IMG/VR virus record: IMGVR_UViG_3300033067_000833
Span: 12,344-76,343 of that record
Reading direction: 5' to 3' (one strand)
Source of the DNA: a virus
Taxonomy: Duplodnaviria > Caudoviricetes
DNA length: 64,000 nucleotides
The notes below the pieces were generated by a model that saw nothing but the letters and a program-made list of their open reading frames with translations, was not told the origin of the DNA and did no database searches. The translations under genes and the position numbers were made by a program. Of this stretch, positions 1 through 64,000 are shown piece by piece (positions within the stretch are counted from its first letter, which is position 1; every line of letters starts with the position of its first letter).

Positions 1-128
1 TCCGGACTCTTGCACAGGTGGACCGGCATCTGGTAGATGCTGGGGCGGTAGACGACCAGGCTCTCCCGAGACGCCTTGTCGATCGCCTCAGCCATGAGCG
101 CTTGCAGTCTGTCGCCGCTCGACATCAT
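1..128 (-). CDS. Probable terminase large subunit, N-terminus only (runs off the window)
   Basis: Not in the ORF track. Manual translation MMSSGDRLQALMAEAIDKASRESLVVYRPSIYQMPVHLCKSP. ATGA overlap with the upstream stop. YRP..Q..H resembles TerL N-termini, and the position is downstream of the head genes. Confidence 0.45.
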   Translation of the reverse strand, partial: MMSSGDRLQALMAEAIDKASRESLVVYRPSIYQMPVHLCKSP

Positions 129-850
129 GGCTTCACCGTGGGGGCTGGTGGAACGGTCGAAATCTTCGCCGCCCCGGGCTGCGGAATCGGAGTGGCCAGC
201 ATCCGGTCAAACTTCTCGATGATCACGTCCATGTCGTCGCCGCGCATGGCGGCGGCTTCGACCAACTCGATCATCCGCTGCATGGACTCGGCGACCGCGG
301 CATCACGCATGTAGGACGCCAGGGCGATGGCCTGCTGCTCTTTCATCTGCTCCAGGGTCAGCTTCTGGAATCCGGCGACCTCGCGTTCCTTGGCAGCTTC
401 CAGGAACTTGGCCGCGTCCATGTACATCTTGGCCGCGACGTTGACGTTCTTGTGCTCCGTCATGGCCCGGTCGTGAACCGTCTTGAGCAACTGCGCCCAC
501 TTCGTGCCGAACGTGGTCTCCCCGCCGAACTCCGCGATGAATGCCTTGCGGGTCGCGTTCAGTTCGATCGCGCCTTCCTGCTGCCCTTCCGCCCGGCCCG
601 CGGCGTCGATCTTGCGGGTCAGGATTTCCTTGACGACGCACAGCAGGGCCTCGGTCTTGCGGGATCGTTCCTCCAGATCGTAGCAGTCACGGCACAGCCG
701 CTTCCCGCGGTAGTGCAGGATGTTGGCGGCCGGGAATGGCTGGTTGCAGCCTCCGCACAGGACCGGCATCTTGACCTTGCTGTACTGCAGGTTGACCGGG
801 TCGATTCCCGGCGGGAGACCCGCGATTTCGATCTTGGGTGCATCAGCCAT
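125..850 (-). CDS. Zn-finger (CxxC...CxxC) helical protein, candidate terminase small subunit
   Basis: Likely start MADAPK at 850, coupled to the upstream stop. Contains CGGC/CRDC. Lies directly before the putative TerL. Confidence 0.4.
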   Translation of the reverse strand: MADAPKIEIAGLPPGIDPVNLQYSKVKMPVLCGGCNQPFPAANILHYRGKRLCRDCYDLEERSRKTEALLCVVKEILTRKIDAAGRAEGQQEGAIELNATRKAFIAEFGGETTFGTKWAQLLKTVHDRAMTEHKNVNVAAKMYMDAAKFLEAAKEREVAGFQKLTLEQMKEQQAIALASYMRDAAVAESMQRMIELVEAAAMRGDDMDVIIEKFDRMLATPIPQPGAAKISTVPPAPTVKP

Positions 851-2456
851 CGGAGTTGGCCTCCGTGGCTTCGGGCTTCTTTTTGCGGGCGTACCAGACG
901 GACGAATTTTCGACGAGGTTCGTCGGTTCGGCATCGGTAAACAACAGGGACTTCACGATTGCCGCAGCGTTGGCGTTCGTCGTGATTCCGATGCCGGCGA
1001 CCATCGCACCGGGCTTCAAGTGCGGAAGCCATCGGTGCAACGTCTCAATGTCTGCATCAACGTCTCCGGGGTTTTTTGGATGCCCGACCCACAGCAGGTC
1101 CAGTTCCTGGTTGTCGAAGTCGACCGGGTCCGGATCGACCTCGGGGCAAACCGCGAGTTCGCCCAGCCCGGCCGACGCCATGTTCTTCGCGTAGGCATCC
1201 CGGTTGATGCCCTGCGCCGAGGCGAACGTCGAAAACTTCTCCCGCATCCATGCGGCTTGCAGGATCACGGCCAGGTTGTCGCCCAGCCCGACGTTCAACG
1301 CCAGGATGCGGGGGCTGAACGACTCGATCGACTCGACCAGCTTGGTGATCGCCGCAGCATCCTGTTCGGTCAGCGGCCAGCGTTCGTCTGTCGTAACCAT
1401 CTGCCCGCCCACGTTGCGATGAACAATGGGGCAATCGGCAAACCCGTAATCGGAGTCCGACACAGTTGACTCCGGTTCTCGCAGCGGGGCGGGTTCAGAT
1501 GGAGGGACAGTGCTCACCTCACTGGGCGGTGGCAGCGGCTGGGTGTGCATCGGCGGCCCGCCGACAGTCACCCTGCTCGCCAGCCTTGCATTCGCCGGAA
1601 TCTCCGGGTTGATGTCGAGAAGCATATCGCCGGCATTGTGGCCGTCCATCACGGCCTGCCGGAAATCTTCGGAGATCGCTTCCACCGGCATGATCGTCGG
1701 GCGCCCCACGACCTTCGTCTTGTGGTGATAGGCCCACGAGTCGCAAGTCGCAAAGCAGATGTTGTCACCCCCTTTCTGTTGCCAGCGCAGGGACGCATTT
1801 CGCGTGAACACCACGTCCTCAGTCGAGTTCTTGTGTGCGTGCTCCTCGTCGAACTCGTAGTAGAAGTACGGTTTCTGCATGCCGTCCAAGACGCCCACGG
1901 AAAGCAGGCAGCACCCTGTCGGAAGGGCTGCCACCCGGTGAATGCCGCGCATCAGGGCCGCTTCGTGCCGGCTAATGAGGCGGAGTTTGTAGCCGGGCTT
2001 GTCCACGCCCGACTCGTTGTTCTCCCACTGGAACAGGTACGGGACTTCGCCACCGCTGATTTCTCCAGGAGTCGGCGGCGGCCCGCAGTACGGCGCGGCC
2101 ACGATGGTCTGCTTGCCGATCTTCAGTCGGTCGTAGGCCAGATTGAAAGCCTCGTCCCAGAACGGCTTGGCGGTCGGGTCGCGACCAAGATCCCCATCCG
2201 GTTCGTTGTCGGAGTCCAGCATGAGCAGGAAATCGAACCCACCGTCGCGGGCGGCGGCCAGCGCCTGATTCCTGGTCATGGTGATGGGAGTGTCGCAAAG
2301 CACCAGCGTACCCACACGCCCGATCCGGGGATCGGCTTTCATCTTGTGCAGCGTCTCTCCCCACCAATCCACCAGCTGGGGAATCGTGGAAGCAACGCCG
2401 CCGTTGCCACTGTACGCAAAGAGAACCCGAAGAACGTCTACCTTGGCAGGGACCAT
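843..2456 (-). CDS. GT-A fold glycosyltransferase fused through a Pro-rich linker to a degenerate class I methyltransferase-like domain
   Basis: RNQALAAARDGGFDFLLMLDSD (DxD), TEDVVF acceptor motif, C-terminal LDLLWV...WLPHLKPGAMVAG resembling Methyltransf_24. Confidence 0.7.
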   Translation of the reverse strand: MVPAKVDVLRVLFAYSGNGGVASTIPQLVDWWGETLHKMKADPRIGRVGTLVLCDTPITMTRNQALAAARDGGFDFLLMLDSDNEPDGDLGRDPTAKPFWDEAFNLAYDRLKIGKQTIVAAPYCGPPPTPGEISGGEVPYLFQWENNESGVDKPGYKLRLISRHEAALMRGIHRVAALPTGCCLLSVGVLDGMQKPYFYYEFDEEHAHKNSTEDVVFTRNASLRWQQKGGDNICFATCDSWAYHHKTKVVGRPTIMPVEAISEDFRQAVMDGHNAGDMLLDINPEIPANARLASRVTVGGPPMHTQPLPPPSEVSTVPPSEPAPLREPESTVSDSDYGFADCPIVHRNVGGQMVTTDERWPLTEQDAAAITKLVESIESFSPRILALNVGLGDNLAVILQAAWMREKFSTFASAQGINRDAYAKNMASAGLGELAVCPEVDPDPVDFDNQELDLLWVGHPKNPGDVDADIETLHRWLPHLKPGAMVAGIGITTNANAAAIVKSLLFTDAEPTNLVENSSVWYARKKKPEATEANSDG

Positions 2457-2494
2457 CGTGCAGCCTCGCTAACATGGTTTGAAGCGGGACGAAC

Positions 2495-2713
2495 TTACTT
2501 CGAGAAGCAGTACATCGAAAACGACATCGAGTACCGCAAATGCTTGATGGCGGTGGTCTGATCCGCGCTCCCGTTCGTGTAGCGCATGATGTCAACCGCG
2601 GCGGACTTCAGGGACTCCCGGATCGCCCGAAACCGCTCGCGGTGCTCGGGGGGAACCAGGGAATCGTGCTTTTGCCCGAACCAATCGTCGATGTTGTGCT
2701 GAGCCACCGCCAT
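2495..2713 (-). CDS. Acb2/Tad1-like helical hairpin protein (putative immune-signal sponge)
   Basis: IDDWF...PE..ERF.AIR...K..A..I....SADQT.AI..LR..M matches the pattern of small Acb2/Tad1-domain phage proteins; recognised by eye. Confidence 0.55.
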   Translation of the reverse strand: MAVAQHNIDDWFGQKHDSLVPPEHRERFRAIRESLKSAAVDIMRYTNGSADQTTAIKHLRYSMSFSMYCFSK

Positions 2714-2715
2714 GT

Positions 2716-2766
2716 GAAAACCCCGCCGCCGGGCGCCTCCGAGGTGAAGCGGAGCGCGCCCGGCGG
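2716..2766 (-). terminator. Long GC hairpin with a short U tract after the decoration gene
   Basis: CCGCCGGGCGC-CTCCG/CGGAG-C-GCGCCCGGCGG followed by GGGGTTTT on the minus strand. Confidence 0.5.
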
Positions 2767-2786
2767 TTCCTTCAAGGGAACTCGGA

Positions 2787-3407
2787 TCAAGGCAACCGGA
2801 TGTTCGCCAGCATGTCCTTGTTGGTTTCCCCGGCGGTGCGACCGGACACGGCCCAGCCGATGTTGTTGAGAATCCGCGGCGACATCGTCGTCGTGTCCGA
2901 CGTGACCGCGTAGGAGTACACGCGGCCGGACGTGGTGGCGTTGGTCGTCGCGGCGGTCAAAGCCAGCAGGCGGTCGCCGGCCGTGACAGCGTTGGCATCC
3001 AGCGAGCCCTTGACCAGTGTGGGGCCGTCGTAGACGATCCAGAACAGATCGCCCACAGCCACGCCCGCGGCCGGCAGGAACTCATCGACGACGCCCGCGA
3101 CTTCCGCATCGTCCACGGCGACGTTGCCGTCAACCCGCTTGAACTGGTAGCCGCTGGCATACGTCACGACGAACTTGGGCAGCAGGTTCAACGAACCCGC
3201 GCTGGCGTTGCGAACCAGCCGGCACTTGACCGGACGGCCCGACCGCTTGGTGAGCACCTGGCCCCGCGTCGTCGGCGGCGCCACGTCCTCGAAGATCGCT
3301 TCCAACCCCTCGATGTCAACCGTCTCCTTCCAGTACGTGCTGGTCGGGACGTTGCCACCGTAGTATGTTTGACCACGCTTGATCGGCGTGTTCACGTTAC
3401 CGTACAT
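2787..3407 (-). CDS. Capsid decoration/cement protein
   Basis: Immediately downstream of the MCP. Beta-rich, with AGVVDEFLPAAGVAVGDLFWIVYDGP typical of decoration proteins. Confidence 0.55.
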   Translation of the reverse strand: MYGNVNTPIKRGQTYYGGNVPTSTYWKETVDIEGLEAIFEDVAPPTTRGQVLTKRSGRPVKCRLVRNASAGSLNLLPKFVVTYASGYQFKRVDGNVAVDDAEVAGVVDEFLPAAGVAVGDLFWIVYDGPTLVKGSLDANAVTAGDRLLALTAATTNATTSGRVYSYAVTSDTTTMSPRILNNIGWAVSGRTAGETNKDMLANIRLP

Positions 3408-3472
3408 GTTTCAACCTCGTTTCGTGAAATTTCGTGTCGAAAAAACCGGAATCACCCCATCGCCGTCAGCGA

Positions 3473-4624
3473 TCACGCCGTGGCGTAGGGGTACAGCTTC
3501 GCGATGTTGGCGAAACTCTTGAACCGGAAGTTGCCGTAGGTGAACAACGCCCAGATGCTGCTGAACGCCATCTGCGGGATTTCGATCGGGCCGCGGCTGG
3601 CGAACAGGTTTCCGTCCGGCAGGGCCGTCACGAGGACGATCTTGCTGGTGGACATCATGTAGCAGGTGCTGACCGGACAGTAGAAGTCCGGGTAGATCGT
3701 CAGCCCGTCGAGGTTGACCGCCCCGCGGTAGCCCGGCAAGCCGATGTCCACCGTCGAAGGCGTTTCCTGGACCAACCGCGTCTTGGCTTCCTGGCTTTCC
3801 CGGAGACCCTGGAAAGACCACGAATCGCACGCGCACAGATCGGGAGCCCCGTCTCCGCCGCGGAGTTGCGTCAACCAGACCTGAGCCTGGCTGATGGCCC
3901 GGAACAAGTTGACCTTGTGGCTGTTGCTGCCGGTGCCCCAGGACGTACTGCCGGTGTTGACCAGCAGCGGTGACGTGCAGTCGTAGCTGTCGTCACCGGA
4001 CCCGTCCGGCCAGTCGTTGGCCAACGAGGCATTGTTGGGCGTGCCGAGGTCGGCCGACCAGTAGCCGCCGTTGGTGGCCAGCACCGTGGACTGGGTGCCG
4101 TAGGTGCCGCTCGGGGCAGCGATCTTGTCGGCGACCACCACCGTCCCGGCGCCCAGGCCCGTCTCGATGCCGTGGTAACGGTTGGTTCGCCCGGTCGATT
4201 CGCCGGACAACCACACGTCGCCCATGAACATCTTCATCATGGCCTTGCGGAGGTCGGTGCCTTTGTCGTTCACCATCTTCCGCAGCGCGTTGGGGCCGCT
4301 GTTGATCCACTGATCCATCAGCGACATGGATTCGGTGGTTTCCATCGCCCGCAAACCCGTCCGCATCTGGATCTCGGTCTGCGTGGGCTGGAAGCTCAGG
4401 CCGCCGTGGTTCGACATCGGGCGGACCTCGGGCAAGCGGACCTTCAGCTTCCAAATCGACTCGGCGCACCCCGGCTCCTTGGCAATGCCGCCCTGCTGGG
4501 ACAGCCGCGGGTACAGGAACCCGGTGCGCATCGTCATGTCTTCGACGGCCCGGATCCAGTTCGGCAGTTGGTTGATCTGGATGTCATACGCGACATCCGC
4601 CAACGTCAGAGGAATCGCTGTCAT
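3473..4624 (-). CDS. Major capsid protein (HK97-like fold)
   Basis: 383 aa between scaffold and decoration genes. Contains DLRKAMMKMFMGDVWLSG...YHGI and VNLDGLTIYPDFYCP..TCYMM..IWALFTYGNF. Confidence 0.8.
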   Translation of the reverse strand: MTAIPLTLADVAYDIQINQLPNWIRAVEDMTMRTGFLYPRLSQQGGIAKEPGCAESIWKLKVRLPEVRPMSNHGGLSFQPTQTEIQMRTGLRAMETTESMSLMDQWINSGPNALRKMVNDKGTDLRKAMMKMFMGDVWLSGESTGRTNRYHGIETGLGAGTVVVADKIAAPSGTYGTQSTVLATNGGYWSADLGTPNNASLANDWPDGSGDDSYDCTSPLLVNTGSTSWGTGSNSHKVNLFRAISQAQVWLTQLRGGDGAPDLCACDSWSFQGLRESQEAKTRLVQETPSTVDIGLPGYRGAVNLDGLTIYPDFYCPVSTCYMMSTSKIVLVTALPDGNLFASRGPIEIPQMAFSSIWALFTYGNFRFKSFANIAKLYPYATA

Positions 4625-4705
4625 GGAGAACCTCTAAGTGGCTGCCGAACTCGGTTAGACGACAGGCGAAAGAAACAGGAAACAAGGAAACGGTGTTGCG
4701 GTTCG

Positions 4706-5983
4706 TCAGCCTTGTGTCGGCTTGAGGAACCAGCTGTTCAGGTCGGCCTCGGTCACGGGGCGCGACTGGATGTCTTGGGGCGTGGTGCCCACTTGCGGAA
4801 CGTGCGTGGCCCGGGCGGCGGCGGCCTGCTGCAGGAAGGACGCCTTCTGCTGCTCGGACAGTTGGTTCGGAGAGACGATCGTGCCGTCGGGCGCCCGGAT
4901 CTGCATGGTCGTCACCGGCATGACGCGGTAGTTGGTGCCGGGAATGAATCCCTCGGCGGCGGCCGGCGACTGACCAGCGGTCGGCGCCCCGGGTGGTTGA
5001 GCGACCACGCCGGGGCTCGCCGCTGCGACAGGAAGTTGTGCGGGGGCAGCGGGCGGCTGTCCGGCGGCCGGCGGCGGCCCCACCAGAGCCTCGGCCTGCT
5101 GCATGATCCAGAGCGGGTCTTGGACGCCCTGTGCCCGGTATGCCTCCACGGTACGGATGATTTGTTGGCCCCACGGCGTGAGCGTGCGCTGTCCGCGAAG
5201 GTCCATTTGGTACAGGTGCGGAGTCAGCCGGGCTTCCAGGGCTTCCACCTGCTGGTCGTAGCGGTACTGGGCGATCTCCTGCTGCATCTGCTCGCGGATC
5301 GCCTGACGCGCTTGCTCAAGCTCGGGGGCCACGACTTGCTTCACCAGGTCCGGGAACTGCGACAACATGCGGTCGGCGGTCTTGTTGCGCGCCAGCATGT
5401 ACTGCCGCTTGGCAGCCTGCATGGCCGGGTCGTCCGGGAACTGGTCCCACGCCGGGTCGTACTGCGGCATGTCCCACTTGAAGCCCTCGGGGGCAGCGGC
5501 GGGCGGCGTCTGGGCGGCCGGCGACGGCTGCTGCATCCCGTACTGGGCCTGCATCTGCTGGAACATCAACCGATTGGCCTCGATTTCCCGGTTCATCTCC
5601 TGGACCGTGGCCCACATCGTGTTGACCAGATCCGCCCCGTCCTTGAACCGGCCAACGTCGATCCCCAGCTGCTGGGCGGCGGCCAGGGCGTCGGAGACCT
5701 GCTGCTGCGTCGGCTGCGGAGTGGCGGGCGCGGGCGCCGCCGCGGGCACGACCGGAGCGGCCGGAGGCGTCACGGCGGCCGGCGTCGGCGTCTCGACCGG
5801 CTGGTAGGCCGGAGGAATGGAGAGCGGAGGCACTGCGACCGGCGGAGCCATCACTGGGACGGCGGCCGGCGTCGGCGTTTGAACGGGCACTGCGGGGGGA
5901 GTCGCGGCGGGTGGCGGAGTTGCCGGCGCAGGGGCACTCGGCTGAAGAAAGAAAGCGTCGATGTTGGATGGTAGGTCCGCCAT
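4706..5983 (-). CDS. Capsid scaffolding protein
   Basis: Pro/Ala/Gln-rich, coiled-coil, directly upstream of the MCP. Start MADLPS with a GAGGGG RBS. Confidence 0.6.
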   Translation of the reverse strand: MADLPSNIDAFFLQPSAPAPATPPPAATPPAVPVQTPTPAAVPVMAPPVAVPPLSIPPAYQPVETPTPAAVTPPAAPVVPAAAPAPATPQPTQQQVSDALAAAQQLGIDVGRFKDGADLVNTMWATVQEMNREIEANRLMFQQMQAQYGMQQPSPAAQTPPAAAPEGFKWDMPQYDPAWDQFPDDPAMQAAKRQYMLARNKTADRMLSQFPDLVKQVVAPELEQARQAIREQMQQEIAQYRYDQQVEALEARLTPHLYQMDLRGQRTLTPWGQQIIRTVEAYRAQGVQDPLWIMQQAEALVGPPPAAGQPPAAPAQLPVAAASPGVVAQPPGAPTAGQSPAAAEGFIPGTNYRVMPVTTMQIRAPDGTIVSPNQLSEQQKASFLQQAAAARATHVPQVGTTPQDIQSRPVTEADLNSWFLKPTQG

Positions 5984-6163
5984 AACTTCCCCTCGCATGG
6001 TTTGCGCGTGAACTTCGGACATCGAATTCGTCTGTACACTGCAACCATACGGATTTAATAGTCTCGCCCGCAAATCTCGTTAATGGACTTGTATCTGAGT
6101 TGGACAAATTAGTATTATCTTTAGGAGTTTCTGACGCGCGACTCTTGACAGGAGGTTGCACGC

Positions 6164-6400
6164 ATGCCGTCAGTTGAGATCCCGGCCGATCCGATCAACG
6201 ACCTGATCCCGCTTTCTGAGTTTCGCAAACTGTTCAAACGCCCCGTGTCCAAGCAGACCATTTACTATTGGCGCACGCGCGGGGTGATGAACCGAGAAAC
6301 AGGCAAGCGAATCAAGCTGCCCACCGTGCGCACACCGCAAGGGCAAGCCACTTCCAAGGCGCTCTACGCCGCGTTCATACGCGAGTTGAATTCTGACTGA
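6164..6400 (+). CDS. Excisionase/MerR-like winged-HTH protein (DUF1580-like)
   Basis: LIPLSEF..VSKQTIYYWRTRGV...LPTVR...TSKALYAAF; GGAGG RBS. Confidence 0.7.
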   Translation: MPSVEIPADPINDLIPLSEFRKLFKRPVSKQTIYYWRTRGVMNRETGKRIKLPTVRTPQGQATSKALYAAFIRELNSD

Positions 6401-6407
6401 ATTACGC

Positions 6408-6435
6408 TTGACGAAATTAACTCGCAAGATAAGAT
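6408..6435 (+). promoter_or_regulatory. Sigma70-like promoter TTGACG-N16-TAAGAT
   Basis: Hexamers read directly; same pattern recurs at three other sites. Confidence 0.55.
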
Positions 6436-6613
6436 TGCTGTAGCCAAGCAATCGGAGATTCATCAAGTGACCACGCACTGCGACAACGAGCGCACAAACT
6501 ACGCGGCAGCCGTCTAGTGGCTCTAGCCGGTGCAAGGGCCGATCCGGGAATTTCATGTGGTTTCTCCACGCGAATCTCCGCCCGGTGAGGCCCTGCCGCT
6601 TTTGAGAAACGCC

Positions 6614-7018
6614 ATGCCAAATTCACCAGCCCCTGAACCCTGGCGAGGCCCATCGCAGATCGAGTCCCATCGCAACGACAGATCGAGGGGCCGGGCCAGC
6701 TTCTACGACGCGAACCGCATGTTGGTCGGGTTCACAATCATCCGTGAGGTTGAGAAGGACGGGTCAAAGCACAACTGGTCCTACGGGGCCAAGCGCAGGA
6801 GAGACAGGATCGTCGCGTGCGTGAACACCTGCCAAGGCATCCCGGACGACATGTTGTCCAGGGAAGGGATCCTGGCCCTGGCAATCCAGCTGATGCGGCG
6901 GGCCTGCGATTTCGGCGATCTGCACTTGCAGACGCTGCCCGACCGAATCGCAGCCAACATGACGGACTTGTACTACGGGACGATTCTGAACAAGGAAAGG
7001 ATCAGCCATGAACAATGA
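6614..7018 (+). CDS. Hypothetical phage protein
   Basis: RIVACVNTCQGI motif common in small phage proteins; overlaps the next start. Confidence 0.6.
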   Translation: MPNSPAPEPWRGPSQIESHRNDRSRGRASFYDANRMLVGFTIIREVEKDGSKHNWSYGAKRRRDRIVACVNTCQGIPDDMLSREGILALAIQLMRRACDFGDLHLQTLPDRIAANMTDLYYGTILNKERISHEQ

Positions 7019-8081
7019 CGAAATGAACAAGACTGCCGAACAGCTAGCTCGGTTGAGAAACCACATGGAGCGCAAACTGCGCCGCCGTGCGGAACGTGCC
7101 TTTTTCAAGTACCACTCCGAATTGGAGCGGAGGGAACGCGAGGAAGCCGCCGAGCAAAAGGCTCACGAGGAAGCCGGTCGCATCTCCCGCGACCAGAAGC
7201 TGGCATGGATCTACGCCCGAGCCTCGCACGCGGAAAACTCGGACACCGACTCGATCCCCGCCCAGATCGACCGCTGCCGGCGCCGCTTCCATGCGTCCTG
7301 GGAGTCCCGCGGCTACATGCTCGCCAACATCGAGCCCGACCGGATCACCAGCGCCTCGAAGATCAACTTCTTCGACCGGACCAACGGCGGGCTGATCGGG
7401 CGGCTGGCCCAGGCCGGCGACGTGATCCTGGTGGACAAGATGACGCGGATCTTCCGGTCCCTGCCCGACTTCGTCATGACCCAAAAGGAACTCGACAACC
7501 GTGGCATCCTGATGGAGATTGGGGACTGCGCGTTCTGCTCGGACCCTAACAACCCATTCTACCGGGCCATGATCGTGATGATGGCCATGTTCGCCGAGAT
7601 GGAGTCCGCCCAGACCTCGATGCGGATCAAGCAGGCGTTCGATCGACGGCGAGAGGCGGGGGCCGACATTATTGGCACGCCTCCATTCGGTGTGGAAATG
7701 GTTCGCATCGTCAAGCCCGGCTACGGCGAGAAGCCGCTGAAGTTCCGCCAGTGGCAAAAGTGGGAGCGGTCAATCATGAACGCGGTCTGCATCAAGGCGG
7801 ACAAGGAAGGCTGGTCGCAAAAGGAAGTCACCGACTGGCTGAACCTGGTGGTTCTCCGGGAGAAGAAGATTCCGCACAAGTCGGCCAACTTCAAGTACCC
7901 GCTGACCGAGAGCATGGTCCTGCGAATGTATTGGTGGGAGAAGATGTTCCGGCTGTACAGCGTGAGCGACGTGAAGCAGACGCGGGGCATGTCCATCAGC
8001 AAGGCCGGCTGGATTCACGGCACCTTGGCGCTGCGTTGGGAAGCGATCCAGAAAATCGGGTGGCTGCCGCTGCCGGAGTGA
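7008..8081 (+). CDS. Serine recombinase (resolvase catalytic domain plus C-terminal extension)
   Basis: WIYARAS catalytic motif, SI.AQ, DVILVDKMTRIFRS, MFAEMESAQTSMRIK. Confidence 0.85.
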   Translation: MNNDEMNKTAEQLARLRNHMERKLRRRAERAFFKYHSELERREREEAAEQKAHEEAGRISRDQKLAWIYARASHAENSDTDSIPAQIDRCRRRFHASWESRGYMLANIEPDRITSASKINFFDRTNGGLIGRLAQAGDVILVDKMTRIFRSLPDFVMTQKELDNRGILMEIGDCAFCSDPNNPFYRAMIVMMAMFAEMESAQTSMRIKQAFDRRREAGADIIGTPPFGVEMVRIVKPGYGEKPLKFRQWQKWERSIMNAVCIKADKEGWSQKEVTDWLNLVVLREKKIPHKSANFKYPLTESMVLRMYWWEKMFRLYSVSDVKQTRGMSISKAGWIHGTLALRWEAIQKIGWLPLPE

Positions 8082-8084
8082 ACC

Positions 8085-8930
8085 ATGAATCCGATCCGCG
8101 AAGAATGGACGAGCAAGGACGGCCAGCATCGCATCCTGTTGGGTGACTGCCTGGAGATCCTGCCGACGCTGGAACCTGGGAGCGTTGACGCTGTCATCAC
8201 GTCGCCTCCGTACAACCTTGGCGGGAGACCGTGGGACAAACTTGGACACTGGAAGCCTGGGGACGGCTCTGGAGGCCACTCAAAATGGCGGAATGGGAGC
8301 GATGCAAGTGCAGGTATTCAGTACGGCTTGCATGACGACGCTATGCCGTGGAAAGAATACGTCGCATGGCAGCAATCAATCGTTCGGGCGTGCTGGGATA
8401 TTCTCCCCGGCGACGGGGCTATTTTCTACAACCACAAGCCGCGAGTAATTGGCGCAAAACTGTGGACGCCAATGGAGCTTATACCGCCGGCGGTGATTCT
8501 GCGGCAGATCATAATTTGGGCACGACCTGGAGGAATGAACTTTACTCCTACCGCGTTCGTTCCAACTTACGAATGGATCATGGTTTTGGCTAGGGATTTG
8601 TTTCGGCTGAAATCAAAGGGCGTTTCTGGGCTTGGTGACGTTTGGAGAATGACGCCAGATGACAACGAGCATCCAGCCCCTTTCCCTGTTGAACTTCCGT
8701 TGCAAGTGCTCGAAGCCATCAAAGCAAGGACCGTCCTCGACCCCTTCGCCGGTTCTTGCACCGTCGCTGTGGCCTGCGCGCGGACCGGACGCCGTTCAAT
8801 CAGCATCGAGATCGAGGAACGCTACTTCCGAATCGGCATCGAGCGGATGGAACGCGAGGCCAAGCGTCATCCGCTGCTGGAGCCGCCGAAAAAAGTGCAA
8901 CTTGCTCTTGACACCGGACTCTTGGAATAG
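8085..8930 (+). CDS. DNA N4-cytosine/N6-adenine methyltransferase, beta class
   Basis: ITSPPY motif IV, HPAPFP, VLDPFAGS motif I, IEIEERY. Confidence 0.9.
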   Translation: MNPIREEWTSKDGQHRILLGDCLEILPTLEPGSVDAVITSPPYNLGGRPWDKLGHWKPGDGSGGHSKWRNGSDASAGIQYGLHDDAMPWKEYVAWQQSIVRACWDILPGDGAIFYNHKPRVIGAKLWTPMELIPPAVILRQIIIWARPGGMNFTPTAFVPTYEWIMVLARDLFRLKSKGVSGLGDVWRMTPDDNEHPAPFPVELPLQVLEAIKARTVLDPFAGSCTVAVACARTGRRSISIEIEERYFRIGIERMEREAKRHPLLEPPKKVQLALDTGLLE

Positions 8931-9042
8931 GAACATGACCAATGCTTACTGACCGCCGCCAAGCCCAGTTTGCAAATCAAGTCCCGCTTGCGCGCTCGGA
9001 TCTCCTGGCGGCGGTCCCCGACGCGCTTGCGGGCTTTTTGCA

Positions 9043-9471
9043 TTGGACATGGAGATGGTCGAACCAAAGCTGCGTTGGTCGGGAAACCAAGAAGCTCAAA
9101 AGCAGGCAGACGACGCATTTTCAAGGCTTGCTGACAAACCCAAGAAAAAGAAAAACAAGTCTCAGGCTAGGCGAAAACGAGACAGGGAACGCAGCAAGCA
9201 GCGCGGGTATATCAACTATCGCGAGTACATCCCATCTCCAAAGTGGAAGCGCAAGCGAAAAAAAGCGTTCAAGCACTATGGACGTGTATGCTCTGTCTGC
9301 GGTGTGACAGGTGTTACGCTTTACGTCCACCACAAAACATACAGGAACCTCGGGCATGAACCGATGGACGACCTGCAAATCCTGTGTGTTCACTGCCACG
9401 AAAACGCACATGCTGACAAGATTGCTGAAAGCGATCCAATATCGAAACGGTTTCGTGAAATGATGGCGTGA
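9043..9471 (+). CDS. HNH endonuclease
   Basis: CSVCG...VHHKTY..LGHE...LQILCVHCHENAH; lower GC than its flanks. Confidence 0.85.
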   Translation: MDMEMVEPKLRWSGNQEAQKQADDAFSRLADKPKKKKNKSQARRKRDRERSKQRGYINYREYIPSPKWKRKRKKAFKHYGRVCSVCGVTGVTLYVHHKTYRNLGHEPMDDLQILCVHCHENAHADKIAESDPISKRFREMMA

Positions 9472-9546
9472 AGCAGGCAGATGTGGGGCTGGTATCGGGG
9501 GACGGCGCCCATGACCCTTTTGCTCAAGCTCATGAAAGGACGCTCG

Positions 9547-9732
9547 ATGAACCGGATGCAACGCGACTACCTGACCACTCCGGAGTCCGAATACGAGGAA
9601 TCCGCCCGCCGGCAGTACCGCCGCGAGACGGCCGCGGACTGGATCGCCATTGTCGGCTGGATCCTGTTGATCGCGGCGGCCGTGACGTTCGGCATCTGGA
9701 TCGACTGGTCCTGGTTCAAGCCAGAGTGGTGA
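9547..9732 (+). CDS. Small single-pass membrane protein
   Basis: WIAIVGWILLIAAAVTFGIWI hydrophobic span; AAGGA RBS. Confidence 0.6.
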   Translation: MNRMQRDYLTTPESEYEESARRQYRRETAADWIAIVGWILLIAAAVTFGIWIDWSWFKPEW

Positions 9733-9911
9733 CGAGGCTTTCCCCGTTTGGCTTTGAGCAGGCGCTTTCGCTCGGCGGGGAAAAGGGCTGCTTCCGGCCC
9801 ACAACCATGCCCACGGCGTTCGACTTGGTGCCGGGCGCCGGCGGGAACGAGGAAGCCCCGAACCGGGTGTGGGGAGACAACGCCCGGTGTCACAGCGAAT
9901 CTCCCGTTGGG

Positions 9912-9960
9912 GGCCGCCGGCTTGGGTTTTGATCCTTTTCCCGGCCGGCGGCCTTTTTTT
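9912..9960 (+). terminator. Intrinsic terminator
   Basis: GGCCGCCGGC...GCCGGCGGCC followed by T7. Confidence 0.65.
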
Positions 9961-9973
9961 CAGGCCACCTACC

Positions 9974-10165
9974 ATGACCCAATCCCTACTGGCCTTCGCC
10001 GACGACCTGGAAGCCGACCGGGTTGGCGTCGAGTGGGCGATCCAATGCTCCAAGTCGCTGGACGAACTGGAGCGGCTGCGGGATCCGGCCGAAGAACTGG
10101 GGCTGGTGGGAGCGTGGCGGCGGAGACGGAAGGAACTTCAATCACAGGAAGGGAACAGGCCATGA
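9974..10165 (+). CDS. Hypothetical protein
   Basis: MTQSLLAF...; coupled to the next ORF. Confidence 0.55.
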   Translation: MTQSLLAFADDLEADRVGVEWAIQCSKSLDELERLRDPAEELGLVGAWRRRRKELQSQEGNRP

Positions 10166-10542
10166 GTGAAATCGTTCAGATGCTGCGGTCGATTCAGTCA
10201 GTCCACAAAGACTGCTCGCCTGTCCTATCTAAAGCGTGCAGATCTGCCGCCGACGAGATCGACCGGCTACAGGCGATCGTGGACCGCCTGCCGAAAACGG
10301 CGGATGGTATTCCAGTTACGCCTGGAATGAAGGTCTGGCATTGTGCGAATCGCCACTACGGTCCACACGCTGGAAAACTGTTTGAGAGCGAAGGCATCGA
10401 CGCGCGTATGCCGTCGCCGTACTGCCTTGGAGAGCATTGCTATTCCGACGGATGCCAAGGTGACGATGGCGGCGGTCGAACTTGGCGGTTTGAGGACTGC
10501 TACTCCACCCGCCAAGCCGCCGAGAAAGCGAGGACCGCATGA
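10162..10542 (+). CDS. Hypothetical phage protein
   Basis: ADEIDRLQAIVDRLPKTADG motif; RBS and ATGA overlaps. Confidence 0.6.
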   Translation: MSEIVQMLRSIQSVHKDCSPVLSKACRSAADEIDRLQAIVDRLPKTADGIPVTPGMKVWHCANRHYGPHAGKLFESEGIDARMPSPYCLGEHCYSDGCQGDDGGGRTWRFEDCYSTRQAAEKARTA

Positions 10543-11000
10543 GAACGCTAGAGCAGCTTGAATCACGGCTGATGCCATGCACGCCGCTGAACGTGCTTGC
10601 CATCATCCAGTCCGTGAACGCCGGCCAGTACTCCGAGCAGGCCGACATCGACCAGAACGGAGTCGTCGAACCGATGGACGCCCTCCTGGCGATCAACGAG
10701 GCGAACCGGATGGCGTCTAGCAACCCGCAGCCGCTGGTTCTTCACCCGCATCCGGGCGGTAAGACGAGCCTGTGGTTCAGCCCATGCGGGAACGAGTACG
10801 ACGTGACGCTGCTGGCACGCAACGCGGTTGACGCATCCACCGTGGCCGTGCGGGTCGGAACCACCATCTACCCGCCGACGGCTACCGGGACGTTCGGTGA
10901 TTACCAGCGATGGGAGTTCTCGATCCAGGGCCGTGGCGTGGAATATCTGACGGTCCTGGGCGAGTTCACGGACGATCTCCTCACCGTCATCATCGGCTAA
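10539..11000 (+). CDS. Small protein with a planctomycete extracellular motif and a dockerin type I-like repeat
   Basis: N-terminal LEQLESRLMP; DIDQNGVVEPMDALLAINE matches the planctomycete dockerin repeat pattern. Confidence 0.7.
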   Translation: MRTLEQLESRLMPCTPLNVLAIIQSVNAGQYSEQADIDQNGVVEPMDALLAINEANRMASSNPQPLVLHPHPGGKTSLWFSPCGNEYDVTLLARNAVDASTVAVRVGTTIYPPTATGTFGDYQRWEFSIQGRGVEYLTVLGEFTDDLLTVIIG

Positions 11001-11019
11001 CCAGGAAAGCGAGGAAAGC

Positions 11020-11430
11020 ATGGCAATCTACTGCAACAACCCGCAGTGCCGCGGCGTCCTGAACGAACGCACCCCCTCCCGCTGCCCCGAATGTGGCGTC
11101 GCGACCGGGGCCGAGCCGCGAAACCGGATCGACTTGCTCGAAGCGATCCCGCCCTACTCGACAGATCGGCCGCCTCCATCCGCCGAGGCTCAGGCCGCGA
11201 GCCAGGAGGTTCTGGCCGTCATGGAGGACAAGCTGGCTGATCTGCGACCGGCAGTGCGCGTCGGAAGGATCCAGCCATGCGAAATGATCATGGCCATCGG
11301 CCAGTGGCTGCAGTTCGGCGAGGACATGTTCAACGACGGGCACCAGCAGGGCTACTTCTGCGGCGACGGGTGGGCGGCCCGAGCACTCCGGGCGGCCCGG
11401 GATTTCATCGAAAAAGCAGATCGCGCTTGA
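11020..11430 (+). CDS. Zn-ribbon hypothetical protein
   Basis: CNNPQC...CPECG; GAGGAAAG RBS. Confidence 0.6.
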   Translation: MAIYCNNPQCRGVLNERTPSRCPECGVATGAEPRNRIDLLEAIPPYSTDRPPPSAEAQAASQEVLAVMEDKLADLRPAVRVGRIQPCEMIMAIGQWLQFGEDMFNDGHQQGYFCGDGWAARALRAARDFIEKADRA

Positions 11431-11455
11431 CTCTCGCCTCCCCTGCGCGTATATT
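11427..11455 (+). promoter_or_regulatory. Sigma70 promoter TTGACT-N17-TATATT
   Basis: Read directly; followed by a structured leader. Confidence 0.6.
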
Positions 11456-11514
11456 ACTTGTGACGGACAACTTTGTCCGGCAAGTGCGATTCGAGGCGCC
11501 GTGGGGGTTGAGCC

Positions 11515-11973
11515 ATGACATCACCGATCACCGAGCAAGCACGTCAAGTTCGCCCCACAGCGACTCAAGAAAGCCCCGCTGGCCTCGAAACCTCGCGGGG
11601 CTTTTCTACGCGCCAACCAAAGCCAGCCAAGCCGCAAGTCACCGTCTGCCCGAAGTGCGGCGTCTGCTACGTCGCCGGCAAGGCCCCATCTGCTCACGAT
11701 CCGTGCCCTACGTGCCGCGTGAGATACAAGACAGAGCACGATAAAGGAGTGGCTTTCAGGACGATGCGGAAGCTGTTCTACGAGTTCGACGAGGACGGCT
11801 TCAACCCGACTTGCGCGCTCGCCTTGGCCGCGGACGGCACGATCATGCAGGCTTGGCACCACCGGGACCGCAAGGAGTTCCGCTGGAAGCCACTCCCGGC
11901 CTTCGACTCCCAACTCCTCCACCAGGCCCCAAACATTGCCGGCCCCAACCAAGTCCCGCCCGCTCCCGGGTAG
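11515..11973 (+). CDS. Zn-finger hypothetical protein (start uncertain, overlaps an attenuator-like leader)
   Basis: CPKCG...CPTC; coding-like codon usage after about 11630. Confidence 0.5.
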   Translation: MTSPITEQARQVRPTATQESPAGLETSRGFSTRQPKPAKPQVTVCPKCGVCYVAGKAPSAHDPCPTCRVRYKTEHDKGVAFRTMRKLFYEFDEDGFNPTCALALAADGTIMQAWHHRDRKEFRWKPLPAFDSQLLHQAPNIAGPNQVPPAPG

Positions 11974-11986
11974 GCCAAGACCGGCA

Positions 11987-12283
11987 ATGCCACGCGACCG
12001 CGAAGAAACCTGGACCGGCTCCGAGCAACAGCGGCAGCCCCAGCGACCCTGCTCGGCCAACGGGTACACTCCATGCCGCCGGCCCCCGCGGTACGCCATC
12101 CCGGCAGGCACTCCCGTCCACGTCCGGCCGCTTTCCGGCCCCGGCCGCCGCTCCTGGCGGTCCTACACCACCCAACGCGACCTCGCATTCGACCATCCTC
12201 ACCACCGGATCGGACGTCTCGAAGTCGTTTTCCACGAAGCCGGCTACGCCATCCGCCTCCCAGAACACCTTTGCATCCAGTGA
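11987..12283 (+). CDS. Hypothetical protein
   Basis: In-operon ORF in the C-rich tract. Confidence 0.45.
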   Translation: MPRDREETWTGSEQQRQPQRPCSANGYTPCRRPPRYAIPAGTPVHVRPLSGPGRRSWRSYTTQRDLAFDHPHHRIGRLEVVFHEAGYAIRLPEHLCIQ

Positions 12284-12295
12284 AGGACGCAGCCC

Positions 12296-13021
12296 ATGTG
12301 TACCTCAGCCCCATTCATGACCTTTTTCTCCAGAAGCAACCAGTCCGGGTACACCTGGCAGCCCGACTGCAACAGCTGGACCTGCCCCGACTGCCGCCCA
12401 GGACTGGAGAAAGCCTGGGCCGAGCACGCGTCGAACGTGTTCCAGACCTGCCCGTCCGGAATCGGCTACTCGTGCGTCCGGGCCGACCGGATCGCAGCCA
12501 CCATGAAGCAACTCACTCGCGCCGGCACCCAGTACCTCCGCGTCCGCGGCCACGGCATCTTCCACGTCTACACCGCCAACCCGGACCTGGGCCAGAAGAA
12601 GCTCACCCAGCAGCAGGCCACCGACCTGATCACCGAGCACTTGGCCCTCGCCCCGTCCCGAGACGGCCACGTCATCAGCACCTCCCGAGCGTGGCGCCGG
12701 GCCTCAACAGCCCCGGTGACCACCGAACCGTCCGACCTCAAGTGCATCGCCACCCGCGTCGGCCCAGAAGCCGTCCGCAGGATCCTCGATCACCTCGGCC
12801 AGACCTGCAGCTTCTCCGGCCAAACACTCTCCTTCCGCCTCGACTCCCAGGAAACCACCCAATCCTTCCTGCTCGCCGTCCAGGCCGAACGCTCCCTCTG
12901 TCCGAAAATCCCTTCCTACACCAAGAAGAGAAAGGAAATCTCGGACAGACAGCCACAGGCAGCCATTGGCGGCCACTGGTTCCCACCCAATCCCGCCTTC
13001 GCAGCCCTCCGATCACCGTAG
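12296..13021 (+). CDS. Hypothetical protein with weak similarity to HUH rolling-circle Rep proteins
   Basis: CNSWTCPDC motif followed by YLRV.GHGIFHVY; function is inferred only. Confidence 0.4.
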   Translation: MCTSAPFMTFFSRSNQSGYTWQPDCNSWTCPDCRPGLEKAWAEHASNVFQTCPSGIGYSCVRADRIAATMKQLTRAGTQYLRVRGHGIFHVYTANPDLGQKKLTQQQATDLITEHLALAPSRDGHVISTSRAWRRASTAPVTTEPSDLKCIATRVGPEAVRRILDHLGQTCSFSGQTLSFRLDSQETTQSFLLAVQAERSLCPKIPSYTKKRKEISDRQPQAAIGGHWFPPNPAFAALRSP

Positions 13022-13620
13022 GGCAACCCACTGGACACCCTGTCCAAGCCCCGCAGCTTGACTCTCAGCAACCTCAGAACGGTCGCTGTACGTACCTATC
13101 TTGCCAATCTTACCAGGTGGTAAAATGGGAAAAATTAGGGGGGAGGGAATATACATCCATGCGGTCGGGCCTGGGGGGCAGTCGGGGGATATCTTTGTCC
13201 TTTGTTGTAAACCGTTGTCGGCACGCGGGTTAGATCGACTAGCCCCAGCTGGAGCCCCCGGATGCTGCGAATTGGACGTAATCATCTTGAATTCCCTGTC
13301 ATCATTTTGACGACACTTTACCCGATACTGTATGGCTGGAACGTACACTGATTGGACAGTTGGTTCGATGTTGCGCCACCTGGCTGAGCATGCTTGCCGG
13401 CTTGTCGTGCCCTACATGCATCCATTCGGGCCGCGAACACGGCGGGCATACCCTGCCCTATCGTGTCCAGGGCGAAGCCCCGCATGCGTGCTTTGCTCAT
13501 GCTTGCCGGATCTACCCGGTTCCGGCTGCCAGGATCGCGTCTGGCGCTCGTTGTCGAGGAGTCGGCTCCGAGTCCCCATGATCGGCAGGAGCCGTTAGAC
13601 GGCATCCTAGTGCCAAGAAA
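13022..13620. other. Gene-free region between convergent units; candidate pac site or genome end
   Basis: No credible ORF. C-rich to G-run switch (GGGGGGAGGG, CTGGGGGG) around 13120-13170. Lower GC. Confidence 0.35.
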
Positions 13621-13621
13621 C

Positions 13622-13659
13622 GAAAAAAGCCCCATGAGGCTTGAACCCCATGAGGCTTT
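13622..13659 (-). terminator. Intrinsic terminator
   Basis: AAAGCCTCATGGGG-TTCAAG-CCTCATGGGGCTTT pairs with two G-U wobbles and is followed by a U tract. Confidence 0.7.
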
Positions 13660-13680
13660 GACGGTTCGGCGTGTTGTCGG

Positions 13681-14202
13681 CTACTTCTTGGTTCGGCCGG
13701 CGAGCGGCGCGGTGGCGACCAGCGAGTTCGCCACGGTCGCGCCCGAATTGCCGTTGTCGGTCGGCTGCGGCTTGACGGCGGGCGCGGTCGGGAACTTGGT
13801 CAATCCGCTGTCCTTGAGGAAAGCCCGAATGTCGTTCAAAAGCCCATCGTTCGCCAACAGGCAGCGGAACAAATCCGGGTCAACATTCAAGCAGCCGACG
13901 TACTCCTTGCTCTTGTCCGCGCTGTAGCACTTGAAGGACGGGTCACGGATGAACAGCCCCCCGGCGTTGTTCGCTTTGATCGTCCGGCCGTTGCTTGCCT
14001 TGGCGGCCGCTTTGGCTGCAGCGGCTTCTTTCTCGGCGGCTTCTTTGGCTGCAGCGGCTTCGGCAATGCGCGTCTGCACAATGGTTATTGCGTAGGTCGC
14101 GCACTCCGGAGATACGGTCGCGTCTCGCAACAGTCCGAGCAACTCTTCGTTGCTCATGCCGTTCATTACCTCTTGTCCGATTGTCTTTAGCTCTTGTGCC
14201 AT
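13681..14202 (-). CDS. Hypothetical protein with an Ala/Lys/Glu linker
   Basis: GGAG RBS, followed by a terminator. Confidence 0.7.
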   Translation of the reverse strand: MAQELKTIGQEVMNGMSNEELLGLLRDATVSPECATYAITIVQTRIAEAAAAKEAAEKEAAAAKAAAKASNGRTIKANNAGGLFIRDPSFKCYSADKSKEYVGCLNVDPDLFRCLLANDGLLNDIRAFLKDSGLTKFPTAPAVKPQPTDNGNSGATVANSLVATAPLAGRTKK

Positions 14203-14226
14203 GATACGATTCTCCCGTTCTAGGAA

Positions 14227-15174
14227 CTACTGAACATGCCGACGGAACATACCATCGGCGTCATACTCTCTGCGAATCACCGGGGCCGATATCATCGTCC
14301 CGTGTTTCTTGCTCTCGAAAAACCAACGCCGTCCTTCACTGAGCCCCCTGCGCTCTCGGCGTTTCAATGCCACTTGCTCCAATTCGTCGCGTGAACGTTT
14401 ACCGGCGTGCGGATCTGCAAACCGTAGAAAGTTGTTGGGTTCATGCCCAAGCCCGAATGCAACTGCCCATAAGCCGGCCGGCTTCGGTTCTGCCCTATCG
14501 TTCCATGTTCTGATCGGCATACCCGGATACCATGAGAGCGGAGATTGCCGTTTCTCATGGCAGGGGACAAACCACGTTTGGAACCGTGGCAAGAACGTTT
14601 CCGCTCTCCTCTTGCCTATCGGAGCAGGGGACCGTTCCGCGCTCTTGCTCCGTCGGTATTCCGTCAAGTCGGAAACGTACTCCCCCCTGCCCACAATGCT
14701 ATCGGGCAGCGAGTAGAGCGCGTCGAGGATTGGAGCCCACAATACGCTATCGCCTAACATGCGACGGATTGCTTTCCGCGCACGGTCCGCGCTTGCCAAG
14801 CCGATCTGCAATTCGCCAGCAATGTCTCGCATCGAGTACCCGGCCGCAAGTCTCTCGGCAACTTGCTTCTCCCGTTCAGGCAATCTTGCGAGCAGCTTAT
14901 CCCATGCCGCAAGATCGTCCGCGCTCGCAGACCGGACGGAACGGCGGGCGTGCTGGAGTTCTCGCCGTAGTTCGGTGTCCTCAACCGGGGCGGGGGATTC
15001 TGTCCTGTCACGCAACCAGTCTGCAAGTGACCATCGGACAGCCGATATCGCGTGTTCGGTGCCAGTCGCAACCCTCACAAGCGATGCCGAGATTACCTCT
15101 TGCCGATCGGCGTGCGATAGGTCTTTTGCGAGTCGATGAACGATACTCGCAACACAGGTGATTGGGTCTTCCAT
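14227..15174 (-). CDS. Divergent ECF-like sigma factor / region-4 HTH protein with C-terminal extension
   Basis: LLARLPEREKQVAERLAAGYSMRDIAGELQIG...RARKAIRRML; GGAG RBS and an upstream promoter. Confidence 0.65.
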   Translation of the reverse strand: MEDPITCVASIVHRLAKDLSHADRQEVISASLVRVATGTEHAISAVRWSLADWLRDRTESPAPVEDTELRRELQHARRSVRSASADDLAAWDKLLARLPEREKQVAERLAAGYSMRDIAGELQIGLASADRARKAIRRMLGDSVLWAPILDALYSLPDSIVGRGEYVSDLTEYRRSKSAERSPAPIGKRRAETFLPRFQTWFVPCHEKRQSPLSWYPGMPIRTWNDRAEPKPAGLWAVAFGLGHEPNNFLRFADPHAGKRSRDELEQVALKRRERRGLSEGRRWFFESKKHGTMISAPVIRREYDADGMFRRHVQ

Positions 15175-15214
15175 TGTGCAAATCTCCGTTAGGGTGTTGG
15201 CTAGACTGCCCTAA

Positions 15215-15242
15215 ATCTTAACGTCGGCATTATCCTTGTCAA
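15215..15242 (-). promoter_or_regulatory. Promoter TTGACA-N16-TAAGAT
   Basis: Read on the minus strand upstream of the sigma-like gene. Confidence 0.6.
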
Positions 15243-15410
15243 GCGTGAATCTGCCGTCTCGCAAGTCGAAGCGGCGGAGCGTTCCGTTGCCCCGATTGCC
15301 GGCGGCGCGGACCGGCCGCGCCGAGCCCCTTTCCCGCTATGGGATAGGGTTATCCATTAACCAGGCGGCTCCCATCCGGGTATTGCCGCCAGCATCCAAG
15401 GGAGATTGTC

Positions 15411-15575
15411 ATGTCATGTCCCCGCCAGCAGAAACCCATCGTCGTACATGCCTCTGTGTGGAAGCCTACAAAGTGGTTCCGCATCGCAGGCACCACCCAC
15501 CATGTCAAGTACATCCGGGACGCCAAGGACATCCTGGACAAAGCCGGAAGGACGCTGATCGTCAAGTTCCCGTAG
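15411..15575 (+). CDS. Small hypothetical protein (54 aa, not in the ORF track)
   Basis: MSCPRQQKPIVVHASVWKPTKWFRIAGTTHHVKYIRDAKDILDKAGRTLIVKFP with AAGGGAG RBS. Confidence 0.6.
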   Translation: MSCPRQQKPIVVHASVWKPTKWFRIAGTTHHVKYIRDAKDILDKAGRTLIVKFP

Positions 15576-15734
15576 AGGATTGGACCACTGACGCCCTACT
15601 GTCCCACTTGGTGGATGTGTACGGGCCGTCAGTCGTGTTCCCCAATGATGCCGACGCTGTCATGGATACTGCCTTGGCAGCGTTGGCCGCCTATGTTTGA
15701 GTGTTCAGTTGTGACCGCCAGAAGGAGACCTGTC

Positions 15735-15980
15735 ATGCGAATTAACCCCAAGATCAAGGCCAGTACGTTTGCAAGTGACTTGGAAGGCAGCCTGCTCACC
15801 TTCCCAGTCCGCAAGAGTGGTGACGATGGACACGAGATGATTGTCCTTAACGAGTGGTCCGCTGATATGGACCATGCCAAGCGGCGCGTGAACTGGGCCG
15901 CTACCAACATCCCGTCGTGGAATGACGCCAATCCCGTGGTCCGGTACACCCAAGTCAAACTGATCGCCATCGAGCAGTAG
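15735..15980 (+). CDS. Hypothetical protein
   Basis: MRINPKIK... with AAGGAG RBS. Confidence 0.65.
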   Translation: MRINPKIKASTFASDLEGSLLTFPVRKSGDDGHEMIVLNEWSADMDHAKRRVNWAATNIPSWNDANPVVRYTQVKLIAIEQ

Positions 15981-15985
15981 CCACC

Positions 15986-16045
15986 CCCTGTCGGCACCCC
16001 GCACCGCTGTCTGGCGGTGCGCGCCAAGTTCGACTCCCGGCAGGG
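15986..16045 (+). ncRNA. Degenerate tRNA-like fold (closing stem, internal hairpin, TTCGACT loop)
   Basis: CCCTG/CAGGG, GCACCGC/GCGGTGC, CCAAG-TTCGACT-CCCGG with two mismatches. Confidence 0.35.
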
Positions 16046-16296
16046 TCCTTTGTCCGATCCCCTTGGCCGCCAGCGCGGCTGACACGGGGGATTCCCTGCG
16101 CGCTCGGCGTGGCCGCCAGCGGAACCGGCGCGGAACGGCCGCCCGCTCCGATTGCGGCGGGACTCCGGCCGCGGTGGCCGGCGTTGCCGCCAGAAGCGAA
16201 TCAGGTTTACTGACGGGACTTTTGCGGCGAAATAGGCAAGCCGGTCCGAAGCCCGGCTAACCAACCCCAACCGCCCCGACGGGGCAGGAGTGAACG

Positions 16297-16497
16297 ATGA
16301 CGACCTGCACAATGACGACGGAGAAGGCCCTGCGAGAACTGGGACTTCGAGATGGAGTGGAATATCATCTCGACAACCAGCACGTCAACGGTCAGCGGTT
16401 ATGGTGGCTGAATCCGCAGGGGTTGACGGTTGAGATGGCTGTCAGCGATCTGCCGCTCTATCTGTACGAGCGGCTGGGCGTCGAAATCGAGGACTAG
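16297..16497 (+). CDS. Hypothetical protein
   Basis: AGGAG RBS; acidic C-terminus. Confidence 0.6.
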   Translation: MTTCTMTTEKALRELGLRDGVEYHLDNQHVNGQRLWWLNPQGLTVEMAVSDLPLYLYERLGVEIED

Positions 16498-16503
16498 CAA
16501 CCA

Positions 16504-16561
16504 GCCCTGTACCGCGTGAAAGCCAAGCGGGTGTAACACGGTTCCGACCCGTGGCGGGGCA
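16504..16561 (+). ncRNA. Anticodon-less tRNA mimic (7-bp acceptor, D-like arm, 5-bp T-arm)
   Basis: GCCCTGT/GCGGGGC, CCGC-N11-GCGG, CACGG-TTCCGAC-CCGTG stacked directly on the acceptor strand. Confidence 0.5.
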
Positions 16562-16677
16562 CTTTCAAGCAAGCATGTCGTTCGATTCAGCGGCATGTCG
16601 ATGTGTCCCAGTGATCCGGGCGTGGTGCGTTGCCACGCCCGGCGCTGGGTTTCAAGTTGTGCAAGGGAGATCGTGTC

Positions 16678-17574
16678 ATGTCCGGCGACAGAATGCCTGT
16701 CGGCGGGTCCGTCATTTGGTGGCGGCTCGCCAAGAGCACCGCCTTGGATACGCTTTCGAGCGGGTTCAAGGCACTGGGGCTCGAAGATTACATCCCGGAG
16801 CCAAGGACCGCCATGTCCTGCCTTCGGGCCGCCTTGTCCGACCGCTACGAGGTCGAGGACAAGAAGACGGAGCGGCTGGTTGTCCGCTCTGTGCCCAAGG
16901 GCTTCGTGGTGGTCAAGGAACGCCCCAAGGACGACAAGCGCTCCGGCGACGACTGGGGCGAGGTCGTGGCCACGGTAAAGCTGTCCGAGGACGAGAAGGA
17001 AGTCCTGCTGGACCCGTGGGACCGGGACATCCATGACGAGATCGTGGCCGCCATGACCGAGGCCAAGAAGTGGCTGTCGTCTGGTGCCGTGGGCGGCGCC
17101 CTGGTCAAGATCATCGAGGTCTGGGGGCTTTCCTTGCGTCCCAACGGCGGCGTGTACTGGCTGCCCAAGGACATGGTGTCCTGCTGGGATGCCGTGTCCA
17201 ACGTGATCGTCTCCGCGTCCGCCAAGAAGGACAAGGACGGCAAGGACGTGGACCCCAATCGGGTGTTCAAGCTAAACGTCGAGGCGGACACCGACATGGT
17301 GGAAGCCATCGGGGACATCCTGCAGAACGAGGTCGAGTCCGAACTGTCCCGGATCGAGTACGAGTTGCAGAGCGGCAATCTGGGCCAGCGTGCCATCGAG
17401 ACCCGTGAGGCCCGTGCCCAGCACTTGCTGAACAAGGTGTCCAAGTACGAGCAGGCTTTCCAGAAGAAGCTGGAGGGCTTGCAAGAGCAGTTTGCACGAT
17501 CCGAGTCTGCCGCGGCGATGGCCAAACTGGCTGCCATCGTCAAGGCCGAGCAAGAACAGGGGGTGGCGGCGTGA
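16678..17574 (+). CDS. Conserved hypothetical protein (DUF6744/DUF3150-like), partner of the MoxR/VWA pair
   Basis: LSLRPNGGVYWLP motif and C-terminal coiled coil; AAGGGAG RBS. Confidence 0.6.
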   Translation: MSGDRMPVGGSVIWWRLAKSTALDTLSSGFKALGLEDYIPEPRTAMSCLRAALSDRYEVEDKKTERLVVRSVPKGFVVVKERPKDDKRSGDDWGEVVATVKLSEDEKEVLLDPWDRDIHDEIVAAMTEAKKWLSSGAVGGALVKIIEVWGLSLRPNGGVYWLPKDMVSCWDAVSNVIVSASAKKDKDGKDVDPNRVFKLNVEADTDMVEAIGDILQNEVESELSRIEYELQSGNLGQRAIETREARAQHLLNKVSKYEQAFQKKLEGLQEQFARSESAAAMAKLAAIVKAEQEQGVAA

Positions 17575-17726
17575 ACGATACCGTCACACTGATTGTCCGC
17601 TGGAGCCATGCACGCCTGATGTGGCAGATTCTGTCCGAAGATGAGACGGAACTGTTCTACGAGTCAACGTGCTACGATGACATCACGGATTGGCTGGATG
17701 CCCATGCCGATCTGTGCGACGAATAA
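17571..17726 (+). CDS. Small acidic protein (51 aa, not in the ORF track)
   Basis: GTG start overlaps the upstream stop; MNDTVTLIVRWSHARLMWQILSEDETELFYESTCYDDITDWLDAHADLCDE. Confidence 0.55.
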   Translation: MNDTVTLIVRWSHARLMWQILSEDETELFYESTCYDDITDWLDAHADLCDE

Positions 17727-17785
17727 CCGTCTCGTGACGGTCTCCCCCGCCCTGTACAGCCTTGGAGAAGCTGGCAGGGCGGTTA

Positions 17786-17827
17786 CATCCCCGATGGCGT
17801 AGGCGGGTTCGATTCCCGCCGGGGATG
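17786..17827 (+). ncRNA. tRNA minihelix (acceptor stem plus canonical T-arm)
   Basis: CATCCCCG/CGGGGATG 8 bp, 9-nt linker ATGGCGTAG, GCGGG-TTCGATT-CCCGC. Confidence 0.55.
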
Positions 17828-18020
17828 CTTGCTACGATTCCGGCTGATCCCCGGAGAGCAACGCGAGAGTGCGGGATGGCACTGCCCAGAGCCCAGCGGC
17901 GATACAGCGGGACGAATTGGGCGGTCCATCATCCCGGATACCTGCGCCGCCAGTGTGACTCTGGGGCGGGATGCTTCAGCGCGGAACGCCGCGCCGCTCC
18001 GATTGCGAAAGGATTCGCCA

Positions 18021-18134
18021 ATGTTCGATTTGTGTTTCACCTGTGCCTGGGGTTCATCGGCCATCGTGTGGCTGGTAGGCTTTGCGGTGTTCACTTGGAC
18101 GCTGCAACGCAAGATCCCTGGGCTCGACGACTGA
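18021..18134 (+). CDS. Small membrane peptide
   Basis: MFDLCFTCAWGSSAIVWLVGFAVFTWTLQRKIPGLDD; AAGGA RBS. Confidence 0.5.
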   Translation: MFDLCFTCAWGSSAIVWLVGFAVFTWTLQRKIPGLDD

Positions 18135-18147
18135 AGGGAGATTCGCC

Positions 18148-19221
18148 ATGTCCGACAGAATGCCTGTCACCACCTTTGCGCAGCTCAACAGCGTGCTGCG
18201 TGACCTGATGTCGGCCAATGTGCCGGCGCTGATCCTTGGCCCGCCGGGAGTGGGCAAGACCGCCTGCTGCCAAGGGCTGCCCGACTACGACGCCGGGGAG
18301 CAGTACCACGAGGTCCGGGCTATCTACCATCGCCCCGAGGACTTCAAGTTCCCGATCGTGGACGTGGCCAACCAGGCCATTTCCTGGATTCAGTCCGTCA
18401 TGCCGACCGACCCCGCGTTCAAGGGAATTGTGTGCTTGGACGAACTGGGGCAGGCCGACCGGGACGTTCAGGCCGCCATGTTCGGCATCCTGAACTTCAA
18501 GGAGCGCCGGATCGGCAACTACACCATGCCGGTGGGCGCCAAGGTGATCGCCACGTCCAACCGGGTGACGGACAAGGCCGGCGTGCAGAAGATGCTCACC
18601 CCGCTCTTGTCCCGCGTGTGCCAGTTGGACTTCGAGCCGGATACCAGCCGGGCGTTGGGCCAGCGGACGTTCCACGACGAACTGTGCGAGTTCCTGCTGG
18701 GCACCAACCTGCCGGCCGCCGACCATGTGGTTGGCTTCCTGCGGGCCTTCCCGCAAAGCGTGTTGACGTTCAACGCCGATCGGCCGTCCGACAGCGCCAC
18801 GCCCCGTGGGTGGGAAATGCTGGCGGCGGCTCTGGCTCCCACTGTCCGGGAGACCGACCGCATCATCGCGGACGGCATCGTGGGACCGAGTGCCGCTGTG
18901 GAGTTCACGACGTACCGGGAGATCGCGGTACAGATTGACCCCCTGGCGATCCTGGCGAATCCCAAGGCGGCCAGCGTGCCTGAGAATCAACCGTCCCTCA
19001 TGTGGGCCACGGTGTCCTCTCTGACGGCCTGTGCGAAGAAGTGCGACGCCAAGCAGTTGAAGGCGATGGCGGAATACTTCTGCAAGTGCCCCGCCGAGTA
19101 CGCGGTGTACGGGGCCAAGGACGCCACGGCCGCCACGCCGAACAACGGGTTCTTGCAGGCTGCTGGGCAGACGGACTTCTTCAAGAAGTATGGTCCGCTG
19201 TTAGTTCAGCCGGGAGCGTGA
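18148..19221 (+). CDS. MoxR-like AAA+ ATPase
   Basis: Walker A GPPGVGKT, Walker B CLDEL, ATSNR sensor, ATPRGWE. Confidence 0.85.
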   Translation: MSDRMPVTTFAQLNSVLRDLMSANVPALILGPPGVGKTACCQGLPDYDAGEQYHEVRAIYHRPEDFKFPIVDVANQAISWIQSVMPTDPAFKGIVCLDELGQADRDVQAAMFGILNFKERRIGNYTMPVGAKVIATSNRVTDKAGVQKMLTPLLSRVCQLDFEPDTSRALGQRTFHDELCEFLLGTNLPAADHVVGFLRAFPQSVLTFNADRPSDSATPRGWEMLAAALAPTVRETDRIIADGIVGPSAAVEFTTYREIAVQIDPLAILANPKAASVPENQPSLMWATVSSLTACAKKCDAKQLKAMAEYFCKCPAEYAVYGAKDATAATPNNGFLQAAGQTDFFKKYGPLLVQPGA

Positions 19222-19222
19222 T

Positions 19223-19471
19223 ATGGCACAGCACTGGTTTCGCCGTGCAACGCCTGGAATGCAAGGCGTCCGCATGGCCGCTGAGTGGGAGCCAGTGGCC
19301 GATTCCGATGTGCCATTCGACGGCATTGTCACCAACCAAGCAAGGGTTTTATGGCACGACGGCCTTCGACTTGCCAACGTCGCGTTTTTCAAAGGGTATC
19401 AGTGGGCTCGTGTCGAACTCAATGAGATCGAGTTGCTGCAAGCCTACTCGCACTGGAAACTGAAGCACTGA
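19223..19471 (+). CDS. Hypothetical protein, probably an inserted gene
   Basis: Lower GC and flanked by a duplicated 3' end of the ATPase gene. Confidence 0.55.
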   Translation: MAQHWFRRATPGMQGVRMAAEWEPVADSDVPFDGIVTNQARVLWHDGLRLANVAFFKGYQWARVELNEIELLQAYSHWKLKH

Positions 19472-19504
19472 CGGGTCTTTGCTGGTGCAGCCGGGAGCGT
19501 GATC

Positions 19505-19759
19505 ATGCCCAAGCTGTGGTTCTTCAATGGAATCGGAGCGGTTGACAAGCCGCTCCTGGAAGTTCCGCCGAACGTTCCTGGGCTGAAGGACTGGATCGAG
19601 GCGCGGTTCTACTTGCGGCCTGGATGGCCAGACGAGATCAGCACGCGGTGGAACAACGATGGGACGATCGACTTGACGCTGGAACTGCGGTTCCGGCTTC
19701 GTACTGTGGACGAGGTGACGGCGTTGCAAGCCATCGCCAAGGCCGAACTGAACAAGTGA
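19505..19759 (+). CDS. Hypothetical protein
   Basis: GGGAG RBS, in operon. Confidence 0.6.
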   Translation: MPKLWFFNGIGAVDKPLLEVPPNVPGLKDWIEARFYLRPGWPDEISTRWNNDGTIDLTLELRFRLRTVDEVTALQAIAKAELNK

Positions 19760-19841
19760 CTGACGGGGTGCGATACTCCGGCCTTCTGCGGAAGGCCGGC
19801 TATCCTGTTCCGTTTGTTCTAAACCATAGGAAACCGAGCGC

Positions 19842-20063
19842 ATGTTCACACAAGAAGAATTGCTACAAATGGCAATTCGGGGAGAACGCCTGTACTTGGA
19901 AGGATTGAATATCCTGAAACAGTTTGAAGTGTGGGCGGAGAGTTACTACGGAAATCGGTCGCTAGGACGCGATCAAGAAATGTGGCGAGCATTTGACACG
20001 CTGATGTACCGAGTCAGCGGACATGCCATTGCCGGGGAGGATGACAGTGAGAATTCACACTGA
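19842..20063 (+). CDS. Hypothetical protein (AT-richer)
   Basis: AGGA RBS. Confidence 0.55.
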   Translation: MFTQEELLQMAIRGERLYLEGLNILKQFEVWAESYYGNRSLGRDQEMWRAFDTLMYRVSGHAIAGEDDSENSH

Positions 20064-20235
20064 ACGCTATCGCGGAAAGTTCCGCAAGAGGAAAGAGCAA
20101 GACTGCGGCCATGCTCGTTGCTGGCTGTGTCACGGGGAGAAACTGGCCCAACGTCCCCGCCGCCAAGAGATCCGGTCCAACGCCAACTTAAAGGAGATCG
20201 CGCAGTGCTTTACACAGGCCCAGTGTCAGCTTTAG
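20041..20235 (+). CDS. Small basic Cys/His protein
   Basis: DCGHARCWLCHGEK; GAGG RBS. Confidence 0.5.
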   Translation: MTVRIHTERYRGKFRKRKEQDCGHARCWLCHGEKLAQRPRRQEIRSNANLKEIAQCFTQAQCQL

Positions 20236-20318
20236 TAGGCTCGATTCCGCTGAATGCCGCGGCACAGGCTGCCGACGCAAGAGCGGAAAGCAAATCAAAT
20301 GACCCACTGGCCGCCCTG

Positions 20319-21569
20319 ATGGAGACGGCCAAACGCAAGGACTGCGAGGACAAGGCCAAGCTCGCACTCTCGGCCGCCAAGGTGGCCCTGATGTGCGGGA
20401 CGTGGCAGAAGAACCGCACGCCCGAAGCACTCGGCGCGTCGGCATTCTTCACCCGGCTTGTGCTCGCCCCCAAGTACGAGCCCTCGTGGGACATCCCCAC
20501 GGCTTGCACCGATGGCGCGACCATCCGGTACAACCCGGAGTACGTTGCCACCAACACCAAGCAGGTGATCGTGGGCCTGCTGGCAGAAGAAGGCGGACAC
20601 GCGGGCTTTGGGCACCATGTCCGCATGGCGCACCTCGCCAAGCAGTACGGGGACGACTACGACCCCAAGTTGGCGAATGTGGCCGCCGACCTGGCCCTGC
20701 TGGGACTGCTCAAGCAGGCCGGGTTCGACATCCCGGCCGACTGCTGCTTGCCGGGCGAGAAAGGCCCGTACAAGGACTTCCCGGTGGGCGAGGCGATGGA
20801 AGCCTACTACGCCCGGTTGCACCAGAAGCGATCCAAGGACAAGACCACGGACTGCCCAAAGGGACCGGGGCGTGGAGACATTCAGATGCCTCCCAATACG
20901 TCCGATGGAGGTCTCAAAAAGGAAATGCAGAAGTGCAAGGAGTGGCTACAAGCGGCGTCCCAAGAGGGGCATCGCCGCGGGCAGTTGCCGGGTGCCCTGG
21001 AGTACGCGGTCAGCACGGCACTGAAGCCGGTGATCGACGCACGGGAAGTGCTGGCAGAGTTCCTGAGCAAGTTCGCCGAGACCGACCGCTCGTGGCAGCG
21101 TCCCAACCGGCGGTACGCTTCCCAGGGGATCTACCTGCCGAGCGAGGCCGGACAGTCGCTTGGCCACTTGGTACTGCTCAATGACACGTCGGGCAGCTTG
21201 GACAACGACAAGGCCCGGCAGCGGTTCCTCGCGGAAGCGGTGGGCATGGTCAGCGCCTATCCGCTGACGAAAGTCACGGTGATCCATCACGACAGCGTGG
21301 TACAAGGCGTGGACGAATGGACGCCGGGCGAAGGCGGCGACCTGCCGTGGAAGCCCAAGGGCGGTGGCGGTACGAGCCACGTCCCTCCGTTCGACGCGAT
21401 GTATGCGATGGACGAGTTGCCGGATCTGTGCATCGCCCTGACTGATCTGGAGACTGAGTTCCACCCTGACGCCCCGGACTTCCCGGTGCTGTGGTGTACC
21501 GTGAAGGACCACCCCATCCCGTATGGGCAGAAAGTTGACATCGGATCGCTCGGAGACGAGTGCTGGTGA
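20319..21569 (+). CDS. DUF2201-type metallopeptidase-like plus VWA domain protein (start uncertain)
   Basis: TACTDG..I.YNP, LAEEGGHAGFGH in place of HExxH, MIDAS DTSGS, GGGGTS, LTDLET. Confidence 0.8.
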   Translation: METAKRKDCEDKAKLALSAAKVALMCGTWQKNRTPEALGASAFFTRLVLAPKYEPSWDIPTACTDGATIRYNPEYVATNTKQVIVGLLAEEGGHAGFGHHVRMAHLAKQYGDDYDPKLANVAADLALLGLLKQAGFDIPADCCLPGEKGPYKDFPVGEAMEAYYARLHQKRSKDKTTDCPKGPGRGDIQMPPNTSDGGLKKEMQKCKEWLQAASQEGHRRGQLPGALEYAVSTALKPVIDAREVLAEFLSKFAETDRSWQRPNRRYASQGIYLPSEAGQSLGHLVLLNDTSGSLDNDKARQRFLAEAVGMVSAYPLTKVTVIHHDSVVQGVDEWTPGEGGDLPWKPKGGGGTSHVPPFDAMYAMDELPDLCIALTDLETEFHPDAPDFPVLWCTVKDHPIPYGQKVDIGSLGDECW

Positions 21570-21766
21570 CGAATACCCTATGTTGCGTTGTGGCCCCGCC
21601 AAGTTCCAGCAGCGAATGGTTTGTTCCAAGGCGGCTTTGATCGCTCGAATGCTTGGCCGGGGCCGCCGTCCTGAATAGGACGCTCGCCGCCGAGGTAGAA
21701 AGAGAGGAACGATGACTGAGCGAAGGGCGGTGCTACAGCGCCCGTGACCAATCTGTAGCATGTGCT

Positions 21767-21871
21767 GGGACCGTGGCGTAAATGGAAAACGCTGCTTTGC
21801 AAAGGGCACCTACCGCTGGTCAGCAGCGGGGCGCTGGAGCCAACATGCGGGTTCGATTCCCGCCGGTCCCT
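21767..21871 (+). tRNA. Atypical tRNA-Cys(GCA)-like RNA with an oversized variable region
   Basis: GGGACCG/CGGTCCC acceptor, U discriminator, GCGT-AAATGGAAA-ACGC D-arm, TTGCAAA loop on a weak bulged stem, 38-nt variable region, GCGGG-TTCGATT-CCCGC; no encoded CCA. Confidence 0.5.
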
Positions 21872-22132
21872 CTGGAATCCAGCTTGCCGCCAGTGGCCCC
21901 GGTGATTCGCCGGGTGCCGATACTGGTGGGCGACGATGGTGAGCGTCCGGCATTACGCCAAAGCTTTCAGGTAGTTTTCCTGAGTACAGGACCGCAAGCT
22001 AAACTACCTGCATCTTTGGCCTAAGTGCTCCTTGTGGATTCCGCACGGTTTGCGCTGCCTGTGGATGGCCCGGTGACATCGCCGGGGACCGCAGAAGCAG
22101 GCGACGAAGGTAAATTTCTCGCATCGACAAAT

Positions 22133-22189
22133 GGCGTACCGTGCTGACGTGCGACTGGTCCCGCGGGTTCGAGTCCCGCACGCACGCCT
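22133..22189 (+). ncRNA. Mini tRNA-like element
   Basis: GGCGT/ACGCC closing stem followed by T; GCGGG-TTCGAGT-CCCGC T-arm. Confidence 0.45.
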
Positions 22190-22355
22190 TGACCGCCAGA
22201 GGATAGCTGGCTGGCACCAGGCCCCGGTGTATCGCCGGGGAACCGCCTGCATCCGACTCTGGTTTTTTGGGCAGCGTCTCGAAAGGGACGTTCAGCGGAA
22301 ACGCTGGCAATGCAGCCGCTCACAATGCGGCCGGAGTGTTTTTTCTGAAGGGAGT

Positions 22356-22556
22356 ATGACCATGCTTGTTCTGACCCGCCACGACGGCCAGAAGATCGTC
22401 CTGCCCGCGTTGGGCGTGACGTTCACCGTCGTCCGCATCGAAGGGGACCGCGTGCGTATCGGCATCGAGGCCCCGCGTGATGTGAAGATCCTGCGCAACG
22501 AGCATTTCCCCTTGAAGGCACTGGAGGATGACCATGACAGCGACCGCAACCCGTAA
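22356..22556 (+). CDS. csrA: Carbon storage regulator CsrA-like RNA-binding protein
   Basis: MLVLTR..GQKI.....TFTVVRIEGDRVRIGIEAPRDVKILRNE. Confidence 0.9.
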   Translation: MTMLVLTRHDGQKIVLPALGVTFTVVRIEGDRVRIGIEAPRDVKILRNEHFPLKALEDDHDSDRNP

Positions 22557-23118
22557 GCGTGGCCTGCCGTTCAAGCGGCTGTCCAAGGCCGCCAAGGAGC
22601 GGGCCATCGAGTGGATGCGTGACAAGCTCAATGGCGACTGGTTCGACCCAGAACCGCTGACCGAACTGTTTCGAGAGCACCTTGCCGAGCACGGGTTCCC
22701 GAACATGGAGGCTTACTGGTCGCTGGGACACTGCCAGGGCGATGGCGTTGACATCGAGGGCTCGATCGACATCGGCAAGTTAGCCGAGACGGACGAGTTC
22801 GTGCTGACTTGTCTCGCCAAGGGCGTGCTGCTGGGTGTAGGAACCTTGGATGATTGGGACTTTAGCTGCAAAGTGAAGTGTAGCCGGGTCGAACTGGAAT
22901 GGATGTGCTACAGCAACGCATTTCATGACTGTCAGAGTGCCGTTGACGACATTGGACTGGCACTGAAAAAGCATCTGAATGACCTCATTTACAGCTTGCA
23001 ACGGAAGCTCTCCAAGTACGGATACGACGAAATCAACTACCTGACATCCAAGGAGCGCGCCATCGAGAGCATCGAGGCCAACGACTACAGCTTCGACTGT
23101 GAAGGAGACATCCTGTGA
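22528..23118 (+). CDS. Conserved hypothetical early protein
   Basis: LSKAAKERAIEW...ESIEANDYSFDCEG pattern common in mobile elements; its stop overlaps the RT start. Confidence 0.65.
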   Translation: MTMTATATRKRGLPFKRLSKAAKERAIEWMRDKLNGDWFDPEPLTELFREHLAEHGFPNMEAYWSLGHCQGDGVDIEGSIDIGKLAETDEFVLTCLAKGVLLGVGTLDDWDFSCKVKCSRVELEWMCYSNAFHDCQSAVDDIGLALKKHLNDLIYSLQRKLSKYGYDEINYLTSKERAIESIEANDYSFDCEGDIL

Positions 23119-24011
23119 CCAGACGCAAAGCCCGAACCCCGAAGCCCGAGTTCGACATTCTCAAGATCAGCAAAGGCAATGGCAAGTTCCGCACGATTTA
23201 TCGCCCCCGCCGGGACATCAAGGCGACGCTGCGGACCTACATCCCGGTCCTGGAGGAGATTGCCCTGAAGCTCTGCCCGCCCAACGTGGTGCATGGCTTC
23301 TGGCCCGCCCGCAACTGCGTGTCGAACGCGCAGATGCACGTTGGGACGTGGCGGTACACCGTCTGCATGAACCTGAAGGACTTCTTCGACCACTGCACAG
23401 ACGCGATGCTGGGGCCTGCAATCGACCCGCAGCCAGCGTTTCACGGGAGCATCCCACGGATACTGACCCCGGATGGTGCTTGCCGCCAGGGCCTGCCAAC
23501 GTCCCCCGCCGCGGCCAACGTATGCTTCGCGGCGTGCGACCACGACATCATCAGCGCCCTCAAGGCGGCCGGCATCCAGTTCGTCTACTCCCGCTACGCC
23601 GACGACCTCACGTTTTCGGTGATGACACGGGAAGCGGTTGACGCGATACTGAGCATCGTTCCCAAGGTGGTCCGCGACCGTGGCTTCGTCCTGAACGAGA
23701 AGAAAACCCACGTCCAGTACGCCGGGGCCGGGCGTCGTGTGATTACGGGCGTCGCCGTGGACGAGACGAGCGTGTACCCCACGCGGAAGTCTCGCCGCCG
23801 GCTGCGGGCCGCCAAGCACAAGATGACCCTCCCGTGCAAGTACGGGGTGGGGCTGCACCGCAAGCACCGGGCCGCTGGGCTCGCCGAGTGGTGCAAGTGC
23901 AAGCCGCCCATGTACGGGCGCAAGGCTCGTAAAGAGATGGCGGGCAATCCGGACGAGGCGTTGTTGATCGCTGCCAAGGCCAAGCAGTACGGAGTGCAGG
24001 ATCATGCCTGA
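23115..24011 (+). CDS. Retron-type reverse transcriptase with Asn at the motif-A catalytic position
   Basis: ISKGNGKFRTIYRP, HGF, NAQMH (NAxxH), MNLKDFF, RQGLPTSP, YSRYADDLTFS, NEKKT, VITG; GAAGGAG RBS. Confidence 0.9.
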   Translation: MTRRKARTPKPEFDILKISKGNGKFRTIYRPRRDIKATLRTYIPVLEEIALKLCPPNVVHGFWPARNCVSNAQMHVGTWRYTVCMNLKDFFDHCTDAMLGPAIDPQPAFHGSIPRILTPDGACRQGLPTSPAAANVCFAACDHDIISALKAAGIQFVYSRYADDLTFSVMTREAVDAILSIVPKVVRDRGFVLNEKKTHVQYAGAGRRVITGVAVDETSVYPTRKSRRRLRAAKHKMTLPCKYGVGLHRKHRAAGLAEWCKCKPPMYGRKARKEMAGNPDEALLIAAKAKQYGVQDHA

Positions 24012-24204
24012 GTTCACCCTGACAAACGACCGGCGCGGAACGCCGCGACGCTCCGAATTTGCGGACAACGAGCGGTCGAAACAACTGCTGCTGCTGAGTG
24101 GTCTGAACTGCGCCAGCGGCCAGAAGGATCTGTTCCCAGACCTCGACACTTTCCCCAAGGAGACCTCCGATGCCCAAACCCATCCCGACCGAAGCCGAGA
24201 TTGA
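24004..24204 (+). CDS. Small hypothetical protein
   Basis: LLSGLNCASGQKDLF; overlaps the RT stop. Confidence 0.55.
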   Translation: MPEFTLTNDRRGTPRRSEFADNERSKQLLLLSGLNCASGQKDLFPDLDTFPKETSDAQTHPDRSRD

Positions 24205-24727
24205 CGCTGCGTGGGCAGCCGCCAACAAGATCATCGACGGACTGACGTTCGCCCCCGAGTTCACCATCGAGGATTACCCGATCGGTGGCGTGAACGCGGG
24301 GAACTGCCGGCTTGCCGTCGACTTCAAGAAGGGCCGCGGCTGGCGCACGAACAAGACGACCACGAACAAGCACGGCCGCTGGTGCCAGCCCAAGACCAGC
24401 GTGTACCAAGCCGAGCCGATCGTCGTCGTGCTTGGCGTCGAGTTCGATGACACGACCACCGCGGCGTGGCTCCGAATGGACCAGCGGACTGGCCCGTACC
24501 TGCAGATGGCCAACTACGACAACCGGATGCTGTGCGAGCCGCCTTGCTACTTCCGGCCGCAACGCGAGGACAGCGCGTACGGCATCCGCGTCAACGACGG
24601 ACCCGAGGAACGCAAGGTGCTGACGGCGGACAACCCGCTGCTGTGCGATGCGTGGGACCGCTGGTTCGACGAGTACAAGCGGCTGGTGAAGAGGGTTCTG
24701 GCTTTCATCGAAGGGAGCAAGACGTGA
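24170..24727 (+). CDS. Hypothetical protein
   Basis: AAGGAG RBS, in operon. Confidence 0.65.
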   Translation: MPKPIPTEAEIDAAWAAANKIIDGLTFAPEFTIEDYPIGGVNAGNCRLAVDFKKGRGWRTNKTTTNKHGRWCQPKTSVYQAEPIVVVLGVEFDDTTTAAWLRMDQRTGPYLQMANYDNRMLCEPPCYFRPQREDSAYGIRVNDGPEERKVLTADNPLLCDAWDRWFDEYKRLVKRVLAFIEGSKT

Positions 24728-25401
24728 AGCTGAGCGAAAAATACAGGCCGAGCCTGCTCTCCCAGGTCGCCGGCCAGCGTGCCGTGCGGGTGTTGCAGGG
24801 CTGGCTGCTGGAGCCCTACCCGGCCTGCTTCTGTCTGGAGGGCGCACCGGGGACCGGCAAGACGAGCACCGCCTTCGCACTCGCCAACGAGCTTGGCTGC
24901 GAAGACGAGTTCTCCGGCCGGGAGGTTGTCATCGGGTCCGAACTGAGCGTTGACGCCGCCCGGACGCTGTTCCAGCGGACCCTGCGATGTACGCCGCTGC
25001 AACCGCTCAAGGTGCCGGCGTGGCATTGCCTGATCATCGAGGAACTGGAACTGGTCTCGCCTCAGTGCGTGACCTTCCTGAAGGTGGCGCTGGAGACTGG
25101 ACTGCCAGCCCGCTGCGTCGTGGTCGCCACGAGCAACAACACGGCGAAGCTGCCCCAGGCCCTGCGTGAGCGGTTCACGCTGCTCTCGTTCGGGTCCGGG
25201 GAAGCGTTCGCGAACGAGGCTGGCGACGTGGTGGCCGCCATCTGGGACGCGGAGACCCACGGGGAACCGCTGCCGGCCGGCTGGCAGTCGTGGGGCTGGG
25301 AAGGGGATTCGTATTCGATGCGTGCCGCGCTGGACGCGGTGCAACAGGAACTCTTACTGAAGGGAGCGAGACGTGAGCAAGCACACACCGTTACCGTTTA
25401 A
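24724..25401 (+). CDS. Clamp-loader-like (RFC/DnaX family) AAA+ ATPase
   Basis: LSEKYRPSLLSQVAGQ, GAPGTGKTS, IIEE, LRERF. Confidence 0.8.
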   Translation: MKLSEKYRPSLLSQVAGQRAVRVLQGWLLEPYPACFCLEGAPGTGKTSTAFALANELGCEDEFSGREVVIGSELSVDAARTLFQRTLRCTPLQPLKVPAWHCLIIEELELVSPQCVTFLKVALETGLPARCVVVATSNNTAKLPQALRERFTLLSFGSGEAFANEAGDVVAAIWDAETHGEPLPAGWQSWGWEGDSYSMRAALDAVQQELLLKGARREQAHTVTV

Positions 25402-25675
25402 GGTGGCGCAGACGTTCGTCGAGAACTCGCCGCCGACATGGAACATCTACACGCTGCGAAACGGCAAGCGGTTCAACGGCGACTGCGTTGCCGTGTGCGA
25501 CAACCGCGATGACGCAGAGTTCATCGTCCGAGCCTGCAACTGCCATGAGGAACTGGTGGCGGCGTGTTACGTTGCTCTCGGAGACCTGCTCGCTCAAGGG
25601 ATGCCGAGGGGATGCAGCACGTTCAACCTGCTGTCGGCCGCCATCGCCAAGGCGGAGGGCAAGTCCGATGCGTGA
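25373..25675 (+). CDS. Hypothetical phage protein
   Basis: MSKHTP...DAEFIVRACNCHEELV pattern. Confidence 0.65.
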   Translation: MSKHTPLPFKVAQTFVENSPPTWNIYTLRNGKRFNGDCVAVCDNRDDAEFIVRACNCHEELVAACYVALGDLLAQGMPRGCSTFNLLSAAIAKAEGKSDA

Positions 25676-25682
25676 AAGCGCA

Positions 25683-25742
25683 TTGGCATCGCAATTCAGT
25701 TGTGGTAAAATGCGAACGCCCCGGTGGGTGCCGGGGCGTCCT
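25683..25742 (+). promoter_or_regulatory. Promoter TTGGCA-N17-TAAAAT plus hairpin leader of the HNH gene
   Basis: Read directly; ACGCCCCGG/CCGGGGCGT hairpin follows. Confidence 0.55.
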
Positions 25743-25771
25743 AACCACCACTATCTGGATTGGAGACAGTG

Positions 25772-26410
25772 ATGTCTGAGTCGCATTCTACTGCGCCCGT
25801 TGAGTATCGACAAGTTCCCGGTTTTCCGTTGTACCGTGTCGGTGACGATGGATCGGTCTGGAGCAAGTACAACAACAAGTGGGGCATCCGAGACGAGTGG
25901 AAGCGATTGCGTGGGTCGCGTGATCAGTACGGGTATCTCCGTGTCCATCTGCGGCCGTCAACTCCGCTTCGGTATCGTTACATCCACCACCTAGTGCTGG
26001 AACTTTTTGTTGGACCTTGCCCAGATGGATTTCAAAGTTGCCACAAGAACGACGTGAAGAACGACAATCGCCTGAGCAACTTACGATGGGGAACGCCATC
26101 GAGCAACAAGCGCGATGCGTATCGGAATGGCTGCTTGCCACGAGGCGAGCGACACGGGCACGCAAGGCTGAAAGACGATGACATTCCAGTTATCGTTAGC
26201 CTGTTCTTGTCTGGCTTGTCGCCTTACAAGATTTCAAAGAAATACGCAGTTACACAGTGCCCAATTCACGCCATCATCATTGGCAAGACATGGAAACACA
26301 TACCACGGGAGACGTTCGATGCGAGATCAAGGGAGGTTACGGGCCGGATACTTCCCGTGCCCGCCGGAAGCGATACAGGACGCACTGAAGTATCTCCGTC
26401 CGAATCCTGA
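25772..26410 (+). CDS. NUMOD4-HNH homing endonuclease
   Basis: YRVGDDGSVWS, IHHLVLELFVGPCP, CHKNDVKNDNRLSNLRWGT..N. Confidence 0.9.
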   Translation: MSESHSTAPVEYRQVPGFPLYRVGDDGSVWSKYNNKWGIRDEWKRLRGSRDQYGYLRVHLRPSTPLRYRYIHHLVLELFVGPCPDGFQSCHKNDVKNDNRLSNLRWGTPSSNKRDAYRNGCLPRGERHGHARLKDDDIPVIVSLFLSGLSPYKISKKYAVTQCPIHAIIIGKTWKHIPRETFDARSREVTGRILPVPAGSDTGRTEVSPSES

Positions 26411-27302
26411 CGCCAAAATTCTTGACCCCTGCTGCGGAGAAGGTTTCGCAATCAGGGACTTGGCGAACGGCCTGTCGGTTCCGATGGAGAACGTGTACGG
26501 AGTCGAGCTTGACGAGGGACGTGGGAACGAAGCCAGAAAGAACTTACCCGGCGCGACAATCCTCGCGCCGTGTTCGTTTCATCACACCAAGATGAGTTCT
26601 GGTGCGTTCTCATTTGCATTTACGAATAGCCCTTTCGATGACTCGCTCGATTCCGGTCGCGTTGAACTCGCGTTCTTCGCCCAGATCCCTGCCATGCTGG
26701 TCCCTGGCGGCCTGTGCCTGTTCGTCTGCCCCGAGAACGTCGCCAGCCGCTACGACTTCCGCAAGGCGTGGGCGGTGTACTTCGAGGACGTGGCGTCCTG
26801 GCCCTTCCCGGCCGGGCACCGGAAGTTCAACGAGGTCTTCATCCTGGGCCGCAAGCGGGCGACCCGTGACATGGACCCCTACGTTCCGTCGTTCTACCAG
26901 CGAAGGCCGCAAACGGACATGATTGTCCCAAGCAGCATTGGCCCGCGGGTGTTTGAAAAGACTGCCCTGACAGACCCGGAGTTGGTGGCCGCCGTCGAGT
27001 CGAGCCCGCTATACCGTTTTCTGGCCCCGCAGAAGGCCCAGGAATTGCGCAGGCCGCCGTTGGCTCTCTCGGTAGGTCATCTGGCCCTGCTGCTGTCCTC
27101 GGGGCAGCTAGACGGCCTGGTGACGGCACCGAATGGGCAGCGTCACGTCGTCCGTGGGACGGCACGGAAGCACGAGGAACTGACGGAGGAAACCACGGAA
27201 TCGGACAAGAATGTCACCAAGACAACAAAGGTGTTCACGGAAAGAATCAAGCTGCTGGTACGAGCGGTGACGCAGGACGGACTCATTCACACTTTGGAGT
27301 AG
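26319..27302 (+). CDS. DUF6094-like class I SAM methyltransferase
   Basis: GYFPCP, ILDPCCGEG, GVELD, TNSPF. Confidence 0.8.
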   Translation: MRDQGRLRAGYFPCPPEAIQDALKYLRPNPDAKILDPCCGEGFAIRDLANGLSVPMENVYGVELDEGRGNEARKNLPGATILAPCSFHHTKMSSGAFSFAFTNSPFDDSLDSGRVELAFFAQIPAMLVPGGLCLFVCPENVASRYDFRKAWAVYFEDVASWPFPAGHRKFNEVFILGRKRATRDMDPYVPSFYQRRPQTDMIVPSSIGPRVFEKTALTDPELVAAVESSPLYRFLAPQKAQELRRPPLALSVGHLALLLSSGQLDGLVTAPNGQRHVVRGTARKHEELTEETTESDKNVTKTTKVFTERIKLLVRAVTQDGLIHTLE

Positions 27303-27303
27303 A

Positions 27304-27533
27304 TGATCATGTTCAACATCGACAGTTTCAAGATCCTGGTCCATACCGCGCATCACCCGCAGTTGGACAAGGGAGATCGCTGGCACGACATTGGCGAAGG
27401 CCCGTTCGAGAGCCAGCAAGAGGCGACCGACTACGCCAACGCGGAGGTCGGCTTGCCGTGGATCGTGGTTGACGGCGCCGGGCACCCGGTGGCCTACGGT
27501 GACGCCTTTGGACTACAGGGGGACAACACATGA
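27304..27533 (+). CDS. Hypothetical protein
   Basis: In operon. Confidence 0.55.
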
Positions 27534-27751
27534 CCAAGCAGAAAACCAAAGACGCCCTGATTGGGCGAACGATCAAGGACGTTCAGTTCGTGACGACAAC
27601 AGCCGGCAAGGTGCCGTGCCTGTACCTCGACGACGGGACGCAAGTGTACGTGCTGTCGGACACGGAAGGCAATGAAGCTGGATGCCTTCACGTCTACGGA
27701 AAGACAAGAAACGCCAAACTGATTGGAGGCCGTTCATGCTTAGGATTCTGA
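27530..27751 (+). CDS. Hypothetical protein
   Basis: LYLDDGT.VYVLSDTEGNEAG; ATGA coupling. Confidence 0.6.
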   Translation: MTKQKTKDALIGRTIKDVQFVTTTAGKVPCLYLDDGTQVYVLSDTEGNEAGCLHVYGKTRNAKLIGGRSCLGF

Positions 27752-28590
27752 ACTTTGGGGCAGGCGTGCAATCGTCTTGCATCCTGCTCCGGTCCTGCCT
27801 CGGGGAACTCCCGAAGCTCGACCACGCTATCTTCGCGGACACCGGGGACGAACCATCCTACGTGTACGAATGGATGACAACGGCCAAACTGATCGCAGCA
27901 GATTACGGCATCCCGGTTCACGTTGTGGGACGCGGACACTCGCTGTCGGACCATCTGCGTGAGCGGATACCGGCAGGCCGGAGACTCGACAAGATCCCGG
28001 CGTTCTGCCAGACAGGATCTTCCCCTGGGCCGCTGATGCGTGACTGCACCCGCGAGTACAAGATCAAGTGCATCGACCGGCATGTCAAGACGCTGCTCGG
28101 ATTGACCAAGGGAGCGCGCTGGCCAAAGCAGCTGGAGGTCGAGACGTGGATCGGCATCAGCAGCGACGAGTACAAGCGGATGAAGTCGTCTCCGTTCATC
28201 TGGCAGCGGTTCTGGCACCCGCTGATCGAGAAGCCGTGGGACGGAGAAGTGCGTCCAGGATGGCTTGACTCTACATGGGACAGAGAAAGGTGCATCAACT
28301 GGCTGAACCGGAGAGGGTTCACCGGAATCGGCCGCTCGGCTTGCACGTTCTGTCCGTTCCGCTCCAACAAGGAGTGGAAGTATCTCAAGGCCAACGACCC
28401 GGAAGGATTCGCCAAGGCGTGCGACGTGGATGAGCTTCTGCGGAGTGGTCCTGATGGTGTGATTCACGGAATGCGGAAGCCACTGTATGTGCATCGAAGC
28501 ATGAAGCCGTTGCGAGATGAACCGTTCGGGGATCGCAGCGGTCAGATGGACCTTTGGGACGACGAATGCGCTGGAGTTTGTGGAGTATAA
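27736..28590 (+). CDS. PAPS reductase / PP-loop family protein with Fe-S-type cysteines
   Basis: NFGAGVQSS, FADTG, CTREYKI, WIGIS.DE, SACTFCPF, ECAGVCGV. Confidence 0.75.
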   Translation: MLRILNFGAGVQSSCILLRSCLGELPKLDHAIFADTGDEPSYVYEWMTTAKLIAADYGIPVHVVGRGHSLSDHLRERIPAGRRLDKIPAFCQTGSSPGPLMRDCTREYKIKCIDRHVKTLLGLTKGARWPKQLEVETWIGISSDEYKRMKSSPFIWQRFWHPLIEKPWDGEVRPGWLDSTWDRERCINWLNRRGFTGIGRSACTFCPFRSNKEWKYLKANDPEGFAKACDVDELLRSGPDGVIHGMRKPLYVHRSMKPLRDEPFGDRSGQMDLWDDECAGVCGV

Positions 28591-28594
28591 CACG

Positions 28595-29167
28595 ATGACC
28601 AACAACATCCGCATGATGCTGAAGTGCTGTACGAAGATCCCGTCCGCCGCTGACGCCCGCCAGCTGGCCCGCGACTACCGTGCCGGGGACCAGTCCGCCA
28701 GGGACAAGCTGATCACCGGGAATCTACCCCTGGTGGTCAAGATGGTCCAAGCGTTCCGAGTGCCGCTGCAAATGCACGACGACGCCTTCTCCGAGGGCGT
28801 GCTGGGGCTGATGCGGGCGGTCGAGGACTACGACCCGGACCATGAGAGCGGGGCGTGCTTCTGCACGCTGGCCCGCTATTGGGTGATGCAGAAGGTCCAG
28901 CGGTTCATGCGCTCCTCCGTGAATCGGTGGCAGCATGAGACGGCCATCGGCGTCGATCTGCGCATCGAGATCGAGCATAACTTCACGACCGACGTGGACA
29001 CGGCGCCGCTGCTGGCGAAGCTGACCAGCAAGGAGCGCAAGACACTGGAGCAGATCACGCTTAACGCCACGCTGGTTTCGATTGCCGACGAAATGCAGCT
29101 GAGCAAGGAGCGTGTTCGGCAGATCCGCAACCGGGCAATCGAAAAACTCAGGGAGATGGTGCGATGA
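28595..29167 (+). CDS. Sigma-70 family RNA polymerase sigma factor
   Basis: Region 2 NLPLVVK...EGVLGLMRAVEDYDP; region 4 LSKERVRQIRNRAIEKLR. Confidence 0.9.
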   Translation: MTNNIRMMLKCCTKIPSAADARQLARDYRAGDQSARDKLITGNLPLVVKMVQAFRVPLQMHDDAFSEGVLGLMRAVEDYDPDHESGACFCTLARYWVMQKVQRFMRSSVNRWQHETAIGVDLRIEIEHNFTTDVDTAPLLAKLTSKERKTLEQITLNATLVSIADEMQLSKERVRQIRNRAIEKLREMVR

Positions 29168-29490
29168 CGTGGATGAAAGAGAAACCGATTGATCCGAGCA
29201 AGTTGCATATCGGATGTTTGAATTGCTCGACTGCGTGCCTTCAGGCTCCGATGGACCTAGACATCTCAGTTGGATTTGGTTCGTCATATCTGACTCGCGA
29301 TGGAGAACTTGTGCTCGATGGCGAGCACGACAATCGGCCCGTCACAGTGAAACGGTGCGAACGGTTAGCGTCGAAAGACCCAGACCATGATTGGCGCATC
29401 ACTCGTCACGGTCCAATGCACGGTGAGACGTTCCAGCGGCACGGGGTGAAGCAGTGGGTGTGCATCGAAAGTAATGAGGGATTCGCATGA
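29164..29490 (+). CDS. Hypothetical protein (AT-richer)
   Basis: ATGA coupling on both sides. Confidence 0.6.
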   Translation: MTWMKEKPIDPSKLHIGCLNCSTACLQAPMDLDISVGFGSSYLTRDGELVLDGEHDNRPVTVKRCERLASKDPDHDWRITRHGPMHGETFQRHGVKQWVCIESNEGFA

Positions 29491-30017
29491 CGACCACCTT
29501 CCTCCCCTGCCGCGTGTCCGGCAAGAACCTGAGCATCATGGTCCGGGCCAACATGGCGGCCGGTGTCAGCAACGTCCTGTACGCCCTGTCGTGCGTCGGG
29601 CCGGGGCAGAGCATCCGAGCCGTGGCCGCCGCCATGCGTGCCGGGGACCGGGCCACCTTCGAGATCCCGCTGTCCACGCAGAGCTACTACCACGGGGACG
29701 GCAAGTTCTTCGTCCGGTACGCACGGCTGGCCTACGACCACTGGCATCTGCTGGGAGTGGCCGACAACCCGGCGTTCATCCTGAACTGCACGGACGAGAC
29801 GCTGTGGCGGCTGCTGCGCTCGGACAAGTACACCACGCCGCTGCTGAAGTCATGGACGCCGGCCATCCGCCAAGCGCTGGTGGAGGTCGGCGGATTGAGG
29901 CAAGTACGGGACGCACACGCTTGCGACCCGTGGTTCTGTTACGCGACCGACGAAACGCTCGACGCCATCGTGGCGGCCGGGGTATCGTCGGGGAAACTCA
30001 AGATGGAGGATTCGTAA
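29487..30017 (+). CDS. Conserved hypothetical protein (LW...TTPLL..W motif)
   Basis: Motif seen beside DUF6094 methylase/helicase modules (recollection, unverified). Confidence 0.6.
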   Translation: MTTTFLPCRVSGKNLSIMVRANMAAGVSNVLYALSCVGPGQSIRAVAAAMRAGDRATFEIPLSTQSYYHGDGKFFVRYARLAYDHWHLLGVADNPAFILNCTDETLWRLLRSDKYTTPLLKSWTPAIRQALVEVGGLRQVRDAHACDPWFCYATDETLDAIVAAGVSSGKLKMEDS

Positions 30018-30018
30018 G

Positions 30019-30288
30019 ATGGCCTGCCCAGTTTGCGACCACACGATGCAGAACCTCGGACTCGGGACTCGCACCGTGTTCTGGTGTCCCAACTGCGGGA
30101 CGCTGAAAACGAGGTCAGGGGAGCATGAGGAATCGGAAGCGACTGCGATCATGCGTCACGTTGTTCGTGAGGCCAAGATCGGTGGCGTTCCCGGCCTCTT
30201 CTACCAGTCTATCGTGAAGTGTTTGTTCAAAGTCGAGAAGGCCGGAAGCGGGCCTCTCAAAGTTTCTATCCTGGAGATCAAGAAATGA
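30019..30288 (+). CDS. Zn-ribbon protein
   Basis: CPVC...WCPNCG. Confidence 0.6.
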   Translation: MACPVCDHTMQNLGLGTRTVFWCPNCGTLKTRSGEHEESEATAIMRHVVREAKIGGVPGLFYQSIVKCLFKVEKAGSGPLKVSILEIKK

Positions 30289-30545
30289 CCAGAGACCCCG
30301 CCTTTATCCTCGCCAATCTGGTGAACCAGCGGCAAGCAGCCAACTACGGCAGCATCATCGAGATCCTGGTTTCCAGGGGCATCGTGACGCTGGAAGAAGT
30401 CCGCCGGGCCAGGCTCCGCGCCGAGGCCGCCGTGGACCAAGTGACCGCCGGGGACAATGAAGGGCTCGCCCAGAGCGAGGAAGGTGCGATGCTGCTCGAA
30501 CTGATGGGGAAGGGGGGCGACGATGACGTTTCCGACGAATCTTGA
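30285..30545 (+). CDS. Hypothetical protein
   Basis: Coupled ORF. Confidence 0.55.
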   Translation: MTRDPAFILANLVNQRQAANYGSIIEILVSRGIVTLEEVRRARLRAEAAVDQVTAGDNEGLAQSEEGAMLLELMGKGGDDDVSDES

Positions 30546-32631
30546 CCAGTACATGGACCAGTACGCGACGCTGCTAGCCCAGCAGGCCCAGCAGCGGTCC
30601 AAGCCCCTGCACACGCCCGGTAAGGACGCTCCGGTCGATCTGTCGCACCTATTGCGGAAGCCACTGGAGGCCCAGCAGCACGTCATCACGGCGATCTGCA
30701 AGGCGTGGGAGCGCGAGAAGGGGATCATGGTCAGCGGGGAAATGGGATGTGGAAAATCGTACATGGCAATCGCCGCAGCGGACTACTTTGGACGCCACGA
30801 ATACCGGGCGATTGTCATGGTCCCGCCGCACCTCACGACCAAATGGGAAAGAGAAATCCGCTGCACGCTTCCAAAGGTGGATGTGTATCAGATCCGCTCG
30901 TACCGGGACGTGGCGAACCTGAACCCGCTGTACAAGTCCGTGGGGCCGGAGTGGTACATCGTCTCCCAGACCAGGGCGAAGCTCGGCACGTCATGGGCGC
31001 CAGTCCTGAAACGCGGGCACTGGCTGAATGGGAAGAAGTACGGGTTCTACGTTTGCCCAGATTGCCAGACGCCCATCGAAGTGAAACAGCGGGACGGAAC
31101 CATGCTGCCGGCCGGGCCGGATGACCTGAAGAAGGACAAGCTGTCCTGCGAATCCTGCGGCGCCGCGCTCTGGCAGTGGACCAACGAGTTTGATCGCTGG
31201 CCGGTGGCGGATTATATCCACAAGAAGCTGAACGGGTACTTCGACTTCCTGATCGTGGATGAAAGTCACCAAGCGAAGTCCGCGGAGTCGGCACACGGAA
31301 ACGCGGTCGGAGCGCTCGCCGCTTCGTGCAAGCGTGTTCTCTGCGCAACGGGAACGACCTTCGGGGGCTATGCGTGGCATCTAAAGCCGACGCTGTTTCG
31401 CGTGTCTCCCAATACCATCGTCTCCGAGGGATTCACCTGGGAGGGCGATACCGCGTGGAACGAAGCCTATAGCCGGATCGAAACGAAGGTAGTCGAGTCC
31501 GAGAAGAAAGGCGGACACCGCGATTACAACGGCAACTGGAACTCGTACTCGATGGGCAAGACCGCCCGCAAGAGCAAGAGCGTCAAACCTGGCGTCATGC
31601 CAACCCTGTTCGGCCGCCACATGATCGGCAACACGGTGTTCCTGTCGCTGGATGAGGTCGCCGAAAACCTGCCGACCCTGGATGAATCCGTGGTCGAGGT
31701 CGCAATGGACTCCGAGCAGCGCGCGGCCTACAGCGAGACCGAGCACGCCCTGCGGGACGCCATCAAGACGATGCTCGCCAAGGGGGACAAGCGGCTGCTG
31801 TCTCGGATGCTGAACACGCTGCTTGGGTACTGCGATCATCCGTGGGGCTGGGGCGAGATCGGGTACTATGAACGGGACGATGGGTGCGGCGGAGGACAGC
31901 GATGGCAGCACGTTGTCACACCAGAGGAGCTTGACCCAAAGGTGATCCGACCGAAGGAGCAGGCCCTGATCGACTTCTGCAAGGCCGAGCGCGAGGAAGG
32001 CCGCAAGGTCTGGATTTACTCCGTGATGACTGACAAGCGTGACGTGGTGGGCCGCGTCTCGGACGTGCTGGCAAAGGCCGGACTCCGGGTGGCGACACTC
32101 CGGTCCTCGGTCGAGACCACCAAGCGGGAAGCGTGGATGGCGGAGCACTGCCCCGGCGCCGACGCCATCGTGAGCCATCCGCAGCTGGTCGAGACCGGAC
32201 TCGACTTCTTCGACCGGGAGAAGACGTACAACGTGGCCTCGGTGGTGTTCTACCAAACAGGTTACGCCCTGTTCACGCTGCGACAGGCGGCTCGCCGGGC
32301 GTGGCGAATCGGGCAGGATCAGGAGTGCCGCGTCCGGTACTTCTACTACCAGGACACCATGCAGGCTCGGGCCATGACGCTGATGGGCAAGAAGCTCTCA
32401 GCCTCACAGTCGATGGAAGGCAAGTTCAGCATGGAAGGGCTGGCTGCCCTGGCCGGGGACGAGGGCTCGATCGAAACGGCGATGGCACGGAGCCTCGTCA
32501 CGTCGCTCGGTGAAGACCTCGACGTGGGCCGGGCGTGGCGTAAGGTGGGGCAGAAACGGGAACGAAAGCTGAACGCCGTCGAACAACGGTTCATGGCGGC
32601 GATGAAGCGGAAACAGATGGTGCTGTTTTGA
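30523..32631 (+). CDS. SF2 (SNF2-like) helicase with a Zn-ribbon insertion
   Basis: GEMGCGKS, IVDESH, ATGT, QAARRAWRIGQ. Confidence 0.85.
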   Translation: MTFPTNLDQYMDQYATLLAQQAQQRSKPLHTPGKDAPVDLSHLLRKPLEAQQHVITAICKAWEREKGIMVSGEMGCGKSYMAIAAADYFGRHEYRAIVMVPPHLTTKWEREIRCTLPKVDVYQIRSYRDVANLNPLYKSVGPEWYIVSQTRAKLGTSWAPVLKRGHWLNGKKYGFYVCPDCQTPIEVKQRDGTMLPAGPDDLKKDKLSCESCGAALWQWTNEFDRWPVADYIHKKLNGYFDFLIVDESHQAKSAESAHGNAVGALAASCKRVLCATGTTFGGYAWHLKPTLFRVSPNTIVSEGFTWEGDTAWNEAYSRIETKVVESEKKGGHRDYNGNWNSYSMGKTARKSKSVKPGVMPTLFGRHMIGNTVFLSLDEVAENLPTLDESVVEVAMDSEQRAAYSETEHALRDAIKTMLAKGDKRLLSRMLNTLLGYCDHPWGWGEIGYYERDDGCGGGQRWQHVVTPEELDPKVIRPKEQALIDFCKAEREEGRKVWIYSVMTDKRDVVGRVSDVLAKAGLRVATLRSSVETTKREAWMAEHCPGADAIVSHPQLVETGLDFFDREKTYNVASVVFYQTGYALFTLRQAARRAWRIGQDQECRVRYFYYQDTMQARAMTLMGKKLSASQSMEGKFSMEGLAALAGDEGSIETAMARSLVTSLGEDLDVGRAWRKVGQKRERKLNAVEQRFMAAMKRKQMVLF

Positions 32632-32942
32632 ATTGGTGGAACGACGCATCTCAAAGAGCAGCCGCTAGGTATTACAGACAATACATCCTAGATTTCGAAC
32701 AGAGCGTCAAACCGCATATCCGAGAATCATGGCTCAATGACAGAGGCAGGCATGCAGTCGCAAAAACATTGCACGCCAAGGCGTTTGTTGATGTTCACAA
32801 AGGAAAGGGAGTGATGTTTGCGTTCGCGATGATAATGCTGGATGATCCGTCTCTGGCAGCTTCATTCGCCAACGAGGCATCGTCGTACTGTGAACTGTTC
32901 GATAGTTGCAAGGCAGCGTTGATCTTGAAAGGAGACTTCTGA
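32628..32942 (+). CDS. AT-rich hypothetical protein (moron-like)
   Basis: Composition differs from its flanks. Confidence 0.5.
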   Translation: MNWWNDASQRAAARYYRQYILDFEQSVKPHIRESWLNDRGRHAVAKTLHAKAFVDVHKGKGVMFAFAMIMLDDPSLAASFANEASSYCELFDSCKAALILKGDF

Positions 32943-32949
32943 CAAGAAA

Positions 32950-32984
32950 CAAAAATGCCCCGGTGGCGTCCGAACCACCGGGGC
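32950..32984 (-). terminator. Terminator at the convergence point
   Basis: GCCCCGGTGG/CCACCGGGGC 10-bp stem with a U tract on the minus strand. Confidence 0.7.
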
Positions 32985-33011
32985 GGATGAAACAGCCGGA
33001 ATGAATCCGTC

Positions 33012-33473
33012 CTACTCCTCGTCGTCTCCTTCCATGTCGGCGTCGTCACCGTCGTCGGCGTCCTGCTCTCCCTTCGACTTCCGGCCGCGTTTTCCCTCGG
33101 GCAACTCGTCGATCTTCGTCACGATCAGCTTGCCGGCCTTGTTGGCGAAGTGGCTGAACTCGCCGTCGTCCAAGTCCACGGCCATGACGTTCAGCGTCAC
33201 GCTGTACGCCTTCCGCTTGACGCCAATGCCCTTGCACTCGAACACCAGCGTCATGTCCGGCTTTACGTCGTCCATGCCGGGCAGCGGCTTCTGATCCGCG
33301 TCCCCGCCTCCGGTCGCCACGATGCGACACTTCAACCGGCGCGCCACAAATAACTCGATCGCCGCCTCTGGCAAGATCGCGTCACGGGCAATACTGACGC
33401 CGACGCTGGCGACTTCACCGCCGAACGAAACCTTGCCGAACTTCACTCCCAGATTCGCTAACTGCTTGGCCAT
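33012..33473 (-). CDS. Hypothetical protein with an acidic tail
   Basis: GGAGG RBS. Confidence 0.65.
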   Translation of the reverse strand: MAKQLANLGVKFGKVSFGGEVASVGVSIARDAILPEAAIELFVARRLKCRIVATGGGDADQKPLPGMDDVKPDMTLVFECKGIGVKRKAYSVTLNVMAVDLDDGEFSHFANKAGKLIVTKIDELPEGKRGRKSKGEQDADDGDDADMEGDDEE

Positions 33474-33479
33474 CTCTGG

Positions 33480-33971
33480 CTACCTCCTATAGTCGAGCAC
33501 AATCCTAACATGTGGCTGCTCCAACTCTGAAGCAATCCACTTCTCAGCTTTTCCGGCGAAAATCTGCCCGTCGTCAACCCAGAGAAGCCCGTTTAAGCAA
33601 TCCTGCACCGACTTCATCAGGTTATCCCGATCGTTTCGTGCAACAGCGTGCGGTATTCGCATACCCTCTTTCCATTCATCCCACCAGCAAGACCCCTTCT
33701 TCAGCCAAGCCGGCTTCGTTCTCGGAAGCACGAAGATCATGTCCACCGTCAGCGGTCCAGTCAACGGCGGGCCGCTGTACGCTGCCGCTGCCGCCATGCG
33801 GACGCTGGCCTTGAATGCGTTCACCGGGTCACGGGCAGGAGTGTAGTTCGTGGCGAACGCCTTGCCGCCTTTGCCTTGGATCACACGATGTCGCTGCCGT
33901 GGCTGGGCAACCGGTACCGCATTGACGATGAACTCGATCATCTTCGCTGGCTCCGTGCGTAAGCAGTCCAT
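33480..33971 (-). CDS. rusA: RusA-like Holliday junction resolvase
   Basis: PVAQPRQR, DRDNLMKSVQDCLNG..WVDDGQI. Confidence 0.85.
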   Translation of the reverse strand: MDCLRTEPAKMIEFIVNAVPVAQPRQRHRVIQGKGGKAFATNYTPARDPVNAFKASVRMAAAAAYSGPPLTGPLTVDMIFVLPRTKPAWLKKGSCWWDEWKEGMRIPHAVARNDRDNLMKSVQDCLNGLLWVDDGQIFAGKAEKWIASELEQPHVRIVLDYRR

Positions 33972-34020
33972 AATACCAAGGCAGAAAAAACATACCCAGC
34001 GACGAACGCAGCAATGATGC

Positions 34021-34353
34021 TCACGTGAGTCTCCTGCATTCCGCCAAGATCGCGTTGAGCGTGCCGTTTACGAACCCGATGTACTGGGCCTGAGCCATGC
34101 ACGCGGCCGTCACGTTCGTCCCGCCAACGTCGAGCGTTTGCTCCGGGAGCGTTCGCTCGAACTCCGCCTTTGCCTCAAGGCACTGGGCGATGATCGCCTG
34201 CACGGCGTCTTTCTGTTCGCTTCTCACTGGGGCCTCCTCAAACCTTGCCTCCAACATCACCAGATCCTCAGCGGCCATGCACGCCTCCGCGGCGTCCTGA
34301 CCAAGTTCCTGTGGAGTCCGCGGAGGATAGCCGAACGGTGTGGCGTGGATCAC
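34021..34353 (-). CDS. Hypothetical protein
   Basis: In operon. Confidence 0.55.
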   Translation of the reverse strand: MIHATPFGYPPRTPQELGQDAAEACMAAEDLVMLEARFEEAPVRSEQKDAVQAIIAQCLEAKAEFERTLPEQTLDVGGTNVTAACMAQAQYIGFVNGTLNAILAECRRLT

Positions 34354-34356
34354 GGT

Positions 34357-34596
34357 TCACTCGCTGTCGCTGCTGGTGTCCTGTTGCTGGCCCTTCTTTT
34401 TTCTCGGCGCCCGGCGTGGCTTCTTCTCGGTCTTCACGCCTGCGATCTGACGGGCCTCGCGCATTCTCCCAAGGTGAATCTCGGCTGCCAAGACGGCGGC
34501 ATTGAAGTCTCCGCCGAACTTCGCTTTGACTTCCTTGAATGCTTCAATCATCTCGTCGATCACTGGCAACTGCACTTCCTGTTGTTCTTCGCTCAT
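34357..34596 (-). CDS. Hypothetical protein with a basic tail
   Basis: In operon. Confidence 0.55.
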   Translation of the reverse strand: MSEEQQEVQLPVIDEMIEAFKEVKAKFGGDFNAAVLAAEIHLGRMREARQIAGVKTEKKPRRAPRKKKGQQQDTSSDSE

Positions 34597-34602
34597 TCGT
34601 CA

Positions 34603-35703
34603 TCAACCCTTCTTCTTGAGTTCTGAAACGTAACCCTTGGCCCAGTCCAAATCCTCTTGCGAGCATGCCGGGTTGTCCGGATCCTCGATCTCGTCCAGGA
34701 TCTTCTTCACGGCCGCCTCGCGCTGCAGCGGTGGCTCAAGCCACGCCTTGTCGATGGCCGCCTTGACGTGCTTGCGGATCGCCGCCGAACGCTCGCTGTC
34801 GTCGGCGGCTTGCTCCGGCTTCGTTTCTGCCTTCGACTTCTTGCTGCCCTTCAACTGCTCGGCCGTCCGCTCAGCCTTGCTCTTGCCGGCGTCCTCCGGG
34901 TCGGAAGGCTTCTGTTCGGCCAGATCGAAGTAGTCCTCCCGCTTGCCGATTCCGTCGTGCAGCGATTTATACACGCGCCGCAACGCCAGCAATTCATTTT
35001 CACTACAGGCGTCCAGCTTGTGTCCGAGACGACGCTCCAGCATCGCCGTATCCACTTGGAACGATTCCAAGAATGCAGCTGTCATCTTGCGCACACGAGC
35101 GTCGATCGGTTCCTTCGACCCTTCGCGAATCGTCTTGCGGGCCTGATCGACAGCCTCGTCAACAATATCCGCCGGAATAATATCCTCCAAGCACTTCCGC
35201 TCGCGGCGGGCCGCGTAGTTGGCGACGCACTCGTAGATGTCACGCTCGTCGGTCAGTAAGTACGCACCGCCCTTGCGCTCGGAGCGGTCACGGACATGCT
35301 TGACCTGAAACGTGACCTCCGCCCGAGCGTTCGTCTCCAAGTCCATCGCGTAGGCGATCACCGTGCTCTGGCCCAGCTTGCGTTCGATCTCCACCCAGCC
35401 GCTCTGGATGTTGCCCCATGCCGCCTTGACAGCACGCAAGCAATCAACGGACGGACCAACGATCTTTTGACCGCGGGTGTACTCATACTCCGCTGCCTCT
35501 GCTAGTCTCGGACGTTGGAATGATCGTCGAATACGCTCGATCGCCAAGTTTTCGTCGCGCGGGAACCGCTTGGCGACGATCATCGCACCCTCGACCTCCT
35601 TGGCGATCCTGACCGCAACGGCGTCGGCGGACTTCGGGGCCACGGCGACCACCGTGGATTGCTCGGTCGTGATCAGTTCGTTGCTGTCGTTGTCGTAGCT
35701 CAT
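34603..35703 (-). CDS. Putative single-strand annealing protein, partner of the exonuclease
   Basis: AMIVAKRFPRD...GPSV...AWGNI; adjacent to YqaJ. Confidence 0.55.
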   Translation of the reverse strand: MSYDNDSNELITTEQSTVVAVAPKSADAVAVRIAKEVEGAMIVAKRFPRDENLAIERIRRSFQRPRLAEAAEYEYTRGQKIVGPSVDCLRAVKAAWGNIQSGWVEIERKLGQSTVIAYAMDLETNARAEVTFQVKHVRDRSERKGGAYLLTDERDIYECVANYAARRERKCLEDIIPADIVDEAVDQARKTIREGSKEPIDARVRKMTAAFLESFQVDTAMLERRLGHKLDACSENELLALRRVYKSLHDGIGKREDYFDLAEQKPSDPEDAGKSKAERTAEQLKGSKKSKAETKPEQAADDSERSAAIRKHVKAAIDKAWLEPPLQREAAVKKILDEIEDPDNPACSQEDLDWAKGYVSELKKKG

Positions 35704-35915
35704 TGAATCACCTTTCTTGTGTCTTGGCTGCCGCACTTTCGGCAAAGAACACAGGGAGTCCTGTTGTCAGCATGCCATGCGACGTTTCTGCAGTCGTGAC
35801 AGATCCGCTCGTGAACTGTCGGCATGTCGGCAAGCATCTTTGACACTTGTGCTTCCAACCTGTCGATCTTACCCGCGCGTCCTGCCAGCACAAAATCTGT
35901 CTGCCGTTCCGACAT
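35700..35915 (-). CDS. Zn-ribbon protein
   Basis: CHDC...CRKCGS. Confidence 0.55.
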   Translation of the reverse strand: MSERQTDFVLAGRAGKIDRLEAQVSKMLADMPTVHERICHDCRNVAWHADNRTPCVLCRKCGSQDTRKVIQ

Positions 35916-36898
35916 CACTTCGGCACCTTCCTTTCGTACATGCGGACGTACTCGCTCGCCTTGACCATGTGTTCGGCGACTTGGATCTTCTTCCGGACCA
36001 TCTCCTTGCCGTCGCCAAGATCGACCGCGGCGGCGTCTCCCATCAGCCACTCCATCTTGCCCTTGGCGGCTTCCTTGGCAGCCTGAGCCTCTTTCTCGGC
36101 CGCCAGCGCCTGCTGGTACGCTTCCCGGGCGGTCAGAAACTCGTCGTCGGCCTGCTTGCGAATGTCGGCCGCGATCCCAAACAGGGCCTTGTTGATTTCG
36201 CGTGCCCTCGGGTGAGTCCAGTTCGGCTCGGGAGGGTCGGAGTTAATGATCCGCAATAGAAGCTCGGCAGACGCCTCGATGATCGCGTGGCACAGATCCT
36301 CGTTGCGCTCGATCGGGTACACCTTGATCCGCCGCTTCTCGACCTGGAACTGCACGACCTCCTGGTGGTCGGCGCCCATGACCAGCATCTGCTGCTGGGC
36401 TTGAATGAGAACATCGACCGGAACCTCGTCAGTCCCTTCGTCGCCCCACTTGGACGCCATGCGGAAGCCGGTGGACTTGGCGTCGATAGGGAACTTGGCA
36501 AGCGTGTGCCACTCAGGCCGTGGAATTTGGCCTCCAGGATCGCCGAGGATGTCCATCACCATCGCGTCTGGCGTCGCCGCCAGGAACCGATGGACCGGGT
36601 GGAACCACATCGGCTGCGGGTAATCAACGACGTGGCCCGTGGTCTCCGCGTACCGCCCGATGACGGCCGGCTCGATGGCACGCCCGAACCAGCGGTAGTC
36701 GTCGTCGGACTCGTCCTGCGGGTCCGTCTGCCACAGGTAGACGTGCGCTGGCGTGGCCCACTCGGAACAGCCGATGGTCGCCGCCGCATAGGACGCCGAC
36801 AGAATCACCGGGACTTCGCGGCCAGGATCGTAGGATCGCAGGGCGTACCACTCGGGCGTCAGCGGCATCGGGCCGCGGATGGGAATGTGCTTGAGCAT
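35915..36898 (-). CDS. YqaJ / lambda-exonuclease family protein
   Basis: EWYALR, SAS, ATPDA, DAKST, QAQQQM. Confidence 0.85.
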   Translation of the reverse strand: MLKHIPIRGPMPLTPEWYALRSYDPGREVPVILSASYAAATIGCSEWATPAHVYLWQTDPQDESDDDYRWFGRAIEPAVIGRYAETTGHVVDYPQPMWFHPVHRFLAATPDAMVMDILGDPGGQIPRPEWHTLAKFPIDAKSTGFRMASKWGDEGTDEVPVDVLIQAQQQMLVMGADHQEVVQFQVEKRRIKVYPIERNEDLCHAIIEASAELLLRIINSDPPEPNWTHPRAREINKALFGIAADIRKQADDEFLTAREAYQQALAAEKEAQAAKEAAKGKMEWLMGDAAAVDLGDGKEMVRKKIQVAEHMVKASEYVRMYERKVPK

Positions 36899-36905
36899 GG
36901 TTTGC

Positions 36906-37163
36906 TCACTCCTTCAGAAGTTCTGTTGGTTCGACTCCAAACGCCTTGGCCAAATCAGCCACCGTTCGCAGCGTCGGGATTGCCTTCCCTCTTTCCAGCC
37001 GATTCATCCACGACTGGAACCGGCCAAGCCGCTCGGCCAAGTCGTACTGAGTCCACTCGCGCTCCTTGCGCAAGCGGATCACGTTGGCCACCACGATTTC
37101 TTCGAGCGGCCTCGACTTCTTCCTTTTTTTTCCAGAGTTGGCGCTCGCGGAAACACGTTTCAC
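36906..37163 (-). CDS. XRE-family HTH regulator
   Basis: GTG start with GGAGG RBS; LRKEREWTQYDLAERLG..QSWMNRLERG. Confidence 0.85.
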   Translation of the reverse strand: MKRVSASANSGKKRKKSRPLEEIVVANVIRLRKEREWTQYDLAERLGRFQSWMNRLERGKAIPTLRTVADLAKAFGVEPTELLKE

Positions 37164-37380
37164 AGTAGGGCCTCCCGGATAAACGGCCGAACAGTTCCTG
37201 CAATCCATAGAACCTGGCGTCGGCCTTGTGCGCAAGTTCCACGCCGCACGCGGCGCAGTTGCAAATCTTGACGTTCTCGAAGTTCGGTTGTTGACGACGT
37301 GCGAAGTAAATTGCATCGCCAAGTTTACGTGGCTTTCGTGACATGCGAATCTCCGTGGTTGCCATCATCATATCTTGCAC
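36955..37380 (-). CDS. Zn-finger hypothetical protein overlapping the XRE gene
   Basis: CAACG...CETC; the C-terminal part may be shadow sequence. Confidence 0.45.
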   Translation of the reverse strand: MQDMMMATTEIRMSRKPRKLGDAIYFARRQQPNFENVKICNCAACGVELAHKADARFYGLQELFGRLSGRPYCETCFRERQLWKKKEEVEAARRNRGGQRDPLAQGARVDSVRLGRAAWPVPVVDESAGKREGNPDAANGG

Positions 37381-37394
37381 GTTAAGAACGTCAA
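37367..37394 (-). promoter_or_regulatory. Promoter TTGACG-N16-TATGAT
   Basis: Read directly in the AT-rich divergent region. Confidence 0.6.
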
Positions 37395-37494
37395 CGGTAA
37401 TTCACAGTGAAATTACAAAATAATCGCGACGCAATGTGTTGACAATGTGACAAACGCTTGATCGACGTGCGTTTGATTTCTTTCCGAATTGATG

Positions 37495-37522
37495 TTGACG
37501 CGCGCACACGCGAATATAAGAT
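37495..37522 (+). promoter_or_regulatory. Promoter TTGACG-N16-TAAGAT
   Basis: Read directly, upstream of the replication genes. Confidence 0.6.
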
Positions 37523-37587
37523 GTGGGCACTGAAACCCGCCGGCCCAAACCCTGCCGCTGGCTGTCGAACGAGAACGCTGGATATGC

Positions 37588-37596
37588 TTATCCACA
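37588..37596 (+). promoter_or_regulatory. Perfect DnaA box
   Basis: TTATCCACA, single copy. Confidence 0.35.
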
Positions 37597-37611
37597 ATCA
37601 CCGAAAATGCG

Positions 37612-37706
37612 AAGGTCCGCCCCCTGGTATTCCGGAGTCCGCAAGGCCCGGACGGCTGCTCTCGTCAGCCGCAGTAGTACCAGCGGGCGGACCTTTTTGT
37701 TTTTGG
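37612..37706 (+). terminator. Branched attenuator-like leader before the initiator gene
   Basis: AAGGTCCGCCC/GGGCGGACCTT and CTGGTA/TACCAG enclose two hairpins; U tract follows. Confidence 0.55.
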
Positions 37707-37718
37707 TGAGGTCAAATT

Positions 37719-38648
37719 ATGGCGCGACACCGCAAGATTGAAGTCCGCATGTGGGGAGACGAGAAGTTTCGCAGGCTTTCCAAGCCGGCCCCAAATGCAC
37801 AGTCTCTCTGGATTTACCTGATTTCCGGCCCGCACACAACCAGCATCCCAGGGCTGTACGTTGCTGGTGAAGCCGGCCTTTCTGAAGCACTTGGATGGCC
37901 GTTGAAAGCCTTTCGGGAAGCCTTTCAGGAACTCTTGTCGGAAGGCTTACTTTTGGCCGACTTTGATGCTCGTGTGATCTGGATCCCGAACACCATCAAG
38001 ATCAACCCCCCAGAGAACCCGAACGTTGTCAAAAGCTGGGGCGCTTACTGGGATGAAATCCCTGAATGCGAATTGAAAGTCGTTGCGTGGGAACGACTTA
38101 AAGGCTTCCTTGAAGGCTTTGGCAAAGGGTTTCACGATTCTTTCATAAAGGCTTGCCGAAAGCCTTTGGCAAAGGGTTTGGCAAAGGGTTTGGCGAATCA
38201 GGAGCAGGAACAGGAGCAGGAACAGGAGCAGAAAGAAGATAGCTCGGAGCCCGCGAGTACGCGGCAGTCCGAGCCGGTGACTTCATGGGTGTTTCCTGTC
38301 AATGGAAACCCTGTTGTCCCGGAGTGGGCGCTCCCAGCCAAGCTGTACCACGTTCTCAAAGAGTCCTACCCAGGCGTTAATCTGGACGAAGAACTCCGTA
38401 AGGCACGGGCGTGGTGTGAGGCTAATCCAAAGTCACGCAAGACGGCCGGAGGCATGTCACGGTTTCTGAACTCATGGATGTCCAGAAACCAGAACAACGG
38501 ACATTCAAATCCGCAACAAGTCAGAGCCATTTCACGAGTTACCCCAAGCACCGACGAAGTGAAGCGAGCCATCCAGGAGGAATTTGGTCATGTCAAGCAC
38601 CCGCTGTTCCGAGACGACGAACCTACTGGAGCGTCGGCTTCCGTTTGA
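37719..38648 (+). CDS. Phage replication initiator (lambda O / replisome-organiser-like)
   Basis: N-terminal wHTH-like region, internal iterons, poly-(EQ) linker, C-terminal FLNSW; directly upstream of DnaB. Confidence 0.8.
   Translation: MARHRKIEVRMWGDEKFRRLSKPAPNAQSLWIYLISGPHTTSIPGLYVAGEAGLSEALGWPLKAFREAFQELLSEGLLLADFDARVIWIPNTIKINPPENPNVVKSWGAYWDEIPECELKVVAWERLKGFLEGFGKGFHDSFIKACRKPLAKGLAKGLANQEQEQEQEQEQKEDSSEPASTRQSEPVTSWVFPVNGNPVVPEWALPAKLYHVLKESYPGVNLDEELRKARAWCEANPKSRKTAGGMSRFLNSWMSRNQNNGHSNPQQVRAISRVTPSTDEVKRAIQEEFGHVKHPLFRDDEPTGASASV
38100..38232 (+). repeat. Iteron-like repeats, probable replication origin
   Basis: TTTGGCAAAGGG x3 plus a partial copy, then CAGGAGCAGGAA repeats. 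Confidence 0.6.
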
Positions 38649-39948
38649 TCTGGACGCCGAGGAGCACTTGATCGCTGGCTGCCTGATCGAACCGTCCAAC
38701 ATCGACCGGATCGTCCTGTCCCAGCAGCAGTTCTTCGACTCCGGGCTCGGTGAGGCGTGGAATCTGCTCCAAGACATGCGGTCGTGTTCGGACCCCATCG
38801 ACGACATGGTGGCGATTGCGGCCCGGATGAAGACACGGGGAATCTGGGAAACGATCGGCGGGATGACTTGGCTCAAACGGATGTTCGAGCAAGGGTCGGT
38901 CCACAAGTGGCACTGCGAGTTCTACGCCAAGCAGATCGCCATGATGGCCAACTACCGGAAGCTCATTGCTATCGGTGGAGAAATCGTCAAAGCCGGATAC
39001 GACGCGACGAAAGATCCGGTGGCGATTGCCTCCAAGGCCCAAGCCGCCTTGATCGCCAGGCTTGAGACCGCGGACGACGTGCATCGCATCGGCGACACGA
39101 TCGACGACATGTTCGCCAAGCTCGACGACACGAAGCAGGATCGGCGCCGGGTGTTCACCGGCTTCCAGAAGTTCGACTTGGACTACGGCCCGATGATGTC
39201 CGGCGAGATGGTCGTGGTGGCGGCCAAGACCAGCATCGGGAAGACCGCGCTCATGGTTCAGATGGGACTGTACCACGCCGACATGAACCGCCCGGTCCTG
39301 TTCTGCTCCCTGGAGATGCCCCTGGAACAACTCCGGGATCGGATCTTCTGCGGGATCGCTGGTGTTCCATCGAACGACTTCCGCAGTGGACGATTGACGG
39401 CAAGCCAACGACAAGACTTGGAGCGTGCTGCCAGCAACTTCCGCCACAAGCCGTTCTACATCTGGAGCCCGCGTGGCGACAAGTCGCTCAACCGGATCTG
39501 TGCCAAGGCGCGCAGTGTCCAAGCCGACTTCAAGATCCAGTGCCTGTTCGTGGACTACCTGCAGAAGGTCCAACCGCCGGACACGCGGGGGAGCCGTGAG
39601 GAGCAGGTGGCCGCGATCTCCCGCGGCATCAAGGACATCGCCCTGGACCTGGACGTGCCGGTCGTGGTCGGGTGTCAGCTGAACCGGAAGGCCGACGAGG
39701 ACGGCGAGCCCGAACTGCACATGCTCCGTGAGTCGGGGGCGATCGAGCAAGACTCGGACATGGTGATGTTCGTCCACCGCAAGACAAGGCTCGACCGCGA
39801 AGGCAAGCTGATTGTGGCGAAGCATCGCTGCGGGACCACAGGTGCGATCGGCTTGAAGTTTGATCCGCTGCACCAAGTGTTTTCACTTGATCCACCAGCA
39901 AGACCAGTGGAAGATCAAGACGACCAGCAGCGTCTACGTGGGTTCTAA
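38584..39948 (+). CDS. dnaB: Replicative DNA helicase
   Basis: AAKTSIGKT, SLEM, VDYLQ, QLNR, LRESGAIEQDSD, KHRCG. Confidence 0.95.
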   Translation: MVMSSTRCSETTNLLERRLPFDLDAEEHLIAGCLIEPSNIDRIVLSQQQFFDSGLGEAWNLLQDMRSCSDPIDDMVAIAARMKTRGIWETIGGMTWLKRMFEQGSVHKWHCEFYAKQIAMMANYRKLIAIGGEIVKAGYDATKDPVAIASKAQAALIARLETADDVHRIGDTIDDMFAKLDDTKQDRRRVFTGFQKFDLDYGPMMSGEMVVVAAKTSIGKTALMVQMGLYHADMNRPVLFCSLEMPLEQLRDRIFCGIAGVPSNDFRSGRLTASQRQDLERAASNFRHKPFYIWSPRGDKSLNRICAKARSVQADFKIQCLFVDYLQKVQPPDTRGSREEQVAAISRGIKDIALDLDVPVVVGCQLNRKADEDGEPELHMLRESGAIEQDSDMVMFVHRKTRLDREGKLIVAKHRCGTTGAIGLKFDPLHQVFSLDPPARPVEDQDDQQRLRGF

Positions 39949-39951
39949 CGA

Positions 39952-42900
39952 CTACCGGAACGCGAACGAGTAGTTGGCCTGGTTCACAGTCCCGGACTTG
40001 GCTTCCTCGCGAAGCTGCTTCCGTTCCTTGTTGACGATCCCTTGCAGCGCCCGAAACTTGAGGGCCTGCTCGTACTTGGCCGGGTCCGTCACGCGGAGTC
40101 GTTCGAGTTGCTGCTCGGGGATGTAGTTGATGATCATGTCCCTGAGCCCGAACTGCTCCTTGCCGAGGACTCCCAACCGCTCTTGCATCATCGCCAAGCG
40201 AGCCCGCGGGCTGATCGTTGTGACCCGTGCCCCAGACAGCAGGTTGACCGCCTTTTCCAGCGGGTTCTTCCGCGGGTCCAGCAGCGTCCGCGTTGACGTG
40301 GCGTATCGGGACAGCGGCGAGTTCGACACCAGCTGCTCCAAGGCGGCCGGCAGCTTGGCGGGCAAAGGACGCTCGGCCAGCGCTTGCTTGTCGCCGGCCA
40401 AGTAGCGTAGGTACTGCGTGGCATTGGCGACTGTTCTCCCAAGGACCGGATCCAAATCGGTGATGTCTCGGCCGCCGGACGGCCCTTGCTGGAAGAACGA
40501 GCGGCCCGTGACCCACTCCGCCGGCCCTTTGAGGTACGGCGTCAACCGGCTGGCGGCTTCCAGGCCCATCGTGCGCGACGGGCTGCGGCCCCCGAAGAAC
40601 GCGAACAGATCCTCGTAGGGCATGCCCGTCGCCGAGAAGTACCGCACGTCTCCTTGGGGTGTGGTCCCCAGCGGAACGCTCAAGCCCTCGGAGACGTACT
40701 CCGGCGTCATCGCGTCCCGGCCGCCCATGCGGCTGCTGGCTTTGATCATCTGGGCCATGACGCCGCCGGGCTTGTCTTTGAGTGACCGCAACATCACCGG
40801 GGCCATGAGCCGGCTAAAGCTGTAGAACGGCATCAATCGCCGCATGTACGTTTTCTCAAACTGGGACAGTCCGTTGCGGTAGTCCAGCTGCAGGAACCGA
40901 ACCTTCTCCGCGGCCTCGGACGGAGAGAATCCTTTCGACTTCAGGTACAGGTACATCGGGACGCGGTTGTTCCACTCGACCAGATTGTTCGCCTTGGCCG
41001 ACGTGTTGACTCCAGTCTGCCACGCGGTCTGGATCTGCTTGACGCGGCGATCAAGGTTGGCGCCTTTCAAGGCGAGTGCGTCATCGGGAAGCCCGGCTGC
41101 AGCTTCACCGAGCGCGGACATGTTGGTCCATCCGGCCACGTCCTTGCGTGCGGTCGCCAAGCTGTCCTTGAAACCGAACGGGCTTTGGTTCAGCAGCCTC
41201 GGGTCTTTCGACATCGCCCCGGTGAACTCGACTCCCTCGGAACCGAACGCCGGGTCGATCACGCCTTCCAGCAGCATCTCGCGGATCGTCTTCTCATCGT
41301 GCCGCAGATCCCACGCGGTCTTGGCGTGCTTGACGTAGGAGGCAATGTCGGCCGGGCCGGCGATCTCACCCGACGCCGCCAAGTTGACGAACTGGCCGGA
41401 GTACCAGTTGCGAATCCAGTTGGCCGGGTGAGCGGTCACTCCGACTTTGAACGCCCGGTTCATGGTGTCGATGGCGTCACCGATCAGCGACTGGAATTCC
41501 GTGTTGGTCGAGGCTTCCATCATTCCGGCGGTGGCGTTGGCGAGATTGGCTGGGACTGCGAACTCCGCTGCGCGTGCAAGGTCTGGCGTGAACTGCTTCG
41601 TCGCCGCGTCGAACGAACCAATGCCGTATTGACGGGCGAAGTATTCGAGGGCTTTGTCCTTGTCGAGACCGGCCGTCTCAAACGCATCGCCCAGCTTCAT
41701 CAGTTCGTCGGAACGCCAGGAGCGCGTCTGCGCCCGCCGGCCCCAACGTCCGTTGCGGAACGTCCGCTTCCATGCGACCGGGTTCGGGACTCCGGCTCCA
41801 GAGAAGTCCTGCGCGAACTGCTTGAACGTCTCGTGGATCGCCTCCGCCGTCTTGTTCACCTTGAATTGCCCAAGCATGCTGTCCAGCTGGTCTTGGAGCG
41901 TCTGGCGGGTGAACAACTCCTGCGGCTTCTTGTGCTCATGCAGCCACTTGGCCAGGGCCTTGGAATGTCGCTCCAGGGACTTCGCTTCGCTCTGGGCGAT
42001 GGCCGCTGCCTTGGCTGCCTTTTCGGCCGGCGTGACCTCGGGCATCTTGGCGATATCGGCCAGTTCGTCGGCGGCGCCGTACTGATTGTCGAGCCACTGC
42101 CCGTAATTGGATCGCACGGCCGCCGCCGTCGCTACAAGGTCGGGGGACTGCTTGGCAGCCGCCCCAGCCGGCGGTGCGGTGAACTTGCGGATCTGTGGGT
42201 CAGAGACCATCGTGTTCACGACGCGCGTGTACAGGTCCGCGATCTCGGGCGACCGGCCGATCTGGCTTGGGCCAACAGTTCCCATCACACGACCGCCTCG
42301 CAAGGCTTCCAGCTTCAGCGACTGGATCGCTGGTTGATCCAGAAAGCGTGGTGCATACGTTTCGATCCATCCGATCTTGCCGCCCATGTTCACAAGGTGA
42401 TCGCGTGTCGCCGTGTTCAGGTCGGCAATCTTCTTCGCGAAGTTCAGCGTCTCGGCCTCCATCGGCAATCGCTGGCCGGTCGCACCAAGCGTCCCTGCTG
42501 CCAGGCCCATGCGTTGCTCGGCGGCCTCTCGAACCATCTGGATTCCTTCGGCGTACTCCGTCGGCCGCGGTTGCTGCTTGCCAAGGAATTCCTCGCTGAA
42601 CCGGATTGCGTCGTCGGCCAGTGAGGCAATGTCCTCGTCGGCCAGCCCGGACGTACCAAATGCCTTCCGGTATCCATCAACGATCGTCTTGGCCTCGTCG
42701 GCGAGTTCAATGGCCTTGTAGCGGGCATCGCGTCGGGCGCCCGGCAGCAAGGCATGACGGACACTGGCGATCTTCTGGCGGAACTCTGGAAAGAATCCGC
42801 CGGCCGAAGCGTCAAAGGCGGCCCGCATCGCTCGCACCGGCGCCGTCCGCCCAAGGGCAGCGCCAGCCGTGTCGAGCGCGCCTGCCAGCGGCAAACCGAT

Positions 42901-43623
42901 CGACTCCGGCAGCATGTTGCGGGAGCCAAGAACTTCACCCCGCAAGGCATCGACGGTCGTTCCCATCTTGGCAGCGGCAGTCTCAGCGGCCTGGAGCTTG
43001 AGGGCAGCGTCATCAGCCTCGCGCACGAAACCACCGGCACGAAGCTGGCTGATCTCCGCTTGCGTTGGAGTGAGGTCTCCAAGCGTCCTGGTCATCCGTC
43101 CAACTCCACGCCCCATTCCTGGCTCCAGGAACGTGTCCAGCGTGCGCAGAAGCCCGGATCGCTCTGCCACCTTGCCGGCCTGCGACAAGCGTGAGACGCC
43201 CGGCAGGCCCGTCCACGTCAGCGGGTCCGTGGCGATGGCCGCCGCCGTACCGCCCAGGAAGCTCCAGACCGGGTGCTGCTTGCGGAATTGCGGGGACAGC
43301 ACGCCGAACCGTTGGAGCATGTCCTCGGGGCTTGTCCGGTTTTGGCCGCTGGTCCAGTTCCACGGCGCCCACTGGTCGAACGGGTTCTCGCCGGACAGGA
43401 TGTCCCGGATGCTAGATCCAGGCAGGTCGAGCACGTTGCCGGCCTTGGCGAGCCCGGACAGGCCCACGTCCACGGCGGAGCGGAGCAGGGACTGCTCGTC
43501 CTCGGGGGAGAGTTCTGGGGAGTCCGGCTGCTGGATTCCGTACTGTGGTTGACGCTGTGCGTACAGATCGTCAAAGCGGAACGCGATCGGTGCCGCGCGA
43601 AACGGCGAGTTGAAGGTTGCCAT
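39952..43623 (-). CDS. Large internal virion / DNA-ejection-like protein (1223 aa)
   Basis: Helical, Ala-rich; C-terminal FEKTYMRRLMPFYSF region typical of large virion proteins. Confidence 0.6.
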   Translation of the reverse strand: MATFNSPFRAAPIAFRFDDLYAQRQPQYGIQQPDSPELSPEDEQSLLRSAVDVGLSGLAKAGNVLDLPGSSIRDILSGENPFDQWAPWNWTSGQNRTSPEDMLQRFGVLSPQFRKQHPVWSFLGGTAAAIATDPLTWTGLPGVSRLSQAGKVAERSGLLRTLDTFLEPGMGRGVGRMTRTLGDLTPTQAEISQLRAGGFVREADDAALKLQAAETAAAKMGTTVDALRGEVLGSRNMLPESIGLPLAGALDTAGAALGRTAPVRAMRAAFDASAGGFFPEFRQKIASVRHALLPGARRDARYKAIELADEAKTIVDGYRKAFGTSGLADEDIASLADDAIRFSEEFLGKQQPRPTEYAEGIQMVREAAEQRMGLAAGTLGATGQRLPMEAETLNFAKKIADLNTATRDHLVNMGGKIGWIETYAPRFLDQPAIQSLKLEALRGGRVMGTVGPSQIGRSPEIADLYTRVVNTMVSDPQIRKFTAPPAGAAAKQSPDLVATAAAVRSNYGQWLDNQYGAADELADIAKMPEVTPAEKAAKAAAIAQSEAKSLERHSKALAKWLHEHKKPQELFTRQTLQDQLDSMLGQFKVNKTAEAIHETFKQFAQDFSGAGVPNPVAWKRTFRNGRWGRRAQTRSWRSDELMKLGDAFETAGLDKDKALEYFARQYGIGSFDAATKQFTPDLARAAEFAVPANLANATAGMMEASTNTEFQSLIGDAIDTMNRAFKVGVTAHPANWIRNWYSGQFVNLAASGEIAGPADIASYVKHAKTAWDLRHDEKTIREMLLEGVIDPAFGSEGVEFTGAMSKDPRLLNQSPFGFKDSLATARKDVAGWTNMSALGEAAAGLPDDALALKGANLDRRVKQIQTAWQTGVNTSAKANNLVEWNNRVPMYLYLKSKGFSPSEAAEKVRFLQLDYRNGLSQFEKTYMRRLMPFYSFSRLMAPVMLRSLKDKPGGVMAQMIKASSRMGGRDAMTPEYVSEGLSVPLGTTPQGDVRYFSATGMPYEDLFAFFGGRSPSRTMGLEAASRLTPYLKGPAEWVTGRSFFQQGPSGGRDITDLDPVLGRTVANATQYLRYLAGDKQALAERPLPAKLPAALEQLVSNSPLSRYATSTRTLLDPRKNPLEKAVNLLSGARVTTISPRARLAMMQERLGVLGKEQFGLRDMIINYIPEQQLERLRVTDPAKYEQALKFRALQGIVNKERKQLREEAKSGTVNQANYSFAFR

Positions 43624-43638
43624 GCGATGCTCCTGGTG

Positions 43639-45594
43639 TTACCCGCCGATGGACATCGAACCGATCGTGCTTGGATCGTACTGAACTCCCTGCGCTCCTG
43701 GAGATGTGATCGTCGCTCGCGGGTTTCCCGTGATCTGCTGCAGAATCTTGTTCTTCTCTTCGGTGCTCAGATGCGCAAACGATGGCGTGTTCAGCATCTG
43801 CACCAGCTGCTGACCAACTTGCGCAGGGTTCTGCGAGTAGTTGGCGGCGATCGCCTGGAGTTGCGGCATCGCCATTGGGTCAACCATGACGCCCGATGCC
43901 GATCCCGATCCGAACGGAACCGTCCCTTCCGGTGCTGACTGCGGTCCTGCTGTCGCTGCTGGCGCCGGAGTGGTAGCTGCCGGCAATGCGGGGCCGGCAC
44001 CGAACGCCGTGGTCAGCGACCGATCATATTCGTCCATGATCTGCTTTGCCCGGTTCTTCTCGGTGATCGTAGCCGCTGGGTTGTTCAGGATCGCCTGCGC
44101 TTCGGCGAGACGCGGCGTCCACCGCATCTGCAGCTGCTCACGAAGCTCACGGTCGGATTCGATCTGGCTTCGCCTTCCGAACTCATCCGCCGCCCGCCGC
44201 TGCCGGTTATCCTCGGACAGCCACTGCATGTTGCCCTGCATCATGGCCATCGCTCGCTCGGGGTCCATGCCTTGCCGGGCGAACGCTCGGATCAGCGCGC
44301 CTCGGTCCCCGAAGTATTGCCGGTCCCTGGCGAACTGCATCCGCTCCTCACGGGACTCGCCTCGGGCCTTGCCGCGGGCTTCGACGGCGGCTTGGCGGGC
44401 GGCCAGGGCGTCGCGGCGTTTCTGCATCTTGTCGAGGTCCGGGGCTTCGCCAGTCGTCATCTTGCGGTTCTTCCACGCCTCGGCAAACTGGCTCGGAGTG
44501 ACTTCGGTCTGGCCTTGCATCGGCCGGGAGACCAACTCCGGCTGCTGGCGCTCCGGCATCCCGCCCATCAGCATCGCCGGCAGCGCGCCACCTCCCGTCA
44601 TCAGCGGCGAACCGAAGCCGCCGCCGGTGGTCATGCCGGTGGACTGGATTCCGGCACCGATCCGCCGCGAGCCGAGCGACTGGTTGCTGGCCCGGCGACC
44701 GACTCCGGGGACCGTGACGTTCGACTGGCCGGCGTAGTAGGACTCACCGAAGCCTGGCTCACCGGGTCCGGCCGCCGGCACGCTGATGTCAGGACGCGAC
44801 GGGTTCTGGCCGCGGGCCGATTGAATCAGCCGCGAGATGGCGTCGAGTTCGGCCGGGCGAGCGAACTGGCCGGCGTCGGTCCCCGAGAAGTCGCCGCTGC
44901 GGAAGGCGTTGACCAATGCACCGCGTGAGTCAAGGTCTTCCTGTGTGGTCTGTAAACCGCCGCCACCGTTACGACTGAGCCTGCCTTGTGCGGCTGCGGC
45001 CCGCGCCGGTGTTCCGCCGGGGGCGAAGTTCACCGGGCCGTGAAAGGCTCGTTGGATCTCGGCTGGCGTCGCCGGGTTCTCGACGGTCGGTGAACGCATC
45101 GGAGGCACCACAGGCTGTCGCAGCGGCAGTGGTGCCCCAGACGCGTCGGCAGGACGGTTGATGCCGCGGACCTTCCCGGCGTACCCGTACTCCGCCAAGC
45201 GATCGCGCCCGATTCCAAGCGGAGCGAGTCGTCGATCCGCCGGCAGCGGTGGCGTGTTTGTCGCCATGTCTCGGAACGGAACATTGCGTCCGAAAAACGA
45301 GAACGTGTTTGCGGCTTGCTGCTGCCAGGGCGGGGCGGGAACTGGAGGTGCAATCGGAGCAATAGCCGGTGCGGTCATTGGCGCATCAAACCCGACGATT
45401 ACTGGAGCATCACGCTTTGGCATGTAATCTGGTTTACCGATCGTTCTGCTTGATGGAAGCAGTGGCTCAGGCGATCCCATCGACCACTGGTTCCAATCTC
45501 CAGGAACAACGTCAATGTCCGGGTCTCTTGGTTCCAAGTTAAGACGTTGCTTTGGAGCCATCGCCTGCCCAAACGGACTTTTCTTCTTCGCCAT
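43639..45594 (-). CDS. Putative internal virion protein, Pro/Gly/Gln-rich
   Basis: Low complexity, in the structural operon. Confidence 0.5.
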   Translation of the reverse strand: MAKKKSPFGQAMAPKQRLNLEPRDPDIDVVPGDWNQWSMGSPEPLLPSSRTIGKPDYMPKRDAPVIVGFDAPMTAPAIAPIAPPVPAPPWQQQAANTFSFFGRNVPFRDMATNTPPLPADRRLAPLGIGRDRLAEYGYAGKVRGINRPADASGAPLPLRQPVVPPMRSPTVENPATPAEIQRAFHGPVNFAPGGTPARAAAAQGRLSRNGGGGLQTTQEDLDSRGALVNAFRSGDFSGTDAGQFARPAELDAISRLIQSARGQNPSRPDISVPAAGPGEPGFGESYYAGQSNVTVPGVGRRASNQSLGSRRIGAGIQSTGMTTGGGFGSPLMTGGGALPAMLMGGMPERQQPELVSRPMQGQTEVTPSQFAEAWKNRKMTTGEAPDLDKMQKRRDALAARQAAVEARGKARGESREERMQFARDRQYFGDRGALIRAFARQGMDPERAMAMMQGNMQWLSEDNRQRRAADEFGRRSQIESDRELREQLQMRWTPRLAEAQAILNNPAATITEKNRAKQIMDEYDRSLTTAFGAGPALPAATTPAPAATAGPQSAPEGTVPFGSGSASGVMVDPMAMPQLQAIAANYSQNPAQVGQQLVQMLNTPSFAHLSTEEKNKILQQITGNPRATITSPGAQGVQYDPSTIGSMSIGG

Positions 45595-45624
45595 GATCTA
45601 ACTCCTTCGCCTAAATTGTACGCA

Positions 45625-46437
45625 TTACTCCAGAATCCTGGAAACTGCAGTTCGTAAAGCAGCCCGTTCGTGTTGCAGCAACTCCGCCGCAAGATCGTCC
45701 GGCAGATCGTACCACACGTTGGCGATCTCGTCCCGCTTCCGCCCGGCTTCGGACCCGATCACCCAAATCTTCAACGCCGTCGCATAATGGCCCATGACAT
45801 CCGCGATCGCTTTCGTGTTCGCTGTCGATCCGTACAGCACAAGCAGCTTGCACGTGGTGGCGTCAACCAGGAGCAGCAGGTCCGGCGCCCGGCCAGCCAT
45901 GACAGTGCATTCCATCTGCCCGTTCGGGATCGGAACCTGGTCCGGCCGCACGGTCTGGATCGGCAGGACGTGCAGCACGTCGCAGTGGCCCGTGTCCGGA
46001 TCGAATGTCCCGCGGACGCCAAGTCGCTTCAACTGCGCGATGTGGGCCGGCGGTTCGACACGCTTCGGGCACGTCCGGCAGACGACCACGTCACAGGAGC
46101 GAGGCTCCTCCCCGGCCAGCAACGGCATCGGCAGGAACGTCGGAAACCGCGAGTCGGCCGGAGATAGCTTCCGTCCGTCCGCCAGGATGATCTGGCCATC
46201 GCCCGGCTGGTTCGGGAGTCGCGGAGTGCAATAGCCGGACGCGATCGTCGAACACTCGTACACCTCGGGCTGGTTCGAGCAGTTGCAGCGGATCTTGCCA
46301 ACGGCTCCCCAGGAACGGTGCGTGCATTGAACGTCGGGTTCCGGAGTGGACTTCGGCAGTGATGGCTGGTCGATCAGGGTTCCGTTGGCTCGGGCCTGGT
46401 TGCGTTCACGGGCGGTGAGTGGTCGTTGTTCTGTCAT
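45625..46437 (-). CDS. Hypothetical protein with Cys clusters
   Basis: CTH..CNC..C..C, CDVVVCRTC. Confidence 0.55.
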   Translation of the reverse strand: MTEQRPLTARERNQARANGTLIDQPSLPKSTPEPDVQCTHRSWGAVGKIRCNCSNQPEVYECSTIASGYCTPRLPNQPGDGQIILADGRKLSPADSRFPTFLPMPLLAGEEPRSCDVVVCRTCPKRVEPPAHIAQLKRLGVRGTFDPDTGHCDVLHVLPIQTVRPDQVPIPNGQMECTVMAGRAPDLLLLVDATTCKLLVLYGSTANTKAIADVMGHYATALKIWVIGSEAGRKRDEIANVWYDLPDDLAAELLQHERAALRTAVSRILE

Positions 46438-46919
46438 GGGTCAATCACAAACGTAATTGGTGCAGGGTAGGTGTCACAACAGGTGCATCCGCTGTCATCG
46501 GTGATCTGATTCTCGAATTCAAGATGCAATGGCGGATAGGTTTGAACCGTGGCGTCAGTTGTGTTTGAAGTGATCGTACATGGCGTCGAACCTGAAACCT
46601 GAGTGACGGTCAGTTGATACCGTCCTGTTTCTCCATCGCACGTCAATTCCAACACGACTGACAGGCATTCGGCAAGCCAGATCGCATCCTCTCCTGACCA
46701 CCAGTTGTCGCCAAGGCCCAGCGAGCGATCAATCAACGTGATTTCCTGTTGGTCGAAGTCGCAGCCGGGGGCGTTGACAACGCAGGTCAAGTCCCCAGTG
46801 ATTTCCTGGCACCCCGTCGGCGGAGGAGGTTCCTCGCAGCAGCACGCCGGCGCGGCCGGGCCGAGCGTCAGCTTTCCGTTTGTGAGCAGCAGCTTGCCTT
46901 TCCATGTCACCAGCGACAT
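46434..46919 (-). CDS. Small Cys-rich structural protein (CCC motif)
   Basis: MSLVTWKGKLLLTNGKL...ACCCEEPPPP. Confidence 0.6.
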   Translation of the reverse strand: MSLVTWKGKLLLTNGKLTLGPAAPACCCEEPPPPTGCQEITGDLTCVVNAPGCDFDQQEITLIDRSLGLGDNWWSGEDAIWLAECLSVVLELTCDGETGRYQLTVTQVSGSTPCTITSNTTDATVQTYPPLHLEFENQITDDSGCTCCDTYPAPITFVIDP

Positions 46920-46921
46920 CG

Positions 46922-48679
46922 TCACGCCCCCGAAGGTGTTGCGGAAGCGGACGACGCCTCGCACGGAGCGCACTCGCACTCTGCAGGCGACTGGGCCGCC
47001 CCAACTTCCTTGCATAGACCCCAGATCGCGCCCTTGTCCCAGTCGAACGCCGGGCACGGGTCGCAGCTGAACGCGACTTCGGTGGCCATTTCAATCCGCT
47101 CAAAGTTGACAAAATCATTGTCCGCTGACTCAGCACACCCGATGAAGCACACTCGCGACTTGAACGCTTGAAGTCCGCACTGCTCAAATACGTTGTCATC
47201 ATCCTCATCACGAGAATATGGGCCAAACCCTGTCAGCATGTAGCCCTCGACAGTCGGAAGTGGCTTGTTGCCCTTGGGTGAACTGCCATCCGAGCACATG
47301 ACGCACGCCTTGCCGTACTGGATCGACGGAGAACACCCGGACGAGCACGACAGGTCAACCTCTTTGACGAAGTCCACCATCTCCCCGGCGATCGCCTGCT
47401 CGCGGTTGGTCTGGCCGCATTGCTCGCACTGTTGCACGACCACGTCCGACATGGTCTTTTCTTTGTCGATGCCGCAATCGCCTTCCGAGCAACCCATATC
47501 AAGCATCACCTTTCCGATGCGGTGGTACGTCGGCTGCAGCAAGTCCCAGCCGCACGATTCGTCGTTCCACACTGCGTACACGGGCAGGCCGGCGCAGTTA
47601 TAGATGCCCATCGGATTCTTGGCGATTTTGGGTTGCTCCCTCGGCAGCCAATCGGTCACGTCGATGTACTCGATCGACTCGATCTCCATCTCGGCGCCGC
47701 ACACTTGGCCTCCGATGATCTTGGCGATCAAAGCGCGCGGCCCGGGGTCGATCCAGCCATAGCACTCGGGCGGCGTCCCGGTCCCGCACTCGCCAGGCTG
47801 GATGTGCAGCGTTACGTCTTCGTTGGCATCGCAACCGACCTTTCTTTTGGCGCCATTGCAGACGCGAATCTCGCAGTCGGTCTCCTCCATGTAGCACGGG
47901 TTGGCAGCGGACGGCTTGAGGATCGTGGCATTGCCGCAGGCATCCGGAGGAATCGGTTCTTTGATCCGGACGCGACGGGTCAGCCCGTAGGGAAACGACG
48001 GCCGGTAGCACGCCTGGCCATAATTGCTTCCGCTGGTCTCGCAGCTGTTCGTCCGCTCGACCTTGAAGCACTCCCCGGGCACGGCCAGCAGCCACTTGTT
48101 GCAGTCGCACACCTTGATCCGGTCGGCGTTCGGGTCGTCCTCCCAGCATCGCTGGGCGCCGTTCCATCGCTGCGGGATGGCGATGCCGTCCATGTCTCCG
48201 GGCAGGATGCACTCGTATGCCTTGACCATCAGTTCGGTGTTGCAGTCCTCCCACCGCTTCACACGCATCGTCACGGTGCCGGAGTCGTAGTCCCCGATGA
48301 TCAAATATCCACAGTAGCCTTCCTCCAAAAAGAATGATCCGCTTTTGACGCCCACAACGGTCCCTGTCTGGTAGCTGGCGTTCGCCACCAGTGCCAGCAT
48401 CGGGTCGTCCATCGTACCAACGCGGCCGTACTGGTACATAGGAATCTCGCACGGCCCGTTTATCACCGTGGCGCATGGGTTGTCTCTAGTGGCTCGGCGC
48501 ACGTACAGCACCGTCCGACCGTCGCCGGGCGTGTAATTACTGCCTTGCTCGGGACGCTCGGAACCCGGGGACACAATCTCCAGCGCTGCAAACGGAGGAA
48601 TCGTCTCAGCGCTGGCATTGTAGAGTTCGATCCAGCGTTGCTGGCGATGCGGGCTTCTCGTGTCTTGCGGCAACGTCAT
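46922..48679 (-). CDS. Cys-rich tail/baseplate protein
   Basis: LYNASAETIPPFAALEI N-terminus; roughly 38 Cys. Confidence 0.55.
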   Translation of the reverse strand: MTLPQDTRSPHRQQRWIELYNASAETIPPFAALEIVSPGSERPEQGSNYTPGDGRTVLYVRRATRDNPCATVINGPCEIPMYQYGRVGTMDDPMLALVANASYQTGTVVGVKSGSFFLEEGYCGYLIIGDYDSGTVTMRVKRWEDCNTELMVKAYECILPGDMDGIAIPQRWNGAQRCWEDDPNADRIKVCDCNKWLLAVPGECFKVERTNSCETSGSNYGQACYRPSFPYGLTRRVRIKEPIPPDACGNATILKPSAANPCYMEETDCEIRVCNGAKRKVGCDANEDVTLHIQPGECGTGTPPECYGWIDPGPRALIAKIIGGQVCGAEMEIESIEYIDVTDWLPREQPKIAKNPMGIYNCAGLPVYAVWNDESCGWDLLQPTYHRIGKVMLDMGCSEGDCGIDKEKTMSDVVVQQCEQCGQTNREQAIAGEMVDFVKEVDLSCSSGCSPSIQYGKACVMCSDGSSPKGNKPLPTVEGYMLTGFGPYSRDEDDDNVFEQCGLQAFKSRVCFIGCAESADNDFVNFERIEMATEVAFSCDPCPAFDWDKGAIWGLCKEVGAAQSPAECECAPCEASSASATPSGA

Positions 48680-50148
48680 GTCCGGGCCTCAAAATGTTGA
48701 CTGACTCGTGTTTGTGGAACCTGCCCGCGGCCGAGACGGTATACGACTTGGGCCAGCTTCCCGTTCAATTCCACCCGCTGGAGTCCGGCCAAGCTCAAGT
48801 GCCGACGCTCACGGATGGCATCGAAGTGGTCCTTCCATGCGTCAAGGTACACTTCCGCCTCCTCGTGCAAAGCGTCGCGGTTGTCCTGCTCGGCGGACAG
48901 CTGGCAGTTGTAGTACCCCAGCGTTCGCGCTCGCCACAAGTACGGGATCTCCAAGACCCACTCGCCCGTGCCGTAGTCGCGCTCGATCTCGATGGTTTCG
49001 TGAATCCACTCGCGTCGTTCGTAGTGGCGAACGTGGAATCCGGTGTGGAGTTTCAGGTCGGCCGGATGGATACATGCACCCATCTGGAAAATCGGGTACT
49101 CGAAGCGGATCAGCCGGTTATGCCGGTCGATCGTGAAGTCGCAGCCGACGTTGGGGCAGTCGTTGACGTTGTACGGGTGGTCGCCCCACGGGTAGTATGT
49201 CCCGGTGACGTAGGCCGGCGGCGGCTCGACGGATCCAAACGTGACGCGGTGCGTGTCCAGGTCCAAGTCATCAAGGTCGGCCAAGTACACCGACTCGCTG
49301 AACGGGATGTTCTGCGGAGCCACGACCTGATAGCAGCGGAACACGGACTCGAAGGCCCGCATGCGATTGAACTGGGACACGCCCGAGAACAGTGTCGGCC
49401 ATTCGTGCTCCCAGCCCGTGGACGGCTTGTAGGACAGCTGGTTGATCGGCTTGTACTTGCCATCGGTGTCGATCCCAACGGCTTGCAACTGCAGGGCCGC
49501 ACCGAACCATGTCTTGTTGCACTTCACCTTGAGCTTCTTGGGTCCGCCTTCGACCGTGGCAAGGAAGTCGGGAATGATCGCCGGCCACGCAGTGGACATC
49601 CCGTCGCCCTGGTCGGTTGTGCGGATACTGTAGTGGTCGTGAATATCGCGACAAACGTGACCAGGGAGGAACTTCAGCAACTCGTTGATCGCCTGGTCGC
49701 TTGGGGTGTTGCTCCAGTCAATATCCGGGTAGGTCTGCGGCAGGCTAGACGACAGGCCGGACTCCTCGACGGACGCCATCGCCAAGGCAGCGATGTACTC
49801 CGCGTTCAGTTTCGTGCTTCCGTCGATCGAGTTGTCGCGAAATCGCCGGTTGTACCGCCCGGAGATTTGGTAGCCGGGCCACGTCGCCCTGCGGTCTTGC
49901 AGAGTGACAACCCACTCCCGCTTGCCGTCGCGGTGCTCGGTGCGCAGCGTGGAGAGGTCCGGGACGCACTCACGAAACGTGACCTGGCCGTCGTCGCTCG
50001 CAAACACCAGATCGCCAGGATCGACGATGAGGTTGCTGTCGTGCGGGATCCGGATGCGAAACGTGCCGGCCGACGTTCCCCGCCGCAGCCGCGCGTCGAG
50101 GCTGATCACCGGGATGTTCTGGAATGTGCAAGTCACGGCAAATGGCAT
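48676..50148 (-). CDS. Tail/baseplate hub-like protein
   Basis: Beta-rich, in the tail operon; GGAGG RBS. Confidence 0.55.
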   Translation of the reverse strand: MPFAVTCTFQNIPVISLDARLRRGTSAGTFRIRIPHDSNLIVDPGDLVFASDDGQVTFRECVPDLSTLRTEHRDGKREWVVTLQDRRATWPGYQISGRYNRRFRDNSIDGSTKLNAEYIAALAMASVEESGLSSSLPQTYPDIDWSNTPSDQAINELLKFLPGHVCRDIHDHYSIRTTDQGDGMSTAWPAIIPDFLATVEGGPKKLKVKCNKTWFGAALQLQAVGIDTDGKYKPINQLSYKPSTGWEHEWPTLFSGVSQFNRMRAFESVFRCYQVVAPQNIPFSESVYLADLDDLDLDTHRVTFGSVEPPPAYVTGTYYPWGDHPYNVNDCPNVGCDFTIDRHNRLIRFEYPIFQMGACIHPADLKLHTGFHVRHYERREWIHETIEIERDYGTGEWVLEIPYLWRARTLGYYNCQLSAEQDNRDALHEEAEVYLDAWKDHFDAIRERRHLSLAGLQRVELNGKLAQVVYRLGRGQVPQTRVSQHFEART

Positions 50149-50212
50149 TGAATTACCTCCCGTGACGATATAAAATGCGAAACGCCACGGCAGTTGTCGC
50201 TGCCGGGCGTCT
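50148..50212 (+). promoter_or_regulatory. Promoter TTGAAT-N17-TAAAAT plus hairpin leader of the HNH gene
   Basis: Same leader design as 25683-25742. Confidence 0.55.
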
Positions 50213-50240
50213 CTCGCAATCTGACAAGGAAGGTGTCGTC

Positions 50241-50888
50241 ATGCGTAAAATCATTCTGACCGCCGGGAAGTCGTTTGGCAAGTGGACCGTTTTGGAAGAT
50301 GCAACCAGCAGCAGTCCATCGCAATCCGGCCAGTACCGATGTGAATGCGAATGTGGAACTATCCGAATTGTTTCCTCCTATTCGCTCCGCAAGGGATTGT
50401 CGCTTTCGTGTGGATGCGACATGATCGGAAACACGCAGCACGGACTTTGTTACCACCCACTGTTTCGAGTTTGGGGAGGAATGAAAGATCGGTGCTACTA
50501 CGAAGGGTGCTGTAGTTTCAAGTATTACGGTGCCAGAGGCATTACCGTGTGCGACGAATGGAAGAACGATTTCAAGGCGTTCTACGACTGGGCGATTGGA
50601 AACGGATACATCAAGGGATTGACAATTGAACGCAAAAATCGACATGGAAATTACGAGCCGTCCAATTGCTGCTGGGCAACCATGAAAGTTCAGAATAGAA
50701 ATTGCAGTCGAAACCATCTCGTTACCTACCAGGGAAGGACGATGCCGCTTGTAAGCTGGTGTGACGAGCTGCATCTAAGCTATTCTGTCGTCAATCAGCG
50801 ACTTACTAAACTTAACTGGACTCCAAAGGAAGCGTTTCAAACCCCAGTCCGAAAGATGCGAATCGCAAAACGTACTGACGTTACCTAG
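50241..50888 (+). CDS. HNH-type homing endonuclease, antisense within the tail module
   Basis: FGKWTV, CECECG, SCGC, WGGMKDRC, YGARGITVC.EW, TIER...GNYEPSNCCWAT...N. Confidence 0.9.
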   Translation: MRKIILTAGKSFGKWTVLEDATSSSPSQSGQYRCECECGTIRIVSSYSLRKGLSLSCGCDMIGNTQHGLCYHPLFRVWGGMKDRCYYEGCCSFKYYGARGITVCDEWKNDFKAFYDWAIGNGYIKGLTIERKNRHGNYEPSNCCWATMKVQNRNCSRNHLVTYQGRTMPLVSWCDELHLSYSVVNQRLTKLNWTPKEAFQTPVRKMRIAKRTDVT

Positions 50889-51715
50889 GAACCGAGTGGC
50901 GTTCCCCACGGAAGAATTGGCGTTTGCGTTCCACGAGGAATGTAATAGCTGTTTACATAAAGTGGCTGGTTGTACTGAGGAACGATTATTTGAGCGCCTG
51001 CCGATGGAATTTCAAACTCGAAGTGCCACTCTAGGGCGTGATAAAGCCAACTGTAACCGTAATGGAGCGGGCTTACGGGACGGATGACTCGCTTGTCTCG
51101 GTGCTCGTAGGTTGGGTCTAGGATCATTGGCGTCGGGACTGCTCCGTCAACGTACCATCCATGAAACCCGACAGAGTGACCTTCCTGAATGATCGTCACA
51201 TTTGAGTCGTCCCAGATCGTGTACCGTCGCGGTACACCGTTAATGACCCGTTGTGATCTCCATGCTTGCGATCCTCCGATGTTGGATATGCTTTCCTGAT
51301 ACTCGATGATCTCGTTCTCGCACGCTTCGTATAGCTGCTCCAGCGTGATCACGTAATCCCGCTGGATCACCATCTGTTCCATCTGGTTCGTCGGGAGTTC
51401 TACGGCGCAGACTCGCGGGCCGCGGATGCTGTTCTCGTTGTTCGGGTCAAGGACGTGGCGGGTGGCTTGCCCGTTCTCGTCGAGGATCACGAACAGCCGT
51501 TCATTGACGCTGTACGCCTCGTTCATGGCGTCGATTTTGTTCTTGAGCGTGCCCCAGTCGCATGCCTGCAGCTGGATGTACAGGGTGCAGCGCTTGAGCA
51601 CCGTGTCGCGCCAGCCGCGCCGGGTGTGGTTGGGAAGCTCCTCCCACTTCATGTCCACGACTTCGCCGGGCTCATGGGTGTAGTCGCCGTAGACGTATCG
51701 GATCAGCTGTGGCAT
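50885..51715 (-). CDS. Tail-associated structural protein
   Basis: In the tail operon. Confidence 0.55.
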   Translation of the reverse strand: MPQLIRYVYGDYTHEPGEVVDMKWEELPNHTRRGWRDTVLKRCTLYIQLQACDWGTLKNKIDAMNEAYSVNERLFVILDENGQATRHVLDPNNENSIRGPRVCAVELPTNQMEQMVIQRDYVITLEQLYEACENEIIEYQESISNIGGSQAWRSQRVINGVPRRYTIWDDSNVTIIQEGHSVGFHGWYVDGAVPTPMILDPTYEHRDKRVIRPVSPLHYGYSWLYHALEWHFEFEIPSAGAQIIVPQYNQPLYVNSYYIPRGTQTPILPWGTPLGS

Positions 51716-51718
51716 GGG

Positions 51719-52744
51719 TTACTCCTGGGCCTCGTATGGGCCACGGAACGCTCTTGACAATGCGCCGCCTCCTGCGAGTCCAACGGGGAGCACGGACTTC
51801 ATCCAGTACCGCTTGGTCGAGTCAGCTGACCGGCGTGCTTTGGCAAGGCGTGCAGTCCACTCCGCTTCATCTCCGGCCGCTGGGGCGAGTTGCCGCAGGA
51901 TCGCTTCGGCTTGCGGCGTGGTAGCGTCCTGGATGCCGGCTTCGCGCAAGGCGTTCACGGCAGTCCGCTTTTGGTCCGCGTTCCAGATGCCAAGTTGTTC
52001 GAGGAAGTCGCCTTCGTGCTGCTGGATTGGAGACGGCATCGCAGAGGCAGCCGTTTCTGCTGCGGCTACTGGAGTCTCCTTGCCCGCCGTCGAGAGCAGT
52101 CCCTTCAACCTCGCCACTTCCTCGGGCGTCTTGGCATCGGCAATCCGCTGCATGATCTTCGCGTCCTCGACAGCGTTGAACTCGGCGACTTGGCGTTTCC
52201 AGCCGGTCAGTTTCTTCGCGCCTTTGCCGGCAGCCATAGCCAGCGGGGCGAGCATCAACCCGGTACCGAGGACGTTCTTCAGCGTCGATCCTTCCTCGTT
52301 GTCACCAAGCAGGTATGCCCCAGCCACCGGGGACGCGATCGACATGGCGACAGCGGGCCGCGCTGCGCCGGCCATTGCCTGTCGCATCGGTGACGCTACC
52401 GCCTGCCCAGCCTTGGCCGCCGCTGATCCACCGCGAAACGCTTTGCTCAGCGCGCCCACGCCGAGCCATGACATTGGGTCGGTTGCGAGTTCAGTAAGCA
52501 CGCCTCCTGCGAGTCCAATGCCACCAGGGCGAACTTCGTTTCCGACTTCCTGCGCTCCTACAAGCCTGCGAAGCGTGTTGCCAATTCGGCGATTAACCTC
52601 GTAACCGTACAATCGGTTTTTGTCTGACCACGGGGCCATCAGCTGATCGAACGGGTTTTCGCCACCGAGCGTGTCGCGCACCATCGAGCCCGGCACGTCC
52701 AGCGTGTTCCCGATGCCGCTCAAAATGTCAAGCAGGATACTCAT
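51719..52744 (-). CDS. Virion protein sharing its N-terminal domain with the 1223-aa protein
   Basis: GNTLDVPGSMVRDTLGGENPFDQ and LATDPMSW. Confidence 0.6.
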   Translation of the reverse strand: MSILLDILSGIGNTLDVPGSMVRDTLGGENPFDQLMAPWSDKNRLYGYEVNRRIGNTLRRLVGAQEVGNEVRPGGIGLAGGVLTELATDPMSWLGVGALSKAFRGGSAAAKAGQAVASPMRQAMAGAARPAVAMSIASPVAGAYLLGDNEEGSTLKNVLGTGLMLAPLAMAAGKGAKKLTGWKRQVAEFNAVEDAKIMQRIADAKTPEEVARLKGLLSTAGKETPVAAAETAASAMPSPIQQHEGDFLEQLGIWNADQKRTAVNALREAGIQDATTPQAEAILRQLAPAAGDEAEWTARLAKARRSADSTKRYWMKSVLPVGLAGGGALSRAFRGPYEAQE

Positions 52745-52749
52745 GTCCG

Positions 52750-53574
52750 TTACTCCTGACAGAACGCCTCGCGCCAGCACTCCAATTCCTCGATCCGCCG
52801 GGTCGCGTCTTGAACGAGGCCAGCGATCACTTCCATCTGCCGGGCGACTGCGGCGTCGAACGTCGCCTGGATCTGCCCGAAGGTCTGCTGCTGGGGCTGC
52901 TGGTTGACCGGCCCCCGCGTCAACCGCTCCGGGCTGTCCTTCCAGTCCGGTGGCTGCGGTATCTGGGTATTCGTATCCGGTTTCGGTGTATAGGGCGGCG
53001 GGAGCGGAGGAGTTGGTGGTCGCGGCAGGTCGGGCTGCGGAGACGGTGCTTGCGGCTCCTGTGGCTTCGTCTGACGCACGTTCTGCGGTCCAAGCTGTTC
53101 CTGGGCCATCCTTGCTCTGCGCTCGTTAGCGAACGCCGTAGCGGCCAGCAACGGGTCTTGCATCGGAGGCAGATCAATGTCCACGCCGGCCTGATTCAGG
53201 ATAGTTTGATCCTGTTCTGACTGCTGACGGGCTTGCCGTCGTTTCTGGATCTGGACGATTTCCTGCCGACGGGCGGCCGGGCTCTGCCCTTCTGTCGGTT
53301 TGCCCCAAGCGTAAGGATCGAAGTCCGGCAAGGACTGCTCGCCTTGGACCGCCTGGCGAGCCGCAGAGGCCATCTGGGACGCTTCGGTCGCTTCCTGGCG
53401 GGCAATCTCCGGCCCGGCCGGCGTGATGGCGCCAGCCATGCGCAGATCGCCGTAGCGGGCCTGTTCGTTGGCCGGAGACCCCTGGACCTGTTGCAGCTGC
53501 TGCTGCAGCGTCTGGAGTTGTACCTCCAGAATCTGCATTCGCTGCAGCAGTTCGGACATGCTTTGCTGGGCCAT
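52750..53574 (-). CDS. Gln/Pro-rich hypothetical protein
   Basis: Follows the tail tube. Confidence 0.55.
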   Translation of the reverse strand: MAQQSMSELLQRMQILEVQLQTLQQQLQQVQGSPANEQARYGDLRMAGAITPAGPEIARQEATEASQMASAARQAVQGEQSLPDFDPYAWGKPTEGQSPAARRQEIVQIQKRRQARQQSEQDQTILNQAGVDIDLPPMQDPLLAATAFANERRARMAQEQLGPQNVRQTKPQEPQAPSPQPDLPRPPTPPLPPPYTPKPDTNTQIPQPPDWKDSPERLTRGPVNQQPQQQTFGQIQATFDAAVARQMEVIAGLVQDATRRIEELECWREAFCQE

Positions 53575-53577
53575 GCG

Positions 53578-55110
53578 TTAAACTCCGGTGGCCGACGGTG
53601 TGGAGCTTACGGTCGAAGACGGTGTCGAACTTATGGTCGCGGAAGGGCTTGGCGTGGAGGACGGCGAGGTACTGGGAGTGGACGAAGCCGTTCCGCTGGG
53701 CGTCGAGCTTTCCGTGTGCGAAGCCGTTGCCGACGGAGTGCCGGAAGCGGTTGCACTCGGGGTGGCGCTGGGCGTCGAACTGGGCGTCGAACTGGGCGTG
53801 GCGCTCGCACTCTGGGTGGAACTGGGTGACGTGCTTGGCGTGCTCGACTCCGTTCCGCTCGGCGTCGCGCTGGGCGTGTTGGACACCGTTGCCGACGGGG
53901 TTGCCGAGGGCGTTCGCGACGGCGTCGAACTCGGGCTCAAGCTGGGCGTCGAACTCGGGGTCGCGGAAGGCGTCCCGGACGGGCTCGGGCTTGCCGTGGC
54001 CGAGGGCGTGCTGGAAACGGTTGCCGAGGGCGTGCGGCTGGGCGTCGCCGAGGGCGTCGCCGACGTGGTGTGACTGGGCGTCGAACTCGGGGTGTGCGAC
54101 GGACTGGGGCTCGGCGTGTTGCCGGCGGCCAGGACGTTGGTGACGACGATCTCGGGCGTGTCGCTGGCTTCGTCGCCAAATGCCTCGCCCTCGTTCTCGA
54201 AGGTCAAGTCGAACTCATCCGCCGCGTAAGGGCTGCTTTCCGGGATCTTCAAGTTGGTCAAGCTGATCTCGGTGTAGATCGCGTCGCCGCCCACTTCGGA
54301 CAGGTCGAACTTGATCACGCACTGAGCGCCGGCCGTGGTGGGTTCGTACAGGTCGTCGTTGTTCGCATCGAACGGAAGCTGCAGACCCAGGCGGATCAGC
54401 TTGCCGGAGTAGGGCATGCTGCTCATGGTGAACGAGTTGGCCCACCGCGGCTTGATCTTGTTGGTGACTTCCAGCCGAAACCCGTAGACCTCCCGATCGG
54501 TCCCCTCGATGGTGAACTGCCCGTCGCAGTCCTGGAAGCAGTACGGCGTGTAGGCCAGCGAGTAGGGTAGCGGCGGCTCCGGGTCTGGCCACGACGATGC
54601 CAAGGTGTCCCAGGCGTCATCCTTGAACACCCAGTCCATTGCCAGTGTCAGCAGGTCGGGCGTGCCTCGCTCACGAAAGGAGATGCCGCTTCCCTGCAGC
54701 ACCCAATGCGCACAGATGCCGTCTTTGAACTCATGCAGGTAGCCGTCCCGATTGAACAGCCAGCCCGCCGTGTTCAGGCAGGTGCCTGGCTTGAACACTC
54801 CGGCCCCAATGTCGGAACCGACAAGGTATTTGAGCAGCGTGGAGAAGTAGCCCGCGCTCGGGTTCATGATGATCCGCCCGAATACCGTGTAGCCTCCCTT
54901 GCGGGAACGCGATTTCAGCCGGTACATCTTGCCGGTGATGCCCTGGCCGCCGATCAATCGGCCGTGCCGCTGGAAGTTTTCGCCCGGGCTCCCATCCATC
55001 AGGAACTCGTAGCGCTCGCTGGCCGCGTCGAAGACGTAAGGCGACGCCCCAGGCTCACAGATCACTTTGGTCAGAACGCCCACAGCCGGGCCGCCGCATG
55101 CAGTTGTCAT
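53578..55110 (-). CDS. Tail tube protein with a ~180-aa Ser/Thr/Pro C-terminal extension
   Basis: Tube-like N-terminal 330 aa followed by SxTP repeats. Confidence 0.7.
   Translation of the reverse strand: MTTACGGPAVGVLTKVICEPGASPYVFDAASERYEFLMDGSPGENFQRHGRLIGGQGITGKMYRLKSRSRKGGYTVFGRIIMNPSAGYFSTLLKYLVGSDIGAGVFKPGTCLNTAGWLFNRDGYLHEFKDGICAHWVLQGSGISFRERGTPDLLTLAMDWVFKDDAWDTLASSWPDPEPPLPYSLAYTPYCFQDCDGQFTIEGTDREVYGFRLEVTNKIKPRWANSFTMSSMPYSGKLIRLGLQLPFDANNDDLYEPTTAGAQCVIKFDLSEVGGDAIYTEISLTNLKIPESSPYAADEFDLTFENEGEAFGDEASDTPEIVVTNVLAAGNTPSPSPSHTPSSTPSHTTSATPSATPSRTPSATVSSTPSATASPSPSGTPSATPSSTPSLSPSSTPSRTPSATPSATVSNTPSATPSGTESSTPSTSPSSTQSASATPSSTPSSTPSATPSATASGTPSATASHTESSTPSGTASSTPSTSPSSTPSPSATISSTPSSTVSSTPSATGV
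53581..54120 (-). repeat. 12-bp-period coding repeat (SSTP/SATP/SGTA)
   Basis: Degenerate tandem repeats visible in DNA and protein. Confidence 0.9.
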
Positions 55111-55175
55111 GTCTCAGTCCTCGGCGCGGCGACAAGGTTTGGGCCGGCGATGGTGGAATGGTAACGGAATCGGGA

Positions 55176-55496
55176 TCAGACTTCCAGAGTAACGCTCGTT
55201 ACGGAGTCTCCGCCGATCCCAAGCGATTTGAAGTTCGCGCAGTTGATTGAACCGTCCAGGGTGTAATTGCCGTTGGCGGCGATGTAGTGACCCAACGTTG
55301 AGGTCGGGTTTTGCCCGGACCAGGTGATGCGCACCGGGTTAGCCCCGGCGGTGATCACCAGTCGCTTGACGTTGATCACATTCTGCGCGTCGAACGCGAA
55401 GCCGGAGAGGGCGACGACCGCCCCCGTGCCGACAGTCGCGGTTTTCGTCTCCTTGGCAGTGTAGACGTTTTGAACAAACAGGGCCATGATGGGCAC
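55176..55496 (-). CDS. Small structural beta protein
   Basis: ITAGANPVRITWSGQNPTSTLGH. Confidence 0.55.
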   Translation of the reverse strand: MPIMALFVQNVYTAKETKTATVGTGAVVALSGFAFDAQNVINVKRLVITAGANPVRITWSGQNPTSTLGHYIAANGNYTLDGSINCANFKSLGIGGDSVTSVTLEV

Positions 55497-55500
55497 TCCT

Positions 55501-56484
55501 TCAGTTGCTGGGTGGTCCGTCGAGATTCTTGGGTTCGTCTACCGGGTCATGCTCGGTATGCCAGTCCGGGATCGGGCGAAAGTGTTCGACCAGCCAATCC
55601 AGCGTGCGGACAGCCTTGGGCCAGTGGTTCCCGCGCCACAGATCCTTGCTGTACTGCCGCGCCCGGTCGATCTGTTGTTGCGTGATCGGATAGGGCCACG
55701 TCGAGCGGCCCGGCGCCGCGAAGTTGCCGGTGCGGAACATGTGGGCGAACCAGCAGCGAGTGTTCGTCACCAGCCGCCCGCCGGAAAGCCACGCTTTGCA
55801 GGCCCATTCCGTTCCGAACTGGCCCCACGAACCGTGCCCCTCGTCCATGCCGCCCAGTTCCCAAAAGTGGTCGCGATCCAGGAACATGCAGGCCCCGATG
55901 AACGACATGGTTTCGATCATCTCGCCCGACTTGGCGACCCGCTCCTGGCCCGACTTGCCGCGCCAATACTGGAAGTGCAGTTCCTTGTCAAACCGCCACA
56001 GCACGGTCTTGTTCTTCCGCTTCGGCTTCCAGACGATCTGGATTTCCAGTTCCGTGTTGCCGCACATCTCGCACTTGTTCGGCCGGGCGCCCTGGTACGT
56101 CCGATGCTTGCACTTCTGGCACTCCCAATCAAAGGCGTGCAGGTTGTACATCATGGGGATCTGCACCATGCCTGGTTCATGATCCTGAATCAGCTGCACG
56201 TCGAAGCCGGGCGAGACGGCACAGTGAGCGTCGAGCTTCATGACAAACTTGGACCGGGACAGCTTGGCCCCGTCGTTGGTCGCCACTCGCTGGCCCACGG
56301 CTTCCGTGTGGTGAATGACCTTCAGGCGGCGATGGTCGTTCAGCGGAGGATCCGGCCAGCTGCCATCACAGATCGCTATAATTTCTGTCGATGGTCCTGA
56401 ATTGGCGAGAACATTTTCAACAGTTTTCGCAAAGAACTGCTCGTTCCTTCCAGGGATCAGCACCGACAAGTCAAACGACGGCAT
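55501..56484 (-). CDS. GT2-family glycosyltransferase with a Zn-ribbon insertion
   Basis: LSVLIPGRNE, ICDGS, KLDAHC, WGQFGTEWACKAWLSGG; AGGAGG RBS. Confidence 0.85.
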   Translation of the reverse strand: MPSFDLSVLIPGRNEQFFAKTVENVLANSGPSTEIIAICDGSWPDPPLNDHRRLKVIHHTEAVGQRVATNDGAKLSRSKFVMKLDAHCAVSPGFDVQLIQDHEPGMVQIPMMYNLHAFDWECQKCKHRTYQGARPNKCEMCGNTELEIQIVWKPKRKNKTVLWRFDKELHFQYWRGKSGQERVAKSGEMIETMSFIGACMFLDRDHFWELGGMDEGHGSWGQFGTEWACKAWLSGGRLVTNTRCWFAHMFRTGNFAAPGRSTWPYPITQQQIDRARQYSKDLWRGNHWPKAVRTLDWLVEHFRPIPDWHTEHDPVDEPKNLDGPPSN

Positions 56485-57247
56485 CGAGATACCTCCTTCT
56501 TGCTTCCCGCATCTTTGCTCGCGTCTCCTCGGAAAACACGCGACCCTTCTGCGACTCACTTAACTTGCGGCACGTTTCCGCAGAACGCTGGTGCGTCGCA
56601 TAATACGCTTTCAACGCGGCACTTCGCCTCGCGTTACTTTCTTCGCTTTGCTCTCGTCCTGTCATAAACTCAGAATGCCGGATAGCAGCGGCTTTCTGCT
56701 TTTCTGTCGGCGGCCTTCCCTTTTTTGTCGCTACGCATTTTGCGATAACTTCAGGCGGACGCGGTATTCCGCGTAGTTTTTCAGCTTGCCTTCGATAGCC
56801 ATCTTGTTCTGCTGGCGACGTTCGTTTACGACTTTTTTGTGCTGCCGACAACTTGGCTCGATGCTCCAGCGAAAGAGGCTTTCCCTTGAACCGAGAACTT
56901 ATTTTCGCTTTAGTTTCCTCGGATGGCCTTCCGCCCTTGCCGCCTTCGATCAAGTTGTATCCGTTTGGAGACATCGAATTGAGGCGGATAATTGTCTGCT
57001 TTTCAGCTTCGTCGATCTCGGCCTGTGTTGCGTCTGGAGAAAGCCGTGTTTGCACAATCGTGAAAACGGACTCCCCGTACTTCCGAATCGCGGCGGCGAT
57101 TGCCGCACACTCCCATTTCTGCATCATCGCGCGCCGAACATGCTTTCTCCACCGCTCCTTGATTCCACGTCGAGTCTGTCCGACATACTGCTTGCCGTTG
57201 ACGGTGTTCGTCACGATGTAGATGATCGGGCAATGCTCGTGTTTCAT
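56471..57247 (-). CDS. GIY-YIG homing endonuclease with NUMOD3 repeats
   Basis: IIYIVTN.VNGKQYVGQT, GYN, SEETKAKIS/SEETRAKMR. Confidence 0.9.
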   Translation of the reverse strand: MKHEHCPIIYIVTNTVNGKQYVGQTRRGIKERWRKHVRRAMMQKWECAAIAAAIRKYGESVFTIVQTRLSPDATQAEIDEAEKQTIIRLNSMSPNGYNLIEGGKGGRPSEETKAKISSRFKGKPLSLEHRAKLSAAQKSRKRTSPAEQDGYRRQAEKLRGIPRPPEVIAKCVATKKGRPPTEKQKAAAIRHSEFMTGREQSEESNARRSAALKAYYATHQRSAETCRKLSESQKGRVFSEETRAKMREARRRYLDAVV

Positions 57248-57675
57248 ACCTTACTCCTGAACACGACTATAGCAAGCGGGAACGGCAGTCCATGCTTCCC
57301 GCCGTTGAACTTCGGTCGTCCTCGGACGAACCGGACTTCTCCTCTCATTACTTCGTCATGCCACCACGCCGTATTGGTCCGCGCCGGGATCAGCATCACG
57401 GTTGTCGCGGCCCCTGATTCCGCAGCCAACCTTGCCTTGCGAACCCACTGAACCATCTCGCGGCCATAAGGCGGGTTGCACCAGCACACCCCTGTCCATT
57501 CCTGTTTCAGTCCGTCCGTTTCCCGGGTGAAATGATGCTGACACTTCGCGTTGCCGTCCGTCGAAGCAACATCGCACGTAAAGCCGAACTCCGCGTTCAG
57601 GCCGTCGAACAAGTCTTGTGGCGTCTCGTACTCCACGGACTTTGCGGCGAATCGTTCTTCGGTGAAATCAGCCAC
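57244..57675 (-). CDS. Phage DNA N6-adenine methyltransferase (Dam-like)
   Basis: ETPQDLFD, FTCDVA, WCNPPYG, LIPARTNTAWW. Confidence 0.9.
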   Translation of the reverse strand: MADFTEERFAAKSVEYETPQDLFDGLNAEFGFTCDVASTDGNAKCQHHFTRETDGLKQEWTGVCWCNPPYGREMVQWVRKARLAAESGAATTVMLIPARTNTAWWHDEVMRGEVRFVRGRPKFNGGKHGLPFPLAIVVFRSKV

Positions 57676-58486
57676 TCGCTGCTCCTGCTAACTTCAGGTG
57701 CGCCGGGTTGAAGTCGTTCTTCCGGCTCAGGTCGTGAAAGAGGTTGTTGGGGTTGAAATCCACGTCCCCACAAAATTGCCCGTTGGGGAACATGTAGATC
57801 GTCGGCCGGTCGTCGCGGTCGGACTCCTTCGCAAGCCCCGCGTCGCAGAACTCGATCCACTTCCGCTTGAACCAGCGGTCCTCGCCCTGCGGGTATGGCT
57901 TGTCGATCAAGTCCTCGCGGAACCCGCCCATCTCCCAGAACAACTGGCGGCGGATGCTGAAGTTGTTCGGGTGCGGCGGCATCTTGGCGCCCTTGTTCTG
58001 GATTCGCTCCCACGGCAGCCCGTAGGCGTTCAGCGTCGCAAAGTCCTGGGTGAAGTTGCCGTCCTTGTCGAGCACCCCGAACTCCCGCTTGAACCGGAGC
58101 TTGTCACCGGTAAACGCTCGGGCCGCGTCGATCGCCGCTCGCGGGAGGATGTAGTCCATGTCCGTCATCAGCAGGTACTCACCGCGGGCCAAACGTGCCC
58201 CGGCGTTGCGAGCCAGCGCCCACGTCCAGGGACGAAAGTCGTTCGTCGGGATGATTCGCACGGAACCCTGCCAGGGCCACGAGACTTGGCCCAGCAGCGG
58301 CGGATCGCTGCCGTCGTCCATGATGATGATTTCCACGTCCGGCGTCGGCATTCCAATCCGGCGCCAGTGCAGCAGCTGCCGCCGCACGATCTCGTGGCTG
58401 TTCAGACAGGGGATGACGATTGAAACCTTGATTGCAGTCATGCTGTCTCCGACAGTGTTGCGCGGTACTTCTTGGATGCGTTCCAT
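57668..58486 (-). CDS. GT2-family glycosyltransferase
   Basis: VSIVIPCLN, MDDGSD, ARNAGARLARGEYLLMTDMD, GEDRWF. Confidence 0.85.
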   Translation of the reverse strand: MERIQEVPRNTVGDSMTAIKVSIVIPCLNSHEIVRRQLLHWRRIGMPTPDVEIIIMDDGSDPPLLGQVSWPWQGSVRIIPTNDFRPWTWALARNAGARLARGEYLLMTDMDYILPRAAIDAARAFTGDKLRFKREFGVLDKDGNFTQDFATLNAYGLPWERIQNKGAKMPPHPNNFSIRRQLFWEMGGFREDLIDKPYPQGEDRWFKRKWIEFCDAGLAKESDRDDRPTIYMFPNGQFCGDVDFNPNNLFHDLSRKNDFNPAHLKLAGAASG

Positions 58487-58683
58487 TCCTCAACAGAAAA
58501 TGGCCGTCCATGCAGATGGTAGTGCATGTGTTCCAGCCAATGCCTTGGAACAATCGTTGACACATCAGCCAACGCAGCCCTGCATTCCTCTTCGCTAAGG
58601 TCTGATTCTGCAATGAACTTCATCCACTCTTGCAACGCGTGCAGTCGCTCTGTATCGCGAAAACGTGTCATGGTTTCACCCAA
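58438..58683 (-). CDS. Small hypothetical protein (AT-richer)
   Basis: Fills the gap between the methyltransferase and GT genes. Confidence 0.4.
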   Translation of the reverse strand: MGETMTRFRDTERLHALQEWMKFIAESDLSEEECRAALADVSTIVPRHWLEHMHYHLHGRPFSVEEWNASKKYRATLSETA

Positions 58684-59264
58684 AACGCCGTGGGCTCCAT
58701 TTCCCGCGTGACGTACCAGGGCCGGATGTCGTGGCCGGCAACGTAGGCATCCACCGCGAACCGCACGTCCGAACCGCAGAACGGATGGTAGTCGTGAACC
58801 GCCACGATGCCGCCCGTCTTTACCTTCTTCGACCAGTAGATGATGTCCTCCATCGCGAAGTCAAAGTCGTGGTTCCCGTCGATGAACACAAAGTCCAAAT
58901 GCTCGTCCGGCCAGTTGACGACCTCGGCCATGCTGGGCTTGCGATGTAGCTCGCACCGCCCGGCTTGGATGTAGGGAGCCAGCAGCTTGTTTGCCCGCTC
59001 GAAGGAATCGTCCTGCCACTCCTTGGTGCGATTGTTGTAGGCCATCCACGGGTCCACGCAGATCAGTCGGCACTTCGGGTTCTGGTCGAGCAGCACCTTG
59101 GCGAAGTCCCCGAACCGCGTCCCGATTTCCACGCCGCTGTTCAGCCCGAACTCACCCAGCATTTTCGCCAGGTCAACCCGCGTACCTCTGCGGGGATACC
59201 ACGGAAGATTCCGTTTGCGAAGATGACTCCAGACCCGCTGAATTCCCACATCGGTTATGTGCAT
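58668..59264 (-). CDS. Class I SAM methyltransferase (Methyltransf_24-like, likely acting on sugars)
   Basis: GVEIGTRFG, VDPW, DFVFIDGNH, GGIVAVHDY. Confidence 0.85.
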   Translation of the reverse strand: MHITDVGIQRVWSHLRKRNLPWYPRRGTRVDLAKMLGEFGLNSGVEIGTRFGDFAKVLLDQNPKCRLICVDPWMAYNNRTKEWQDDSFERANKLLAPYIQAGRCELHRKPSMAEVVNWPDEHLDFVFIDGNHDFDFAMEDIIYWSKKVKTGGIVAVHDYHPFCGSDVRFAVDAYVAGHDIRPWYVTREMEPTAFWVKP

Positions 59265-59967
59265 AACGCCTCACAATGTCTCGGGCCGCACCCCAGTACG
59301 GGATCTCGACCGCCTTGATTTCCCCATGCTTTTTGTAAAAGTGCCGACCATCACCCAGCATGTTCGGGTAATCGCCGGTATCCGTTCCCGTCAAGTGATT
59401 CAGCTGCACGATCGGGTTCTTGCACCACCATTCGACGGAGTTCCGTTCCGTCAGCCCGAGCTTTCGCTCCAGCTTTTGCCGCCCTACCTCGCCGCAGTCA
59501 GCGTTTGGGATTCCACGCGGATGCTTCTCGCGACGCTCCTCCAGGGCCTCAATCAGCAAGTCCCTCGGAGCGATCAAGCTGCAGTTACTGATCCGTTGCC
59601 GGAGACAAAAAATCGGGTCGTTCTCCCAAGCGAACAGCGACCATCGGGAGCGGTCGTAGGACACGGCATCGGCGGGCGGCCGAAAGTCGTGGAAGTGCTC
59701 GGGCGTGTACAGCACGTCATCCTCGGCCATCGCAACGAACTCCGTCTGTGCAATCTTGGCGGCCCGGAGCATTTGCATGTAGATGTTCCAATAGGACTTC
59801 TGTCCGTCATCGTGAAGGTTGTGCCCGAGCGCGAGTGGTTTCCTGGTCACGGAAATGACTGGCGAGTCCCCAATGGACTCCAGTAGTCGCCCAAGTTGAA
59901 ACTGCATCCAGTGCTCTGGTAGTTCGCTCGCACTGATGTACAGGACTGTCAGGTCGCTCGGCATCAC
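59173..59967 (-). CDS. GT-A-like glycosyltransferase
   Basis: TEFVAMAEDDVLY; lies in the GT cluster. Confidence 0.6.
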   Translation of the reverse strand: MMPSDLTVLYISASELPEHWMQFQLGRLLESIGDSPVISVTRKPLALGHNLHDDGQKSYWNIYMQMLRAAKIAQTEFVAMAEDDVLYTPEHFHDFRPPADAVSYDRSRWSLFAWENDPIFCLRQRISNCSLIAPRDLLIEALEERREKHPRGIPNADCGEVGRQKLERKLGLTERNSVEWWCKNPIVQLNHLTGTDTGDYPNMLGDGRHFYKKHGEIKAVEIPYWGAARDIVRRYAHNRCGNSAGLESSSQTESSVVSPQRYAG

Positions 59968-62288
59968 GGCTCTCCCAAAATCGACGGCAGGTAGAACGTG
60001 TCGTCCGTACCCACAGTGAAAGCGACCGGCGTACCATCTCTGCCGCGCTTGGCCTCATAGGTCTGCGATTTCCAAAACGGCGACTCGATTACGCCCAAGG
60101 CGTTGCTAACCAGTTCTCTCCACTCCTTGGAGTCTCCATGTCCGGTTCCGCTGCGTCGCGATGTCTGCCGGACGTAGATGCTTTGGTACGCGCCGGTGGT
60201 GGTGTCCTTGGCGTGCATGTCCAGTCGCCCGGTAGCTGTCCCGGCATTCGTCGGCGCCGTGATTGCGACCGCCGTCATCGAAAACGTCTTGGTCCAGGTC
60301 GTGCCAGTGCTGCTAACAGCGTGCGTCGTGTTCGCAAAGACGTAACCATCGAGCGTGATCGCCACCGTGTACGTTGCCGCGTCGAGTGACATGCTGACCG
60401 TTCCGGCGACTCCGGTTGTCCCGGTCCCTTGCAAGACACCGTTCAGCCAGAACGAAACCGTTGCACCCTGTAAGGCTGTCGCGCCATCATTGACCGTCCA
60501 AGTGCAGGCGTAGGCACCCGTCCCGCTTCCTACGCCAGTAACCGCCGTCAACCCCGCCCCAGCCGTCCCGATGTTGTCCCTGTTGGCCTCCAGGCTATCG
60601 GTCGTGTTGTTGTAACTCGACCAATCCGCGGTTGCGCCCTTGCTTGCCAACTTTGCGACGATCGAATTGTCAACCACATCATCGCTGTCGGCCACTGCAA
60701 CAAGGTGATCCAACTTGATGTCACTGAGCGCTGTATCCACCTCCGCATTGATCCCCGTCAGCGACATGCGCCCGTCCTGGTAGATCGTCTGCCCGCTTCC
60801 GCTGTTGGTGAGACGGATGTTGCCGTTCAAGTACACCGTTCCGCCAGTGCATGATGCTGCCAGCGTCAAGTCGAGGTCGCCGCAAACGTCCAGTACGTTG
60901 CCGGCTCGCATGTTCGTGATCTGGCAGATTCCAGTCACGTTTGCCATGACGACCTTCCGCGTGTCTGCGGCAGTTCCAAAGTCAATCGTCGGTGTTCCCG
61001 ATGCGGCGACAAAGGCGGTATCCTTAATCAAGTACGGTTTTTCCGCCCCGAGCGTCACGGTCCCCATGACGTGGCAACGGTGCATGTCGAACTCACCGAG
61101 CGTCACCGATTCGATATGAGACTCCCAAAACATCATTTCGTGATCTACCGCCGTTGCCGTCCCGGTGACGTACTCGCAGTTGTAGATGGTCGTGTACGAG
61201 TAGTCCACGCTGTTCAGCGCGAGAGCCCATCCGCCCTTGCCAGACAGGCTGTACCGTTTCAGATCGGCCGCAGGCGTCACGGTCGTATTCGGTGCAATCT
61301 CAAATCGCCGGATACTCAACGCCGCAGCCACGACAACCGCGTCCGCCCACGGGCAAGGATTGTCCGCCACGCCGTTGACGTAACTGACTTGGCCAGCCGC
61401 GCCAGAACTATCCACCCACACCGCACCGTTGGAGTAGCCAACCGTGCGAGATGTAGACGCCTTTGCCACAACGCATTGATCCACGTACAGATTGGCGCTC
61501 GTCAACCCGGTCCCGTACACCCTGATTCGGACCTTCCCGATGTTCGCACCAGTCCCAGTGTACTTGCCAACGAGTGCCGGACTCTGCGTCGTGTCCACGC
61601 TGGTGTTGACACCAGTCAGCGTGAACAGCGTAACCCATGATGTCGTGAGCCAGTTGTACGCCTGGACGGCCGCATTGTCACCGTTGCCGGTCATCCGGCC
61701 CTTGAACACCACGCCAACGCCAACCTCGTCCGGCCGCAACGTGTATTCGTAGTACACGTCAAGCGTTCCGCCGCTGTCCGGAATCTGGTGATAGACGGTG
61801 TTGCTGGTGTCGATATTGGCGAACGTTCCAACCTCAGTTCCGCCAGTCGTCTTTGTGAACGACGCGGCGGCTTCGTAGGCTGCGGCTCCGGTGGTTGCGA
61901 TATTGCCAATCAGCGCCACCACGTCGCCAGGACTGTTGGCCGTCCCACCCGTCTGCACCGCATCGCAGTCCCACGGGTCGAGCGTCGTTCCGTTCCAGTA
62001 GCCGACGATAGTGCCCTTCAGCGTGTCGCTGATCGCTGGCGATGCACCGGCTTGGAGGTACACGTCAACCCAGTAGAAACCGACGGTCGTGAGTGCGGCA
62101 GGCCAGTCACCGACGTAGAAATAGGACGATGCCGGTGTCTCTGCTAGGGTGATGTCATAGTTTCCCCAGTTGGCAACGGTCAGGGCTTCCAACGCTGAAC
62201 CGTTCCACATAGTTCTGACCGAACTGCGGATCGTCGCGTAATAGGTGCCGCCCGTCGTCTCGGCCCGCCAGTACAATTCCGATGCCAT
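59964..62288 (-). CDS. Tail fibre / virion structural protein
   Basis: 774 aa, Thr/Gly/Ala-rich beta content, C-terminal Ig/carboxypeptidase-regulatory-like segment. Confidence 0.6.
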   Translation of the reverse strand: MASELYWRAETTGGTYYATIRSSVRTMWNGSALEALTVANWGNYDITLAETPASSYFYVGDWPAALTTVGFYWVDVYLQAGASPAISDTLKGTIVGYWNGTTLDPWDCDAVQTGGTANSPGDVVALIGNIATTGAAAYEAAASFTKTTGGTEVGTFANIDTSNTVYHQIPDSGGTLDVYYEYTLRPDEVGVGVVFKGRMTGNGDNAAVQAYNWLTTSWVTLFTLTGVNTSVDTTQSPALVGKYTGTGANIGKVRIRVYGTGLTSANLYVDQCVVAKASTSRTVGYSNGAVWVDSSGAAGQVSYVNGVADNPCPWADAVVVAAALSIRRFEIAPNTTVTPAADLKRYSLSGKGGWALALNSVDYSYTTIYNCEYVTGTATAVDHEMMFWESHIESVTLGEFDMHRCHVMGTVTLGAEKPYLIKDTAFVAASGTPTIDFGTAADTRKVVMANVTGICQITNMRAGNVLDVCGDLDLTLAASCTGGTVYLNGNIRLTNSGSGQTIYQDGRMSLTGINAEVDTALSDIKLDHLVAVADSDDVVDNSIVAKLASKGATADWSSYNNTTDSLEANRDNIGTAGAGLTAVTGVGSGTGAYACTWTVNDGATALQGATVSFWLNGVLQGTGTTGVAGTVSMSLDAATYTVAITLDGYVFANTTHAVSSTGTTWTKTFSMTAVAITAPTNAGTATGRLDMHAKDTTTGAYQSIYVRQTSRRSGTGHGDSKEWRELVSNALGVIESPFWKSQTYEAKRGRDGTPVAFTVGTDDTFYLPSILGEP

Positions 62289-62291
62289 ACG

Positions 62292-64000
62292 CTATCTCCT
62301 AACGATGATCGAGCCGAAAACTTTGCCGTCGCCACTTCTCGCACCACGTCCGAAGATTGGCAGAGCGAAGCCAGTAAATTTCCACCCGCGAAACGTCGCT
62401 GAGTTGTGGTCCTCGTTGTTGCTTGAATCCACGTTGCCGCGAGAGACGTTCGCATCCCACAACGCCCCGCCGCCCGCATCATTCCCTCTCGGGTAACTAT
62501 CGCTGATCGTGCAGTTCGATACCTGATTCGTGCCGGTCGTGTCAATCAGATACCACGGGCTGCCTGCGGACGTGCTCTTGAGCGTGATCCCGGTCCCCGT
62601 GGTGGCGAATGATGATACCGTCTGTGTCGTGCCAGCGGTGAAGTTCACGGTCTTGGGACCGTTGACGGTCAGCGTGTTGAACGTATTGCTGCCGCTGATC
62701 GTGATCTGTTGGGTGCCTGAGGTGTTGGCAACGATGGAGAGGTTATTGTAGGTCAAGCCGCCGCCTGCGAAGGTTCTGGCGGTTGAGTCCGTTGCCGATC
62801 CCATCGAAATCGTCGATGTCTCGCCAACACCGGTGCTCGTCAGATTAGTTGTTGTGGTGAACGTCCAAGCATGTACGTTCCAAGTACCAGATCCCATCAA
62901 GAGAGTCCGAGCCAGTGCCCCTGAACCAACGAACACGAGACAGGAAACGTTGTAGGTGTCGCCATCCAAGGTGCCATTGGAAAGCGTGATCGTGGCCCCA
63001 ACCCCGTTGTCGAGATTTCCGCCGAGCGCCACCGTTCCTCCAACTGCGGCGACGGTGATATTGTCCGTCAGTTGCGAGACTGGATTCAGCGATACTGAGC
63101 CGCGAGTCCCCATCGTCAGCGTGTACGAACTAGATCCAGTGTAGGTGACGTTCGCGGCCCCGATGAACGAGCCATAGCAAATCTGCTGGACGTTGTTGAC
63201 ATGAAACGCCACCGCATCACACCCAGTGAAGTCCACACCAGGCATCCGTGGCATGTCTTGGTCAATCGTGGTCGTGCCGTTGATGCTGCTGCCGTCCACA
63301 TAGAGCATGTCCTGCGGCAGCGGTCCCCGGTCTGCCCCCATCTGAGTGCCGCCGCCTGCTGTCTGGTCGAACCAGTACGCTCTGTCCGAAAGGTTGTACG
63401 TCCCACCTGCTGCCGAGTACCAGTACCAGTCGTCTGCGGTCGTGAAACTCAGCACGCCACCGCCGCTGATCGTGTTGCCGCCGCAGTCGCCTGAACCTCC
63501 GGTGATCGCTGATAGGTCCACATTGCTGCCACCGTTGGCGAAGGTGATGTCGCGGAAGTCTACCGCCTGCGAGTTGGAGATCGTGGCTCCGGTGACGGTG
63601 ATCGTTCTCGCGGTCCCCAGTGTTTCCGACGTGACAAGCAAGCGATTGACACCTGAACCACGCGGCTTGAACTCGCCGGTCACGGTCTGATTGGCGGCGA
63701 GGATTAGTTGTGCGGTTTTGTCGGTGCACCCAGTTGCGTCCACGTACAGATTCGTAACGGTGTTCGCGGTAGAGAGTTGCAACTGACCAGACGTGATCGC
63801 CAGTTTGTCTGAGCAGTTGGCGATGGTGCCTGTGCCGACTAGAATCAGCTTAGATGTTGCTGAAGATTGCGTTACGGCGGTGACGTTAGAACCGATAACT
63901 CCGTAATTTGTTATCGTCCCAGTATTCGTCCCTCTATTCGTGATCGTTCCAGTTAGATTGATCGGACCTGACAGTTCGCATGAAGCAGCATTTGTCCCGT
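62292..64000 (-). CDS. Large beta-helix-like tail fibre/spike protein, 5'-truncated
   Basis: Frame is open to the window edge (GTNAASCELSGPINLTG...); Thr/Gly/Asn-rich. Confidence 0.65.
   Translation of the reverse strand, partial: GTNAASCELSGPINLTGTITNRGTNTGTITNYGVIGSNVTAVTQSSATSKLILVGTGTIANCSDKLAITSGQLQLSTANTVTNLYVDATGCTDKTAQLILAANQTVTGEFKPRGSGVNRLLVTSETLGTARTITVTGATISNSQAVDFRDITFANGGSNVDLSAITGGSGDCGGNTISGGGVLSFTTADDWYWYSAAGGTYNLSDRAYWFDQTAGGGTQMGADRGPLPQDMLYVDGSSINGTTTIDQDMPRMPGVDFTGCDAVAFHVNNVQQICYGSFIGAANVTYTGSSSYTLTMGTRGSVSLNPVSQLTDNITVAAVGGTVALGGNLDNGVGATITLSNGTLDGDTYNVSCLVFVGSGALARTLLMGSGTWNVHAWTFTTTTNLTSTGVGETSTISMGSATDSTARTFAGGGLTYNNLSIVANTSGTQQITISGSNTFNTLTVNGPKTVNFTAGTTQTVSSFATTGTGITLKSTSAGSPWYLIDTTGTNQVSNCTISDSYPRGNDAGGGALWDANVSRGNVDSSNNEDHNSATFRGWKFTGFALPIFGRGARSGDGKVFGSIIVRR

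Follow-up and report, generated by a model that had tools for sequence, protein, structure and literature searches.

The early operon of this virus raises the question of what tRNA-shaped structures do in the gaps between its genes, where the first-pass annotation had marked five folds and a sixth variant and proposed that they might be RNase P/Z processing signals, decoys, or templates and primers for a reverse transcriptase. The source record is a 76-kb virus contig (61% GC, estimated to be about 68% complete), of which the window, the stretch of 64,000 nucleotides analysed here, is a part. Neither the window nor the whole genome contains a true tRNA gene according to ARAGORN (0 genes), and decoding by the elements themselves is impossible because none has a usable anticodon arm. 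Comparison of the window with four related contigs (L001-L004, making five genomes with 79-88% protein identity) indicates that five of the six folds form a family of non-decoding tRNA mimics that are under selection for structure. Among the three functions proposed, RNase P/Z processing fits best on the basis of geometry, placement and the absence of an internal promoter or terminator, and the cleavage itself is a prediction.

Table 1. Positions of the tRNA-like elements and their neighbouring features in the window.
Feature	Position	Strand	Description
Element A	15986..16045	+	closing stem, inner 8-bp hairpin 16000-16021, T-arm region 16024-16040
Element 2	16504..16561	+	cloverleaf-like in topology only; family membership not supported
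Two conserved hairpins directly 5' of B	17727..17782	+	first hairpin 17727-17740, second hairpin 17747-17782
Element B	17786..17827	+	armless tRNA minihelix; 8-bp closing stem, 9-nt linker, perfect 5-bp T stem, TTCGATT loop
Element F (the sixth variant)	17930..17973	+	7-bp closing stem, 4-bp hairpin with 7-nt loop
Element D	21767..21871	+	near-whole tRNA look-alike; 7-bp acceptor stem, D arm, T arm
Element C	22148..22186	+	minihelix; six pairs and one mismatch, 8-nt linker, T arm with TTCGAGT loop
Truncated remnant of retron-like non-coding RNA	22190..22275	+	
Retron-type reverse transcriptase gene (context)	23115..24011	+	conserved in close and distant clades

Every element is on the strand of the genes and occupies a non-coding gap within a single operon (Table 1). 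Their acceptor/T stacks comprise 12-13 pairs, CCA is not encoded and the trailers are pyrimidine-rich; A, B, C and F have neither a D arm nor an anticodon arm. The T-arm motif GGTTCRANYCC is exact in B, C and D, one base off in A here and exact in A of the relatives, and missing from F and element 2. The 20-mer described as identical at 17803 and 21847 is indeed so (chance expectation 0.02), and TGGCGTA stands 5' of all three copies; the third copy, at 22163, differs within the 17-nt T arm by one loop base, as had been claimed, but by three bases over the 20-mer. It also holds that two folds start near stop codons, which end at 15980 and 16497, element A beginning 6 nt past the stop codon at 15978-15980. 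Chance controls on the window alone are weak, with 11 matches to the T-loop motif at one mismatch or fewer against 6.3 expected and four matches to a lax descriptor against 0.77 expected, and the case is carried by the comparative data. One T-loop-like motif, at 36925, was set aside as chance, lying against minus-strand genes and folding no better than shuffles.

A, B/F and C are found at the same three gene-module borders in L001-L004, and their closing stems change by compensatory substitution across the relatives while flanks and middles diverge. When C is counted with B included, six pairs show double changes, and none of 500 shuffles gave as high a count; the covariation of the closing stems of B and F was counted by script and by eye, given that MAFFT misplaces the variable middle. 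The TTCGA T-loop is constant in 15 intact T-arm copies (four of B, five of C, two of D, three of A and the B copy of L001, whose T loop is one base short), the middle where an anticodon would be expected is free to vary from 7 to 73 nt, and G.U pairs are restricted to the gene strand. Sequence conservation among the five genomes is partly plain shared ancestry. Since the stems covary, the T-loop is fixed and the middle is free, the elements are read as selected, non-decoding RNA structures derived from tRNA and not as decaying genes. The conserved pairing for which a covariation check had been suggested is thus present across five genomes, and the compensatory changes contradict the notion that all the folds are decaying copies of ordinary tRNA genes. 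The canonical T loop is not indispensable at every site, because A has lost two T-stem pairs in this genome and F the loop positions U55-C56. Furthermore, the distant clade (L005 and L009) has its gene order in common with the window group and carries plain hairpins in its intergenic spacers instead of tRNA-like elements, which indicates that the function can be met without tRNA mimicry.

Considered singly, B, C, D and F are sound folds, A is conserved although its T stem is broken here, and element 2 is unsupported. The minimum free energy fold of B agrees with the proposed fold (z = -2.6), and its closing stem is fully paired in all five genomes with three different, unrelated sequences around a middle of 9-36 nt. 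The two hairpins upstream of B fold better than all of 200 shuffles (z = -3.8); the stem of the second covaries and its apical loop, which is conserved, contains GGA. The sixth variant, F, retains both of its stems by compensatory changes, in two pairs of the outer stem and one of the inner; its loop keeps the first T and the fifth A of a T-loop, and it is orthologous to a canonical T-arm element of L003 and L004. C occurs in each of the five genomes; its L004 copy shows one compensatory pair, and its junction has an A.A mismatch. It is real, but the extent given to it at first, 22133-22189, is reduced by the relatives to the core listed in Table 1. The T stem of A is degenerate here, with three of five pairs, and is a perfect 5 bp with a TTCGACT loop in L001, L002 and L003, among which the closing stems of the A orthologues shift and covary. 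A as a site of stop-codon readthrough was ruled out, a 1-nt indel in the relatives breaking the frame. Element 2 folds with z = -1.1, has a loop without the T-loop A58 and sits in a window-specific insertion, the region 16194-16664 being missing from the relatives; no similar fold was seen in L029 beside the only homologue found of the neighbouring ORF.

D is present in the window and L001 only and is the one element to reach the gathering threshold of the Rfam tRNA model RF00005 (38.1 bits against 29), with a score that arises from the acceptor, D and T arms. Where a 17-nt anticodon arm belongs it has a 44-nt insert of three hairpins, its D loop contains GG, and ARAGORN calls it only with a forced, contrived intron. 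The orthologue in L001 (7485-7554) scores 47.9 bits and shows two compensatory changes in the D stem; its middle is different and degenerate, with a weak stem and G at position 33 in place of U33. An 800-nt insertion in L001 starts at the 3' edge of D. The ARAGORN and Rfam scans that had been suggested gave a mixed answer: no genes from ARAGORN, a tRNA match for D, and scores below threshold for both YrlA (RF02553; at best 18.3 bits at 17776-17891, threshold 69) and mascRNA-menRNA (RF01684; 22.2 bits at B and 22.7 bits at A of L001, gathering 42.5). A search with a covariance model, R1, derived from B and C gave no additional elements in the window, the remaining 12.4 kb of the genome or the distant clade. 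The 7-kb region has no DNA match among the INPHARED phages, and an IMG/VR search led to one relative only.

The reading preferred here, with a probability of roughly 0.5, is that the elements are recognised as cutting signals by tRNA-maturation enzymes of the host, namely RNase P, RNase Z and the CCA-adding enzyme, much as the t-elements of plant mitochondria are. The sequences show the folds and the strand on which they lie, as well as conserved positions and selection for pairing; the enzymatic steps that follow are predictions. The elements are tRNA-derived 'top-half' modules, in each of which a T arm is stacked on a closing stem that resembles an acceptor stem, with D also keeping its D arm, and they are assumed to be transcribed within the early polycistronic RNA, which runs rightward; between 15200 and 22190 the + strand showed neither a sigma-70-type promoter nor an intrinsic terminator. 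RNase P would cleave where the closing stem begins on its 5' side and RNase Z, or trimming exonucleases, beyond the discriminator base, after which the minihelix so released may be capped by the CCA-adding enzyme. The operon RNA would in this manner be divided at three module borders (behind the gene that ends at 15980, ahead of the block of a membrane ORF, an ATPase and a DUF2201 gene, and within a 780-nt non-coding block) and the flanking RNAs would be given defined ends. At C, the cut would define where the retron-like non-coding RNA begins, 3 nt downstream in the relatives. The A.A junction mismatch in C and the one or two bases left unpaired between hairpin and closing strand in L003, L004 and F depart from an ideal RNase P substrate.

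Several known systems resemble this arrangement. The t-elements are likewise non-canonical, non-decoding tRNA-like folds that were found through a T-arm motif and lie in longer transcripts by coding regions (Forner et al. 2007, PMC1920247); with the same motif they direct RNase P and RNase Z cuts at mRNA ends, and non-encoded C/A is added to the released piece (PMC1920247). The phage sequence has both the T-arm motif and an acceptor-like stem closing on the T arm near coding regions. In contrast, t-elements are organellar, served by a protein-only RNase P and mapped at their ends, whereas the phage elements belong to a phage operon in a bacterial host, have predicted ends and are in most copies reduced to acceptor stem and T arm. 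Mitochondrial tRNA punctuation and bacterial tRNA-mRNA co-transcripts also place tRNA-shaped units between cistrons as marks for RNase P and RNase Z, but these units are working tRNAs and the phage elements cannot decode. In the mascRNA and MEN-beta modules of MALAT1 and NEAT1, a tRNA-like module beside a functional non-coding RNA sets the end of that RNA through RNase P cleavage, which parallels C and the retron-like RNA; these systems are eukaryotic, however, and the MALAT1 module lies 3' of its functional RNA whereas C lies 5'. YrlA, a Y-RNA-like RNA of bacteria and phages, is a non-decoding tRNA mimic with a T arm, a D arm and an acceptor-like stem (Chen et al. 2014, PMC4201824). In Mycobacterium smegmatis, where YrlA has a T arm and an acceptor-like stem of 7 bp, RNase P cuts it and CCA is added to it in vivo (PMC4201824). 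Unlike the phage elements, YrlA has a circularly permuted layout and a stem that binds Ro, and its gene neighbours rsr; its permuted order of T arm, acceptor hairpin and D arm is not seen here, D being unpermuted. B together with its downstream sequence was also ruled out as a YrlA, given that the possible partner strand downstream is invariant, whereas the one that follows the T arm changes in step with the strand upstream. A weak YrlA match at genome position 4647 was judged to be noise.

It is possible, if unlikely, that the elements are structural end-caps or insulators, whose stable fold blocks exonucleases or RNase E scanning and gives neighbouring cistrons different half-lives, with neither RNase P nor RNase Z cutting. 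The stems are stable and rich in GC, F and the A of the window keep stems but not the canonical T loop, and the spacers of the distant clade have plain hairpins. However, this leaves two features unexplained: first, the retention of the TTCGA loop and of the G53-C61 closing pair in 15 copies. The second is the stacking of the arm on a 7-bp closing stem in place of a simple hairpin.

Somewhat less likely again is that the released minihelices are themselves the functional product, sequestering as decoys or sponges some host protein with affinity for the top half of tRNA, such as the CCA-adding enzyme, TruB/TrmA, a defence toxin that attacks acceptor ends or a partner of the Rsr/Y-RNA type. There are several copies per genome, and D keeps the elbow, with GG in the D loop and the T loop. 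In addition, the exact 24 nt of the T arm and acceptor strand of D recur in the YrlA RNAs of two or three bacteria: they are identical in Rfam-confirmed YrlA RNAs of two Burkholderiales MAGs and in a YrlA-like locus of a Planctomycetota MAG that encodes a TROVE protein. This identity is nevertheless within chance for a common T arm, the YrlA model gives only 18 bits and its permuted pairing is contradicted at B, no TROVE/Rsr gene was found in the 76-kb phage record (~68% complete), and in the absence of an anticodon the elements cannot decoy anticodon nucleases. For inference of the host, the DUF2201 protein was searched against 300 Burkholderiales and 300 Planctomycetota genomes and gave matches of 31-36% or none.

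It is improbable that the elements are functionless today and merely left over, as neutral relics, from a tRNA cluster that the phage once had and whose copies spread through duplication and gene conversion. The decayed T stem of A here, the poor copy that is element 2 and the restriction of D to the window and L001 would suit such a history, as would the interior of B in the window, which looks converted from D (the 20-mer and TGGCGTA are found in both). Against this, compensatory changes keep every closing stem paired in five genomes while flanks and middles diverge, and the positions of A, B/F and C are retained.

A role as primers or templates for the phage retron-type reverse transcriptase, as originally put, is very improbable, even with that gene 0.9 kb 3' of C and with C and D in the non-coding block ahead of it. 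The L005 and L009 genomes retain the reverse transcriptase without any such element, A and B/F lie 5-7 kb upstream, and a separate RNA in the relatives shows retron-like features, namely covarying terminal inverted repeats and UAGC.

In L001-L004, C ends 3 nt before this covarying retron-like non-coding RNA, itself upstream of the conserved reverse transcriptase, and the direct succession of minihelix C and retron-like RNA in the relatives is new here. The closing helix of the RNA has about 16 pairs, many with compensatory changes, and UAGC is conserved after its 5' arm, which may correspond to the AGC context of the conserved G in retron msr-msd. The copy in the window has its 3' arm and long hairpin deleted; what is left is the 5' arm with UAGC, a single hairpin, a closure of 6 bp and a run of T6. 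The reverse transcriptase matches retron models at about 1e-38, with Asn in place of a conserved Asp in the window. The retron-like RNA after C, and not the minihelix, is the probable partner of the enzyme.

Returning to the elements as cutting signals, the position of a mimic immediately 5' of a retron-like RNA hints at a way for a retron to exist within a polycistronic message, and it offers a natural counterpart to engineered tRNA-flanked guide-RNA arrays. This raises the possibility, put forward tentatively, that phages generally use mimics of the tRNA top half to cut non-coding RNAs and gene modules from long early transcripts, in a way so far undescribed, with C as the handle that makes the 5' end of an operon-embedded phage retron RNA; CCA-tailed minihelices may also decoy host readers of acceptor ends. 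No paper describing such minihelices in phages was found in the literature. Should these sites indeed be cut by tRNA enzymes of the host, there would be a class of RNA punctuation in phage operons missed by gene callers, tRNA finders and Rfam, and both the mapping of phage transcripts and the understanding of gene dosage within an operon would change. The tRNA-derived modules appear to have been duplicated, converted and pared down with the top half still under selection, and they offer a useful natural data set on the minimal needs of RNase P, RNase Z and CCA-adding enzymes.

The last alternative, that these are DNA-level sites such as attachment or recombination sites copying tRNA 3' ends, is highly improbable. 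In its favour, integration commonly targets tRNA 3' ends, and the 3' edge of D is where the 800-nt insertion in L001 starts. However, the core of an attachment site has to agree with a gene of the host, whereas here the two closing strands covary; such a site would have no need of the 5' strands, and the G.T pairs occur on one strand only. L002 and L003 have a recombinase of the serine type, about 10 kb away, and no element sequences were seen at prophage junctions in the genomes searched. A pattern scan of metagenomes found no further relatives; its only yield was two tRNA-like 3' ends and a phage contig, unrelated to this one, that carries a similar minihelix.

Comparison of the tRNA-like elements of the early region with those of relatives reached through homologues of the ATPase indicates, at the level of sequence, that the pairing pattern is that of an RNA structure selected for its top half. 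Three versions of the closing-stem sequence of element B occur among the five genomes and each pairs perfectly; between the window and the close relative L002 six of the stem's seven pairs are changed on both sides. When B and C are aligned together, six pairs carry double changes, a number reached by none of 500 shuffles, and the pairing is lost when the partner strand is slid. Compensatory pairs are also found in C (one, in L004), in F (two outer and one inner) and in the D stem of element D (two, between the window and L001). The TTCGA T loop is constant in all 15 intact T-arm copies, the B loop of L001 lacking one base; the middle region, 7 to 73 nt long, shows no sequence relationship among genomes, and G.U pairs are confined to the gene strand.

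The record is a single virus of 76,343 bp and 61% GC, of which the window covers 64 kb, and the rightward gene block holding the elements begins near 15236. Element B is exactly as the first-pass annotation described it: its 8-bp closing stem leads through a 9-nt linker into a perfect T arm, and its fold agrees (z = -2.6). Element D, at 38.1 bits for tRNA, is the sole gathering-level Rfam match in the window: three of its arms (acceptor, D and T) fit a tRNA, and 44 nt, which form three small hairpins in a constrained fold, replace the 17-nt anticodon arm. The 20-mer common to B and D is an exact identity, as had been noted, with 0.02 expected by chance; the copy in C, said to differ by one base, does so within the T arm and is three bases off over the 20-mer. 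C itself is a real element, albeit with boundaries that contract to its conserved core. For A, the closing stem with an inner hairpin stands, but the T stem is paired at just three of five positions in this genome. Element 2 resembles a tRNA in topology only, given a 7-nt loop without a T-loop signature and a fold no better than shuffles, and its place in the family is not upheld. Chance controls from the window alone are modest.

ARAGORN identifies zero tRNA genes in the window or the entire genome, and the elements are not tRNA genes because a usable anticodon arm is missing in every copy. The exact 24-mer of D, comprising the T arm and acceptor strand, occurs in 4 of about 185,000 species genomes: two matches lie in Rfam-confirmed YrlA RNAs from Ideonella and Aquabacterium MAGs, a third in a YrlA-like locus from a Planctomycetota MAG that also has a TROVE gene, and the fourth (L012), on a Cryomorphaceae MAG contig, is a tRNA look-alike that lacks an anticodon, is not permuted and sits within a tRNA array. 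An identity as YrlA was rejected, the phage elements scoring 18 bits vs a gathering score of 69 bits and being unpermuted in order; the phage record has no TROVE gene. A YrlA-like fold at B was likewise rejected, as the strand it needs is invariant while the supposed partner strand changes.

Gene order, RT included, is common to the close relatives (L001-L004, with 79-88% identity at the protein level) and to the distant clade (L005-L011, about 52% identity), and the T-arm elements occupy the same three places throughout the close clade, with D in the window and L001 only. Given that F can be aligned from end to end with the one canonical T-arm element that L003 and L004 have, it is, on this alignment, a diverged copy in which loop positions 55-56 are lost and 54 and 58 kept. 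The extra copy, B, is present in the window, L001 and L002, where conserved hairpins spanning about 100 nt separate it from F. The window's B matches parts of D exactly in its interior, through TGGCGTA and the 20-mer, and has a closing stem of L003 type, which points to conversion between copies. The window's copy of A is decayed. Element 2 sits inside a window-specific insertion that also carries a 66-aa ORF; a single homologue was found for the ORF next to element 2, and the element is absent there. A near-perfect C-type minihelix starts 12 nt past a stop codon in L023, an unrelated phage-like contig whose genes include those for a Dam methylase and a phage metallopeptidase. Two further observations concern the relatives: in L001 an insertion of about 800 nt, which holds a small ORF as well as a long tandem array with a 12-nt unit, starts exactly at the 3' edge of D, and in the distant clade (L005) spacers of about 80 nt separate nearly all early genes and hold plain-hairpin families that share their flanks and may be a non-tRNA-like equivalent of the tRNA-like punctuation.

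Coordinates of the elements, neighbouring genes and related loci
Feature	Position	Setting or remark
Element A	15986-16045	Site A: 3' of small gene preceding DUF6744 gene
Window-specific insertion	16194-16664	
Element 2	16504-16561	
Degenerate T-loop-like stretch	near 16579	In insertion
Strong 10-bp hairpin	16618-16643	In insertion
DUF6744 protein gene	16678-17574	Rightward block
Element B	17786-17827	Site B/F: between small ORF after DUF6744 and membrane-ORF/ATPase block
MoxR-type ATPase gene	18148-19221	Rightward block
DUF2201 metallopeptidase/VWA protein gene	about 20205-21569	Rightward block; 780-nt non-coding block follows
Element D	21767-21871	
Element C, conserved core	22148-22186	Site C: non-coding block 3' of DUF2201
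csrA	22356-22556	After non-coding block; then an ORF
Retron-type reverse transcriptase (RT) gene	23115-24011	After csrA and ORF
Retron-like RNA	L003:13441-13620; L001:8574-8750; L002:13536-13745; L004:3901-4085	Window remnant 22190-22275
Loci carrying D's 24-mer	L013:4552-4684; L014:7839-7972; L015 near 2953; L012:5393-5482	
C-type minihelix	L023:4719-4761	
Insertion beside D	L001:7557-8362	
Plain-hairpin spacers	L005:1-15000	Distant clade
CCGCCAG sites	15386, 15422, 15715, 16067, 16113, 16187, 17947, 21887, 22193 and others	Window, + strand
Bipartite motif	16128-16165; 17979-18016; 24029-24056	Precedes three genes
GGA-loop hairpins	17747-17782; 22196-22210	Conserved

In L001-L004 a helix of about 16 pairs, 3 nt past C, closes an RNA of 175-210 nt, and many of its pairs differ at both positions from genome to genome (the predicted structure has 60 pairs, of which 16 do so). 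This RNA comprises a 5' arm, a conserved UAGC, a hairpin with a conserved tip and a second long hairpin (z = -3.3 in L003); AGC is the context of the retron branching G. Retrons have as hallmarks terminal inverted repeats and, near the 5' end, a branching G (PMC11701397), and the RNA 3' of C, as modelled, together with the downstream RT resembles a retron msr-msd. About 357 nt, comprising the long hairpin and the 3' arm, are missing from the window, deleted between two copies of the repeated hairpin tip and apparently lost by recombination between them. Furthermore, the window's RT has Asn (codon near 23370) in place of the Asp of the CMDLKDFF-type motif, the first catalytic motif, that is found in all four compared relatives of both clades. 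Given the truncated RNA and the replaced Asp, the retron module looks, from its sequence, to be inactivated in this phage; C is intact despite this damage.

A stack of 12-13 acceptor and T-arm pairs with a T loop is the substrate shape for RNase P, RNase Z and the CCA-adding enzyme. In vivo, RNase P cleaves one bacterial tRNA mimic of the same kind, and CCA is added to it (PMC4201824); plant t-elements, identified by the same T-arm motif, mark mRNA ends (PMC1920247). Given this shape and these precedents, it is suggested, at a probability of about one half, that the elements are processing signals that segment the early transcript, as the first-pass annotation had proposed among other roles, and that C fixes the 5' end of the retron-like RNA. 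Host tRNA-maturation enzymes would cut the early transcript at the elements, and the cut at C would set that end, each enzymatic step being one that we infer. Rival roles are caps that block exonucleases and decoys for tRNA-binding factors. The elements could instead be neutral relics; stems that stay paired while the sequence changes do not fit decaying tRNA genes. As RT substrates, the minihelices had been proposed to be templates or primers, but they are not the RT's general template or primer, given that the distant clade keeps the RT without a T-arm element. Finally, the pairing pattern does not fit a double-stranded DNA site. No paper describing such elements in phages was found, and the elements are an unpublished phage variant of a known principle. 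This phage extends it with a copy that resembles a cloverleaf, with clear evidence that the family turns over and with the link to a retron-like RNA.

On the + strand of 15200-22190 the search yielded neither a sigma-70-type promoter nor an intrinsic terminator. The motif CCGCCAG, in many cases with TTGN ahead of it, is present 30 times in the window vs 17.9 expected; it is concentrated on the gene strand in the early region, frequently no more than 25 nt 3' of a tRNA-like element, and at several sites is the 5' arm of a hairpin or of the long-range helix. A repeated bipartite motif of about 30 nt, of the type GCGCGGAACG ... CCGCTCCGATTGCG, may be a promoter or operator. Two conserved hairpins display GGA in their loops in the manner of CsrA sites, the phage has its own CsrA gene, and the non-coding block might also be a CsrA-binding RNA.

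Follow-up and report, generated by a model that had tools for sequence, protein, structure and literature searches.

The NAxxH and VTG motifs are specific to the reverse transcriptases (RTs) of retrons. In RTs in general, the catalytic metal ions are bound by the aspartate of motif A together with the aspartates of the YxDD motif. In HIV-1 RT, DNA polymerisation activity was lost when the aspartate at the equivalent motif-A site was replaced (D110A and D110N; PMC2810339), and the D110N mutant serves as an RT-defective control (bioRxiv 10.64898/2026.04.21.719790). The RT gene described here comes from an uncultured phage and encodes an asparagine, N86, at this site. The phage is represented by an IMG/VR virus contig of 76,343 bases with an estimated completeness of 68%, and the window refers to the whole stretch of 64,000 nucleotides of this record that was analyzed.

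The RT gene is located in the phage early/replication module and all genes around it lie on the same strand. It is preceded by genes for a MoxR-like ATPase and a DUF2201 metallopeptidase/VWA protein, a non-coding block of 780 nt, a CsrA-like gene and a gene for a 196-aa protein. Downstream, it is followed by two small genes and by genes for a clamp-loader-like AAA ATPase, an HNH endonuclease, a DUF6094 methyltransferase, a PAPS-reductase-like protein (a reading of the ORF translation) and a sigma factor (likewise a reading, as the Pfam Sigma70 matches belong to the syntenic gene of contig L001). This gene order was common to the metagenomic contigs L001, L006, L007, L008 and L009. Overlapping frames chain the CsrA-like gene, the 196-aa gene and the RT, whose GTG start overlaps the TGA stop of the gene upstream. 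The CsrA-like gene was present in the syntenic contigs L001 and L002 and in L006, and was uncalled in L007-L009; the 196-aa gene occurred in L001, L002 and L007, whereas L008 and L009 lacked it or had another gene in its place. The 196-aa protein had no match in Pfam, NCBIfam or among PDB sequences, and PHROGs and the Atlas returned phage families annotated as 'unknown' only. Neither of these two genes matched an effector family in Pfam or NCBIfam, PADLOC having been run on the RT only. The record contained no second RT gene. The sole recombinase found in the record was a serine recombinase at 7008-8081 on the + strand (Pfam Resolvase, 2.7e-20); a tyrosine integrase was not found in it. The coordinates of the features are collected in the table.

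Table. Positions of the RT gene, its motifs and its upstream features in the window.
Feature	Position	Strand	Evidence or remark
tRNA-like element	21767-21871	+	Rfam tRNA, 38 bits; directly precedes the candidate RNA unit
Candidate structured RNA unit, ~175 nt	21872..22045	+	folds of four relatives, alignments A4 and A5, covariance model R1
CsrA-like gene, 66 aa	22356..22556	+	Pfam CsrA, 3.2e-16; phrog_9500; overlaps start of 196-aa gene
196-aa gene, phrog_5162	22528..23118	+	stop overlaps RT start
Retron-type RT gene, 298 aa, GTG start	23115..24011	+	ORF list, Pfam, PADLOC, PHROGs, NCBIfam, PDB
NAQMH, retron-type NAxxH motif, residues 71-75	23325..23339	+	A72 and H75 invariant; N71 nearly so
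Motif A, MNLKDFF, residues 85-91	23367..23387	+	(M/F)DLxDFF in relatives
Codon AAC, N86, site of the motif-A metal-binding Asp	23370..23372	+	GAC in relatives
Motif C, YADD, intact, residues 161-164	23595..23606	+	sequence reading and family alignment
ITGVAV, retron-type (V/I)TG motif; ITG is residues 210-212	23742..23759	+	G212 invariant

The identity of the protein was examined by profile searches and by structure prediction. It matched Pfam RVT_1 (2.6e-16) and was assigned to phrog_2825 in PHROGs. The top PADLOC matches were all retron RT types (1e-38 to 1e-30), the best models being those of types XIII, X, III-A and II-A (1e-38 to 1e-34). The best NCBIfam model, retron_St85_RT, scored 118 bits against a cut-off of 235, and the protein scored under the cut-off of every curated NCBIfam retron family. 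By sequence, the nearest solved structures were the RTs of retrons Ec86 (E 5.6e-18), Ec78 and Ec83. An AlphaFold model built with 42 homologues as input had a mean pLDDT of 91.3, and its best fold matches were retron RTs with TM scores of about 0.65-0.67; among the PDB fold matches listed, the top 11 were retron RTs, and the RTs of group II introns, diversity-generating retroelements (DGR), DRT and Abi systems ranked behind the retron RTs. The motifs NAxxH, QGLPTSP, YADD and (V/I)TG were kept across the family. Judged by its sequence and its predicted fold, the protein is thus a retron-type RT that falls outside every curated retron family; it is related to retron RTs and would work like them.

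The substitution itself was confirmed by direct reading of the window. The + strand reads TGC ATG AAC CTG AAG GAC TTC TTC GAC from 23364 to 23390, and the AAC within it is the codon of N86. A sequence-only reading had reported that the motif-A aspartate of this RT was changed to asparagine while YADD and the remaining frame were intact, and the AAC codon, MNLKDFF and YADD were all found as described. In a HMMER alignment, N86 was placed opposite the aspartate of NIDLEDFF, the motif-A aspartate of the solved retron Ec86 RT (a literature search for its residue number in the Ec86 RT gave no result). The AlphaFold model is consistent with this placement: a strand spanning residues 81-87 ends at N86, and YADD occupies the turn that connects strands 157-161 and 164-169, in the usual palm layout with the N86 strand. 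The catalytic triad, consisting of the motif-A Asp and the two Asp of YxDD, is incomplete at N86 in the window copy and complete in the homologues. The nearby residues D89 and D92 were considered as possible stand-ins for the missing aspartate: D86 was invariant in the relatives, D89 was kept in 198 of 245 homologues, and the positions are therefore not interchangeable in evolution.

To determine whether the asparagine is shared, the motif-A column was inspected in three sets of relatives, which may overlap. The family alignment comprised 249 proteins including the query, pooled from two database searches. Asp was present in all 245 homologues with a residue at this column, the query excluded; the remaining three were N-terminally truncated fragments that do not reach it. 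Asp was likewise found in each of the 79 relatives that were retrieved from viral contigs and in 79 of the 80 relatives from bacterial species genomes. The single exception (L099) had an F at the column in a local tblastn stretch unlike motif A, and looks like a local misalignment. The closest relatives, with 91, 86, 85, 84, 82 and 77% identity to the RT, read (M/I)DLKDFF. At the nucleotide level, L001, L002, L003 and L005 have GAC at the N86 codon, flanked by conserved codons. The window therefore differs from these by one G-to-A transition. No lineage with Asn at this column was found among the aligned homologues or the relatives from viral contigs and genomes, which answers the question, raised by the sequence-only reading, of whether close homologues share it. 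The mark of a pseudo-enzyme would be a catalytic loss that orthologues have in common and that selection maintains; here, Asn was confined to this assembly. Since no lineage keeps the Asn, nothing points to a maintained, catalytically dead form. Changes of this kind were also seen elsewhere in the family: the database homologue P0213 (415 aa) has YADN in place of YADD, a singleton among the 248 homologues, and suggests that one-off triad variants are part of the background in metagenomic data. Taken together, these comparisons indicate that N86 is a one-off. It would be a genuine loss-of-function allele or else an error of the consensus or assembly, and a dead enzyme that is conserved as such does not fit.

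The selection acting on the gene was assessed by comparison with its closest relatives. Pairwise dN/dS between the window RT gene and L001 or L002 was 0.16-0.22, the same as for L001 against L002. The family alignment has 46 columns with a conservation of 90% or higher, and N86 was the sole departure of the window protein among them. The window gene had three private amino-acid changes, P78T, D86N and G228S, at columns that were invariant in the other six closest genes; five of those six genes had 1-3 private changes of their own, and the most distant, L009, had 11. Private synonymous changes at codon-invariant columns numbered six in the window gene, 3-7 in five relatives and 20 in L009. The gene is thus under purifying selection. 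The dN/dS values, the single departure in 46 columns and the ordinary counts of private changes therefore gave no sign of prolonged relaxed selection, and on these comparisons the N86 change would be either recent or not real. A decaying gene was considered as well and was ruled out by the same observations, together with the reading frame, which is open from end to end like the frames of its relatives. In a comparison with L001, L002 and L006-L009, the RT was 77-91% identical and the clamp-loader-like ATPase 81-92%, and the CsrA-like, 196-, 66- and 185-aa proteins were 50-74% identical. The RT thus ranks with the most conserved proteins of the module, and its conservation above its small neighbors argues for an important function as an active polymerase in these phages.

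With moderate confidence, we favor N86 as a private and recent GAC-to-AAC change, which most likely created a polymerase-dead null allele and not an adapted pseudo-enzyme. In the proposed mechanism, the motif-A aspartate and the YADD aspartates would together hold two catalytic metal ions, and an amide in place of the former would abolish DNA synthesis or nearly so. By analogy with HIV-1 RT D110N, the N86 protein should be polymerase-dead; for HIV-1 RT, the mutants described above support the statement of the sequence-only reading that replacing this Asp by Asn normally cripples polymerisation. The sampled phage lineage would then carry a null allele, either as a segregating deleterious mutant or as a lysogen copy free of selection. 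We infer that the base is probably real rather than a consensus error, because the contig is long and carries intact, syntenic genes, because deleterious variants that have yet to be purged are frequent in recent lineages, and because P0213 with its YADN has a comparable singleton. It is somewhat surprising that a null allele should be the consensus in so conserved a gene, and the neighboring genes show no decay. As its first explanation, the sequence-only reading had proposed that GAC was recently changed to AAC or that the base is a read error, and the restriction of Asn to this assembly, the GAC codon of the closest relatives and the normal purifying selection all agree with it.

The second of these possibilities, that the phage has GAC and thus Asp, the A having entered the contig through an error in the consensus or through a minority variant that the assembler picked up, was judged rather unlikely, though it ranks next to the null allele. 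The change concerns a single base in a single assembly, and it strikes an invariant catalytic residue in a gene that otherwise looks functional and strongly constrained. The protein cluster of the window RT has one member from one contig, and searches for the phage in other records were negative: viral and metagenome contigs were scanned with exact patterns, one around the codon with R at the variable base and one from a lineage-specific stretch, and no second assembly was recovered from the records covered, which may leave out those nearest to the window. The scans returned only the 82%-identical relative, with GAC at the codon. Against an artefact, a 76-kb contig on which the genes are intact and syntenic is unlike a poor assembly. 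In general, a wrong base in the consensus is rare when coverage is as high as such contigs usually need, and real one-off deleterious variants are common among closely related genomes.

A real asparagine might also be tolerated, if the enzyme kept useful activity or if its main role did not depend on polymerisation, such as the binding or scaffolding of the RNA encoded upstream. The full-length gene, in which all other conserved positions are intact, would fit such a role, as would the conserved and structured RNA block that lies upstream in the same orientation. In this block, non-coding segments were conserved with L001, L006, L007 and L009 by blastn. The candidate RNA unit is on the RT strand, ~1.07 kb upstream of the RT, and has counterparts at L001:1864-2046, L006:2649-2828 and L007:1109-1292. 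Its closing duplex, GGAAUCCA/UGGAUUCC, surrounds two hairpins, a conserved one on the 5' side and a long one on the 3' side, and the same fold was obtained for four relatives. The 5' hairpin showed compensatory changes in both alignments (A4 and A5); the sequence of the 3' hairpin was wholly different between relatives. This layout resembles the msr/msd of retron non-coding RNAs, and the unit is a possible lead for a template or partner of the RT. The covariance model of the 5' hairpin (R1) also detected weaker copies, giving 2-4 matches per locus. Its search of RT loci at 25-43% identity gave no convincing matches, and a putative link between the RNA and the RT was therefore not generalized.

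The element directly in front of the RNA unit resembles a tRNA. Its acceptor, D and T arms match, with ~50 nt in place of the anticodon arm, and ARAGORN made no tRNA call anywhere in the window. Counterparts were a 70-nt tRNA at L006:1775-1844 (47.9 bits) and a 125-nt element at L001:602-726. Further downstream, the non-coding segment 22148-22239 (+) was 86-95% identical in L001, L006 and L007. It opens with a tRNA minihelix, whose parts are an acceptor-like stem (GCGUGCG/CGCACGC) and a T arm. Next comes one copy of the GGCCCCGGUG-loop-GCCGGG hairpin that is recurrent in the block.

Even with such an RNA at hand, tolerance of the asparagine is improbable. The triad would not stay invariant across some 400 relatives were polymerisation dispensable, the equivalent change inactivates HIV-1 RT, and the substitution was absent from the relatives. 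A more specific form, in which N86 is viable and the essential job of the RT is to bind or organize the upstream tRNA-like and hairpin RNA, so that a polymerase-dead protein would be tolerated, appears slightly more remote again; if true, N86 would represent a natural case of separation of function in a phage retron-type RT. Least credible is the decoy, a pseudo-RT that would be maintained for dominant-negative interference with host retron or DRT defences. Apart from the substitution and the location of the gene in a phage, nothing speaks for it. Asn was found in no homologue at any distance, the closest syntenic relatives have Asp, and a selected form would be expected in at least a small clade. 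The sequence-only reading had named Asp in all close homologues as a refuting result, and the Asp counts of the three sets of relatives thus refute its second alternative, a pseudo-RT with a role in RNA binding or as a decoy.

With a private null allele as the preferred explanation, the substitution matters little as a dead-RT finding, being a singleton variant that is absent from the relatives, and the lesson is that reads should be checked before biology is drawn from one codon. If this RT were to be cloned for functional work or retron-style editing, a relative with D86 would be preferable, as an inactive enzyme would otherwise be expected. The phage-borne RT clade and the adjoining RNA block merit attention in their own right. 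All relatives with more than 50% identity came from metagenomic or viral contigs, and the best match among 185,579 species genomes (one per species) was 39% identical. In these searches, the clade was therefore seen on phage-like metagenomic and viral contigs only.

The closest known systems are the retron RTs Ec86/Eco1, Ec78/Eco7, Ec83 and Ec67/Eco2, which have the RT fold in common with the window RT and provided its best sequence and structure matches. The NAxxH, QGxPxSP, YADD and (V/I)TG motifs and the size of ~300 aa are also found in both. Unlike retrons, the window RT is situated in a phage early/replication module and not in a bacterial defence island, has no recognized effector near it, and scores under the curated family cut-offs. 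There is also no non-coding RNA directly beside it, because the start of the RT overlaps the upstream gene and leaves no room. Its assignment to a complete retron system would be conjectural. It further differs from the retron RTs in having N86 instead of the motif-A Asp. The same substitution at the equivalent motif-A aspartate is known from HIV-1 RT, in which polymerisation was lost in the D110N and D110A mutants (PMC2810339). Those mutants were made in the laboratory in a distantly related RT, whereas N86 would be a natural, or apparently natural, variant of a phage gene. Lytic phages have also been noted to encode retron-like RTs. One of these, gp206 of the Staphylococcus jumbo phage MarsHill (bioRxiv 10.1101/2020.12.14.422802), is set apart by its description as a 501-aa protein with an extra N-terminal domain, unlike the 298-aa window RT. 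Like the window RT, however, it has a retron-like RT domain that occurs without the parts of a diversity-generating retroelement.
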